A stretch of 56,083 nucleotides of DNA, taken from positions 1 through 56,083 of the forward strand of contig NKIB01013524.1 in assembly GCA_002256025.1 (NCBI GenBank), in the 5' to 3' direction. Below the pieces are notes generated by a model, which saw only the letters and a program-made list of their open reading frames with translations, searched no databases and had not been told where the DNA came from. Source of the DNA: Asterionella formosa (lineage: Eukaryota). Shown here in pieces: positions 1 to 56,083 of the stretch. Position 1 is the stretch's first letter, and each line of letters opens with the position of its first letter. The position numbers and the translations under genes were made by a program.

Positions 1-373
1 TATCTGGTGGTATTTGGTGGTACCAGTTAAAAACTGTGAGCCACCGTTATTTTACTCCATCTTCCGACTGAAAATATTTGAGTAATTTATCAATCGAAAC
101 CTGATGCAAGTACGAAGAGTATGTTAGACAATGCACTCTACTCAACAGATGAGTAATCAGTTTTGATTCAGTGTACAAAGCCATGAAGATGTAATATTTT
201 CAAAGTTATTAAGATTGTTGCATAGCGGTGGCTTAGGGCCAATCTTAACAGAGATACAAATTATTTTTTGTTGTATCTTGAGAAAAAAAGAATCTTTACA
301 GAGATACATTTCACAAATATATCTCTGGAACGGTTGAAACAGTTAGCCGTCTTCTTTATGTCTCTGCAAACAT

Positions 374-726
374 GTGCATCAGACTCAACAACAAAATTGC
401 ATTGTGAGCTTCAATCATTCAATGTGTCTGACCATTATCATTGCTGTAACGACAACAACAAATCGTCCGGAAGAACCTGACAGTTGGGATGTCATTGACA
501 ATCTTGATAAAGAAGCGGAACAACAGAGCTTTTTGTTACTTGCAGCAGTTACATTATCATTTTTGGAGTCCTATGAACGAAACTCGAAGCCAGTGCGAAT
601 TCCAAAATGGGAGCATCAATGAATTGACTGGAATGAGCATGTTACAAAGCTTCTTCATGAGAATAGATTTCATCGTGAATATCACATGGCTGTCTCTTGA
701 AGCTTTCAATCAACTACTGAAACTCC
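374..726 (+). pseudogene. 5' remnant of a Harbinger-type (DDE_Tnp_4-like) transposase
   Basis: Across a stop and a frameshift it reads IDWNEHVTKLLHENRFHREYHM...SLEAFNQLLKL, resembling the N-terminal F-x-x-x-YRMS-x-x-x-F-x-x-L motif of Harbinger transposases; lies just inside the left TIR. Confidence 0.55.
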
Positions 727-739
727 ATTGACTTTCCAT

Positions 740-995
740 CACATCATTTGTGGACAAGAAATTATGTCGGGGGCTCAGCGTGTTCTTGACCCAGACTTGT
801 TGGAAGAGCGGGCCAAAGCATGAGGAATCGATGTATCGACAATTCAGGATTATGTGAACTTGTTCCGTAATGGTGCTCTTCCCCATGGTGGAGGAGGTAT
901 TGGACTCAAGCGTGTCGTTATGCAATTTTTAGGGCTGCCCAACATTCGAACGGCAGCCTGGTTCCCTCGTGACCCCAAGCGTCTGAATCCTTTAT
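740..995 (+). pseudogene. C-terminal fragment of cytosolic aspartyl-tRNA synthetase
   Basis: [82 protein letters not shown]: class II motif 3 and FPRDP tail; in-frame TGA at 821-823; no N-terminal part. Confidence 0.9.
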
Positions 996-1099
996 TAACG
1001 GTTGCCCAACCATATACTATTGGGTTCTTACCTACTGCATGCAGCCGTTGTCAGAAATGATTTGACAAATATAATGACATTTTTTACCTTACTGAGACA

Positions 1100-1677
1100 T
1101 TTAATTATAGAGTTTTCACCAGTAGGCTCGTTGCAGCGGTTGCAAATCAATAATCATAATCATCATGCTATCTCCGCCAATACCTTGTTGGGTAGATCAA
1201 TGATCCTCACTAATGATTTTATCTAGCATCTCAATTCCAATCTCTACTGGCGTCTTGGTGTCAATTCGCTCACTCACGTATTTTAACCGTCTGGTTGTTA
1301 GTGAGGCAATCCCAAATACCATCACAACCCAAAATAATGAATTCGTCATTTGGATGCAGAATCACCTAAACAATATCGGGTTCCATTGTAATCATTTGTC
1401 CTGCTGGGTGAGTTCCTGGAACATTTTTATTTTTCAGATGATCACCAATGGATCAAGAAATGTTCAAGTTTCCATTCACACGCCCGAATTGGTTGACAAA
1501 TCGACCAGCCTTGTGAATTCTATCAATTTCTCGATCTTGCTGTGGTTTGTGGTCGAAACTTAATGCTTCCGTCTTTCCACCCTCCCTATAAAGGACAGGT
1601 TGGGAATCCCCAGCATTCGCATCAGTTAGTGTACATCCAATGATAACCGCCACAATTGCTGTACAGCCGGCATGAAT
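1100..1677 (-). pseudogene. C-terminal fragment of a PP2C (PPM) phosphatase
   Basis: HAGCTAIVAV...ANAGDS...LSFDHKP...GRVNGNLNIS*SIGDLK...DEFIILGCDGIWDCL...GIGGDSMMIMIIDL, with several stops and a frameshift. Confidence 0.9.
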
Positions 1678-1679
1678 TT

Positions 1680-2450
1680 GGGAGCAGTTGCAGCATTTCT
1701 TTTCCTCTGATTCTTGGGAGGTTGTCCAAGTTTCTTAATAATCTGGTGGGGTCTTTCAGAATCGTCATCCAATAAAATATCAGCACCAGGAACTGGAGAT
1801 GGAAATGCAGACAATTGGGAAGGAGATAATTCGGAATCTGTACTTGAGTCATTGGCAATATCTTCTCTGGTAGTAGAAAGTTGCTTTGATAGTATTAGGC
1901 CAGGAGACTTCCTTGTTGATGATTCAGAAGTAAAGGGAGAGCCTTTTCTTTTCAGATACTTCTTTAGGCGAGGAGAAAACCTTGTTGATGATTCAGGAGT
2001 AACGGGAGCTCCGTTTCTTTTCAGATACTTCTTTGGTTCTTTTGATGACTTTTTGTTGTACCCCATCATGTCTCAAAGATCAAGAGTCTTTAACAAAACT
2101 CTTAATGAGTGTAATCATTATCATATTTGTTTTGTTTCTGTATCCGGCGATTTTAAAGTGAACGCGAATACAACGAAGTCGTTGTAGCGATATCTGTTGA
2201 ATGAGCATGTCTTTTATCGTCCTCAAAGACCCTTCATTGTCAATGAAAAAATCAGCAGGAGTGATACATGCAACCCACTGGTCATCCTGCTTCCTTGCTG
2301 CAGAGTAAGTTTCATTATCCGAAGATTCAAATAATGCCATTGCGTAAGTCGTTTACAAGTGATGAAAAGCATTATTTCATGAGTAGCTAGAGATAATAAT
2401 AATTGCTGCTGAGAATCACTCCTCCCAAAATACATTTCTGTTGTTGCCAT
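1680..2450 (-). pseudogene. Truncated second ORF (accessory/DNA-binding protein) of the Harbinger-like element
   Basis: Broken ORFs 2223-2450, 2080-2340 and 1626-2069, convergent with the transposase remnant; an internal duplication of about 69 bp; homologous to the relic at 44130-45060. Confidence 0.5.
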
Positions 2451-4249
2451 TAGAGATAAAAATGGTGTCTTTGTTGATTTATTTAATTACATGACATTTT
2501 TTAAATTTATTTAATTAATGTTGCTTCTCGCTATAACTGCAGCGATACACACAGAGACACATTTCAGAGCAACAAAAAATGTGTTGTTGGAAGCAACGTA
2601 TCACCCGGATATGTGAGATACAAAAAATTGGGCCAAGCAACAAAAAGTTGGGCCAAACAACATCTTTTTGATTTTTGTATCTGTGTTAAGATTGGCGCTT
2701 ACAGTGCATATTTTTCTATTCATACATGAGTATATTTCCTTTCAAACCGTGATTATTTTTACTCCGATTATACTACAGAAATTCTTTTCGTATTACTTTA
2801 TGCACCTGTTAGGCGTGACAGAATGATTTTTGTGCTTGCATCATCACCAAATGCTTCTGACGCATAATGTATTCGAAAGCAAAATGACCTCGTACCCCCA
2901 ATTAATTATACTAAAGTAATTCTATTGGAAGGACATTATCATTCTTGTACATATACCGGTGTCGGTGCACTTATAGAAAAGGCGATGCCAGCTCAATAGA
3001 GTAAACGTGAAAATATCCATCTTTCGTAATTTCGAGTCGGCTGCAACCTTTGGGCCGTAATAAGTATTTAGTTAACAGCTTACACAAAGCAACAATACAA
3101 GTACATAAGTATTGACTTGGTATATAAATCTGAACAACTCCTTTGTGACAATAATTAACATATCATGCAAACTAAGTTTTAATCGTGCGTTTACTCCTTT
3201 AGTGGTGCCTTACAGTTCAAAACTCGTCATAGCGGTGGCTTACAGTTTTAAACTGGTACTCTCTCTGGGCGAAATCAATTTCATCAAATCTTAAAATTTC
3301 TCCGGGGCCATTTTGACTCCTACGATTTTCTCCTGCAAAATTGCCCTTTAGTAGCTAGAGATCCATGAATATATTTTAATCATTTTTATTGTGCATTCTT
3401 ACTTCTGGTAGTCTATCTCTTGACTATGATGATGCTGGCAGTTACGAATTTCCAATCCCAACAACTTTGAAAAACTGCTGATTGAGATAGGTTGTTTTCA
3501 TCACTTCAGCCGGAAAAGGAGAACGATTTTGAGTTTGGAGAGAATAAAGGAACGTAAGCAATATTTGATTACCGGTACTTTTGCTTACTATTGCTTCGGG
3601 CCGCCCCTCTATTGCCCCGGCCATTGTCGTGTTTTCTTGACGTTTCCCTGTTCTGAAGAATAAAAATATTATGTAGCATGAAACCTAGTACGTCACTAAG
3701 TGGTGATCACCATGCATACAGATGATTTTGACGAGTGATCGAATTGATGATGTTTTTTATGTAATTAAGCGCCTGTCCTGCGTCACGTCATCAATTTCAG
3801 CAAAATAACAGCAACTTGCTGGTAACCAGGTAGTTCCAGTGCTACACCGAAATTACCGGCATAGTTCGGTACCAGGTACCTGGTACCAGGGACTAAGAGT
3901 ATCGAACCCTCCACCCAACAAGGCGACCCTACGAAAATGAGCACGAGGAGATAGTAAGAGGTGAATAAGGTTTATAATTGAACCAGAAGTCTCTAGGTAG
4001 TGCCAAATATAGTTGGAGTCGTGCAGTGTACCCCGCCAACTTGCCATCAGTTGTGATTGCCACTATCATCGCTTATTTGCGCAAGGTGAAAATGGTAAAC
4101 GGCCAATATTCTAAACTACAACATTAAACAGGGCTGAAAGTGACAAGAGTGTTAAGGAGGTTAAACAGTTACTGTCCCTGTTCAAGACACGAAAAGTGAC
4201 TCTAGCTAGCGCTTCGTTTCCAATTTTTTTTAATGGCCTGCAAGGGACC

Positions 4250-5291
4250 TCATGCAAGGTCTGAGGAGAGCTTCAGGCCATCAGCATAGCAACGGAAACT
4301 TCCAGCAATGTCTCTCAACGTGGGTTCCAACTTCTTGTAGCTAAAACAAGGAACAGAGCGGTGTTAGCAACTTTTATTGACGAGGGTACACCAGAGTTTA
4401 AAAAGAAGTTCAGGAACTTACCGTTGACGGATGGTAGCACACCACAACACTTCCACAGCATCGCCTTGGCTGGTGATGGATGCAACGCCTCTGCGGTCCA
4501 CTTCGAACCCAGCACCAGTCAGAAGTTCGTATTTAAAATCACAGATCACATACTTTTGGTCACGGTACTCTCCACTTCCTACCGCCACGTTGGTAACCTT
4601 GAAATTTTGGTATACGTTGTTTCCTTTCTGGGAGATCGCCTTGATAATCGCGTTTGCATAGAAATCCTTGTCTTGCCGGTCAATATTCTGCGGTGCATAG
4701 GAACAAAACAAAGGCTTGAGCGAGTTTCATACCAATACGAAAATTCATCATCCATCAACGTCATTACCTTTACATTTCCCAGATCACTGTACACAAAAAG
4801 GGTAGCAGTATCTCCTTTGGCGTACTCTCCAGCTTGGATGGTTCCATCTTCCCCGTTGACATCATTGCTAGGTAGAGTCACAACCCAATCGACGGGATGT
4901 GAAAAGGTAACCATGAGAGGGAAACGGTTCTTTCCCTTTCCGTAGATACTTGCCAAAGGTGTAAGACCCTGCGGAACAATCGCATCGGGGAGCCCATAGC
5001 TACAGGATCAAACGAATAGGGGGGTTAGATTCAAATAAAGATAGAACCAGTGTTTGGAAGGCCATTTCCTTACCTTGCGAGCAAAGCTCCAACCTTCTTG
5101 CCTCCTCCGACAGCAAGTGCAGGACTAGGGGCGACGAATCCACCAGAAAGTCCACCAGAAACGACAGCAGCTGATGTAGCAGCAACCTTATTGAGAAAAG
5201 CGCGACGGGAATCTCCACTGGCCGACATGTCCATAGAGAAAGCATTTGCCACAGGGACCAACATAGCAACGAAGAAAGCGGTTCTTAACAT
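4250..5291 (-). CDS. Thylakoid-lumen PsbP-domain-like protein, 4 exons
   Basis: Signal peptide ending ANA-F, then a twin-arginine SRRAFL Tat signal ending PALA. Exons about 5291-5074, 5000-4769, 4687-4422 and 4340-4250 with GT-AG introns. PsbP-like motifs FSHPVDW, DFKYELLTGAGFEVDRRG, LRDIAGSFR. Confidence 0.8.
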
Positions 5292-5980
5292 GATCGGTTT
5301 CCTTGCGTTGAAATTGAAATCAAATCAAAAAGATTGGCTTCCCTTTCTGTTCTGAATGAAGAAAGATATGATGAAATTGTCAAAAGAGCGTTGCGTGATG
5401 GGGAGCGAAACCCAAGATGTACCGGTAGCTGGCGCCAGTTTGCCCCACACGCCCACCACTGCTACCGATACCTCGTACCTGGTACCAGGTACCAGGTACC
5501 TGGTAGTATTTTACCGGTTGGATGGTTGAGCGAGCCTTGACATCAAAGAATTATTCTATATAGTAATTTGTATATACAAATAAATGTATAGTATTGCTGA
5601 ACCAGACTAGGGAAATTCACCGAGTACGTGTCTGATGGTTTTTGCTGCTCCTGCTGATCGATCCGTGGTTCAGCAGCCAAGAAGGATGCTTCGAAGACAA
5701 AATACCTGGTACCTGGTACCAGATACTAGTAAAAAATGACTTTGAGCCACTGAACGTTATGATATTCACAGTGTGCTGTGTACATAGATTTTTCTAATTT
5801 TTAGTACGACAAAGTTGTTTCTGACGTCGCGCCGGATACAACATACCGGTTATCTTGTTGTCGATTGCTGTTATGAATCACTGTCCTATCATGACATAGA
5901 TTCATGTGTCTGTCTGTTTGTCTGTGAACGCCTGTCTCGTGTTCTCGCTCTACCCTCTATCTTTACAACGTCTGCTTTGT

Positions 5981-7710
5981 AAGTTGCGGCCCCGGCTTAA
6001 CCCTAGTTTGGAGAAAATATCGCTAAGGTTGTAAAAACCGCGTGGAACAGGCAGTTTCCTACTATGAATTCCCATGATTCAAGTGTCCATTTGAATATAT
6101 CTTTAGTCGGAGACAATCTGCTTTGGAAGGTCGCTCTACACAGACTGGGCCATTGGATTTCAGAAAGGCAGGGTGGAGAAGAATGCAGATCCTGTGCAAT
6201 GGATCGGAAAGAAACCTTGGTTCTGGAATGTGTAGTGGAAGGCATCCTTTGTCGGTTTTTATTACCACTTAATGTCCTTGGCCATTGAAAGTCAGACTGT
6301 AGATTTGATAATTACTTATAGGACCATTTGGAGATCGCTCGAATTGTAGAATCATCATCACAGATGATTGTAGAGTAGATTACATTGTATTTAGTAATGG
6401 CATCAACCATCATTTCCACACCCTCATCTGGTTCTATTGCCTTCGAACTTCCAGTTATGTGATTCTTGGAGCAAACATGATGTTTGATAGGTTTCTTGTG
6501 CAATATAGCCCTATCACACACATTACAGACCTTTGATTTTACTAGATAGTCTAGGATCTTTCTCGTCTAGCCGCCAATACAGAATGCATGTTAACTTACA
6601 CAGTTGTATTTATTCCCACTGGATCGCTGCTGCCGTCCCATATCATAAGTAACAGTGAGTTGCAGCATCTTGAGTACAGACATGCGTTCTGTAACAGATA
6701 GACTATTCACCACTGGAAATCTCGTCCTTTGTCAGCCCAATCGCCGCGTTCACGCACATTCAGTGTTTGATATATTTCCTCCCGATAAGCCTCTTCCATA
6801 GCAAGAGCTGTGGTTGCCACTTCCGCCTCACCGACTTTCTCTTCTACCGGAGTGAAATTACCTTGGGTTGACCAAAATCCAACTGCAAGAGGTAAGTTCA
6901 TTGCGGAACAAACAATGTCGGCGTCACCAGGTCCCAATCCAGCTTCGTGACAACCAAGAATAAACTTCTGGTTGATTGCAACCTGTTTTGCTTCTTTTTT
7001 CTTTATCTCGCCATGGTCTTCATCTTCGTTGTTGCAGCTTCATGCAGATTCGAGTTTAGCAACCTGTTTTTGGCAGGTCAAACATGTTATTTTGATGGCA
7101 CTTGCCAACCCATAGTTCTCCGATGACACGCCAATCAACGGTTGCATTACTGATTTTTCTAACAAGGGTTGTTCCAAGAAAGAATCACATTTCTCTGACA
7201 TTGTAATGTGGTAGGCACTATTGTTTTGTAGGTCAGTTACAAAGACACAAACAGTTAGTTTACTATATTCGTCAATAAATGTACTAAGACATGTTCTGCA
7301 AAACACATTTTCCTGCAGCAATGTTGAAAAAAAGTAGATAGCCGTTTACCCTCCTATTACGTCAGGAGTTAAACTTCTGGAGAGAAACTGCAGTTATGTA
7401 TCTTAGATTTTTAGAAAAGCTTTGTAGCCCCTTTTTTGACTATTTTTGCGATAGTTACGATTCTACGATACATAATTGCAGTTTCTTTCCAGAAATGAGG
7501 ACCTTACCATGATATCCGAAGATAGAACATACCCCTAGCTAAGTCGACCCATGACTGTATCTAAGCATGTGCAAAGTGGTCGTGTTGGTGAAAGCTAATT
7601 TTACCTTTAACTATTTTATATACTTGTACGTAATGTGTGGACTGAGGTACATCATATAATCTTTTTTGGAGAGAACAGACCTCGCAATGTGTAACTGCAG
7701 GGCCGCAACC
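5981..7710 (-). mobile_element. Decayed, internally deleted Kolobok/Mutator-like DNA transposon
   Basis: Minus-strand fragments TVTYDMGRQQRSSG, CSKNHITGSSKAIE, IICDDDSTIRA, FLSDPLHRI, ADCLRLK. Short inverted ends AAGTTGCGGCCC (5981-5992) and GGGCCGCAACCT (7700-7711), with TTAA on the right. Both end regions recur inverted at 26650-26960 and 28585-28705. Confidence 0.7.
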
Positions 7711-8143
7711 TTAATATACTCTAATCACTCTTTTATCATACCCCCATCCAAACTCCTCTTGAGCTTGTCAGGTTCATTAATCAACTCACACTACTCTCCT
7801 CCTCCTTTTCCTCCTTCGTCATTGTTGTCCTTCTCCATCATTCCCTCTTTCACCATATCGATTAGGTCTTGTGTTTTAGATAATCAGATAAATGTGTCAG
7901 AAAGTAGCGATTGGCGTAAAAGTGGCAAAAACAATATTATACCATTGAGCTGGTATCTCCCGGAAATGCACATATAAATTTTTGAAGAATATCTAATATA
8001 TATTTCATTACATTTAACCAACACAGACAATTTACTATAGCAATGAATGAATCAATTAGTCAGCATTCTAAGTTAATGAATGCAATAATTCTTGAAGGCC
8101 AAAAAATCGCGCCATATTTATGTGTGAGACACCATAATTCACA

Positions 8144-9020
8144 TCAGAAATTGCTTCCGATGCACCATGAAATGAAGCGAATTGCGATCACCTTATTAAC
8201 ATTGATGAAACCTACAGCAAGAAAACAGCCTGAACCATCCAAAAAATAGAAGGTGATACTACCTAACTCATTGGATAAGACTGTAGTGTTGCCTATTTTA
8301 AATAAAATAGTTATGGGATTAGAAAATTCAAAGGCAAATAACAAAGGAAAACTAACATATGGTGCAATCTCAAATATTGTTGCATCTAAGGTGGCTACAC
8401 TGACATGGCTAACAAAACTATGGTCAAGTACCATTTGCAGAAGCTAAATCAGGCGGAAAAGGCAACTAATTCACTAGTACAATTACCTGCTTCTGTGACA
8501 CTAAATGATTCACAGTCATTGGCAGGACAAATCTCATCAATTTCTACCCTGACTCCGAATTCAAGGATTAACATCAAACCCCCAGTTGATACATTCATGA
8601 GTAGTGATGGTGCAAGTGTTGCAAGGATGAGAAATAATGAAGGAAAAGAACAAGAAGCAAATAATGAAAACAGAAGGGTGAGAAAGAATGAAGAGAAAGG
8701 ACAAGAAGCAAATAATGAAGGTGGACTTACCTGTGAAGATTTGGGGAATGTCCCGAAAACTGATAACAATGATGCCACCCTTTATGGGCGTCCAAAGGGC
8801 AGCACCAATGCCATGTCAAGAGATAATGAACAACGCATTGCACGAGAAATCGCTGAGGCCTCACAGCAATACAGGGTTGTTAAAAATCATGCAAAACATA
8901 ACTATACTTATGCTGCAAGAGGTGAACTTACCAAAATAATCAAAGTTTACAAACAGAATGAAGAACCAAGCTGCACCTTCCACCCATATCATTTCCTTCA
9001 CAGTCTGTGCATGTGCTAGG
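8144..9020 (+). pseudogene. N-terminal remnant of a pogo/Tc1-mariner-like transposase
   Basis: Frameshifted ORFs 8253-8447 and 8405-9019 with YGAISNIV...WLTKTMVKYHL and GRPKGST...ARGELTKII, a pattern I associate with diatom pogo-like transposases; no catalytic domain seen. Confidence 0.4.
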
Positions 9021-9835
9021 GGAAATATGTCTTTTGCCACCTCCTTGAAACCCATCCGGAAATTCAACTGACAAGTACCTCAAATCTGCAAACAGAAGCA
9101 AATAAAAATCAACTCGCCTCTTCCATTCCCCCATCCGGACTAAACATAGTAATGTATTCTGTGATAAAGGGTTGTTGAGTTTAGTAGCCTTCCGCAATCC
9201 TGCAGAATGTAATGTTGTATTGTGAATATGTGCTTTTTATGGCACGCTAAGCTATCCGAAAGTCTGTGCTGAGGTTGCTTCTTGCCCTTGCAGCTTTTGT
9301 CAAGCTCACAGAGGTTGGTACTATCATTCGTACATTCTTGTAAGAACAACACCTTCAACCCCAACCAAGTATTCCAATCTAGTCAGATGCAACGCTGTGT
9401 CATGCCATTCAAGAGTGCATACAAGTGTCATGCCATTCAAGAGTGCATACAAGATGCAGGAAAAAAGCCAAGAGAGTCTATGTTTTTACAAGCAGTTGCT
9501 GAAGTTGGAGTCGAGTTTATTTATCGAAAAGTGGCTTTGAATAGGTCCAAGTTGAAATTTGCATGACCTATTGAATGTTTGTACTGAAAGAAGTGTGAGC
9601 GAAAATCATAGCAATTTGATTTGTGCCAAAAAACATAGGTCAACATTAGCTGTCTTACGGAGAAAATGAACATCAGCATTTTTTGCAATATACGGTATCC
9701 AAGGTGACAGATTTTGTCTGGAATTGATTGACTATATGGAGTTAACACGGGACATGAACATACACCTTCAAAAACCAATTATCCTCTTGGCTGTTTTGCC
9801 AATATGCGACGATCGTTTTATATCATCTCAGCTGA

Positions 9836-11284
9836 CTAACTTGACAAGCCAAAACACTCAGTGCTTTCATCAAGCATCTCAATAATTCCCAAAATTTCAG
9901 CCCGTAAAGCTTGCAGGCAAGCCTTTTCTTCGAGACGAATCGTCAAGCCATAGACAGCTCGGGGAACATCAAGGGAAGTTTGTTGAATGTAACACAATAA
10001 TTTTCTATCATTCGTGCAAATGGCATCATCAATCCCATATATGCTAATACATTTATACCTTGCAAACTTCTTGCATAATGCTTTCAACAGTGTCTGGCAA
10101 ACGATTTTTCCGAGAAAATAATCATCCAACATACTGCGATTCAGTAGGGAGCCATTAGTATCTCCATTGAAATATTCTGCATATGCGTCAGATGGGAATA
10201 GAAGGAGGCAGCACAACGTTACAAGCTCATCAGAGAGTGGTTCGGCAAAATCTATGACAAGATCATCTGGAATAGCGCTCAAATCTCTCATTTGCTGCTC
10301 GTCCATGTCAAGGTACCATACCTCATCTTCTGACATGCCATTGAGCTCCATACCCTGTCGCAGCTTGTCCACAAAGGTCGATGTAACAACAGCCTTGCAT
10401 GCTTCAACAACTTCGGCTTTGGAGAGATTCGCAGGTGAAATGGAATGATCAGGAATAATCCCTCTATCAGTGCAAAATAAATCAGAAGATCGTTTCGGTA
10501 CAAAGCCAAAAGTCTGAAGCAATTCGCTAGATGTCAAATTGTCCCCATAGGAATGAAAAATTTCTTCCCCGAGGTTGATGTCGCGTTCAGCTATCATGAA
10601 GAAAGCCATAGTATTTGAATCTCGCTGTAGCTTTGTGCATTTATTCACTGGATCATGATTCAGCAAATCTATAACTGGCAGGAGAAATGGTCCATGAAAG
10701 GCCCCATCTTGAGATCCTTCTAGCCGAAGGTGGAATCCTCTCGTCGACAAACACATGCACGCATACCGGAAGTCTTCAATGTCTGTTTCTTCACTTTTAA
10801 TGTTATTCGTTCCAATAACTCCTAGGTCGTCTAGATATGGTCTAACAGCACTCATGAATCCTGACTCAAGGGCCTTCTCCTCGCGATCTGACATTGCCAT
10901 TGCCCCAAGAGTCGTCCCAGCTAAATAGCATCCTATCTCACGACTTGACCACTCCATCAAGGTATCAAAACCTGTTGGAAGCGAGTCTAGATAGGGCTTG
11001 AACGCCTGCGTCTCTTTCTTTGCCTTATAAAAGGCGCCGATAGTTCTCAACCAAGGCGATGCAACGATGTTACTGCTGTAGCTGGCGGGTACTTTTTCTC
11101 CGCATAGTACAAAACTCGGTGGTAGTATTATGAGCGGTTCTCCTTTCTTGATAGCTTTATGAGCAAACACACCTCTTGTGGGTCCAGAGCCTCGTATCTC
11201 AAGAGCGACGTGGACATGACCCTCACTGCTGCTTCGAATCCACTGAACAAGAGTTTCAAATGTTTTCCTGTTGTCTACTACCAT
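9836..11284 (-). CDS. SET-domain lysine methyltransferase (SETD6/Rubisco-LSMT-like)
   Basis: 482-aa intact ORF with RGVFA, LLPVIDLLNHDP and GEEIFHSYG...ELLQTFGFV SET motifs. Confidence 0.9.
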   Translation of the reverse strand: MVVDNRKTFETLVQWIRSSSEGHVHVALEIRGSGPTRGVFAHKAIKKGEPLIILPPSFVLCGEKVPASYSSNIVASPWLRTIGAFYKAKKETQAFKPYLDSLPTGFDTLMEWSSREIGCYLAGTTLGAMAMSDREEKALESGFMSAVRPYLDDLGVIGTNNIKSEETDIEDFRYACMCLSTRGFHLRLEGSQDGAFHGPFLLPVIDLLNHDPVNKCTKLQRDSNTMAFFMIAERDINLGEEIFHSYGDNLTSSELLQTFGFVPKRSSDLFCTDRGIIPDHSISPANLSKAEVVEACKAVVTSTFVDKLRQGMELNGMSEDEVWYLDMDEQQMRDLSAIPDDLVIDFAEPLSDELVTLCCLLLFPSDAYAEYFNGDTNGSLLNRSMLDDYFLGKIVCQTLLKALCKKFARYKCISIYGIDDAICTNDRKLLCYIQQTSLDVPRAVYGLTIRLEEKACLQALRAEILGIIEMLDESTECFGLSS

Positions 11285-12073
11285 CGTAGCTGAAACAGAT
11301 CCAGAAACAAGGTAGTCTTGCTAGTTGGGAAGGAGGCGCAGAGATGGTAAAACAATCTATCGTTGTTCTTCCTCGTCGGTATAATCATCAGTTTTCTGTG
11401 GTTCGAACATCATTTAACTAATAACTGAAGTTCGCAAGGGATGAGCCACGGTCTGTCGACTATAATACAATATATGGCACCTGGTACCAGGTACTGGTGG
11501 TCGTACCTGGTAATTTAGATCTGAGATATACGGTATTGGTATGTAGTCTACATCTTCTGACAGGTAGAGAAGGTAGTTCCAAGTTCCAAATTCCAGGTTC
11601 CAGGTATACTGGAATCTAGGTCTACATACGGTAGATTGGCTTGGCTCATTTAAAAATATACCAGTAGTTGCAGCCAGCATCATCAACGCTCCTTGATTGT
11701 CATCTTTCAGCATTTTTGTATCCTCATGTTTGCTCTTGACTCTATACCAGGAGTACTATACACACCCCTATCATCATATAAAATTCCTTTGAGGAATATC
11801 AAGTAGAGTCATGACTTCATTGACTACTTTCACGTTATATCTAATGTCGAGTATTATATTAGGTAGTGGTGATAAATGGATCGCAAAGCCTGACCCCAGT
11901 GTGGATGCCCCCACCCCTGTTAGAGCTCTTGCCGAGAAGATTATAAATGGAAGTAGAAAGAAAAAAGCACGAGGAAAAGTAAAATAGAGTACCTGGAATG
12001 ACAGTAACTACAATGCGCCAGTCTTTCATTCGTCGTGCCATAAAATGAGGAAAGGTTAGCTGCACCACCACCT

Positions 12074-14453
12074 TTAAACGAAGTTTTTCTCAAAATAACG
12101 TTCATGACATGCGATATGGCTCTCCATTTCTAGAACGTATCGACAAGTGTCCGGTTCTTCAGCAGAGAGCACTTTGTTTTCAGCCCCACAACGAAGATGT
12201 ACAGTTGCGGAACGACTAGGCCCATTCCAGCAACCTTGACCATTCTCCCATTTGAGGGTAATTTGTCCAGATTCGTGGTCGATGTCCATGCCTGTCCAGT
12301 CACCTAAGTTAGTACCTCCACCTTTTCCCTTCTCTTTTTGCAACGCCTTTCCAAATACGCAAATTTCGTACTCATATTTTCCAGCTTCCACCGAGTGGCA
12401 AGCATTGTTGAAAGAATGTAGTTCACCGTTCGGACCAAACCTAGACTCATTTCTGCCTCCTATCATTTGATCGAGTTCCTTAGCCTCCTTCTGCAAATCA
12501 TCGCGTTGCTGCTTCAACCGCTTCAACTCATCCTCTGCTTCATCTGTCAGTGATCGGCCCTCCTCAAGCTTGTCGAAGCCTAGCATTGCCTGTTCGATAA
12601 CATCCTGGGCTCCTCTTGGAGAAACCAAGTAGTACCCAAAGAATCCATTCGGAATACTAGCTGGAATTTCATCCCCAATTGGAGCGCAGATTCCAGCATT
12701 TGCCTCATCGACAGCTTTCTCGCACGCAGCTTCACCAGCTTCGATGATAGACAAAGGTGGAATCTGCATTCCATTGCGATAAACAGTTTTCGTGGGACAT
12801 AAAATAGCAAGAGGAGAGGCACATGTGTGTTCGCTATCATCAATCGAAATTTCGAACTCGGGAACGACAAAATTCAAAATCTGCCAAACATGCTCCGCTG
12901 ATACATCTGCATAGAAAAGAGTTGCAGCGGCCAAAGCAACTAGTTCTTCCCGAGCAACATCCTCATTTTCATTGAAAGCAATCGGTTTGAGAAGAATACT
13001 CGCTGATACTGCAAATTCGAATCCATTTTCAATATACTTTTGACGTTCCATCAATGTGCTTCTTGTCATTCGATGTGCTATTGGGTCAAAACCGATGTCA
13101 TTGTGTTCTGACTCCTCCTCGGAGCTCTCTGCTTCACTAGCAGTCGATTCAACAATTTTCAAAATTTCATCAATCTTTTCCACAAGAGCATTGGCACGTT
13201 TGATGTACTGGATACGAGATCGAGAGAACTGCGATTGCTCCACAAAATTTCGAAGTGCTTTTTCCTGTTCGCCAGGGCCGTCATCATTCGTCGCTGTAGA
13301 AGTTTCTCCATTTACTTCCTCATCCGCAGAGTATTCTGGATCTGCATCGACGTCACGATCGTAGGCGTCATCTCCAGGGTAATCTTCAAGTCGACGACGG
13401 CCTTTTCTATCAGTATCAGGCGAGCTATCTTTAGGATGCCACACTTGTTCACCTTCAGCGTTTCTATGTACCAACTCAGCAAGATGCATGTTTTGCTCAT
13501 CTGTATCAGATCGAACCAGGCTTGCTGAACAATCGTCAAAGTTTTCATTACCCCACAATAATCCAACGTCGACACCAGCAAGGCGAAGGGGTATGCAAGT
13601 TTCATCAGGCGAAGCAATCTCCATCTCGCCGTTGAGTTGACATGTATATACAATGAATTTAGCAATTTCATGGTTTGTCAGAGGCGCGAATATGCCGTTG
13701 ATGCTAATACTCGATTGGTCTATAGATGTGAATGAAGCAGCTGTGGTCAAGACGAGATCAAGTCGTTTTTTTCTGTAGTCCAGCTTAATTCCATTGATCT
13801 CCTGCTCCTTGCTTGAAATAACTGTTCCAACCGAATCCAGTGACTTGTCCAAAATCTCCAACTTCTTCAAGTTTTCACTCAGAATTAACTGGAAGTTGTC
13901 CAACTCTTTGGTTCTCTTTGCACTCCCAATCTCATAATCCTTTCTAGCCTTTTCAACTGCAGCCTGCTTTTCCGCCAAAACATCTGCACAATTATCTTCA
14001 CAAAGACCCACGGGTTCATCAACTCCATCACAGCAGTCGCAAACTCCATCCTGGATATGAGATAAAGGTAGTTGTAAATGAGGCTCCTGCGGACACTGAA
14101 AGGTTGGACTACCGGTAGAAGGGGGGGGGGATAAAATTGACAAGTTTCAGCGATTGTAACATTGTATTATTTAGCTCTGCACATCGATACTTCATTCTAG
14201 CCAAGCAAACGTACCTTCTATCTGCAGTTCCATAAACACCAGCCCATCCGCCAATAGCAGATCCTGAGCAAGCGTTTGTTTCCGTCTCATCAGCTGCATC
14301 AAGAGGACAGTCGCAGTAACCGTCGTTGATCCATTTGTCCGGAATGACCCTGGCGCTATTGCCGAATCCAAGCGAGCATTCGAGACCTTGAGCTCCTCGC
14401 AACAACCACAACGTAAGAGCTAGGAATGCTTGAAAGGAACAAGGATAAAGCAT
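12074..14453 (-). CDS. PRKCSH: Glucosidase II beta subunit (PRKCSH-like), 2 exons
   Basis: Signal peptide; INDGYCDCP and QDGVCDCCDGVDE LDLa-like motifs; C-terminal MRH domain (YEYEICVF...GQGCWNGPSRS...EPDTCRY). Intron 14214-14109 (GT-AG). Confidence 0.9.
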
Positions 14454-15249
14454 TTCCTGTCGTTTGAATCTTCCTTCCTTGAAAGCCACAAATGACCTTG
14501 CGAGCACAATGATTGACAAGAATGATGTTGTCCTGATTGCTCGTCCTCATCTTTTGGTCATCAAGGCCAGAATCAGCGCGGTGCGCGCACTTTGTCGTAT
14601 GAAACAAACCTCCAGTTTAGCAATTCCCGCTCCCGCTCCAGATATTATGCAGTGCCAAGTTTGAGTGACGGTGTTTGCATTAGGGACAGTTAAAAAAATG
14701 TCTCTGTATAGGATGAACTTGAAATTGCCAAGCTCCCCAAATAGTAGCCCAAAGCGATCTATGTGTATTGCTATTCAGCGTGATTTGCTATTTCTGAGTT
14801 ATATTCATGGAAATGTATCTCTGTAAGGATTTGATGAAAAGGACTCTGTATCTCTTTTACAAAAAAACCAATTTGCACCTCCTTCAAGATGACCCCTGGG
14901 AAAGGACTATTTAGGGGCAAGTTTGATGATAGCTAGATTGTGAGCAAATTGCCTTCTCATATTCTTGCTTGTGTGCGAGGCTGGTGGGGAGATGCAAGTA
15001 TAGGTTGACCATCAAAACAGCAGTGCCCAGCCCCTTGTTGTTTGCCAGGTGTAGCTAAGCTTCATTCTTATCCCCGAGGACCCTAAAACGGGCTAATCAA
15101 TGAAGAAAAAAGGGCTAATCAATGAAGAGCTACATACCTGGAAGCCGCCAGATGCTACATACATATCATGGGCATGCATCATCCCAGCAGGGGGGGGAGG
15201 GGCAGAATCATTCAGAATGCAAGTATGTATATTTACTATATGATGTGTG

Positions 15250-15323
15250 TGAGGGAATGGCTTAGTCGTTTAGCACATTGCCTTTGATCTGAGGTTGTGA
15301 GGTTTGATTCCCGCAATTTTTTT
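15250..15323 (+). repeat. Degenerate tRNA-derived sequence (Pol III A/B-box-like; pseudo-tRNA or SINE head)
   Basis: TGGCTTAGTCG (A-box-like) and GGTTTGATTCC (B-box-like) at tRNA-like spacing, followed by a T run; no complete cloverleaf. Confidence 0.35.
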
Positions 15324-15324
15324 A

Positions 15325-15955
15325 GAAGCAATTGTTGGGTTCGGCTCCCTCACTCTTTACTGTCCTGCACAGTCTTTCCTGGTGTGCAAGAAATAGTGGT
15401 GGGTTGGCCCCCTACTACAAGCAGCTTGTGCCGCCTCTTCCTAGGCAGTCAGAGTTTCCCCTAACACTGCAGCTAAGACAATCACCTTTCATGAAAGGTG
15501 GTTGGGGACTCACCTACACTAACAAAATTGGGGAAGCACAGCAATGAAAGACTTGCCTAGAAATGGGGGAGTAAGAATGGGCTATAAAACATAAGGAGTA
15601 CTATCCCTTTACATGCAGTCTACGACAGATACATATCACTATTTTTTTGGCTGCTCCAAGGCACCAGGAGAAAACCTATCTGGCCACTTTGCCTGCCTGC
15701 CCCATTGATGTGTGGTGCTTGGGGGGCATGATGGGAGGATTCGAACTCCTCACACCAGTCCATGTAATCAGGAATGGTTTTTAAGCACCTCGTCATCCAT
15801 TTCTTGTCCTGGTGTCCAGTGAGGCACCCCGCCCCTCCACCTGTGCGAGGTAGTGTGAGCCTTTCACTCACTAAAAACCTGTATGAAGCCCCAGTCTTGA
15901 CCATTACCGGGGTACGCGGTCTGGCCTACCAGTCGGGGCGTTGGCCCGTGGGAAG
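15325..15955 (-). repeat. Structured non-coding segment, possibly SINE or non-LTR retrotransposon UTR-derived
   Basis: GC-richer than its flanks, several nested helices and a tRNA T-arm-like GGAGTTCGAATCCTCC; no credible ORF. Confidence 0.35.
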
Positions 15956-16309
15956 TACACATTTCTATTTATGGTATGCTGCATATAATAAGCATGTGAA
16001 AGATCCTTGCGAATCTTTCTGGTACTGGTATTCTACCGGTACCTGGTTTCGTTATTCTCCTACCGGTACACTAGAGTAAGTATACTGTAAGTGGTTCCTG
16101 GTACCTGGTACCCCAGGTAACTGGGACTCCTACCATTGCTCCGTACCGAGCACCGTGTAAGTGAATTTTACCATGAAATCGAAGTCGCTCGTGGATGTTC
16201 GAAGGTGATCATGACTGCTGGTGCTAGAATCAAGGCTGAATCGCTCCCAACAAAGATCCATTTTTTTGTAAAAAATAATTGCAACACTTCTCACTTTCCC
16301 CCACCCCGA

Positions 16310-17449
16310 ATGATCCAACGAGCACACATGTCGTCGCTTTCGCATAGCCGTATTGTCGCTGCCATTCGTGGTGCTTTCGTGGCTGATGCCGCTTCAATGG
16401 GCACTCACTGGATCTATGATCCTGTTCAAATGCTCCAGGCTGTTCCCTCGCCGGAGGCACCAGAATTCAAGGATCCTCCCAACCCATCCTTTTACAGCTC
16501 ATCGGAATTCAAAGGACATTATGGTTCTGGAATGTTGAGCCCGTACGGCGAGCAGCTCCTATTTGTGACCGAGTTTTCCGCTGCCATGTTGAGCATTGAT
16601 GGTTCCAAGATGAGCGATGCCATGCTAGAATGGGCGAACACCTTCGGGGGAAGACCAGACCATGCTACCACTGAATTTGTCAAAAATATGAAGGAAGGAA
16701 AGATTTACCCTGAATGTGGTGCCGACGACGATCAGGGTAAGTTCATCCGTTTCCAGTCGTTCCTGTTCGCATATACTGCTTCATATAACTAACGCTTTGC
16801 TTGATTCGTAGCTCACTGCTACATGAAGGTCGTACCAGTGACATGCCTTTATGCTGGAAAGCCTGAGCTGTATGCCAAGGTAGAGGAAGCAATCCGTGTG
16901 CACCAAAACAACGATGTTGCTGTCGCATTTGGGATAGCAGCCTCCTGCATCTTGGAAGGCGTTCTGCTTGGAAGTTCGTTGGAAGATGCTCTGGAGAAAT
17001 GTGGTTGTTCCGGACTTGGAGGACCTAAAGCTGATATGGTGACTGAAGCATTTGCAACAGGCAAGAATGCCGCGAGTAGCGAGAGTCTCGAAGAGCTTTT
17101 GATCAAGGTTTCGAACGAGATTATGAAGGACAATCCCGAGAGTCCATTCTATAACCTAGCTGGTAGAAGTTGCAAGCTTCCTGGAGCATTCATTGTGCCG
17201 GTGCATCAGTCGTACGTTGGCGTAAAGGGTAACAGTGACGACGTTTATGTCACTGCTATTCGTAACAATATTCTTGGGGCTGGTGACACGTGCAGCAGAG
17301 CTGTCATCATCGGTGCCATTCTTGCGGCTGCAACGGGCGGTCCTCCTGAAAGCTGGATTGCCAAGATGGATGAGGCAACTCTTGTAAAGGTCAATGCTGC
17401 AGCTGAAAAGATTGCTGACTATGCTGTTGCGACATGCCCTTCTATCTAA
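16310..17449 (+). CDS. ADP-ribosylglycohydrolase family, crystallin J1/SelJ-like (Cys form), 2 exons
   Basis: GAFVADAASMGTHWIYD, VEEAIRVHQNND, SCKLPGAF, NILGAGDTCSRA motifs; intron 16737-16811; start could be 16310 or 16328. Confidence 0.85.
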
Positions 17450-17777
17450 ACAGTTTGAAGACTAATTCCTGCATCTCTTTCAACCTACAAGAGATCTGAG
17501 CCCTCCTTTGAAAGAGTCAATTTCATTAAATTCTTCAGTTTACATATCATTGATTCGAACATGTTTCATAGCTACATCGTCATATGGGTAGTTATCGGTA
17601 GGCGCATTTGTCTCTCAGTACTTCCATGTATCTCACGATCGATTGCAGTGAAGTTGATTGAATGATGATTCCATCGTCATCATCAAAATGCTCGTTAGTC
17701 ATCTAAAATTGAAACTGAATTTGTCGCTCATTGAAGCGCACTTTCTCGCTATATATCGGGTGCTCTCTGGTTCGTTA

Positions 17778-19238
17778 GGCTGATATCAGTCTCCCTTTGA
17801 GGCCCAACATGAAAACCTTCACTTTTATGGCATCTTAAAACTATATTACTGGGATAGGATAGATCGCATGGCGCCCCTTGGCGACATATATAACTGGGAT
17901 TAGCCCAACAAACATGGTGTCGCCGGCATGTATGTAGGGGAGGAAGGTGGATAGCCCATTCTTTATGAGAATGGCGGTTTAAAAAAAATCTTCATTGCTT
18001 GATTTGCACGCCAACCAAAACTCTACCTCTGAATATGCTGTCCTTACGATTAGTGAAGTCCGGAGGCCCTTTGAATTAGACATAGTTGGATAGTACTTTT
18101 TCTCCTAAATAAAAGGGCAATATATTGGGTTCTTTCCAGCTCAACAGGCTGATATCAGTCTCCCTTTGAGGCCCAATATGAAAACCTTATCATCTCCTTC
18201 CTTTCACTTTATATACGTTGTTGGATGGTACTTTTTCTCCTGAATCATGCCGTTTGTTCACTGCGTTGCCGCCATTTAAAACCATATTCCAATCCATCTG
18301 AGTAGCTCACCATACTAGGATACAGGTTTGCCCTCTATCTTTAGATTAATGATAAACAAAACATTATGTTTCAAGAACTCAGAAGGAAAAAATAAATTGA
18401 AAAATTGGAAGGTAGTCTTCGGCTTCAATTGATTTTGGAAATGATAAAAGTTTTGGATTGCTATTTTATGCACTGCCCGTCAGTCTCCTGTAGCAAATTC
18501 CTGAGTGTCCCTAGTCATTCACAACAAATTGTTTATTACTTCATTAGGATGAACAATATTTTCGGGTACTGGGGAATTTTTATCATCAATAGCAAAAAAT
18601 ATAGCTGCATGGGAAACTTAATCAGCTTCATAAACTGTGCCAGTATGCTCAACAAGTTCGAAGAGCTCAGAAGGCATCTCCTCTTCATCTTCTACTGCCT
18701 CCTCGTGTACATAATGGCATTCACCATTGTAAAAGTAGTCTGGATCACCTTCAGAAATAATCTTGAAGTGATTTCCAAGAGCATACAGCTCAGTTGAAAT
18801 TCCCAGGAGCTGTGACTGCAATGGACATCACCTCCTCTTTACCTCTAATTTTCTTGAACTCCCTCTGCTGTAGAACTGTCATTCTTTCAGGTCAGTGACC
18901 TTTTCTAATGTTCACATGATTATTTCTTACCCACATTGATGGGTAAATTTAATTGGAAAGGCGGCATGAAACGATGCATGCACCTTGGCCCATTGTCAAT
19001 TTTTGTTTTCATGCCATCCTGCACAGATATTTTTTTTGATTTTTTATCGGCATTCAGACTTCTCAATTTATCTGAGATTATTTTCAAACCTGTAAGCTTA
19101 TTGCCGTGCATACCTCCAGAAGCCTACAGTTCTGTAGATTTAGATTAGCTTTTCAGAAATGAAATATCCATTGAATTGATCTAGGGACAATGGATTGAAA
19201 ACTCAGACTGAATCCAGTCTATTAGACTGAAATCAGCC
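17778..19238. mobile_element. Non-autonomous TIR element (Harbinger/ISL2EU-like ends) with duplicated left terminus
   Basis: GGCTGATATCAGTCT (17778-17792) and AGACTGAAATCAGCC (19224-19238), with TA on both sides. The first ~42 bp recur at about 18147-18189. Decayed minus-strand ORF pieces at 18618-19111. Confidence 0.55.
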
Positions 19239-19625
19239 TAACCTGAAAGATTCCGTTTGTTTTATGGGTGTATGATACCTGCATAGTTCCAACATAGGTA
19301 GTACCAGGGTACCTGGTACCTGGAAATACTGGTATATCGAATCAAACCATAATTTCAGATCATTGAGACGACGAGGAACCCTCAACTGCAAAATGACGTC
19401 AGCACGCTGCCCACTCGAGGAAAATGACGTCAGCATTGGCCTACCAGCTGGAGGCTAAGGTATGTACCGGTTACTGGCACTCCGGAGTACCTGGTATGCT
19501 GGTAAGAGATAACATGTAAAACTTTGTGCCTACCAGTATGGACTAGCTCAGGTACTTGTGGCGCCAAAATCATAGCTTTAATATTTCGACAACGCAATGG
19601 CAGCGTTTCCCACTCGAAACAAAGC

Positions 19626-22073
19626 ATGAAATCCCTTCTGCAAGGAGCAACTTTGCTTTCCCTGATATGTCATGCGTCATGTTTACTGAATCAAAGAGCG
19701 GATCCTTCGAAGTCATCTTGCAGCTCGAGAAATCCACCTCGCTCCATGGTGTCTGCAATTGACCGTCGCAGCTCTCGTAGCTCTGGTACAAAAGCGGAAG
19801 GTGAGTGAATGTGACGGAAATGTATTCCTTCCATTGAGTTATCAATTGATGTGCTAACCCACTGTTTTCTTAGACCTATTTGCCCAGGCCATCACTCAGA
19901 GAGCTTCTGAAACCAAATCACAACGGAGGATAAGGTCGCCGTCAGCGCCACGGGTGGATTCGGCGTTGCTACGTTTCTTGTCCACGCAAAAGCTGCAGCG
20001 CGAGGCTAGAGTGCCGTCCGATACAGAAAGAGAGATGATTCAAGCTCATCTAGAATTACAGCGTCTAGAAGAGCAACGGAGATTAATTTGGAGTCCAACT
20101 GGCCGCTATTTAGATACACTAAAGAAGTCTGCGACGGAAACAGCAGCAATTATGCCGACGCGACGATATCAAAATGCACTGGCACCGCCGAAACGTCGGA
20201 TGGAACAAATACCGCTTGCTAACCAAAGAGTAATAGCATTACGAGCAGCTGATACGACGGACTCGTGGATGGGTCAGTATAACGCACATAGAGTAGCACA
20301 ATTGCTTGTGTCGCATAACGTAGAAGGCGACGCCGCTATGGAGGCGGGCATTTCTGTGCAATCGCATGTCTTGGCAAGAACGGCCAGGCGACGAGTCCAA
20401 GAGTTCTTAAAACGAAGGGATAAATTGTGGGTAGATACTAAAAATGAAAAGCTGTTGGACACGCCTGGGGGATTTTTTACCTCGGATGGTTTCGAAAACG
20501 GTATTGAGGAGGTTGTAAATTTGCTACTTTCATTCGGTCTAACTGGGAAGGATATTGCAGCAATCTTGCAACATACACCGGGAATCGCATTGATGAAGCC
20601 ACGAAGAGCAAACAACGAAGTTGCAGCAAAAGGCACTGAAGGTGGCGAGACATTGGAAGAAACAACGAAACGAGCATATGAAGGTATACTATGTGAGTCT
20701 TTGCAGCTGAGGAAATATGATGCTAGGAAGGTAAGTGCATTCTTTTTCAAAGTGCGGTAGTCCCCAAATATCTCGATTATTATGTACTAATTTTTCGCTT
20801 GATAAAGGTCATGCGGGCATGCCCTGGCTTGCTGACGAAACGAGGATCGACGAAAGCCGAACAAGTTGTCACCTTGTTAACAAGTTTAGGTGTTTCGAAA
20901 AAAGCCTTGGCCCGAGAAATCAATGCATTGCCGATGTTACTGGTGCGATCACCATCAGAAATCTTTCGGCTGGTTTCGTTTTTGGCAAGTGATGTGGTGA
21001 AAATGCCCGTGAAGAATATTGGACCATTGCTGCGGCGAATTGAGTGCATTGAGTTATTGAACGCAGTTGCACCAGTGATGGGCATCAACGATTCGGAAGT
21101 TCAACGGATAGGCGAAAAAAATTTAGTATTAGATGACGATACTGCTACGTCCGCGTTTTTGGGCCGTCGAGTTGAAGCGCGGCGAGAAAGGATTAATGAA
21201 ATCTATCGCAACATGACGAGAACTGCTCAGATTCTCAGGGACGAAATCGGAACAAAGGATCTTGGCAAAATTATTGCGGCTTACCCGGCAGTCCTTTTGC
21301 AGGATGCCGAATTACAGATTTTGCCGTGTGCATCATATTTGATGCACGATCTTGGAATCTGGGAAGATGACCTACCAAGCGTGCTACAGTTATATCCCGT
21401 TTTGCTTGGAACGAAACTATCACAACTACAACGAGTTGTAAGATTCCTGAAGTCGCTAGATATTGAGGAAGAGAATATGGCTAGTATCTTTAGGGCTTTC
21501 CCAGCACTGCTGACTATGGATATTGAGCAGCAGATGATACCTGTGATTCACTTTCTGCAGGAGATTGGAATTGCCAACCTTGGTCGATTCATAATGTGAG
21601 TCATCCCAACTTGCTTGTTGCGTTAATTTTGTAACTGTTCTCGTGCGCTCATATGTGCTTCTAGTCGACTTCCTCCTGTACTTGGTTATTCTGTGGAGAG
21701 AGAACTACGGCCAAAATGGGAGTACCTCTCAAAGGTTTGTCTTTATCCCAGTTTCGAATTGTCTACCTTTCCCGCCTACTTTTCTTACCCGTTAGACCGA
21801 GTGATCAAAGCGCGTTATGAATATTTATACGAAATTAAGCGGACACCTTCCCAATTGTTAGCTCTTGATGTCGTGCTTCGATACGGAGATAAAGATTTTG
21901 CCGGACAAGTCGCAAAGGATGACGACAGAGGTGCTGCCTTCGCCTCCTTTGTTGAAGGACGCCAGAACGGTTCAAAACGGAAGCCGACCATTAAAGGAAG
22001 CACGAAAGGAAAATCTGATGGGATTAGACCACCGAAACGCAATGAGTCATCCGTAAAGGAAACAAGCAAATAA
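19626..22073 (+). CDS. mTERF-family protein, probably plastid-targeted, 4 exons
   Basis: Exons 19626-19800, 19874-20730, 20808-21595, 21665-22073. Repeated mTERF units (IIAAYPAVL, VLQLYPVLLG, IFRAFPALL, RLPPVLGYS, FPAYFSYPLDRVIKARY); N-terminal hydrophobic signal. Confidence 0.88.
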
Positions 22074-23595
22074 TTCCAACATTTCAATCTCTTTTGATCA
22101 GGTAAAACCATCATATCATGGCATTCTTAATGCCTTTCCTGTCACGCCGTAAGTGGTGAATCAGCCTTGTTGGGAAATGACGAACCAACCAGAATCAGTT
22201 TGGTCACATGAGAGCGCCACGCTCCTGATTATCAATAATTCAAGCTCCATCAGGTCGAGATAGTTACGAAAAATCCAAGTTATGCACGAGTACGAACAGA
22301 AAGGTAGGACACCCATACAACCATCATAGCATGCCTCACTCTGTAATGCTTACGTGTTGGACAAGGTAACAACGAAGTTTCGATAGTAGCGCCCACCAAA
22401 TTTGAGATCCCCCAAAACCACTTATTTTGAAATGGAAGGTGTGTGTAGGTGCAACACAGAAAGCCAATATGTGAGGAATTCCCAAGGTTAAATCTTAAAA
22501 ATTCTTTTTAACTGTTCCTGACTTGGAGCACCCATATAGTTAGGAGAATTCAAGAATTTGATCTTGCCATGGTTAGGTGTTGCTGAACAAATAGCTGAGC
22601 TATTTGCCAAATAAATATACATGGCAAAATTGTGACACCCTGATTTTCGACGAGCTGGCCACATAGTGCTTTTGATGTTGCATCAGCCTCCATTTTGAGG
22701 TTACAAAGTGAGTTATCAACAATCCGTAGGCTTTTTTGTGATTCAACATCTTTTCTTTTGTATTGGGATCAAAGCAACAGTGACAATGTGGGGATCAGGA
22801 GCCATATTTCCAGCGGGGATATGATTTAAGAAAAAACCTGAAAAACTTTGAAGAAAGATTGGAGCTATAAACAGACTTTCAAACAAATAATAGTATATCC
22901 AACATTCCATTCAGAATATTTTTGAAATAGGACGAGGGTTAGGTATTATTTGGTTATACCAGGAGTACTTTTAAATCAGATGTGATCATGGTGGTCAACA
23001 TGCAATGAGCAAAATTGCTACTTAAATGAAGTGAAATGGTCCTAGTACTATAAACAAAAATCAATGGGGCAATTGCCACAATTTGCAAAAATCGATGTTT
23101 CCCATTATGTTTGGCAAAATCATATTACAGCTAAATGTGATTTGGAACACCATCCTGGCTGGGATGATGGTGGATAAAATGAATATCCAACAGATACCGG
23201 TATATACCGGTTATATGTATAATTTGGAATTGGAATCACTTTAGCATGCAGGCAAATGTACATAAAACTATGTCCAGCAAAATTGCGGGAACTTACCAGT
23301 ACATACGTGGTACCTGGTACTCGGTACTGCAGTACCAGAAGTACCTGGTACGGCAACTAATACGCATCTTGAAATATGGTGATTGCTTAGAAGCCTTATG
23401 TACGGTGTATACTCCTTGGTCTGTTTTCTACAATATGTTGAACGGAACAACACCAAAATACACTGACGTGTGACAAGAGGACAGAAAAAGCTTTCGTAAC
23501 CTGCTTCACATCATACCAGGCAGGCAGACGAATCCAAACAAAGGGACTCGCTCTTTCTTTGTTGCCGTCAGCATTCGTCATCACATATGTTGACC

Positions 23596-24488
23596 ATGAA
23601 GTATTCTGCAGCCGTTGCTTTTCTTGCCCTTTCTGGCACTAATGCTCTATCTGTGAGCCGCAGTGATATCCGTAGTCTCGGTTCTAAGACTATTGTCACT
23701 TCTGGAAGCCGCAATGTTGGTGCATCAATGAAGATGGAAGGTACGTGTTTCTGTTTCAAGCTGCTTTTGCCCTCGTGGACCTCGTATGTGTGCCCGTATG
23801 GGCATTCTTTCTAGCTTTTGTTTAGTAGATCTTATAACTGGTTGCTCCCCTGATGACTGGCTCACCTAAATTTCTACTTAACTGTATAGACTTTGGCTTC
23901 TTCAAGGGATCAGGAATTGGTTTCGACGACCTCTGGGAAGGAAATGAGGTCATTTCTGAGGTGGGGATTGAGAAGCGTCTGAACAAGGATGGTCTTCGCT
24001 ACCGCTTGAACCGTACCGAGAAGGAGGCTGATGAGGTAGGAGTCATGTACAATCTTCCAGGAATCACTGTTAATCTTCCCATCATCGGCGAGACATTCCT
24101 TGGACCACCAAAGGTTGAGAGCATCTGGGAAGCCCTTGGATTTACTGCTACATCCAACAACGAGGCAAGACAACAGGAGAAGCTCAAGGCTATCGAAAAG
24201 GCCCGTAATGCCAAGAAGGGTGTTTTGGGAGGTCCAGGTGCTGAAATCCGTGCCAAATGGCTCGAGAAGTACGGTTATCCTCGTCTCGTTGGATCCGGAG
24301 GAATTTTCTACGCAGACCAGCTTTCAACTGATAAGGAGCCCATGGGTGGCTTTAACATGGGAAAGAGTGGACAGATCTGGCCTATCCCTGATGTTGTCAA
24401 GAAAGGTAACTATGGAGGAGACAAGGGCTGGGGAATGAAGACCAAGGGTCCTGCCGTCGATGGACTTCCAAAGAACACGAAAATGTAA
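23596..24488 (+). CDS. Plastid-targeted protein, possibly diatom photosystem I stromal subunit Psa29/PsaS, 2 exons
   Basis: Signal peptide (TNA-L) plus Ser/Arg-rich transit peptide ending MKM; intron 23741-23889; codon use looks like a highly expressed gene. The gene is well supported; the Psa29 identity is only tentative recall of the mature N-terminus EDFG. Confidence 0.7.
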
Positions 24489-24957
24489 TTTTCGTGAACC
24501 TCCTACTTCTTAGGCTTTGCTACATATAAAGCCAACTTATTAGGTTGACAAACTTACTGCACACGTTAGTGGTAGATTCGTGTTATCTGAGATATCGATC
24601 TGGAGGTGGCCTGATTTGTTAATGGTTGGAGAAGTACACGGCTCAGTAGTTGTGGCAGTTTAGTACAAGTATCAAGCTTTTCGTGCTTTGACAACAGAGT
24701 TATAAATCGACATTAATTAATACACAGGAAGGCGCAGTTTCTATAAAAATCAAAGTACCGTGGTACACCGGTTGTCAATTGAGTACAGGTACCAGGTAGC
24801 TGGGACATGAGGAAAACGTCGTTGTACACAGGAAAGTGAATTTTTGAAACACGTTTCAAAATTCGCTGCAAAACCTAAAGGCGTTATATGTTCACGTCCT
24901 TTGAGATGGGTTGGCAGGGTAAAATGAATGCACGGCAGCCTTCCCACCAAGGAAACT

Positions 24958-25040
24958 TTTAACTTAAGCAGGAAACTGACATCTTGCTTAAACTTTAGCA
25001 GCAAACATGAATCTTGCTTAAACTTAAGCAGCAAACGAAC
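24958..25040. repeat. 33-bp tandem repeat, about 2.5 units
   Basis: Units of the form TTAAACTTWAGCAGCAAAC...ATCTTGC. Confidence 0.75.
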
Positions 25041-26309
25041 TTCTAATTACATTAGGTTAGGGGGTTTCTCTATTTTTCAGCCTACCGGTACCAGAGTACT
25101 GGTAACAGGATGGAGGGGAGTTATCATATAATGCAACAATAATGTTCAGAAGTAAAATTCTCCCAGAAAACCTAAATATTCTTGTCAGCCCATCAACTGT
25201 GACATAGACAACAAAAATATGATGAAAAATGCAAAATATTTTTATTATACTACTGGAACTATTTTTACAAATAAAATATTATGATCAGCTATTTCCTGCA
25301 TTTCAATTGGACATTGGGTTTTTGATCCCAACTGTCCAATGTTAATCGGTGATATATGGTAGCTGTCTGTATACAGCAGCAGCAGTAAAATGCTTCGAAA
25401 ATGTCATCAAATGTTTTTGATTGCATTTATTTTCATTCTGCTGGTGGGTATCAAAAATCTTCACAAAGATATTGACAAGTATAAATGACGAACTCAAATT
25501 ATGATTTAATCACGAGGTTTGAATGCGACTGAGTAAGATTCCGCAGGTTCACTAAAATTGGAACGGTCCAAATTGATCTTCACATGGAAAGAGAATGGCT
25601 TCAAAACATTGGCTTTCAGTTTTTAGGTGGTACGGTACCAGAATTTAGGTTTCCTGCATTTGAAACCTTAGCTCAAACTAGGGTTAAAAAGTTGATTTGT
25701 TTGAATACTGCAATGATCCCATATTTTTGACCAACTGTGGCAGTTTATTGTATATTTTGAATGTCTACTGCATCATTTTGTTGCTCCACTTAATATTCAT
25801 CTGAAATTCCAACTGGCTGGCACCAATTTCTGTTTATCGGTTCCTGCAATTTTGCTGTAATAACAAGTTTCGTTGCCTCTATTACCACCACCTATTCTTT
25901 GCACTATAAGAAACAAAAAACGCAACAATCAACCAAGTGCTTTCTACTGGTATGCATATAGTTTTGGCGATGACCCAAGAAAATGTTACATTTGAATCCA
26001 GTGTGGCCGGCGTGGGTTTGTAAGATCTCGCGAACCGGGCCAATCAAACAGAGGAAAGCAATTCGCAATAACCTATCAGCATGTAAATAATGCAGGACAT
26101 TTTTGTACAGGAGATTTTATGAATAAAAAATTGAATTACAAGACTCCTATTCGGATGATGATGTTTCAGCAATAAGTGATTCTGATTCCGATAGTTAGGA
26201 TACTACAGTTGGAAAGGCCGATTTTGTTGATTTTTTGGACAATGATTGCTCAATGTTGGCTGGGTCTCAACGCGATTTCGATAGATCAGTAACCTTCAAA
26301 TAGCATCAG

Positions 26310-26630
26310 TATATAACTTCTGGTGGTGAGAAACTGCAGAAAGGACTTTCGGTTTTTTACTATGTCTAAATAATGTGATTTCTCCAAAATTTCCGGTCTT
26401 TATAGCATAGTTTTAAAAACCGAAGTTCTTTTCTGCATTTTCTCGCCAGATCCAATATCCTGACATTTTTTGAGTTGACCTATACCCCTACTTTGATCAA
26501 TGACTGTATCTAAGCATATAGAAAGGGTGTATATTGGTGAAAGCTCCATTTAGACATATACATTCATGTTTTACTCATAAGAAGTGTGTGTTTGACTACT
26601 CTGACTCAATACTTTTTTTAACCCTACCTC
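26310..26630. repeat. Divergent copy of the Kolobok-like terminal region
   Basis: Shares ATACCCCTA...ATGACTGTATCTAAGCAT...TTGGTGAAAGCT with 7530-7600 and has a hairpin at the equivalent position. Confidence 0.6.
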
Positions 26631-27128
26631 CTCCGTAGGGTTGAAAACACACGAGGTCCGTTTTCTCCCAAAATATTTTTATGATGTACCTCAATCCACA
26701 AATCACGTACAAGTAAATAAAATAGTTAAAGGTTAAATTAGCTTTCACCATTACAACCACTTTGCATATGCTTAGATACTGTCATTTCGCGACTTACTAG
26801 GGGTATGATCTATATACAGATATGGTAAAGACCTCATTTCTGGAGAGAAGTGGCAGTTGTCCTCCTAGGAATCGTAACTATCCCAAATACAGGGGCTAAA
26901 AAAGCTTTTCAAAAATCTACAGGGGATAACTACTACTTCTCTCCAGAAGTTAACTTGTCCTTGTCCTGACATTATAGGGTACCAGTCAAAAACTGCTTAA
27001 GACCACTATGAACTGCTTAGACCACTATAACGGGATAATCTTACATTTTGTACAACAAACACAACTTACCTAGTTATGAGAGGGGGGGGGGGGGGCAAAA
27101 AAAAAAAAAAATATTAGAAGATTTAAAG

Positions 27129-27138
27129 NNNNNNNNNN
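27129..27138. other. Assembly gap (10 N) flanked by low-quality homopolymers
   Basis: N run with adjacent poly-G, poly-A and poly-C tracts. Confidence 0.98.
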
Positions 27139-27289
27139 CCCCCGCCCCCCCCCCCCCCCCCCCCACAAATACAAAAAAAATAGTGCTGCTATTAAGACCA
27201 TGAAACTTCCTTCAGCAGCACAAGCAAGTGGTCGGCATCAATCTTGATCAGATGGCTTGCCAGCCAGCGCTATTGGCGATCACGCAAAA

Positions 27290-27660
27290 TAAAAGGGGTA
27301 TAAGACAGGACTTCATTTGGCGGCTGGACGCTTTAAACTGGGAACGGAAGCACTGGACGATATGACTAGGAGTAAAAGAAGAGCAGAGGAGAAGGAGAGT
27401 GAGAAAGCGACTAAGAAAGTTATGGATTATACAGCAATATTGAACGAGGTGCAAGCGATCAGAGCAATCAGCAAACAGCCACACAAATGGATGGTGGCGT
27501 GGCAAACAAAAACAATGGTGTTTTGGTACAAACAAATTGGCGATGCAACATGCATTACCTACAACAAAACAACTACTGCTTACCAGGTATGTTGATTCAA
27601 TGAGATGTTGCGATGCACCAGTCCCAGTTGGCGGAACCATACTGACACCATTGGCCTCAG
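27290..27660 (+). pseudogene. C-terminal remnant of a pogo-like transposase
   Basis: AAGRFKLGTEALDD...NEVQAIRA...KWMVAWQTKTMVFWYKQIGDA, which I associate with the C-terminus of the same family as 8144-9020. Confidence 0.35.
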
Positions 27661-29259
27661 CTGAAGAATGACAAGGATGAACTTCTGATTATTGAAGAGT
27701 GATGTATGTTTTTGCACAATAAATCGATGTCAGTTGACACAAGAAATTGGAGAAAATATGGAAAACGAGGTAATATTTTCTAACTGTTTCCCATTAAATA
27801 ATATATATACATGACGAAAAATAAATGAATGGCTTAATACCACTAAAATGCAAAATGAACGACTTAAAGAGTTCGATATCGTAAGATTTATTCTTCCAAT
27901 TGTTAAAATGATTCATTTATCTAGTACATACATGCATTAGTCGACCTCTTTTCAAAGGGTTTTAATTGTGGTCTGCTGAACATTTTTCTAATTTTTAGTC
28001 CAAAAACGGGGTAATATGCCGGTAGCAATATTGGAATCGTAATTTGTACGTGCAAAAACGTTCTCGTAGACTTACCGGTAGAGTCTTCCATTGGTATTTT
28101 CGTTGAACAACTCTCTGTCCGACAGTGTTGTAAAATCAAACCAGGCACGCTTGAACCACAAGTATTATTTAGATGTATGCATACTGAATACCGATATGTA
28201 AAATCTGTACTACCTGGTACCGGTAGTTTCATCCTGTCTTTACTGTATTTATCAAGGATTATGTACCAGGTAAGTTACTTACTGTACCGGCACTCCGGCA
28301 GTTGTTTATATATCGGTATATGCCTTTGGGCGTAGAGTAGTATTGAAACTACATTCAGCAACGTAGATTCAATATAAACGTTTAAATGACATACCAGTAA
28401 TTTCTTTTGCTTGAAAAAGAACCATGCGCATACATATTGGAATACTCCTGATTTAAATATGTGTTTTGTCGTGGGCAAAATTATTCCTACATACAGCAAC
28501 GTAGATATAATAAAGACGTTTAAATATCATTTTTGTTTGCTTAAAATGGAACTCTATCAATCTGGCGCTGATTCCTTTTTAATTCAAATATTCAAATGGA
28601 CACACGAATCATGGGAATTCATAGAAGCAAACTCCTTGTTCCCTGCCGTTTTTACAACCTTAGCCGTGTTTTCTACAGACTAGGGTTAAACCGGGGCCGC
28701 TACGTAAATGAATTCATTCGTCTTTCTTTGCCATGAAGCATGCTGCACATAAAAAATCATCGGAGCAATGCGGAATGGCTGGAATCCATTTTGTGTATAC
28801 GCACTTCAAATTTGCCTTCGTATTGTGGTTCTTTTTCAATCGACGTGGCCTACAACCGTGAAAAGGACGTTCGCTTTCCGGGTTTCTTCTCTGATGATGA
28901 CAGTGCTTACTACGTATGTACTATTACGAAATACAGTGATGATTGGCTGTAAATCTAGCTTTACCGACAGGACGCATGTTTCTACGAGTGAACTTCAACG
29001 AGTCATTGCTGTACACATGGAGCGACGATCGAGGCGAACAAAAGCCAAGTGCCGAACACTTTACTATCGTCATTCCCAACAAGGCTGTTACTTCACTCCA
29101 CATCATATTTGCATTCGGGTTTCGTTGGACGTTGAACACTTCGTGCTACCTGGTACCGAACAATTGCACACCTGATACACCAATTTAATCACCACTAAAT
29201 CTCGAATACAAGTTATTTATCCCCACATTAAATTGCTGAATCTTTTCGGGTAATCGAAG

Positions 29260-31044
29260 ATGACCGGTTTCAAGAATAAAGTGGTTGGGCACATCTATAT
29301 GGCATGTATGCACCTTTTCATGGTGCGCACGTCGACTCAGAATGGAATCGCCTTCACATATTCTTCAAGAGTGAACTACCCGGCATGCATGGGAGCAGTT
29401 CCATGTGGAGGGGGGTCCATTACGAGCGCTCGTCATGAGAATGGAACCCGTCCACCGTCCGACAATACTTCGTCGATGTCTACACAGCTCTATTCCTACA
29501 CTGAGAATGATTTGTTCGACAACCAGCCGAAGAAGCCACTCAAGGTTCTTTTCCTGTCAGCTGATACAGGCGGGGGTCATCGTGCATCAGCTGAAGCTCT
29601 TGCCAAACAGGTGAGCCATCGCTGTGCAATGTTTAGCGCGAATGCATCGCTTGCTTGTTCTCACTTTGTATTACCTGTTTGCAAAACATAGTTTCAGCTT
29701 CATTACCCTGGTAGTACTTACGATTTATTAGATATATGGAGCTCCGATGGAATTTTTCCATACAAAGCATTAGTCGACAGTTACAAGTACTTGTCGTCGC
29801 ACCCGCGTCAGTGGAGACTTTTTTACCACCTTTCGAATACGTCCCCTAACTTAATTTTCTCGAACTTACATTCTGCTATTATGTGTGAGAGAAGAATCCG
29901 CCGGCGCATCGCTTCGTATGATCCTGATGTCATTGTATCTGTCCACCCTACCATGAACAGAACGCCAATTATTGCTGCCAAGAAGTTGTCGAAGGCTGTG
30001 GGAAAGCATATTCCCTTCTTTACCGTGGTGACCGACTTGGGTTCAGGCCATGCAATGTGGTTCAACAAAAATATTGAAAAAATGTACGTTGCTTCAGAGC
30101 GCATCCGTAAGCTTGCGAGACGGAGAGGTTTTACTCCAGACGAGAAAATCGTGATGTCTGGATTGCCAATCCGTCATGACTTTGCTATTCAGGCCCAGCT
30201 GATGGGAGACCGAACCAGTGCCCAGGGCAAAGAGTACCAAAAGAAGATGCGGGAGGAACTAGGACTTGACCCAGAAAAGCAGATGGTACTGGTCATGGGA
30301 GGAGGCGAAGGTGTTGGCTCCCTTTCGGATATTGTCAATGAGCTTTACGCAAAGTTCACCGACCAAGGAATCGATGCGACAATATGTGTTGTTTGTGGTC
30401 GAAACGACAAGCTCAAACATGATCTTGAAGTTCGCGACTGGAGCAAGGTGTTGGAAGCACGTTCTAGACCACTTGAAAAGCAGGAAATGAAGAAGACGAA
30501 ACGCAATGAAGTTATCCAGAAGGCACTCGACAATGCAGAATGTGACAATGTCAAGACTCTGGGTTCGGTTGAAGTTGTTGGTCTTGGTTTCGTGTCCAAG
30601 ATGGCAGAGTTCATGGTTGCTGCTGACGTTTTAGTGACCAAAGCAGGTCCAGGGACCATTGCCGAGGCTGCATCAGTTGGCTTGCCAGTGATGCTGACAA
30701 GGTAGGAAAAAATGTGGGATTTTTCGGTTTAAAATTATTTTACGTCGCCCTTACCCTTTTAATGCCACAGTTACCTTCCTGGTCAAGAAGCTGGAAATGT
30801 CGAAGTTGTTCTTGATGCTGGATTCGGTGATTTCAACAAAAAATCGAATCAAATTGCGTTCGAGGTCGCTTGTTGGCTGAAGGATCCTGACTTACTGAAA
30901 TTTATGAGCCACAAAACTGAGGAAGTTGGCCAGCCTAGTGCTGCCTCAGATATCGTGGAAGACATAGGAGAAATCACACAAATTTGGATGAGACTAAACG
31001 GCGAGAGGAAGTCTACACTGAGTTTGACTCGAGAGAAACGTTGA
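29260..31044 (+). CDS. MGD: Monogalactosyldiacylglycerol (MGDG) synthase, GT28, 3 exons
   Basis: LSADTGGGHRASAEAL, IVSVHP, FFTVVTDL, MGGGEGVG, TKAGPGTIAEA, PGQEAGNV; exons 29260-29610, 29692-30701, 30771-31044. Confidence 0.95.
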
Positions 31045-31431
31045 ACAAACAGTGGAAATCGGGGGAGGCCTTCTTTAATTTCTGCAAGAACATTTGTGTA
31101 GCAGTAAATAAATCGTGAGCATCAGGTTCCACAGCTACGAATAACAACTATGGCACAGCGTCATGATTAACAAGAAACATCATACGAAAGCCATTCGATA
31201 AAGGAATTAATTTTATGTCAAAATAGTTTACATGGGTTGTTATAATACGCTATATTGCCTGCAATCGTCCATGCAATCATGATAGTAGTCTAATTTGTAC
31301 TGTCTCAAAAATGTATAAAAATAAGATTAGAAGAGCCTACATTAGTAAACAATCCAGTACTTAGTATTCTCCTGAGCATGCTGATCAGCAAAATACATGC
31401 ATCATGCGACTGCCGATGCATTTTGTCCACG

Positions 31432-32700
31432 TTAGATAATTGCGATGTTCCCATCGTCTGGTAAATATCGCGCTTGCATCCAATCGTCCCCAGTAGCTGT
31501 GGATTCATCATAGCTGGCTGCTGTCGCTATATCCCTGTACGAAGGGAACGGACTTGCTTGATTGGAAAGCGATGCCTTTTTCTTAGCGCCATTGATATTG
31601 GCAATGATCTGGGCCACCTTTGCTGACGGCTCTCTAGATTTTGACTCTTTGCTAACTTTGGGATTTTTTGTTTTCCATTGGATTTCTGCAAAGCATGACG
31701 ACGTTTGTGTAGACGGCACAGCTTTTGAACTTTTAGTGGCCTTCGGGTTCGACATTTCTTCCTTATTCAAAGGCGAATCCGCCGATCGAGGCAATCTTGA
31801 GCTCATTTTTGGTAAACGTTGAATGCTTTCTTTTGCCAATCTGGTTGGATGCGGCGATGGTGATCGAGCCATTTTCATGGTAGGAGTTGATGATATGTTG
31901 GAGACCAAAATTTTTCCTTCATCGTCATACAATAATTGCCTGTCGGGTTTAGGTCTTTCCTGTCTTTTTATCTCGGTCTCACATTCTCGGAAGGCAACAA
32001 TTGGATCATCGTCATCGTCGAAGTTTCCTTGCGATGGCGGAGGTGATCGAGGCTTTGAGGAGAAATAGTTATTGGGACTTGACTGTCGTTGAAGTTGCAC
32101 AGGTGGTTGCTGATTCGAGAATGGAACTGAAACTGAAAGTCGGGGTGTGGGATGTCTCCGAAGAGGGATCGATGACATTTTTTTCAATATGATAGTATCA
32201 TCTACTACATCTTTCAACGGCGAGCGTGTAGTGCACATCGTGGTACCCATGCACATCGACAGGGTCTCTTGATCCCGCCATCGAACTTTTGTGTTCCGTC
32301 TTTCTCTGGAGAAAAATTTTCGAGGAATATGTAGGATGCCACGGACACCGTTTCGTTTCTCAAATGAGTGCGTGGTGTTCGGCGTTACTAACATGTATTT
32401 GTTCAGTGGCTCTTTGGACTCGTCAGAAGGTTTGTATTTGGGAAGAGATTCTGAATTACAGTTTAGTTCACCTTCCTGACATGTCACCCATTTAAAAAAT
32501 TTGGAATCTCCTAATTGGGGATTAGCGACTTCAGGGAGGTTCTTTGCCTGAGCTCCTACAAAGTTGCGATGATCTGCTTCCTGATGGCGGGAAACAAACG
32601 TAGGTTCGTCCATTCCTCGAGGCAAATAATTAATTGGACTAGTGGGATGGTTGCTTGTCCTACCACACGAGGGCGCTGCTAGTTCCATGTATAAGAACAT
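31432..32700 (-). CDS. Hypothetical Ser/Pro/Lys-rich, probably disordered protein
   Basis: 422-aa open frame with gene-like composition; no recognised domain. Confidence 0.6.
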   Translation of the reverse strand: MFLYMELAAPSCGRTSNHPTSPINYLPRGMDEPTFVSRHQEADHRNFVGAQAKNLPEVANPQLGDSKFFKWVTCQEGELNCNSESLPKYKPSDESKEPLNKYMLVTPNTTHSFEKRNGVRGILHIPRKFFSRERRNTKVRWRDQETLSMCMGTTMCTTRSPLKDVVDDTIILKKMSSIPLRRHPTPRLSVSVPFSNQQPPVQLQRQSSPNNYFSSKPRSPPPSQGNFDDDDDPIVAFRECETEIKRQERPKPDRQLLYDDEGKILVSNISSTPTMKMARSPSPHPTRLAKESIQRLPKMSSRLPRSADSPLNKEEMSNPKATKSSKAVPSTQTSSCFAEIQWKTKNPKVSKESKSREPSAKVAQIIANINGAKKKASLSNQASPFPSYRDIATAASYDESTATGDDWMQARYLPDDGNIAII

Positions 32701-33446
32701 CGCATCCGCTCGCTTCGTCTATACTTCCTTTCTGTGTTTGTTTGGTGTTTCAATTGTACCGAAGCAAGAGAACAACACAGCAAAAACAAGAAAACCAATG
32801 AAATGGAAAATGTTGAAAATGTGATACCAAGCTCTCGCCAAATTAGTCTACCGCGAATATATTGATATAAGCAATCATCGCTAATGAAGAAGGGGTTCTA
32901 TGTATCGTTTATTATTGCTGGTGCCTGTGGTTCCTTCACACCAGGGGCAATAATAAATACATACTACAAGGGTCCCAGGTACTCCGGTACTGGTGCATTT
33001 GCTGATCACCATACTGTAATTAAAAGTCCTACCGGTATGTATATCATATGATGATACTCGAAATAAAGCTAGCTCTCCTATAGTTCACGGCGCGCACCTG
33101 GTGCTGGTACCAGGGTACCTGGTGCTCCGTATCAGTTCAATCATACCAGGTTCTGAGGAAGGAGCAACTCCTGGATGTGTCATGGTACAAGGTTATGGTA
33201 CCCTGGTACCGGTAATTTGTTTGCGAGATACCCAGCCACTAGTTTTTAACTCTGATCCTGATATTGCGTAAATTCTACATGTGATAGTGAAGGTGGTACA
33301 TATGTCAAGAATTCTTCTCGGCTGCTAATTAAATTTTTTACGTACATTTCAGAATCATATAACATGTATGTACTTATAGACCTGCTACTTAAAAACCCTT
33401 CTAATCATCACTAAGGCATGGTATAATCGATTGACAGGTAATGGAG

Positions 33447-33724
33447 TGTTGGAGAAATTATTTTAGGAGAGAAAAATCCCGGTATGAATTACCTACTACA
33501 TATTAAATCGAATGAATCAAGAAAGAATACGGTACCAGAGAAAACTCAGAATTCGAAAACAATCTACATCACCAGTAAAACCCATAAATTCTACTAAAAC
33601 CCTTAGGAATGATTACAATCAATTACTACAACATCGTTGTTCATGTCTACAGCCTATTTGGTCCCTGACATGTCCTTACATGATACAAGAAAGCAATAGA
33701 GGGCTTCGGGACACAATTTCAACA
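33447..33724 (+). repeat. 5' LTR
   Basis: TG...CA termini; direct repeat of 43033-43308. Confidence 0.95.
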
Positions 33725-33857
33725 GTTTTAGTAGAATTAGCCGGCCAGGAGGAGCTGTAATATTACAATCAACAACAGGTGGACCGTTGAGAGTCCGGAG
33801 ACAAGATCTGAGGGTACCAGACCATCCAGAGTCTGAAGAAGTCGCACAAGGCATATC

Positions 33858-33976
33858 ATGAGTGGCAAAGGAAAGTTTACCAAGAAGGCTCAGGCTAAGG
33901 GCAAGTTTCAAGCCAAGGGAGGGAGCAATAATGCTTCTCACTCCATCAAGAAGTCAGTTAATGACTATAACTACTA
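33858..33976 (+). pseudogene. gag N-terminus, interrupted by nested insertion
   Basis: MSGKGKFTKK...VNDYNYY rejoins in frame with LGSSKQTSDYETTTEYLINHIKK at 38237 once the insertion and one TA are removed. Confidence 0.85.
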
Positions 33977-36900
33977 CGTCTGCAAATAAAAACCATCATA
34001 TTTCCATGATGCATCATAGGATTATGATCATCTGATCATAATTTTTCGTTATATCATCTAATAATTTTGATAAATGCCCTCGTAATTTAAATAGTAACCC
34101 TTTTGACTATGGAAATTTAATTTATATATGTATTGTTTCTTTTAGTTTCCTTTATTTAAATTTCTTGGTAGGATAATGTACCAGTTAGAGTTATGTGGTT
34201 TGGCTCATCATCCTCGCCAGTCCTCACTCTGATTCTTGCAACAACGACAAAGCAGCCATGTTGAGAAGAACGAATGTTTGTGATAAAATCTTCATTTGTC
34301 GTTCAAGTCATCATATGTCTTTGATGAATCATCATCTACATTGTACAGTATGTTCGTACTATGCAATCTGTTAAGAGCTTGAAAAGAAATCCAATGAAAA
34401 CGAAATGGCTCATCACACAAGACGAAAATTTCCGGCCGGTCTGTGACCAGAGCATCAATCAGTGTTACAACCTCAATCATAGCTAAACAACATCCATTAT
34501 AGAACAGCACAATCTACTTCTCCATAGCATCGTCTCTCTAACAAGAACGTAATACATCTAGAATTGAAACGCAGCATAGCAGGCGATATGCACAAAGAAG
34601 CATGAGACTGTCTATTAATAGTAACAGAGTGATTCTGGTTTCGTAATTTTCATGTCTCATTAGATTTTCTTTGTCATCGTTCTAGTTCCTTACCATTAAA
34701 GATAGGAGCGTATTCTTTGATGTATCTGGAATATTTCAATGGATGGCAGCAGTTGGATTTAGACACAAACCTCGACAAAAGCACTAGTAGCTTGTAGATG
34801 TTCATGAAAAGCGAGACACTTTGCTTGGCCTATCGCCTACCAGCCAGTCTATACTGCAAAAATGCAAGAAGCAAGCACAAGTTGAATGCCCATTTATGGA
34901 TTCAAGTTTCAGTAGTGCAACAATGTAACATATTAGAAACCGGAAGTCACATTTCATCTAATTACGGTTTTCATTAGCTATACTAGTATTGATTGAGAGG
35001 AAGCAATGGTAGAATGGCTGCCAAATGGGCGGGGGCAAACACAGAGAATCCTACTAATTTTTCTCCCCAATGATTCCAGACCCTTTTTGAATGTCACTTG
35101 CTACAGAAAATGTAGAACAGCCGCCATGATCTGTTGATTGTTGCTCTATGGTGCCACTGACCGAGACCTCCAGAAATCTCCATGAGTTGCTTGTTTCTTG
35201 ACTTGAACGGTGCAAAAGGGATCGAAACCAGTGGAAAAATCAAAAGGGAACTAAAAATGCTCTGCAAACATCAGGACAATTGTGAAAGAGAAATGAATGT
35301 TCTTGGGAGGAGAATTAAAGGGATAATTTCTTCTGGTCTCCTTGCGGGAACAAGAATGGATTGAATCAAACAATGTTGACAAATAGATACCTACAGGAAA
35401 AGGAAGCATTGCTTTCGGCATCATCAATCTATACACAAGCCTGCACCACCTGATGTCGTCAATATAGCTCCCTTGACTTCATCAATGAAGAATTCGATGG
35501 GTGGAGCATGTGAGGAAAATCGGGGTTGAGGTTTTCTTGACGCCAACGTGAACCTGCTTGGCTGAACTCCTTGCAGATGAAGGCATTGAGTAACCTGGGC
35601 CTATGAAGCCAAATGATAAAGAAAAATCTATGACAAGGGTGCATTGTGAGATAGTGTTTAGGAGGGGGGAGCAAAAGTTATCATAGCTGAACGCATTCGA
35701 AACTTGTATAGACAATAGATGATGGCATGCCATGGCTGCTCTTGGCTGACAGCTGCCAAGTCAAGTACAAACACAATGAGGGTGCACAAAAGACAGTCCA
35801 ATTTTAATCGACTGGCTGTTACTTAGTTGTGAGACTCACCATTCTGCAATGGGGTGGACTTTGATCATTGCTTTGTTCAAAGCACATTCAATTCGAATGC
35901 TGTCCAGTGAAACAGCCAATGAAAACAATTGTGGCGAAAAAACGCAGAACAGATCAAGATATTTCATAGGAATTAAAAAAACAGGGCATATATGATGCAC
36001 TGCTCCTTGTGTAGACTAGCTATATTTGATCATTTCCATATTTCATACTATACAGGTGCATGGATTACTCCTCCCGCCCTTTCATTACTAGATATGCAGC
36101 CATGTTGCGAAATTCTACAGGACCTATAGGATTGGTAGTCTGGTGGTCATCATTTCCGCATTGTATATACCAGTAGGAGTCATGTATGCATGCATGCTGC
36201 GACAATTCTTACAAGACATAAAAATTTGGTAGCTTGGGGGTTATCACTTCCGTACTGTATACAGGGGGGGAAGGGGTTGCATGCTGAGCAACTACTCTGG
36301 TATAAACTATGATCTTTAATCAATGAATTTAGATTTGTTTATCCTATAACTTTGATCATAACATATTGATCATCTGATGAACGGTGTCGTTGATGAGAAA
36401 ATGAACAATCAAAATTTATTTTCAAGAATCAGGATTAATTGATCTTAAAAATATGATCAAATGATCCTAAACACATGAGCATATTCAGTTTTCCGCTGCA
36501 CTATTGTGGTATTTCCATGATAGAAGTAATTACCAGCAATTATACAGTACTAGCTACCGGTGGGCCATATGAATTTTGGTCAATATGTCTATATACATAA
36601 ATGTATGATTTCGACAATTTGAAAAATTGGTGATGACTCCCGTTTATTAAGGGGATTAATTAAATCAGCCACTGACTTGTAGGTACAAGAATTGACACAA
36701 AAAAATTGAAAAAAACTCAACAGGTCGTGGAAAACTATGAACTCATCATGCATTGTATATATTTGAACTATGTATAATCAAAATTGATATTAGTATACAC
36801 AGGATAGGCTGTATAATGAGCGGTTTAAAGCTATGCAAATGTTCAACTATTTATACATTTAAACTTCTTACAAATCTTTATATATATATGTATTCATGGC

Positions 36901-38234
36901 TGAAACATTTGAAATCATGGTTTCATGTTCCTTGTCATGCATACACTTTGCTCCTGAATTGAAGGATTAATACAGATGATGACGCGGAAAACGAAAGTGA
37001 TAATAAAGCACAATGATACTTGCGGCTTAGAAGAGAAGGGCGGAATCAATTGATGGTAAGTCACGAGCAAATGCGCGCCTTTCATGTTCCTTGTCATGCT
37101 GCATCCACTTCCTCAAATGAAGGATCTCATGCAACACATGATGCGAAAAACTGAAGTGACAATACAGCACGAAAAGATTGAGTGAATATGATGGAGAAGG
37201 GCGGAATCAACAAGCTGTGCATAGCCTCACGGTTTGTCAAGAGCAAATGCCAAGATGATCAATTGCTGGGATTACAAATACGGAATTACTCGTCCCCTTT
37301 CAGTGATTCAATAGCTCCTTTTCGATTTGGTGGCTGGCCAATGATCAAAGTGGACAAATGAAATTGGTAAGTGCTGCCTATCAGCCATCTTTGGATCAAT
37401 CCACAACTGTTAGAAAAACTGACACATATGTGTTGCTTCTTTCAGGATAATGGTAGACAAACAGTACTTGTAAGTTACAAAAAGCAGTGTTGGAGCCCAT
37501 TTAGTGATCGATACTTTGCTTCTCATTCAATCTTTGACTGACAAATTCTTCTACAGAAATATGCATCAGTTACTTCCTCAATTTGTGGTAAGTGAAGATA
37601 GAAGCAAAATGAATGTTGCTGTGTAAGCAAAACATGAACAGCAAACAATGAATTGCTTCTCTTTGTTATTATGATTGGGACAACGAAACGGATTGAATAG
37701 TAATAGGAAAATGCGTGAATGCAAACTCAGAACAACCCTCACGAGTATATGGAACAAATCAGGGGAACAACGGCAAGGCAACCAGCACAACAACCTTCAG
37801 AATTGGATTGGGGGAAGGTGGAAGTGAAAGCGGCACAAACAATCATTGCGATGAGAGCATTTTAGAACATTCTGTAGCCACTTAAGATATAGAATCATAG
37901 AACCATTCTTAGCTAAATATAGTTCTAAATTTCGATCAATTACATCCTATTTTAGACAGTGATATCGATGAGAATTACGATCATGCTAAGGTAGATGTAT
38001 GACAAAAGTATACACATCATATGACCATGTTTAACAAATTATATGATGCAATGGTATTATAACTATGATAGTCTCATCATACTTCAAGCTCGGTAAAAGT
38101 TTACTGCATGATCATAATTATATGATACATTGATCATATTTTTGATCGAAAAACTATCATTATGTGAAAATCCTGTGCCACTTAGCATACGATACCCTTG
38201 ATCATATTTTCATGATATTTTTTATTTACAGACG
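33977..38234. mobile_element. 4.26-kb TIR DNA transposon with TA duplication, nested in Copia gag; superfamily unassigned
   Basis: TIRs CGTCTGCAAATAAAAA and TTTTTATTTACAGACG; TA at 33975-33976 and 38235-38236; TGATCA/ATCAT-rich subterminal zones; decayed coding-like remnants at about 34200-35900. Confidence 0.88.
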
Positions 38235-38236
38235 TA

Positions 38237-41200
38237 CCTCGGATCATCTAAGCAGACATCTGATTATGAGACTACTACTGAGTACCTCATCAATCACATC
38301 AAAAAAGTGTTTGACTATGGCAACGACATAGGAACCGCGCTCAAGTTGTTTGAACCAATCAACACATCGGCATGGAAGCCAAGAATGCAAGTGAGCATTG
38401 CAACAACAACAGAAGAAGATCGCGCTGCAGAGAATCGACAATATGAGATTGAGTTCAAGGCTGACTATGACACCTACAGTAAAAGGGTACAGGCCTACGA
38501 AAATAATAAGACCAAGGCATATATGTTGCTCTGGGAAAGATGCAACAAAGCCATGAAGAACAAGATCAAAGCGAGATCTGATTACAATAGGATCGAAAAC
38601 AACCCAATAACATTGCTTATGGCAATTAAAGAACACGCATTAAATTTTCAAGAAAATCGATATTCTATGTCGATCATTTTAGATGCAATGAGAACACTTT
38701 TATTTACAAAGCAAAAGGGAGGAGAAAGTCTACAAGACTACACGAAGAGATTTCGTGTGGCACGAGATGTGCTCAAGTCACACATGAGAGGACCCATTAT
38801 CCTCACCAAGTTTGTTGAAGCCATGGATGGGTACAACGAGACTGACATCAAGCTACAAGATAAATTTCGTGAACAAGCTTTCAGTCAATTTATGGCCTAT
38901 TTATACCTCGATAATGCAGATAAAGCCAAATATGGATCAATTATGACCGGGCTGAACACTCAACAATCACTCGGCAACAATCAATACCCGAAGACCATCA
39001 CCGAATCAAATAATGTTCTCAGCAACCATCGGTTTGACGTGATAAATAGACCCAACAGTCACAAGAAACCAGGAGATCATGATAAAGACAGAGAACAAAA
39101 GGATGCAGGGATGGAAGACGAAGATGTGAACTTATTGTTCGCACAGTTAGAAGGAAAATGTTACTGCTGCAGAAAAGCAGGTCACAAATTCCCTTTGTGC
39201 CAAGACAAGAATAAACCCAATGAGGAATGGGCAATCAACAAGGCCCAAAGCCGTGCACAGGCACAGGCTTCTACGTCGGAGACGAGTACAGTTACCTCTG
39301 TTAATTCCAACAACCCACCGTCATCACAAGGTCCACAACAAGCAAATGTCAATCAATTTGGATGGGCGGGAGCTCATATGAAACTACAATTTTACCAAGC
39401 ATCTGAGATGCGTGACTGGATACTATTGGATAATAAATCAATTGTTACAGTCTTTTGCAATCCAAAAATGGTTGATAACATTCGAATGTCAACCAATGGA
39501 AGAATGCACCTGGCCACAAATGGTGGATCCATGGTCACTAATATGAAGGCTGATATTCCACAATGGGGAGAAGTATGGTTTAATGAAAAGGCAATCACAA
39601 ACATCTTCAGTTATGCCGAAATGGCAGATAGTAGGTACAGAATTACCTATGACTCTGAGAAAGAAGATGCATTTATTGTTCATTTGCCTGACAAACCAGT
39701 TCGATTCGAAAGAATTGGGATGAATTGTCTTTATATGTTTTCAAGCCTCCTACAACAATTAAGGCGCAGAATGCTCAAATGCTTATACAGTTGAAGAGAA
39801 CAAAACATTTTACACTGAACGTCAATTTGAGAGAGCTAAGCGAGCTCGTGATCTATTTCGTGCCTTGGGTACACCATCAATTAATGATTTCGAGGCAATA
39901 ATTCGTATAAATACGATCAACAATAATCCAGTGACTACCGATGATATCAAAATTGCAGAGAAAAGTTTTTGACCTGACATTGGAACACTAAAAGGCAAGA
40001 CAACTCGTCGCAAGCCGCTGCCAGTTGTGAACAACTACATCGAGATTCCTAAGGAGCTTATTCGAGCTCAACGCGAAGTTACTCTTTGCATGGATGGAAT
40101 GAAAGTCAATGGAGAATCATTTCTCACAACAATTTCTCGAAACATTATGTATATGACAGCGCAATGGGTCAAGAGTCAGACAGCTGAAGTCTATCGAGAT
40201 GCTTTGACTCAGGTATTCCGTATTTATAATACCAGAGGATTTAAAATTACAACAATCCACTGTGACAACGAGTTTCGACCTTTGATGGAACAAATTTCCA
40301 ATGAATTTCAAGTCACTATGAACTACGCAAACCCACAAGAACATGTTCCTGAAGCGGAACGAAATAATCGAGTGATTAAAGAAAGCGTGCGCGCAGCTTA
40401 TCATCGATTACCTTTCAAATATTTGCCAAGACTGATGATAAAGGTTCTAGTCTCAGAATCTGCAAAGAAACTGAATTTCTTTCTGGCAAAGAACAAGATA
40501 TCCCCATTTTACAGTCGTCGAATGATTTTACATCAACAAAACCTGGACCATGCTCGAAATTGCCAGAATGCATTTGGCACTTATGTCCAAGCACATGAAG
40601 AATCTGTGTTTTCAAACACTAATGCACCACGCAGCCTAGATTGCATTTATCTACGCTACAATGACAACGTGCAAGGAGGTCACGAATCATTACACCTACC
40701 TGCAAATTCACTGATCACTAGACAAACAGTTACTACTCTACCACTTACCCCAGCAATCATGAATCAAATACAAGCCCTTGCTGTGCAGGAAAATATGCCA
40801 GACGGACTCAAGATATCAAATCGAACGGGACAACTATTTTATGATAGTGCTTGGATTGCAGGAATGGATTATGATAATGAAGCATTTGAAGATGCACAAG
40901 ATGAAGATTATGAAGATCAACATGCTAGTGACGATGAAAGTAATGATGAAATTCTCGGAGAAGAAGACTATTATGAAATGACTCCAGATGAAATATATGA
41001 AGCAGAACAGCTTGAATTAAACAACAATATCCAAGAGGATGACCCTGAACCTGAGGGCAACAACGAATATAATGTTGAAATGAATGCAGATGAATTCCAA
41101 GATAAGGATGAAGAGCCAGTAAATGAAACTGAAAATAAAGAGGCAATGTTAGAATTCATTCCAAGCACTCAGGATGCCACAGACCCAAATGTTAAAACTA

Positions 41201-43010
41201 AAAGGTCTGGAAGAGTCTCAAGACCACCATCAAAACTGGCTATGGTCCAACATCATTTACATACCCAAGCACACTATCAAGAAGAATACACGACTGATAA
41301 TGCGAAAGTGATCGCAATGACAATGTGTTATATGAATGAGATGTCTACTATCGATAAAGAAGCATTTCACTTTGTTCAGTCATACAGCTTAAGAAAAGGC
41401 CTCAAAAACTTTGGCCAGAAAGGAAGAGACGCTGCTTATATAGAAATGAAACAACTACATGATAGAGTTGTATTTGAACCGATTAGGATTGAAGACCTAC
41501 TAACTGAGATCGAAAAGCGACGTGCAATGGAAACAAGTCTAATTTTTTTGGTTGAAAGGCGAGACAAGAGTATGAAAGGCAGAGCTTGTGCCAATGTCAG
41601 TTCGCAACGTCGTGAATACATGGAAAGAGATGAAGCAGCTAGTCCAACGACCACGAATGAATTTTCTGTTATGATAGCTAACAGCAACAATTGATGCGAA
41701 GCAAAATCGCGATGTTATGACTTCAGATATACCCAATGCATTTGTGCAAGTGGAGGATATCGATGAGAAAGAAAAAGGGGAACGAATCATTATGAAGATT
41801 AGAGGTTTGCTTGTCACTATGTTGACATAACAGGCTTATGAAAAATATGTTGTTAGTGAAGGGAACAACAAAGTCCTATATGTTAGGATGATCAAGGCAT
41901 TATATGGCATGTTATAGTCATCATTGTTATATTACAAGAAATTTCGGAAGGATATTGAGTCAATTGGATTCAAGGTCAATCCATATGATCCATGCGTTGC
42001 AAATCGCATTAAGGCAAACAGCACACAGTTACTTGACACATAGACGATTTGAAATCTAGTCACATGGACAGCAAAGTGAATGATCAATTTTTGGAATGGC
42101 TCAAAAAGAAATACGCTTCTGACGATATTGGTGAATTCAAGGTCATGCGTAGAAAGAAGCATGCTCATTTGGCAATGACACTAGATTACTCTCTTCTAGG
42201 AGTGTTGAGGGTGGATATGACCAAATATGTGAAATCAATGATTGATGATTTTCCAGAGAAACTTGAAGGTGTTGGAAAATTCCCATCGACAGATAAATTG
42301 TTCACAGTTGAGACGAAATCAAAGAAGCTTAAATATGAAAAAGCAAAAATATTTCATACTTTTGTTATGAAAGGAATGTTCCTATGTAAGCGAGGAAGAC
42401 AGGACATTCAACCAGGAATTGCATTTCTGGCAACCCGATCTACCAAACCAATGAAGGCGATTGGGCAAAATTAGTCAAGATCATGAATTTCTTGAAAGCA
42501 ACTCAGAAGGGGGTTGCATCTATGAGTGCTGATGACACTCAGAGTATTAAATGGTACGTTGATGCGGCGTTTGCAGTACACAAAGATTTTAAAAGGCACA
42601 CAGGAGCTACACTGTCACTTGGAAAAGGAATTATTTGTTTTATGTCTACTAAACAGAAAGTGATCACTAGAAGTTCGACTGAAGCAGAATTGGTTGGTGT
42701 CGATGACATTATATCAAAGGTGTTGTGGACTAAATTATCTATTGAAGCACAAGGACACAAGGTGACTACGAATGTCATTTACCGTGACAACACTAGCGCA
42801 ATGAAGCTAGAAGCAAATGGAAAAGTAAGTTCAGGAAAACGCACGCAACATTTCAACATCAGGTATTTTTACATTACTGATTTTATTGAAAGAAAGGAAG
42901 TACAAATTAAGTACTGTCCAACGGATGCAATGATTGCAGATTACATGACAAAACCACTGGTTGGAGCGAAATTTATTCATTTTCGTCAGCAAATAATGAA
43001 TTCAAAGTGA
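38237..43010 (+). pseudogene. Copia gag-pol polyprotein with frameshifts and stops
   Basis: Zinc knuckle CYCCRKAGHKFPLC, protease WILLDNKS, integrase IHCDNEF...EHVPEAERNNRVIKE, RT (DIPNAFVQ, KALYG, NPYDPCVAN), RNase H WYVDAAFAVH...SSTEAE...DNTSA...ADYMTKPL. Confidence 0.93.
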
Positions 43011-43032
43011 GCATCCGTGTCCAGCAGGAGTG

Positions 43033-43308
43033 TGTTGGAGAAATTATTTTAGGAAAGAAAAATCCCGGTATGAATTACCTACTACATATTAAATCGAATG
43101 AATCAAAAAGAATATGGTACCAGAGAAAACTCAGAATTCGAAAACAATCTACATCACCAGTAAAACCCATAATTCTACTAAAACCGTTAGGAACGATTAC
43201 AATCGATTACTGCAACATCGTTGTTCATATCTACAGCCTATTTGGTCCCTGACGTGTCCTTACAGGATACAAGAAAGCAATAGAGGGCTTCGGGACGCAA
43301 TTTCAACA
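43033..43308 (+). repeat. 3' LTR
   Basis: Direct repeat of 33447-33724, preceded by a purine-rich CAGCAGGAGTG tract. Confidence 0.95.
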
Positions 43309-43649
43309 TGGAGGAACATGAGCTGCTGTCAAGGCCATGATTTCCCTGACATTCATGCTCTACCAAATCCAAATGTGCATTGGCAGCTTAAACTACTCTA
43401 CAAAGGTTGCATAGAACCCACATTGAGATTTGTCTGTGTAAATATCCATCATGTTGCCAATACTGACTGTCAAGGAAGTAAGAAAATATTTTATGATAAA
43501 ATCAAGCAGTCAGCGCTAGCAGTATATGCTTGTGTTTAATTCTCCAACAAACCCTTTTCTTGGCGCCTTATTGGCATTAACGTTTATCCCTTTTTGTACA
43601 GAGTCTACTCACAACTGTACTATACTGGCATTGGTTTCTTCAAATGCTC

Positions 43650-44130
43650 AATGAGTGTTGGGGCACGTCGAAACAATGGAATGAGTATCAATGGCTATAA
43701 GTCGACCCTTGAAAAAATATTCAAGAGTTCGAATGCTGAAGCCAGCTACTCTCCAGGATCAATTGATGATGCATGGTACCCTCTTTCTGTATGAACTCCA
43801 AGTATATTGGAGTTTTGGCCTCTCCAAGAATGAAGGATCAGAAAAGTTCATTATTTCAGCTCCCATGGTCACCATGGAGGCACCAACATTGCCACGACGG
43901 TACCTGTCGTTCTAGCCAAGGGAAGCGATGTAACCAAAACAATGCAATTTATGTTGCCAGCCAGTTATGATGAACTATCAAATTTTCCTAAACTGACGAA
44001 GAACCCAGCTGTTCATATTCTAGAAATTCTCAGAGTCATTGGAGTATTCTATCGCTTCAATGGGAATCCTTTCAAAAGAACAAGCTAAACTCATGGCCAT
44101 TGAGCTGGAGCAACAACTGGCAAAGAATTG
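43650..44130 (+). pseudogene. Decayed fragment of a SOUL heme-binding family gene
   Basis: Across frameshifts: YIGV..., KNEGSEKFIISAPMVTM, KTMQFMLPASYDELSNFPKLTKNPAVHILEI...RFNG, matching the SOUL pattern YI...I.MTAPV...MQF.LP...P.P...V.I. Confidence 0.65.
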
Positions 44131-45060
44131 AATTAATATGCCTGATTTTTTGGAATGGTAGGTCGGTTTGGGGCAAAATTAACAAAGTCATCAAGACTCC
44201 TGGAATTTTTGTTGTTCCTGTAGGTGACTTGGTAATGAAAGTTAATGTACCTCATTCCCATAGAAAATTCGACAGAGGACGACAGAGCATCATATGTCTT
44301 TGGGTACCTAATAACTATCTATACCCATTTGATCCCAATAAGGGGGTCTTCTTGTGAATTGGCAAGAAAATTGCAGTCATGAGCAAAGAATGTAGTTATC
44401 AGTCAATCAAAAATCTTTTTGTGCCTGAATTTTCTTGTATCCAGTTTGCCCATAGTTGGAGGATGACCAATCATCAACACATCACTTCTGTATTTCTCAC
44501 ACATGTACACATGGATAAAACAAAAATATGTGTTGGTACAAGAGACACTGCTTGAGGGTTGATTTTGCCACTGTAGCCTTCTTTGCGATAAGAAGAAGCA
44601 AAATGATTTGTCATAGTCATCACTGCTAGTATGCGAGTTAAGAACAAAATCATGTCTTCTTCATCTTATTCTGCTTTGTCATAGTCTTTGTCTGCTTTGT
44701 CTGGCTTTGTTTCTGTGTATCAGAGTTCATATCATCATTACCACCAGTCTTTTCTTCTTCATTGATTGAATTATTTTCTTCATCATTGTTGTTGTTGTTT
44801 TCTTCATTATAAGTAATAGGAGCAGGGGTTTTTGACCGACCAGCCAGTTTCTTGTACTAAGTAAATGAGTAATCAAGGGAAAATTGAAGTCCTTCTTGCC
44901 ATTCCTATACCCTGACACTTTAAACCTCACGTAAACTTTTCGACGGATTTTGACAGATTTGTGTTTTATATCAACTTCTGTTATATGAATCAATCAACAC
45001 CCTCTTTCATGCAGAGTAAAGTCATCCGGTAATATGAGCGAGTCGACAAACTCATCAATG
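44130..45060 (-). pseudogene. Relic of a Harbinger-type accessory ORF homologous to 2080-2340
   Basis: DEFVDSLILPDDFTLHERG...KSVKIRRKVYVRFKVSGYRNGKK aligns by eye with DDQWVACITPADFFIDNEG...ISLQRLRCIRVHFKIAGYRNKTN. Confidence 0.5.
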
Positions 45061-45285
45061 TTGGCTGGACCACTAGAAAACAATATTCTTCTCATGAATG
45101 TTGGCTGGACCACCAGCAAAAGATTGCTTCTTTTCAAGAATACTGATCTCATCATCTCATGAATGTTGGCTGGACCACCAGCAAAGATTGCTTCTTTTCA
45201 AGAATACTCATCTCATCAATGTCGGCTGCCTGGACCACCAACAAAAGATTTCCTCTTTTCAACAATATCCATCCTATCAATGTCG
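45050..45285. repeat. Imperfect tandem repeat, about 4 units of 40-65 bp
   Basis: Recurrent CTCATSAATGTTGGCTGGACCACCAGCAAAGATTGCTTCTTTTCAAGAATACT core. Confidence 0.8.
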
Positions 45286-46111
45286 ACTTACACTCTATTA
45301 CAATGCAAAACTAGTATACAGGTCTATGAAGGAACCAATTCATCTCCAATTATAGTAGTGCTCCACAAATTAGTTGTGAGTCAAGGTAAGAGTTTGTTGT
45401 CTGCTTTTATTGTAGTTATACTATAGAATGATTTAAATACACACCACCCTTTGTTCTGTTCAAAAATTTGCATGCATAAATGGAGGAGCCACTTGAACGA
45501 TAAGCAAGTGAGGTGCATTCATGTGGTCGCATTGTTTCACAAGCCAATTGTACACCAGTGACGAAGCCATTCTGAACGAACAGCCTTTGTTGCATGTTGT
45601 GTTGAGTGAATATTTGAATCATTCTACTACATTATTTGATAGAATCTTTTGAATTAGTTGAATGACCTCCAGATAGTTAGTTGAAAAAACTTCAGAAAAT
45701 TACGTGAACTAAATTACAGAATTACTTTATCAAAAATAATATGTTAGGTGAACTAATTTACAGAATTATGTGAAGGTCACAAATTATATTAGTGATGATC
45801 AGCAGTACTGCATGCATGCATGCATGTTACTTTGATCAAGTAATAAAGGTGATGTATTCAAATTATTTATTGATGAATTCAAGTGCACATTTGATGTTTT
45901 CAACTAATTCATGTGATTCATTCAAAATCAACTAGGCTTGTTTACGTACATTTTTATTGGTACCTTCAAGAAGTCTATAAGTAAACTTCTGCAATGAATC
46001 CATTGGGTAGCTACGGGCAGCTTCCATGATGGAGAATATTGAATTGAGATTTCCATTTTGTATCAGTTGTGCTACTCGAAGTACAATAGAGCAGCTTTTG
46101 ATACATTGTAG

Positions 46112-47679
46112 GAGAAATATTACAAGCAACATGCCTCAGGTAAGCAAAGTCATTCAATAGTGAACAGGCACAGTATGGTGGAAATATGTATGACTAATAC
46201 ATACTATGTATGTTGAACAACCCATGGATTTATACAGGGCAGCCAACAGCTAGTACCTGGCTGGTACCAGCCAGCAGTAAAATCAACAGGGTTTAAAATT
46301 AATTATATAGCACACATTAGTAGAATTAAACATTTGGTAAAAGTTTTTCTCTGTGTCCGGCAACGATTGGGTTTGTCGTGACTTGCAATGCAATTGATTA
46401 AATCGTGATCCGTTTACCCTTCACTAGCTTACAGACCTTTCCGCTCCCTCTCCTCCTTGGACCCATTGTACTTTGACGCAGATTCCATCCGGTCAAAGCA
46501 GCTGTTGTTGCAAACCAAAAGTCACCGTGTTGAAGCGGCGCGCCTCAGTAGTTTGTGTGTGTCTCCGCATTTACTGTTGTATTTCTCTCTACTCACAGCT
46601 TTCGACACAGAGGTCCCGTTCGCTTGTGCCCCCACCCACCCACTCACCGTACTCGGTACCAAGTCTCAAAAGACGCTCACTATGCCCACAAGAGCTTACA
46701 AAGGGGCCCGTTCTTCTCTTTTACACTTGCTTCTGCGCCACCATGTCTCTAGCCATTCTAGACGCCCAGGCCCCTTGACTTGATGACCCTCTTGACATTG
46801 GAGGCGCACCAGCCATGGTTGATCTCGCATATGCCGACTTCATGCTCACTACAATCAACCTCACCAATACCAGCCTTTTTACTGTGTTGCCACACCCCAG
46901 CATGCATGCCTTGTTCCCATCTATCAAGCATCGTCAACCCTTGGCTTGCCGATTCTCTTAAATGGGGGGGGATACTGCTGGATCTAGCCTACTCAGATGC
47001 TCAAAGCAACAACAAAAGTATCATCATAACATGGGGTTTTTCTCTATTATTTTACTCTTCCAACAACCAAGGACTTCCTTTGCCAGCATGTACAAGAACC
47101 CAACACTATGGTGAGAGGGAGACTGTGATCTTGGATATCTTTCTTCTTTTCACCAGCCACTTGTCACTGGAACACCACAGATAGGGGAGATATATCCCAT
47201 GGCATCAGAATAGCAGAAAGGGGAGCATATTGCATCACAGAAATCAGGCAAATGAATTGATGAGATACTTCTCCATATTTGTTCAAATTTCAGATTATTC
47301 CACAGCAAACCTGGGAAATCTTGTGGCAACTAGTACCACACATTAATTAACAGCTTGAATGAAGGGGAGTAGCAGAGAATTATTACAAGCAACATGCCCC
47401 AGGTAAGCAAAGTCATTCAATAGTGAACAGGCACAGTATGGTGGAAATGTGTATGACCAATAGATACTATGTATTTTGAACAACCCATGGATTTATAGCG
47501 GGCAGCCAACAGCTAGTACCTGGCTGGTACCAGCCAGCAGTAAAACCAACAGGGTATGAAATTAATTATATAGCACACATTAGTAGAATTAAACATTGGT
47601 AAACGTTTTTCTCTGTGTCCAGCAATGATTGGGTTTGTCGTGATTTGCATTTAAATCGTTATCGGTTTATCCTTTGCTA
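46112..47679. repeat. Pair of ~310-bp direct repeats (46112-46428 and 47375-47679) around a ~950-bp spacer
   Basis: Collinear high similarity visible by eye; each copy contains the palindrome CTGGCTGGTACCAGCCAG. Confidence 0.85.
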
Positions 47680-48475
47680 CATTGGACCGGTAATACCGGT
47701 ACCGGTAGTCTACTCCAGGAAATGGTTCGGATCATACCGGTAGTGTGCTGCCATGGTACCGGGTACCAGTTGTATTACCGGTATGTTCACAAACTATTAG
47801 AAGGAGGACGTATGTAGGACTCATTCTACATGTCCCGCCCCCGGACAGGCGGCGCGCCAATTTGTTTTCCTAAACCCAAAGAATGATCCGATCTTCTAAG
47901 ATGACATACCGGTACATATTTTTACCGGAATATTTATGGCATACACCGGTAGTTGTGCATTCTATAGGTACTATCATTTCGTAAACCTCCGCCCCAGTGG
48001 TACTGCATTCCTTTATTTTCAAATAGTCATGAGCAGCAATACAATTTAGACTATGCGTACAGAATATACCGGTAATTAATTTAATATTACCGGAATATTC
48101 TGTATTCCTATGGGACAAGTAGCATCCTATGTATGTAGCTTCATATGTGTAGAAAAACACACAATAAACATTTATAGGGGTCAATTTCATACTGTTTATC
48201 GGTATATTATTACATACTCCGTACTGTATTTTACACTCGGTGAAAATAAAAGATAAAACCTAGCAATACTCTCCAACCATCTTCCTTCCAATAGAGAGTT
48301 GCTTGCACGACACTGCGAGCCTTTGCGAGCTCTAGCCACATCATTGAACAAGCGAACCCATAGCGTTCTCAAACTTCAAAAGCTAGCTCAAAGTGCGACA
48401 AGAAGCCAAAGTGTAGTAAAGATAATCGAGCCTTTCACTCCAAGGACTGGCATGATTGCTGGTCTCCTTCTAGCG

Positions 48476-51400
48476 ATGGCTGATCATCAAAGCAGCAATC
48501 AAAACAGAGTGATTCACGCTCAGCAATGGAAATGTGATGTGTGCCAAGTAGCTATATTTCCTACCCTTCAAGAAGCTTGCCACCACGAAGAAAAATGCAA
48601 GAAATCGAAAGCTGACAAGGTATCTACTAATCCGATGATCCCGCGGGCTACGGGAGCGCCAATTGCTGCAGCTCATCCTTTCTTCAGCATTCCACAAAAG
48701 AAGACAAAAGTACATTCCACACCCGATGTAATATTTATAGATTCGAGTCCCCAAGTGCGACAGGAAGAACTGACAGTGGGCGAAGTGAAGGTTGTTATTG
48801 ACGTGGACAAGCAACCTCCTAACATTCGAAAAACAATTTCATGCAAAGCCACTGCTCCGAAAAATGCATCTGGGGCCAAACTGCTCCTATCTTCGAATTT
48901 TGAAAAAAAGATTCGATCTAAGAAGCTATCGAATACAAAGGGTGTTGACATAAAGAAGTCTGAGCAACCAATCATGAAGAGGCTTGCTCAGCGAGCCCAA
49001 AACCTTAAGCAGTCGTCCGACACTTCTTCTGAATCGCTCGCATCTATTTTCGGTGCTACGAAAGCTTCAGATGTTATTTTGGCGGAGCACCGAGCTGTGG
49101 AGTTTTCCATTAAGCAAAGAGAAAAGATCGAGAAGGAATGCGAACGACGGCGTAGGCGCCACGAGGCGCATGCGCAGGTACTAGCCCCAGAGGACTCAAT
49201 GTCGTCGACACAAGTCAAGTTCAAAACAACCACTACATATCCCCTCGACTTGAGATTTTACAGTCCCTCGCATGTATTTGCTCCTTTCAGGATTTCTCCT
49301 CGTGTCGAGAAGGAAAAATCTTGGGTAATAGAAAATGTTATCTCAAATGCGCAATCGCGCTTACGAGAAAAGGAGCGACACTTTACCAAACCACTGATCG
49401 ATGAACAAATCAAGGACTGCAATTTATTACCCTCAACTCTAAATAAACGCAGTTTGGCAGCGGATCGAGATTTAATCAGTAAAATTATTTCAACCAAACT
49501 GGAGGTGGCTGACATCAAGTTGATCGACGGCAAACTTTGGGTGGAGAAGCACTCGATTAGGTCAATTCCTGCAGATGTGGTGGGCAAAAGCAATCAAGGC
49601 ACGTCTATCCAAATGCTACGCTTTGTTGACGAGTGGAAGTTGGAGCGCCAAAAGGCACACGTTCGGCGGGCGGAGAAGCAAGAAGCCCTCAAAATGACGC
49701 GAAGGAAGAAACAATCCCCTCAATGCGAAGACATATGGAGTGACTCCGAAGAAGAGTCGAGTTTGGCCAGCATTTTTCTATTGACGGGACCACCTGGGTC
49801 TGGTAAGACCAGTTTAGTCCACGCAGTTGCCCGCCAGAGCGATTGTTTTGTAATCGAAATCAATACGACAGTCAAAAGGAGTGGTCAAGCCCTCAAACAT
49901 GCGATCGAAGAAGCAACTCAAAGCGATTCGACGCTGGAAATGATGAAGAGGAAAAATAATGAAGCTACCTTTGATTTTGCCGATACTGACGACGACGAAA
50001 GTAAGGATGCGACTGAAAAGCGAGCCGCTGTGCCTGTTGTTCTCATTGACGAGGTCGACAATCTATTCGAGGAAGCCGGTGATGTTGGTTTCTGGACAGC
50101 CTTGAAGACTGTTGCAAAGAAGGCACAGTGTCCAGTTTTTCTCACTGCTAACCGTGTTCCGGAAGAATTTCAACGCGCATCGATCCGACACATGCATTGC
50201 GATACTTTCTTGGCTGAACCATCCGAGTGCGCATCACGATTATGCAGGATTCTCAAGGATGAGGGTTTTCAGCGGATTCCTGGGTGTAGCGAACATGAGT
50301 TATTTGAAGAACTGGTTAAAGTGGCGGAGTGCTGTAACTGCGATCTTCGTCGCATCTTGAACTCGCTGGAAGTCGTATTGAGTCACCAACAACAATTTCC
50401 AGTTGTAAATGAGAAAGAAATCAAAACTTGCACCAAATTGATGACCGCTGCTACTGTCGAGATTTCTAACGTATCACCCAAACAAGTAAGTTCGGATGAA
50501 CCTACACTTTTGACGATCAAGGGACGAGGATTCAAGTCGATGACAGGAAAGCAATGCAGCGTTTTGATTGGCAGTGCGCTGTCTCTGGGGTCCCACACCG
50601 TGGACGACAACACAATCCTTGCCGTTTGTCCACCATGTTCTTTGCCTAATGGTGTGAACAAATATGGACATTTTGAAGGAACTTTTCAAGAGTGTCTGTC
50701 ATGTAGGTTCAAATCCATCGCAGTTGTATTCGACTGTTTTGGTGTATCTTCTTCAAGCATATCCAATGTTACCTGTAACGAGAATTGTGATGGTTCCGTT
50801 GCAACTGCAATAGTAAGCTGGAAAATCGAGTATTCTTTTCCTGGCGCACTTCGATCGTTTCACAGTGGCCACCAGGAATCTGACAGCATCAAGGATTCTG
50901 ACGAGGAAACAGACAAAGAGAACGTGTTCTGCTCCAATAAATTGAAACATGGTGAACTTCCAGCTGCCGATGAAATCGCAAGAAATGATGTCAATCCAAA
51001 ATGTGGCGATGAACTAATATTGAAGGCAAAACATTTGATTGATAACGCCATAGCAACCTTTGCTGGCTGTGATGAAAAGGCGATACAGACTAGTGCAACG
51101 CACGTGCCCGCATCCAAGCAGCAGAAAGTCGGATCCTGTAAAGCGATAGAGCATGATGCCATGATTGCCGCCCTTGACAGCGATGTGGCATTCCTGCAGG
51201 ATCACCTAGGCGGCACGCCTTTCCTTGCTGGTGCTTCGCGAGGCTTTGGATCCGATCTCGTCGATGGTGGCAGCCACGGAAGCACCGCTACAAATGAGGT
51301 TAAACTGACAAAGAACACAAAACCTCCAAATATCGAAAGGCTGATAGCGTCCGGTTGGAACGAAGAATACTGTTTTTTTGGAAATTCAGACGCCTACATG

Positions 51401-52087
51401 GTGCATCCATTCACGGCACGTGATCGTCAACTGCTTGAAGCCTTAGTCTCTGGCTCACGAGGCATGTCAATCTCTCTTGAGGATCGCCTTTCCCATACGG
51501 CCTACGACATAACCAAGGGGATAAACAACGAAATCGAGACACCGAGACTTGGAGGGAGTACGACTACCAAAGCAGCCCAGGTTGGCTCAGACGAAGACAT
51601 GCTCCTGCCGCAAGAGGCTCCTGTTTGTTTCATGGACCTTCCTGTGATGGTCTCGGAATTATCGTACTGCAAACGCTCACACGACTGTGTTGCCAACGAA
51701 TTATTAACTTGCCGGAAAAGAGCCAAGTTGGCAGCCAAAAATAGTTTCTTGTCGTCAGTTTTGTCAGACGAGGATCATGTTTCTTGCTTTCGGCGAGGAG
51801 TTACTCGAGTAGTTGATAGCGTCCTTCCAAATGATAGACTGGATGAAGCAATGATCCTAGACTATTTCCCGTTCCTATCCAGAATGGCTTCCTCCGAACG
51901 CATCTCTGACTTTGCCTTTGATAAACAATTACCAGAGGACAAATCTGCTGGCCGTCGTGTGACTCGGCGCAACAAAGCAGTTCATCGCAAACACTACTTT
52001 GCCAGCCTTAATGTGGCGCTGCAAGAAGGTCACGAAACGGCCCAAGTTCTTGGTTCCAAGTTTGCTGACAACATTTTGCGATTTTAA
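48476..52087 (+). CDS. ATAD5/Elg1-like RFC large-subunit AAA+ ATPase
   Basis: LWVEKH (RFC box II-like), Walker A GPPGSGKT, IEIN...RSG, EEATQS, Walker B VLIDEVD, PVFLTAN, DLRRILN, LDYFPFL; start may be 48452 or 48476. Confidence 0.8.
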   Translation: MADHQSSNQNRVIHAQQWKCDVCQVAIFPTLQEACHHEEKCKKSKADKVSTNPMIPRATGAPIAAAHPFFSIPQKKTKVHSTPDVIFIDSSPQVRQEELTVGEVKVVIDVDKQPPNIRKTISCKATAPKNASGAKLLLSSNFEKKIRSKKLSNTKGVDIKKSEQPIMKRLAQRAQNLKQSSDTSSESLASIFGATKASDVILAEHRAVEFSIKQREKIEKECERRRRRHEAHAQVLAPEDSMSSTQVKFKTTTTYPLDLRFYSPSHVFAPFRISPRVEKEKSWVIENVISNAQSRLREKERHFTKPLIDEQIKDCNLLPSTLNKRSLAADRDLISKIISTKLEVADIKLIDGKLWVEKHSIRSIPADVVGKSNQGTSIQMLRFVDEWKLERQKAHVRRAEKQEALKMTRRKKQSPQCEDIWSDSEEESSLASIFLLTGPPGSGKTSLVHAVARQSDCFVIEINTTVKRSGQALKHAIEEATQSDSTLEMMKRKNNEATFDFADTDDDESKDATEKRAAVPVVLIDEVDNLFEEAGDVGFWTALKTVAKKAQCPVFLTANRVPEEFQRASIRHMHCDTFLAEPSECASRLCRILKDEGFQRIPGCSEHELFEELVKVAECCNCDLRRILNSLEVVLSHQQQFPVVNEKEIKTCTKLMTAATVEISNVSPKQVSSDEPTLLTIKGRGFKSMTGKQCSVLIGSALSLGSHTVDDNTILAVCPPCSLPNGVNKYGHFEGTFQECLSCRFKSIAVVFDCFGVSSSSISNVTCNENCDGSVATAIVSWKIEYSFPGALRSFHSGHQESDSIKDSDEETDKENVFCSNKLKHGELPAADEIARNDVNPKCGDELILKAKHLIDNAIATFAGCDEKAIQTSATHVPASKQQKVGSCKAIEHDAMIAALDSDVAFLQDHLGGTPFLAGASRGFGSDLVDGGSHGSTATNEVKLTKNTKPPNIERLIASGWNEEYCFFGNSDAYMVHPFTARDRQLLEALVSGSRGMSISLEDRLSHTAYDITKGINNEIETPRLGGSTTTKAAQVGSDEDMLLPQEAPVCFMDLPVMVSELSYCKRSHDCVANELLTCRKRAKLAAKNSFLSSVLSDEDHVSCFRRGVTRVVDSVLPNDRLDEAMILDYFPFLSRMASSERISDFAFDKQLPEDKSAGRRVTRRNKAVHRKHYFASLNVALQEGHETAQVLGSKFADNILRF

Positions 52088-52287
52088 CAAAATAACACAT
52101 GGGCTCATACGCTCTCAGCAACTTTGTTTTGGTGATGAGTGGATGGAGTACGATTCTCCGCTCCTCCTGATAGGCTGTAAAAATAAAGTTTAAACAATTG
52201 ACGAGGTTCATGGGAATGTCGTCGAAGGGCCTTTAAAGTTCATGATCATGTTTAGGTAGTTAGAAGTCGCCTACCATGCCTTTAATC

Positions 52288-53829
52288 TTAACCGTGACGA
52301 GATATCGGAGAATAAGTTCCATTCCGACAATATCCCAACGTCCAATCGTCATCGTGATAATGGGGCACGGAATAACCCAAGTCTTTATCGAGCGATTGTC
52401 TAACCCGAAACCACTCCGTAAGGACATCTCGGCATCGCTCTGGTGATGCACTTGGCAGTTCACAGTACCAAGGATCTGGACAAGCGGCAAAATGAGCTAA
52501 TTTCATGTCCTCCAGTGGCGTAATACGGCAATCTTCACATGTTTCTTCTCCTGTCCAACATTTTCCTCTGTGGTTCCTGGGTTCATCGTAAATCAAATTG
52601 TTGTAAATGCATCGATTGACTTCAACAGCATGTTCTGGGTGCAGGTCAGAGTATATGTATGCCATGAAACCTTGAATTTGAGCTGCTCCATAGAAGCCGC
52701 CAATCCGAGAATTTTCCCAGCCAGTCTTGTCATTGTAGTTGCCTCGTTGGATAATGTCAATCATTTCTTCGAATAAGGAAATGTTAGGTCGAACTATGAA
52801 GAAGCCCCCCTGGAACGCATACTTCAATGGCTGGTCCACGGCCAAAGGATTATTTTGGATGTAATCCCGCGTGAAGAAAACATCAACACGATTGGGTATA
52901 GTATCATTTCTAGGCCTTTGAATGCTTGTATGAGACGAAGCATCCTGACTCAGCATGGCATCATAAAGTTCATCCATTGGCTGAAGCATGATTATATCAT
53001 AGTCCAAATGAACGACGATGTCTTCCTGCAGCGTGTACACATAAAGTTTGAGAAATTCTCTAGCACCACAGCAGCCACTGCCAAATTTAATTAAGCGAGC
53101 GTACTCTTTCGATTGCACGTCCTTGGGATTCACCGGAGAGTCACGTTCTAGGATAGTATAGTCGTTCAAGTGTTCCTTGACGCAGTCCAAAGAAGACGGA
53201 TGAACAATAGCATACAACTTGTAGTCATACTTCGAGTGCTCGTGTGATCTCGCAATGGAATGTGCCAGAATGGATGGCCCTTCAGTGACACCGTGTATAT
53301 TTGCTGTGTTTGCTTTTCCCGATGGGCAAAATGCAATTGATGTCGCATATCCAATAGTTGTTCTTTTTGTATGTTTTATGCTTGTTGTTTCCGTGGTCGA
53401 GATTGTTGTAGCAGGAAGGTATTGCTTCTGCTGCGCACTAGGAATCTCGTTTGTATCCGCCGTTTTAATAGATGCCCGAAGGTCCACACGAACGGTTAGT
53501 CCAATGGATAGTAGGATCATTCCAGAGAACGGCATCAAAATCATGAGCACCCAAAGCTTCCATTTTACATTTTCGCGAGCAGTTTTTTGAAAATTTTTCC
53601 CACGAGAGATGACGTTGAGCGCCTGTGCCATTTTTTGTCTGGTTGATTCAGTTTTGTAATTATTTATCATTGCTTCCTTTAATGAATGTAGAGAGGCCCC
53701 ACAGCCGACCATTATCTGGTAGTCTACCAAGTACTTTCTAGATCTATATGTATGATATGCTGCAATGAACAATGGGTTCTTTCTAAAATGTTGGTGTTTC
53801 TGATGATAAAATCTATGATGTGAGAACAA
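52288..53829 (-). CDS. GT8-like nucleotide-diphospho-sugar glycosyltransferase, type II membrane protein
   Basis: TM anchor LWVLMILMPFSGMILLSIGL, GCCGAREFLKLY, DxD motif HLDYD, QGGFFIVRP, YGAAQIQG. The true start is probably downstream (about 53670 or 53630). Confidence 0.75.
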   Translation of the reverse strand: MFSHHRFYHQKHQHFRKNPLFIAAYHTYRSRKYLVDYQIMVGCGASLHSLKEAMINNYKTESTRQKMAQALNVISRGKNFQKTARENVKWKLWVLMILMPFSGMILLSIGLTVRVDLRASIKTADTNEIPSAQQKQYLPATTISTTETTSIKHTKRTTIGYATSIAFCPSGKANTANIHGVTEGPSILAHSIARSHEHSKYDYKLYAIVHPSSLDCVKEHLNDYTILERDSPVNPKDVQSKEYARLIKFGSGCCGAREFLKLYVYTLQEDIVVHLDYDIIMLQPMDELYDAMLSQDASSHTSIQRPRNDTIPNRVDVFFTRDYIQNNPLAVDQPLKYAFQGGFFIVRPNISLFEEMIDIIQRGNYNDKTGWENSRIGGFYGAAQIQGFMAYIYSDLHPEHAVEVNRCIYNNLIYDEPRNHRGKCWTGEETCEDCRITPLEDMKLAHFAACPDPWYCELPSASPERCRDVLTEWFRVRQSLDKDLGYSVPHYHDDDWTLGYCRNGTYSPISRHG

Positions 53830-54039
53830 ACAGATGCATCGAGCTGTCGAACTGCGTATGTACCAGTTCCTGGTGTGTAATATTGCATGGCTGATGGATA
53901 ATCTTCATGTCCGAATATGTGCATAATGCTGTGCATTGTGAGCTGCTCAAAGGCACCCGGCAGCAGTTCTTTGCAACTATATTAGTCCTGCCGCACTGAT
54001 GACTAATACAGAACACAAATCCAATTGGACAGTGGCATC

Positions 54040-55687
54040 ATGGCGTTTGTTGCAGCTACGCGAAGCGGCGTTCTCGCTGCCGCCAGGAAGAGTTCCCGTT
54101 CGCTCTCCTCTGGTGCCGATCTAATGGCAGGCTCAGGGTGAGTAGGGATGAAAGGAGTCATGGAGAGAAGGCATTGAGGAAGCGGTTGGTGTATACATGC
54201 ACGGACGTTCCAGCATCATTTCTGTATTTCCAGTAGTAGCATTTCTGTATTGGAGCAATTCTATTTTCGTATTCCCTCACCAACCCCCTCTCCCCGAACT
54301 TAGCATCTACGGAGGGCTTACCGATCAAGATCGAATCTTCACCAATTTGTACGGAGAGCAGGATTGGCGCTTGAAGGATGCCATGAAGCGAGGAGACTAT
54401 CACCTCACTAAGGAAATCATGTGGATGGGCCCTGATTGGATTGTACAGGAGATTAAGGACTCGGGCCTCCGTGGACGTGGAGGAGCAGGCTTCCCTTCCG
54501 GCTTGAAGTGGTCGTTCATGCCCAAGCAAACAGACGGACGGCCATCGTTCTTGGTCGTCAATGCCGACGAAAGCGAACCGGGAACGTGCAAGGACCGCGA
54601 AATCATGCGCAAGGATCCTCACAAGTTGATTGAGGGATGCTTGATCGCCGGGTACGCCATGAGAGCCCGCGCTGCGTACATTTACGTTCGGGGAGAATAC
54701 TTTAACGAGGCTGTTGTGCTAGACGAAGCCATTCATGAAGCGTACGCGGCTGGGCTACTCGGCAAGAACGCGTGTGGGTCTGGATACGACTTTGATGTTT
54801 TCCTTCATCGCGGAGCAGGGGCGTACATTTGCGGAGAAGAGACGGCGTTGATTGAGAGTTTGGAAGGCCGGCCGGGGAAACCCCGTCTCAAGCCTCCATT
54901 CCCAGCTGGAGTTGGGCTATATGGATGCCCAACAACCGTCACGAACGTGGAAACCGTCGCTGTCTCCCCTACCATCCTTCGTCGTGGTGCGTCCTGGTTC
55001 GCCTCGTTTGGAAACGCAAACAATAGAGGAACCAAGCTATTTGGAATCTCTGGTCATGTCAAGAACCCCATGGTTGTCGAAGAGAGTATGTCTATTCCTC
55101 TTCGCGAGCTCATTGAGAAACACTGTGGTGGGATGAGAAATGGGTGGGATTCGCTTCAGGCCTGCATTCCTGGTGGGTCGTCTGTCCCTGTTTTGAACAA
55201 AGCACACTGTGATGATGCGTTGATGGAATTCGATGACTTAAGAAACAGAGGTTCTGGTCTTGGAACTGCTGCTGTCACTATGTTTGACACTTCAGTTGAC
55301 ATGATTGCTGCCATTCGCCGCCTCTCACACTTTTACAAGCACGAGTCGTGTGGTCAATGCACTCCTTGTCGTGAAGGAACCTCATGGTTAGAATCTATTT
55401 TGGTTAGAATGGAGAAGGGAGATGCGGATAAGCGTGAAATTCCCATGTTGGAAGAAATTTCTCGTCAGATTGAAGGACACACCATTTGTGCTTTGGGCGA
55501 CGCAGCTGCCTGGCCAATCCAGGGTTTGATTCGCCATTTCAAGAAAGATATCGAAGATAGAATTGATAATCCCGCATCATTCGACCACGAGGCTGCCTTC
55601 CAGAAGGCATGGAGTGGAGATCCTTTTGACAATGCAGAGTGGGCTGCTGCGCATGGAGATGGACTTACGTATGCATCCTTCAAGTAG
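54040..55687 (+). CDS. NDUFV1: Mitochondrial complex I 51-kDa flavoprotein subunit (NuoF), 2 exons
   Basis: Mitochondrial presequence in exon 54040-54137, intron 54138-54303; [50 protein letters not shown]. Confidence 0.97.
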
Positions 55688-56083
55688 CAAATAAGTATTT
55701 AAGAACAAACTTGTATGTATGATACTGGATGTTTGTGCAGGTAGTACACGAATTATTAGTTTTCAGTACCAGGCATCGGTATTCATCATTACATTGTGGG
55801 ATTGTACGATCAATATGCTCAGTGCATAGATAGCATACTGGTACCAGGTAGTTCCCTCGGCTGACCACTATTTGGCAAGCAAACTCAGATTTTCTTTGGG
55901 ACTGCCTATTATTAATAATACAAACCACGAAAGCAGAAGCCATTCTCGCTCGTGGAACAGCTGCTAACCTGGTACCGGTATTGTGGCGGACATATCATCG
56001 ATAAACTACAAACCGTAGTCCATTAATTTATATTTCTTATGTACATACTGGTACCATGTATATGCACAAATACAGGCATAGTA

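Follow-up and report, generated by a model that had tools for sequence, protein, structure and literature searches.

A Pack-type PIF/Harbinger element that carries the 3' ends of aspartyl-tRNA synthetase and PP2C genes

Positions 236-2698 of the window (the whole stretch of DNA that we analyzed, 56,083 nucleotides from Asterionella formosa) are a Pack-type element that contains the ends of two host genes, an aspartyl-tRNA synthetase (AspRS) and a PP2C phosphatase. An original prediction had described this element from the sequence, and our analysis confirms it. We think that it is probably a non-autonomous PIF/Harbinger transposon whose middle was replaced, through gap repair, by a 951-bp copy of host DNA that was taken up in one piece, and that the chimera was later copied and decayed. 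The features of the element are listed in Table 1.

Table 1. Features of the element and its borders (positions in the window).
Feature	Position	Strand	Evidence
Left copy of the TTA target-site duplication	233..235	.	Sequence reading; empty sites with a single TTA
Left terminal inverted repeat (TIR)	236..260	+	Repeat pairing and TIR search; 23/25 against the right TIR
Left subterminal region, 5' of the transposase start	261..421	+	TIR-core motif present again at 291-308
First ~100 codons of a PIF/Harbinger-type transposase, decayed	422..726	+	63-90% identity to P0001-P0004
Last ~90 codons of a cytosolic-type AspRS	727..991	+	Pfam tRNA-synt_2; metagenome AspRS; codon alignment
Spacer between the gene ends, ~121 bp from stop to stop	992..1115	.	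Spacing comparison with convergent pairs
3' end of a PP2C phosphatase gene (last ~185 codons; IHAGCTA through the stop at 1116-1118)	1116..1677	-	Pfam PP2C; tblastx
5' end of the second gene (first 107 codons; start codon ATG at 2069-2067)	1678..2069	-	Match to P0154/P0155
Right subterminal region, 5' of the second gene	2070..2673	-	Short direct repeats; P0156 reads through part
Right TIR	2674..2698	-	Repeat pairing and TIR search
Right copy of the TTA target-site duplication	2699..2701	.	Sequence reading; empty sites

The two ends are 25-nt inverted repeats, and such short TIRs are a feature of the PIF/Harbinger superfamily. The TIRs had been described as intact; they are present at the expected length but differ from each other at positions 2 and 15. 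With up to 3 mismatches allowed, the 56 kb contains only these two TIR sites, and 100 shuffled sequences gave no match. The TIRs have a GGGCC-type start, which we take to be typical of PIF/Tourist ends. Just outside them, the predicted duplication of TTA is present, which is a 3-bp target site of the TWA type, as in PIF/Harbinger elements. Empty insertion sites are found in public sequencing runs: in all four of the runs, contigs of the flanking repeat continue past position 235 straight into CAGTGCATATTT, which corresponds to the window from 2702 onward, and a joint from 230 to 2697 is present in 12 contigs from run X1, 3 from X2, and 1 from X3. Whether recognized by the loose end at 235 or by the 230-to-2697 joint, each empty site has one TTA. 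Pattern scans for the TIRs in collections of genome contigs and viral contigs gave no matches, and blastn found no siblings of the element within the 56-kb window.

The left arm encodes the 5' part of a transposase on the + strand, as had been proposed. Its homologs P0001-P0004 run on beyond the junction as ...NQLLELLRPSITVN, with LRWLAGG-type sequence, and P0003 also reads through the equivalent of positions 272-334 and then into uninterrupted transposase. Using phmmer with P0001 as the query, we found 1,252 matches at E ≤ 0.001. DDE_Tnp_4 (PF13359) was present in all nine of the scanned matches with at least 300 amino acids, downstream of the matched region, and Plant_tran also matched five of the nine. 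The assignment to DDE_Tnp_4 transposases comes from these full-length homologs, as the window retains just ~100 N-terminal codons; because the element itself lacks the DDE_Tnp_4 domain, it is non-autonomous. Neither arm matched Pfam, which is expected for N-terminal pieces. The transposase arm is disrupted by a TGA at 620-622 and by 4 bases at about 687, which are missing from 24 X1 contigs (depth 35,074 of 82,957).

On the - strand, the right arm contains the 5' part of an accessory ORF, again in agreement with the prediction. It matches residues 1-107 of the 416-residue protein P0154 (P0155 has 415 residues), up to ...NAATAPK, and then diverges. A 69-bp tandem duplication within this arm, at 1895-2032, is absent from P0154-P0157. 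In the PIF/Harbinger superfamily, the second gene encodes a Myb/SANT-like DNA-binding protein. P0154 had no Pfam match at E below 0.01 and no recognizable Myb/SANT domain, which counts against our interpretation. In the Atlas, Myb_DNA-bind_4 clusters came up for it at 0.79-0.80, which is weak, as scores below 0.9 are leads only. An AlphaFold model of the protein, from a 5-row alignment, had a pLDDT of 34 and was unusable. We found no relatives of P0154 in the collections of viral contigs and genome contigs.

Between the arms, from a left junction at about 721-727 to a right junction at about 1677 (as predicted), the center of the element is replaced by the 3' ends of AspRS on the + strand and PP2C on the - strand, and Pfam recognizes both. 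Positions 701-1060 (+) match tRNA-synt_2 with E = 3e-18, at profile positions 224-307 of 308, and the AspRS piece is up to 80% identical (amino acids) to AspRS genes from metagenomes. As judged from the alignment, the AspRS homology may start at 721. Pfam's PP2C matches 1453-1734 (-) with E = 2e-23 and 1198-1452 (-) with E = 7e-13, and the piece could be aligned by tblastx to the syntenic PP2C genes described below. Between the two pieces we found neither a third junction nor any sequence derived from the element. The two gene ends had been placed about 100 bp apart; they are indeed close, but the distance between the stops is ~121 bp. With host-gene fragments (identified by Pfam and by full orthologs in relatives) inside a non-autonomous TIR element, this is a Pack-TYPE element.

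Both pieces have decayed. The AspRS piece has a frameshift near 736-745 and a TGA at 821-823, and its stop codon at 992-994 has been lost; in nearly all contigs of the public runs, position 823 is a G, which gives TGG. The lesions of the PP2C piece are a TGA at 1450-1452, a TAG near 1366-1368, another stop at 1194-1196, and a frameshift near 1283; its AGGF motif, which is otherwise conserved, has become AGRF. The present copy encodes nothing functional. We found no second copy of the cargo within the 56-kb window. A scan of metagenomes with the AspRS piece found only orthologs at 80% identity or less, and no DNA from sibling elements or from the donor.

To see how the two genes are arranged in relatives, we fetched 80 AspRS loci from metagenome contigs, of which 24 were at least 66% identical to the cargo piece; 15 of the 24 had at least 900 nt of downstream sequence. 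A convergent PP2C gene lies just downstream of AspRS in 6 of these 15 testable loci (L001, L004, L007, L011, L012, and L015). L011 and L012 are near-identical, which leaves five distinct syntenic relatives. The downstream genes in the six loci belong to the PP2C type found in the cargo and are 65-69% identical to its PP2C piece, and the six include the locus with the closest AspRS (L001, 80%). From stop to stop, the natural pairs are 115, 122, 122, 271, 368, and 2,161 bp apart, so the spacing in the cargo is a natural one; the spacings of 115-122 bp are those of L004, L011, and L012. No PP2C was found downstream of AspRS at the other 9 of the 15 loci, and at two more distant loci (L027 and L031), PP2C is in tandem orientation. 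Because relatives, including the closest one, have a convergent PP2C at similar spacing, capture of the cargo in one piece is well supported, and the donor genes were presumably linked as they are in these relatives. This supports the prediction that a convergent gene pair was copied en bloc.

The cargo could instead have been assembled in two events, from unlinked AspRS and PP2C genes that ended up tail to tail by chance. The 9 of 15 related AspRS loci without a downstream PP2C would allow for this, but the orientation and spacing fit those of the natural pairs at 115-122 bp, the PP2C genes that are adjacent to AspRS in relatives are of the cargo's type, and no third junction or element-derived sequence separates the pieces. 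We consider this highly improbable. Another route would also give a contiguous block of host DNA: two copies of the element might have inserted within or next to the two host genes, lost their inner parts to deletions, and then moved the enclosed host DNA by their outer TIRs. Fusion of this kind has been proposed for plant Pack-TYPE elements and illustrated for Pack-PIF and Pack-CACTA families (PMC8903248). It would require insertion in or next to an essential single-copy gene and two deletions that each end within a transposon gene. Also, the two arms complement each other, as they correspond exactly to the 5' parts of the two genes of one element, and there is no remnant of an internal TIR, as the TIR search of the window found two sites only. 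Fused insertions are therefore very unlikely.

A harder question is whether the gap was filled from DNA or from RNA. A spliced PP2C transcript that read through the spacer into the antisense of the last AspRS exon could have been reverse-transcribed, or could have served directly as the repair template. In 4 of the 6 syntenic relatives (L001, L004, L011, and L012), the PP2C gene has an intron of ~90-110 nt (GT..AG) right after ...PDIxQ, while the cargo reads uninterrupted through ...PDIV(Q)|VILHPNDEF. Because this intron is absent from the cargo, the RNA route has to be considered. The nearest genuine PP2C fragments (P0159 and P0181) stop at ...PDIVQ, as would be expected before an intron with an in-frame stop. 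Also, the two ends of the cargo are only ~15 and 24 nt away from the AG acceptors at which the respective exons begin (for AspRS, in L008, L011, L012, and L015; for PP2C, in L011, L012, and L015). On the other hand, the intron is also missing from 2 of the 5 distinct syntenic relatives (L007 and L015), and the donor may have been the same, so the missing intron would fit an intron-less donor as well as a spliced RNA. There is no run of A or T in the spacer, and both a read-through transcript and a reverse transcription step would be needed. Finally, derivatives of this kind ordinarily arise when filler is acquired from DNA as a gap is repaired. Overall, we consider an RNA template to be unlikely.

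At the left junction, AACTCC (721-726), which the original prediction had read as both transposase and AspRS, is at most a candidate for microhomology. The siblings' protein reads ...LLELL..., which is compatible with transposase running through 725-726, but the AspRS serine is a TCN codon in only 3 of 15 relatives and AGC or AGT in the other 12. At the right junction, an overlap of just 1-3 nt is possible.

We return to replacement by gap repair from a host locus. The parent would have been about 3.5-4 kb long, with the transposase gene on the + strand and a 416-residue companion gene, convergent to it, on the - strand; we infer this structure, as well as the link between the TIRs and the transposase, from protein fragments that read through subterminal sequence. 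About 2 kb of the parent's middle, including the 3' parts of both genes, would have been lost, and a single piece of a host locus, with AspRS and PP2C tail to tail and ~120 bp apart, would have taken its place. Most likely, excision left a double-strand gap whose repair was abortive, and repair synthesis would have moved from a sister copy to an ectopic host locus and back again. Because the template would be switched out and back, both junctions would arise in one event and the donor genes would remain intact. The template was probably DNA rather than RNA. The chimera kept ~490 bp of the left end and ~1,020 bp of the right end, and because it kept both, it could still have been mobilized by a transposase acting in trans. 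The present copy inserted at a TTA within another high-copy repeat and has decayed since.

Copies that share a junction, as expected of Pack-TYPE elements after capture, are found among database proteins. P0198 is identical at 20 of 24 residues across the right junction of the window (1696-1625) and then 89% identical in the PP2C frame. AGRF is found in the window and in its four closest matches, but in none of the 48 other PP2C sequences that we compared (43 further database matches and 5 translated syntenic pieces). The five sequences with AGRF form one group in a quick tree with 53 rows (SH-aLRT of 97), and the four other copies are decayed as well. Because four decayed copies share the derived AGRF and P0198 shares the right junction, the chimera seems to have multiplied after capture, although some of the metagenome copies may be alleles or strains rather than separate loci. 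The sequencing runs also indicate several copies: at position 1063, in the spacer, 26 X1 contigs have another letter. At the tabulated places in the cargo, the number of X1 contigs is 17-29 between 733 and 1154 and 7-8 at 1290 and 1294. The summed depth of X1 contigs is ~25,000-59,000 over the cargo and 146,000-382,000 over the arms, and the other three runs have the same trend. Copies with this cargo are a minority subfamily of the element. X12 has RNA contigs that match the cargo (records 12 and 13), but these are whole short contigs, neither of which bridges a junction, and they are evidence for neither expression nor origin.

It is useful to compare the element to known systems of gene capture. 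Pack-MULEs and Pack-CACTA elements are DNA transposons with host gene fragments between their ends, which have been amplified, and the fragments are usually pseudogenic, as here. They belong to other superfamilies, with duplications of 9 bp or 3/5 bp and with other TIRs. Pack-MULEs often contain pieces of several unlinked loci, unlike the present cargo, which is from one contiguous locus. Ds elements (from Ac) and defective P elements have kept their ends and lost the middle, and foreign filler is copied into them when the gap left by excision is repaired, at places where homology is short or patchy. That filler is usually short, while here it is 951 bp and includes parts of two genes.

The original prediction held that capture is much less described for PIF/Harbinger elements, but Pack-PIF families from maize and rice are already on record, alongside the Pack-MULEs and Pack-CACTA, in Gisby and Catoni 2022 (PMC8903248). 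As described there, Pack-PIF elements (for instance, Zm-Pack-PIF cluster #18) are non-autonomous and multi-copy, with TIRs, TTA/TAA duplications, and internal fragments of host genes, much like the present element. The same account has them as plant elements, mostly of a few hundred bp, with gene pieces of 58-260 bp. In contrast, our element is 2.46 kb long, it retains ~100 codons of each of its own genes, it has a two-gene block, and its host genome is alga-like and diatom-like. Harbinger-like elements are present in the diatom Thalassiosira pseudonana (PMC2806351); the Harbinger passages of that paper do not mention gene capture, and the likeness, which is by description, is to the superfamily only.

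There is a slim chance that the chimera is more than debris. Its facing promoters might produce complementary RNAs over the 3' parts of AspRS and PP2C, and the amplified copies could be a source of small RNAs that target these two housekeeping or signaling genes. On this reading, it would also be the first Pack-type PIF/Harbinger family outside of plants in the literature that we searched, and, if the donor explains the missing intron, an instance in which a spliced read-through transcript filled a DNA transposon. A more practical concern is annotation, as decayed pieces of AspRS and PP2C such as these, including the sibling copies in freshwater metagenomes, may be taken for fragments of genes. 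Among the database proteins that we found, several are copies of this kind, and the source of at least one (P0198) calls it a PrpC-type phosphatase.

Outside of the land plants, too, PIF/Harbinger elements take up fragments of host genes and spread them, which extends the biology of Pack-TYPE elements in an expected way. Because the captured block spans two genes and the spacer between them, it would also be a record of the gene order at the donor locus.

Pfam recognized both gene fragments in the cargo at about 727-1677. Window 701-1060 on the plus strand, from aspartyl-tRNA synthetase (AspRS), aligns with the final 84 positions of the profile for class II D/K/N synthetases (E = 3e-18). On the minus strand, 1453-1734 (E = 2e-23) and 1198-1452 (E = 7e-13) match positions 90-230 of the 255 in the profile for the PP2C phosphatase. 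With tblastx, the PP2C homology reaches the C-terminal QGIGGD...DLQP..Y box (1187-1122); the stop codon is at 1116-1118.

A scan of metagenome contigs with the AspRS piece found 80 loci (best 80% amino acid identity), 8 of which also contain a PP2C resembling the cargo's. Among the 24 loci with AspRS identity of at least 66%, 15 are followed by 900 nt or more of contig sequence. A convergent PP2C lies just downstream of AspRS in six of these 15 (L001, L004, L007, L011, L012, and L015); L001 is the closest AspRS locus, and L011 and L012 are near-identical. No downstream PP2C was found in the nine other testable loci (L003, L005, L008, L013, L014, L017, L020, L022, and L023). The stop-to-stop distance is 115, 122, 122, 271, 368, or 2161 bp in the six convergent loci and about 121 bp in the window. 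Because orientation, gene identity, and spacing all agree with the relatives' loci, the cargo resembles a natural convergent pair, and this match favors one-piece capture. Two independent captures are thereby far less likely than a single capture from a convergent AspRS/PP2C locus. L027 and L031, which are more distant AspRS loci, have their downstream PP2C (52-53% identity) on the same strand, not convergent.

The element has 25-nt terminal inverted repeats (TIRs) at both ends of 236-2698, identical at 23/25 positions. When we searched the 56-kb window for the TIR with up to 3 mismatches, the two ends were the sole sites, and 0/100 shuffles had a match. The flanks are a high-copy repeat. We aligned contigs from four public runs, with algal and freshwater labels, to window 1-3400. 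Many flank-repeat contigs in each of the four runs pass from 235 directly to CAGTGCATATTT, which is window 2702 onward. Position 230 is joined to 2697 in 12 contigs in run X1, 3 in X2, and 1 in X3. Also, an unbroken look-alike of the target, CATAGCGGTGGCTTA, lies at 3228-3242 and is followed by CAGT. The empty-site contigs, the uninterrupted look-alike, and the TTA at both ends (Table) establish a true insertion that duplicated 3 bp of the target.

Target duplication of the element and stop codons in its cargo (window coordinates)
Feature	Position	Strand	Observation
TTA duplication	233-235 and 2699-2701		directly outside each TIR; read in sequence
TGA	821-823	+	TGG in nearly all run contigs
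TGA	1450-1452	-	R in siblings
TAG	near 1367	-	Q in P0174 (a close PP2C match)

In every run, the host repeat (1-235 and 2702-3400) is covered as deeply as the arms of the element. It contains inverted repeats of 31 nt at 20-50 and 3229-3259 (90% complementary), and GGTACC lies near 19-24, at its left end. The Harbinger element is inserted within one of three copies of a TIR-like motif (221-235, 3200-3227, and 3230-3257). The window also codes for MGDG synthase, an mTERF protein, and the nuclear complex I 51K subunit; with the algal and freshwater run labels, this gives the host the look of a photosynthetic eukaryote. A run of long open frames on the same strand at 38202-43010 (530, 573, 145, and 206 amino acids) had no Pfam match at E ≤ 0.01; it may be a retrotransposon polyprotein, as its CCHC-like knuckle and its C-terminal stretch resembling Copia suggest.

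A Pfam search of both arms gave no direct match. From the ATG at 422, the left arm shares 63-90% identity with P0001-P0004, four proteins in the databases. These go on beyond the window's break: they have ...SLEAFNQLLELLRPSITVN...LRWLAGG..., whereas the window has ...SLEAFNQLLKLH and a stop. Searching with P0001, phmmer found 1252 proteins at E ≤ 0.001, and we scanned 14 of the 150 listed matches with Pfam. Downstream of the region of similarity, all nine scanned matches of at least 300 amino acids contain DDE_Tnp_4; five of the nine have Plant_tran as well. P0003 reads through window 272-334, a subterminal segment that begins 12 nt inside the left TIR, so the same left end sits before an uninterrupted transposase elsewhere.

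Harbinger elements typically pair the transposase with a Myb-like partner protein. The right arm, on the minus strand with its ATG at 2069-2067, matches residues 1-107 of P0154 and P0155 (416 and 415 amino acids) up to ...NAATAPK and diverges beyond. For the second-gene protein P0154, Pfam found no domain, an Atlas search gave weak leads only, and the structure model (pLDDT 34) was unusable, so this protein is at most a candidate for the Myb-like partner. A 69-bp tandem duplication at 1895-2032, with units 87% identical, lengthens the 5' part of the second gene by 23 residues. It is absent from homologs P0154-P0157, but other copies may carry it, to judge from an X2 contig that spans 1878-2079 with just 3 gaps. 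The element, ends, arms, and cargo of the original prediction are thus confirmed by the TIRs, the TTA duplication, the arm homologs, and the Pfam matches.

Both ends of the element are retained, the middle is gone, and a single foreign block is substituted. Abortive gap repair with template switching would yield such a structure, and this is our best reading. The original prediction was of a Pack-type element that captured an AspRS/PP2C pair en bloc by a DNA-level template switch. Its core stands on the relatives' gene order and spacing; the DNA-level route must be qualified, as the cargo lacks a GT..AG intron, about 90-110 nt long, found right after ...PDIxQ in L001, L004, L011, and L012. This keeps in play an RNA template, namely a PP2C transcript that was spliced and continued into the antisense strand of AspRS, but L007 and L015 also lack the intron, and we consider this route unlikely. 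For plant Pack-TYPE elements, the favored model is the fusion of two neighboring insertions (PMC8903248). Here, fusion would require two extra deletions as well as insertions close to an essential gene, and we think it very improbable. The junctions are at about 721-727 and about 1677, in agreement with the original prediction. AACTCC (721-726) had been proposed as junction microhomology. LLELL in the siblings' protein is compatible with transposase running through 725-726, but the AspRS serine codon is AGC/AGT in 12/15 relatives and TCN in just 3, so the overlap is at most a candidate. The AspRS and PP2C ends of the cargo lie about 15 and 24 nt downstream of intron acceptor places in relatives (L008, L011, L012, and L015), which may be coincidence or a hint at template choice.

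PIF/Harbinger Pack-TYPE elements are already known in maize and rice, where they have TTA/TAA duplications and form multi-copy clusters with gene pieces of 58-260 bp (PMC8903248). The diatom Thalassiosira pseudonana is reported to have Harbinger-like elements (PMC2806351). A full-text literature search found no paper that names both Pack-TYPE elements and diatoms, and three that name diatoms, gene capture, and DNA transposons together, each mentioning diatoms or gene capture at most twice. The element belongs to this already described kind and is not a new kind of element.

Both cargo fragments are decayed; set against siblings and relatives, the window's stop codons look like ordinary substitutions. 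With the minus-strand ORF across the right junction as the query, we obtained 47 PP2C fragments, the closest being P0158 (91%), P0198 (89% over part), P0161 (85%), and P0174 (82%). All four share with the window the variant AGRF, which is in 0/48 other sequences compared (43 further database matches and 5 translated syntenic pieces); those that have the motif read AGGF. In a quick tree that kept all 53 rows, with the out-of-frame head of P0198 trimmed, the window and the four fragments form one group (SH-aLRT 97). When window 1696-1625, which crosses the accessory/PP2C junction, is translated out of frame, it agrees with the first 24 residues of P0198 at 20/24 positions, so the same junction is present in an independent JGI contig and the chimera was copied after capture. 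P0174 and P0198 each have their own defects and are therefore copies, not the donor gene. Gene calls on these four decayed copies stand in public protein collections with a precomputed PP2C Pfam domain, and the source names P0198 a PrpC-type phosphatase.

The element family also has another internally deleted derivative, an X1 contig in which 504 is connected to 1752 through 34 unrelated filler letters. Tabulated variants in X1 come from 17-29 different contigs at cargo places 733-1154, including 26 at spacer position 1063, and from 7-8 at 1290 and 1294. In X1, contig depth summed over the cargo is about 3- to 15-fold lower than over the arms, with a like trend in the other three runs. This fits cargo-bearing copies being a minority subfamily of a larger element family; the cargo contigs may be separate loci or strains.
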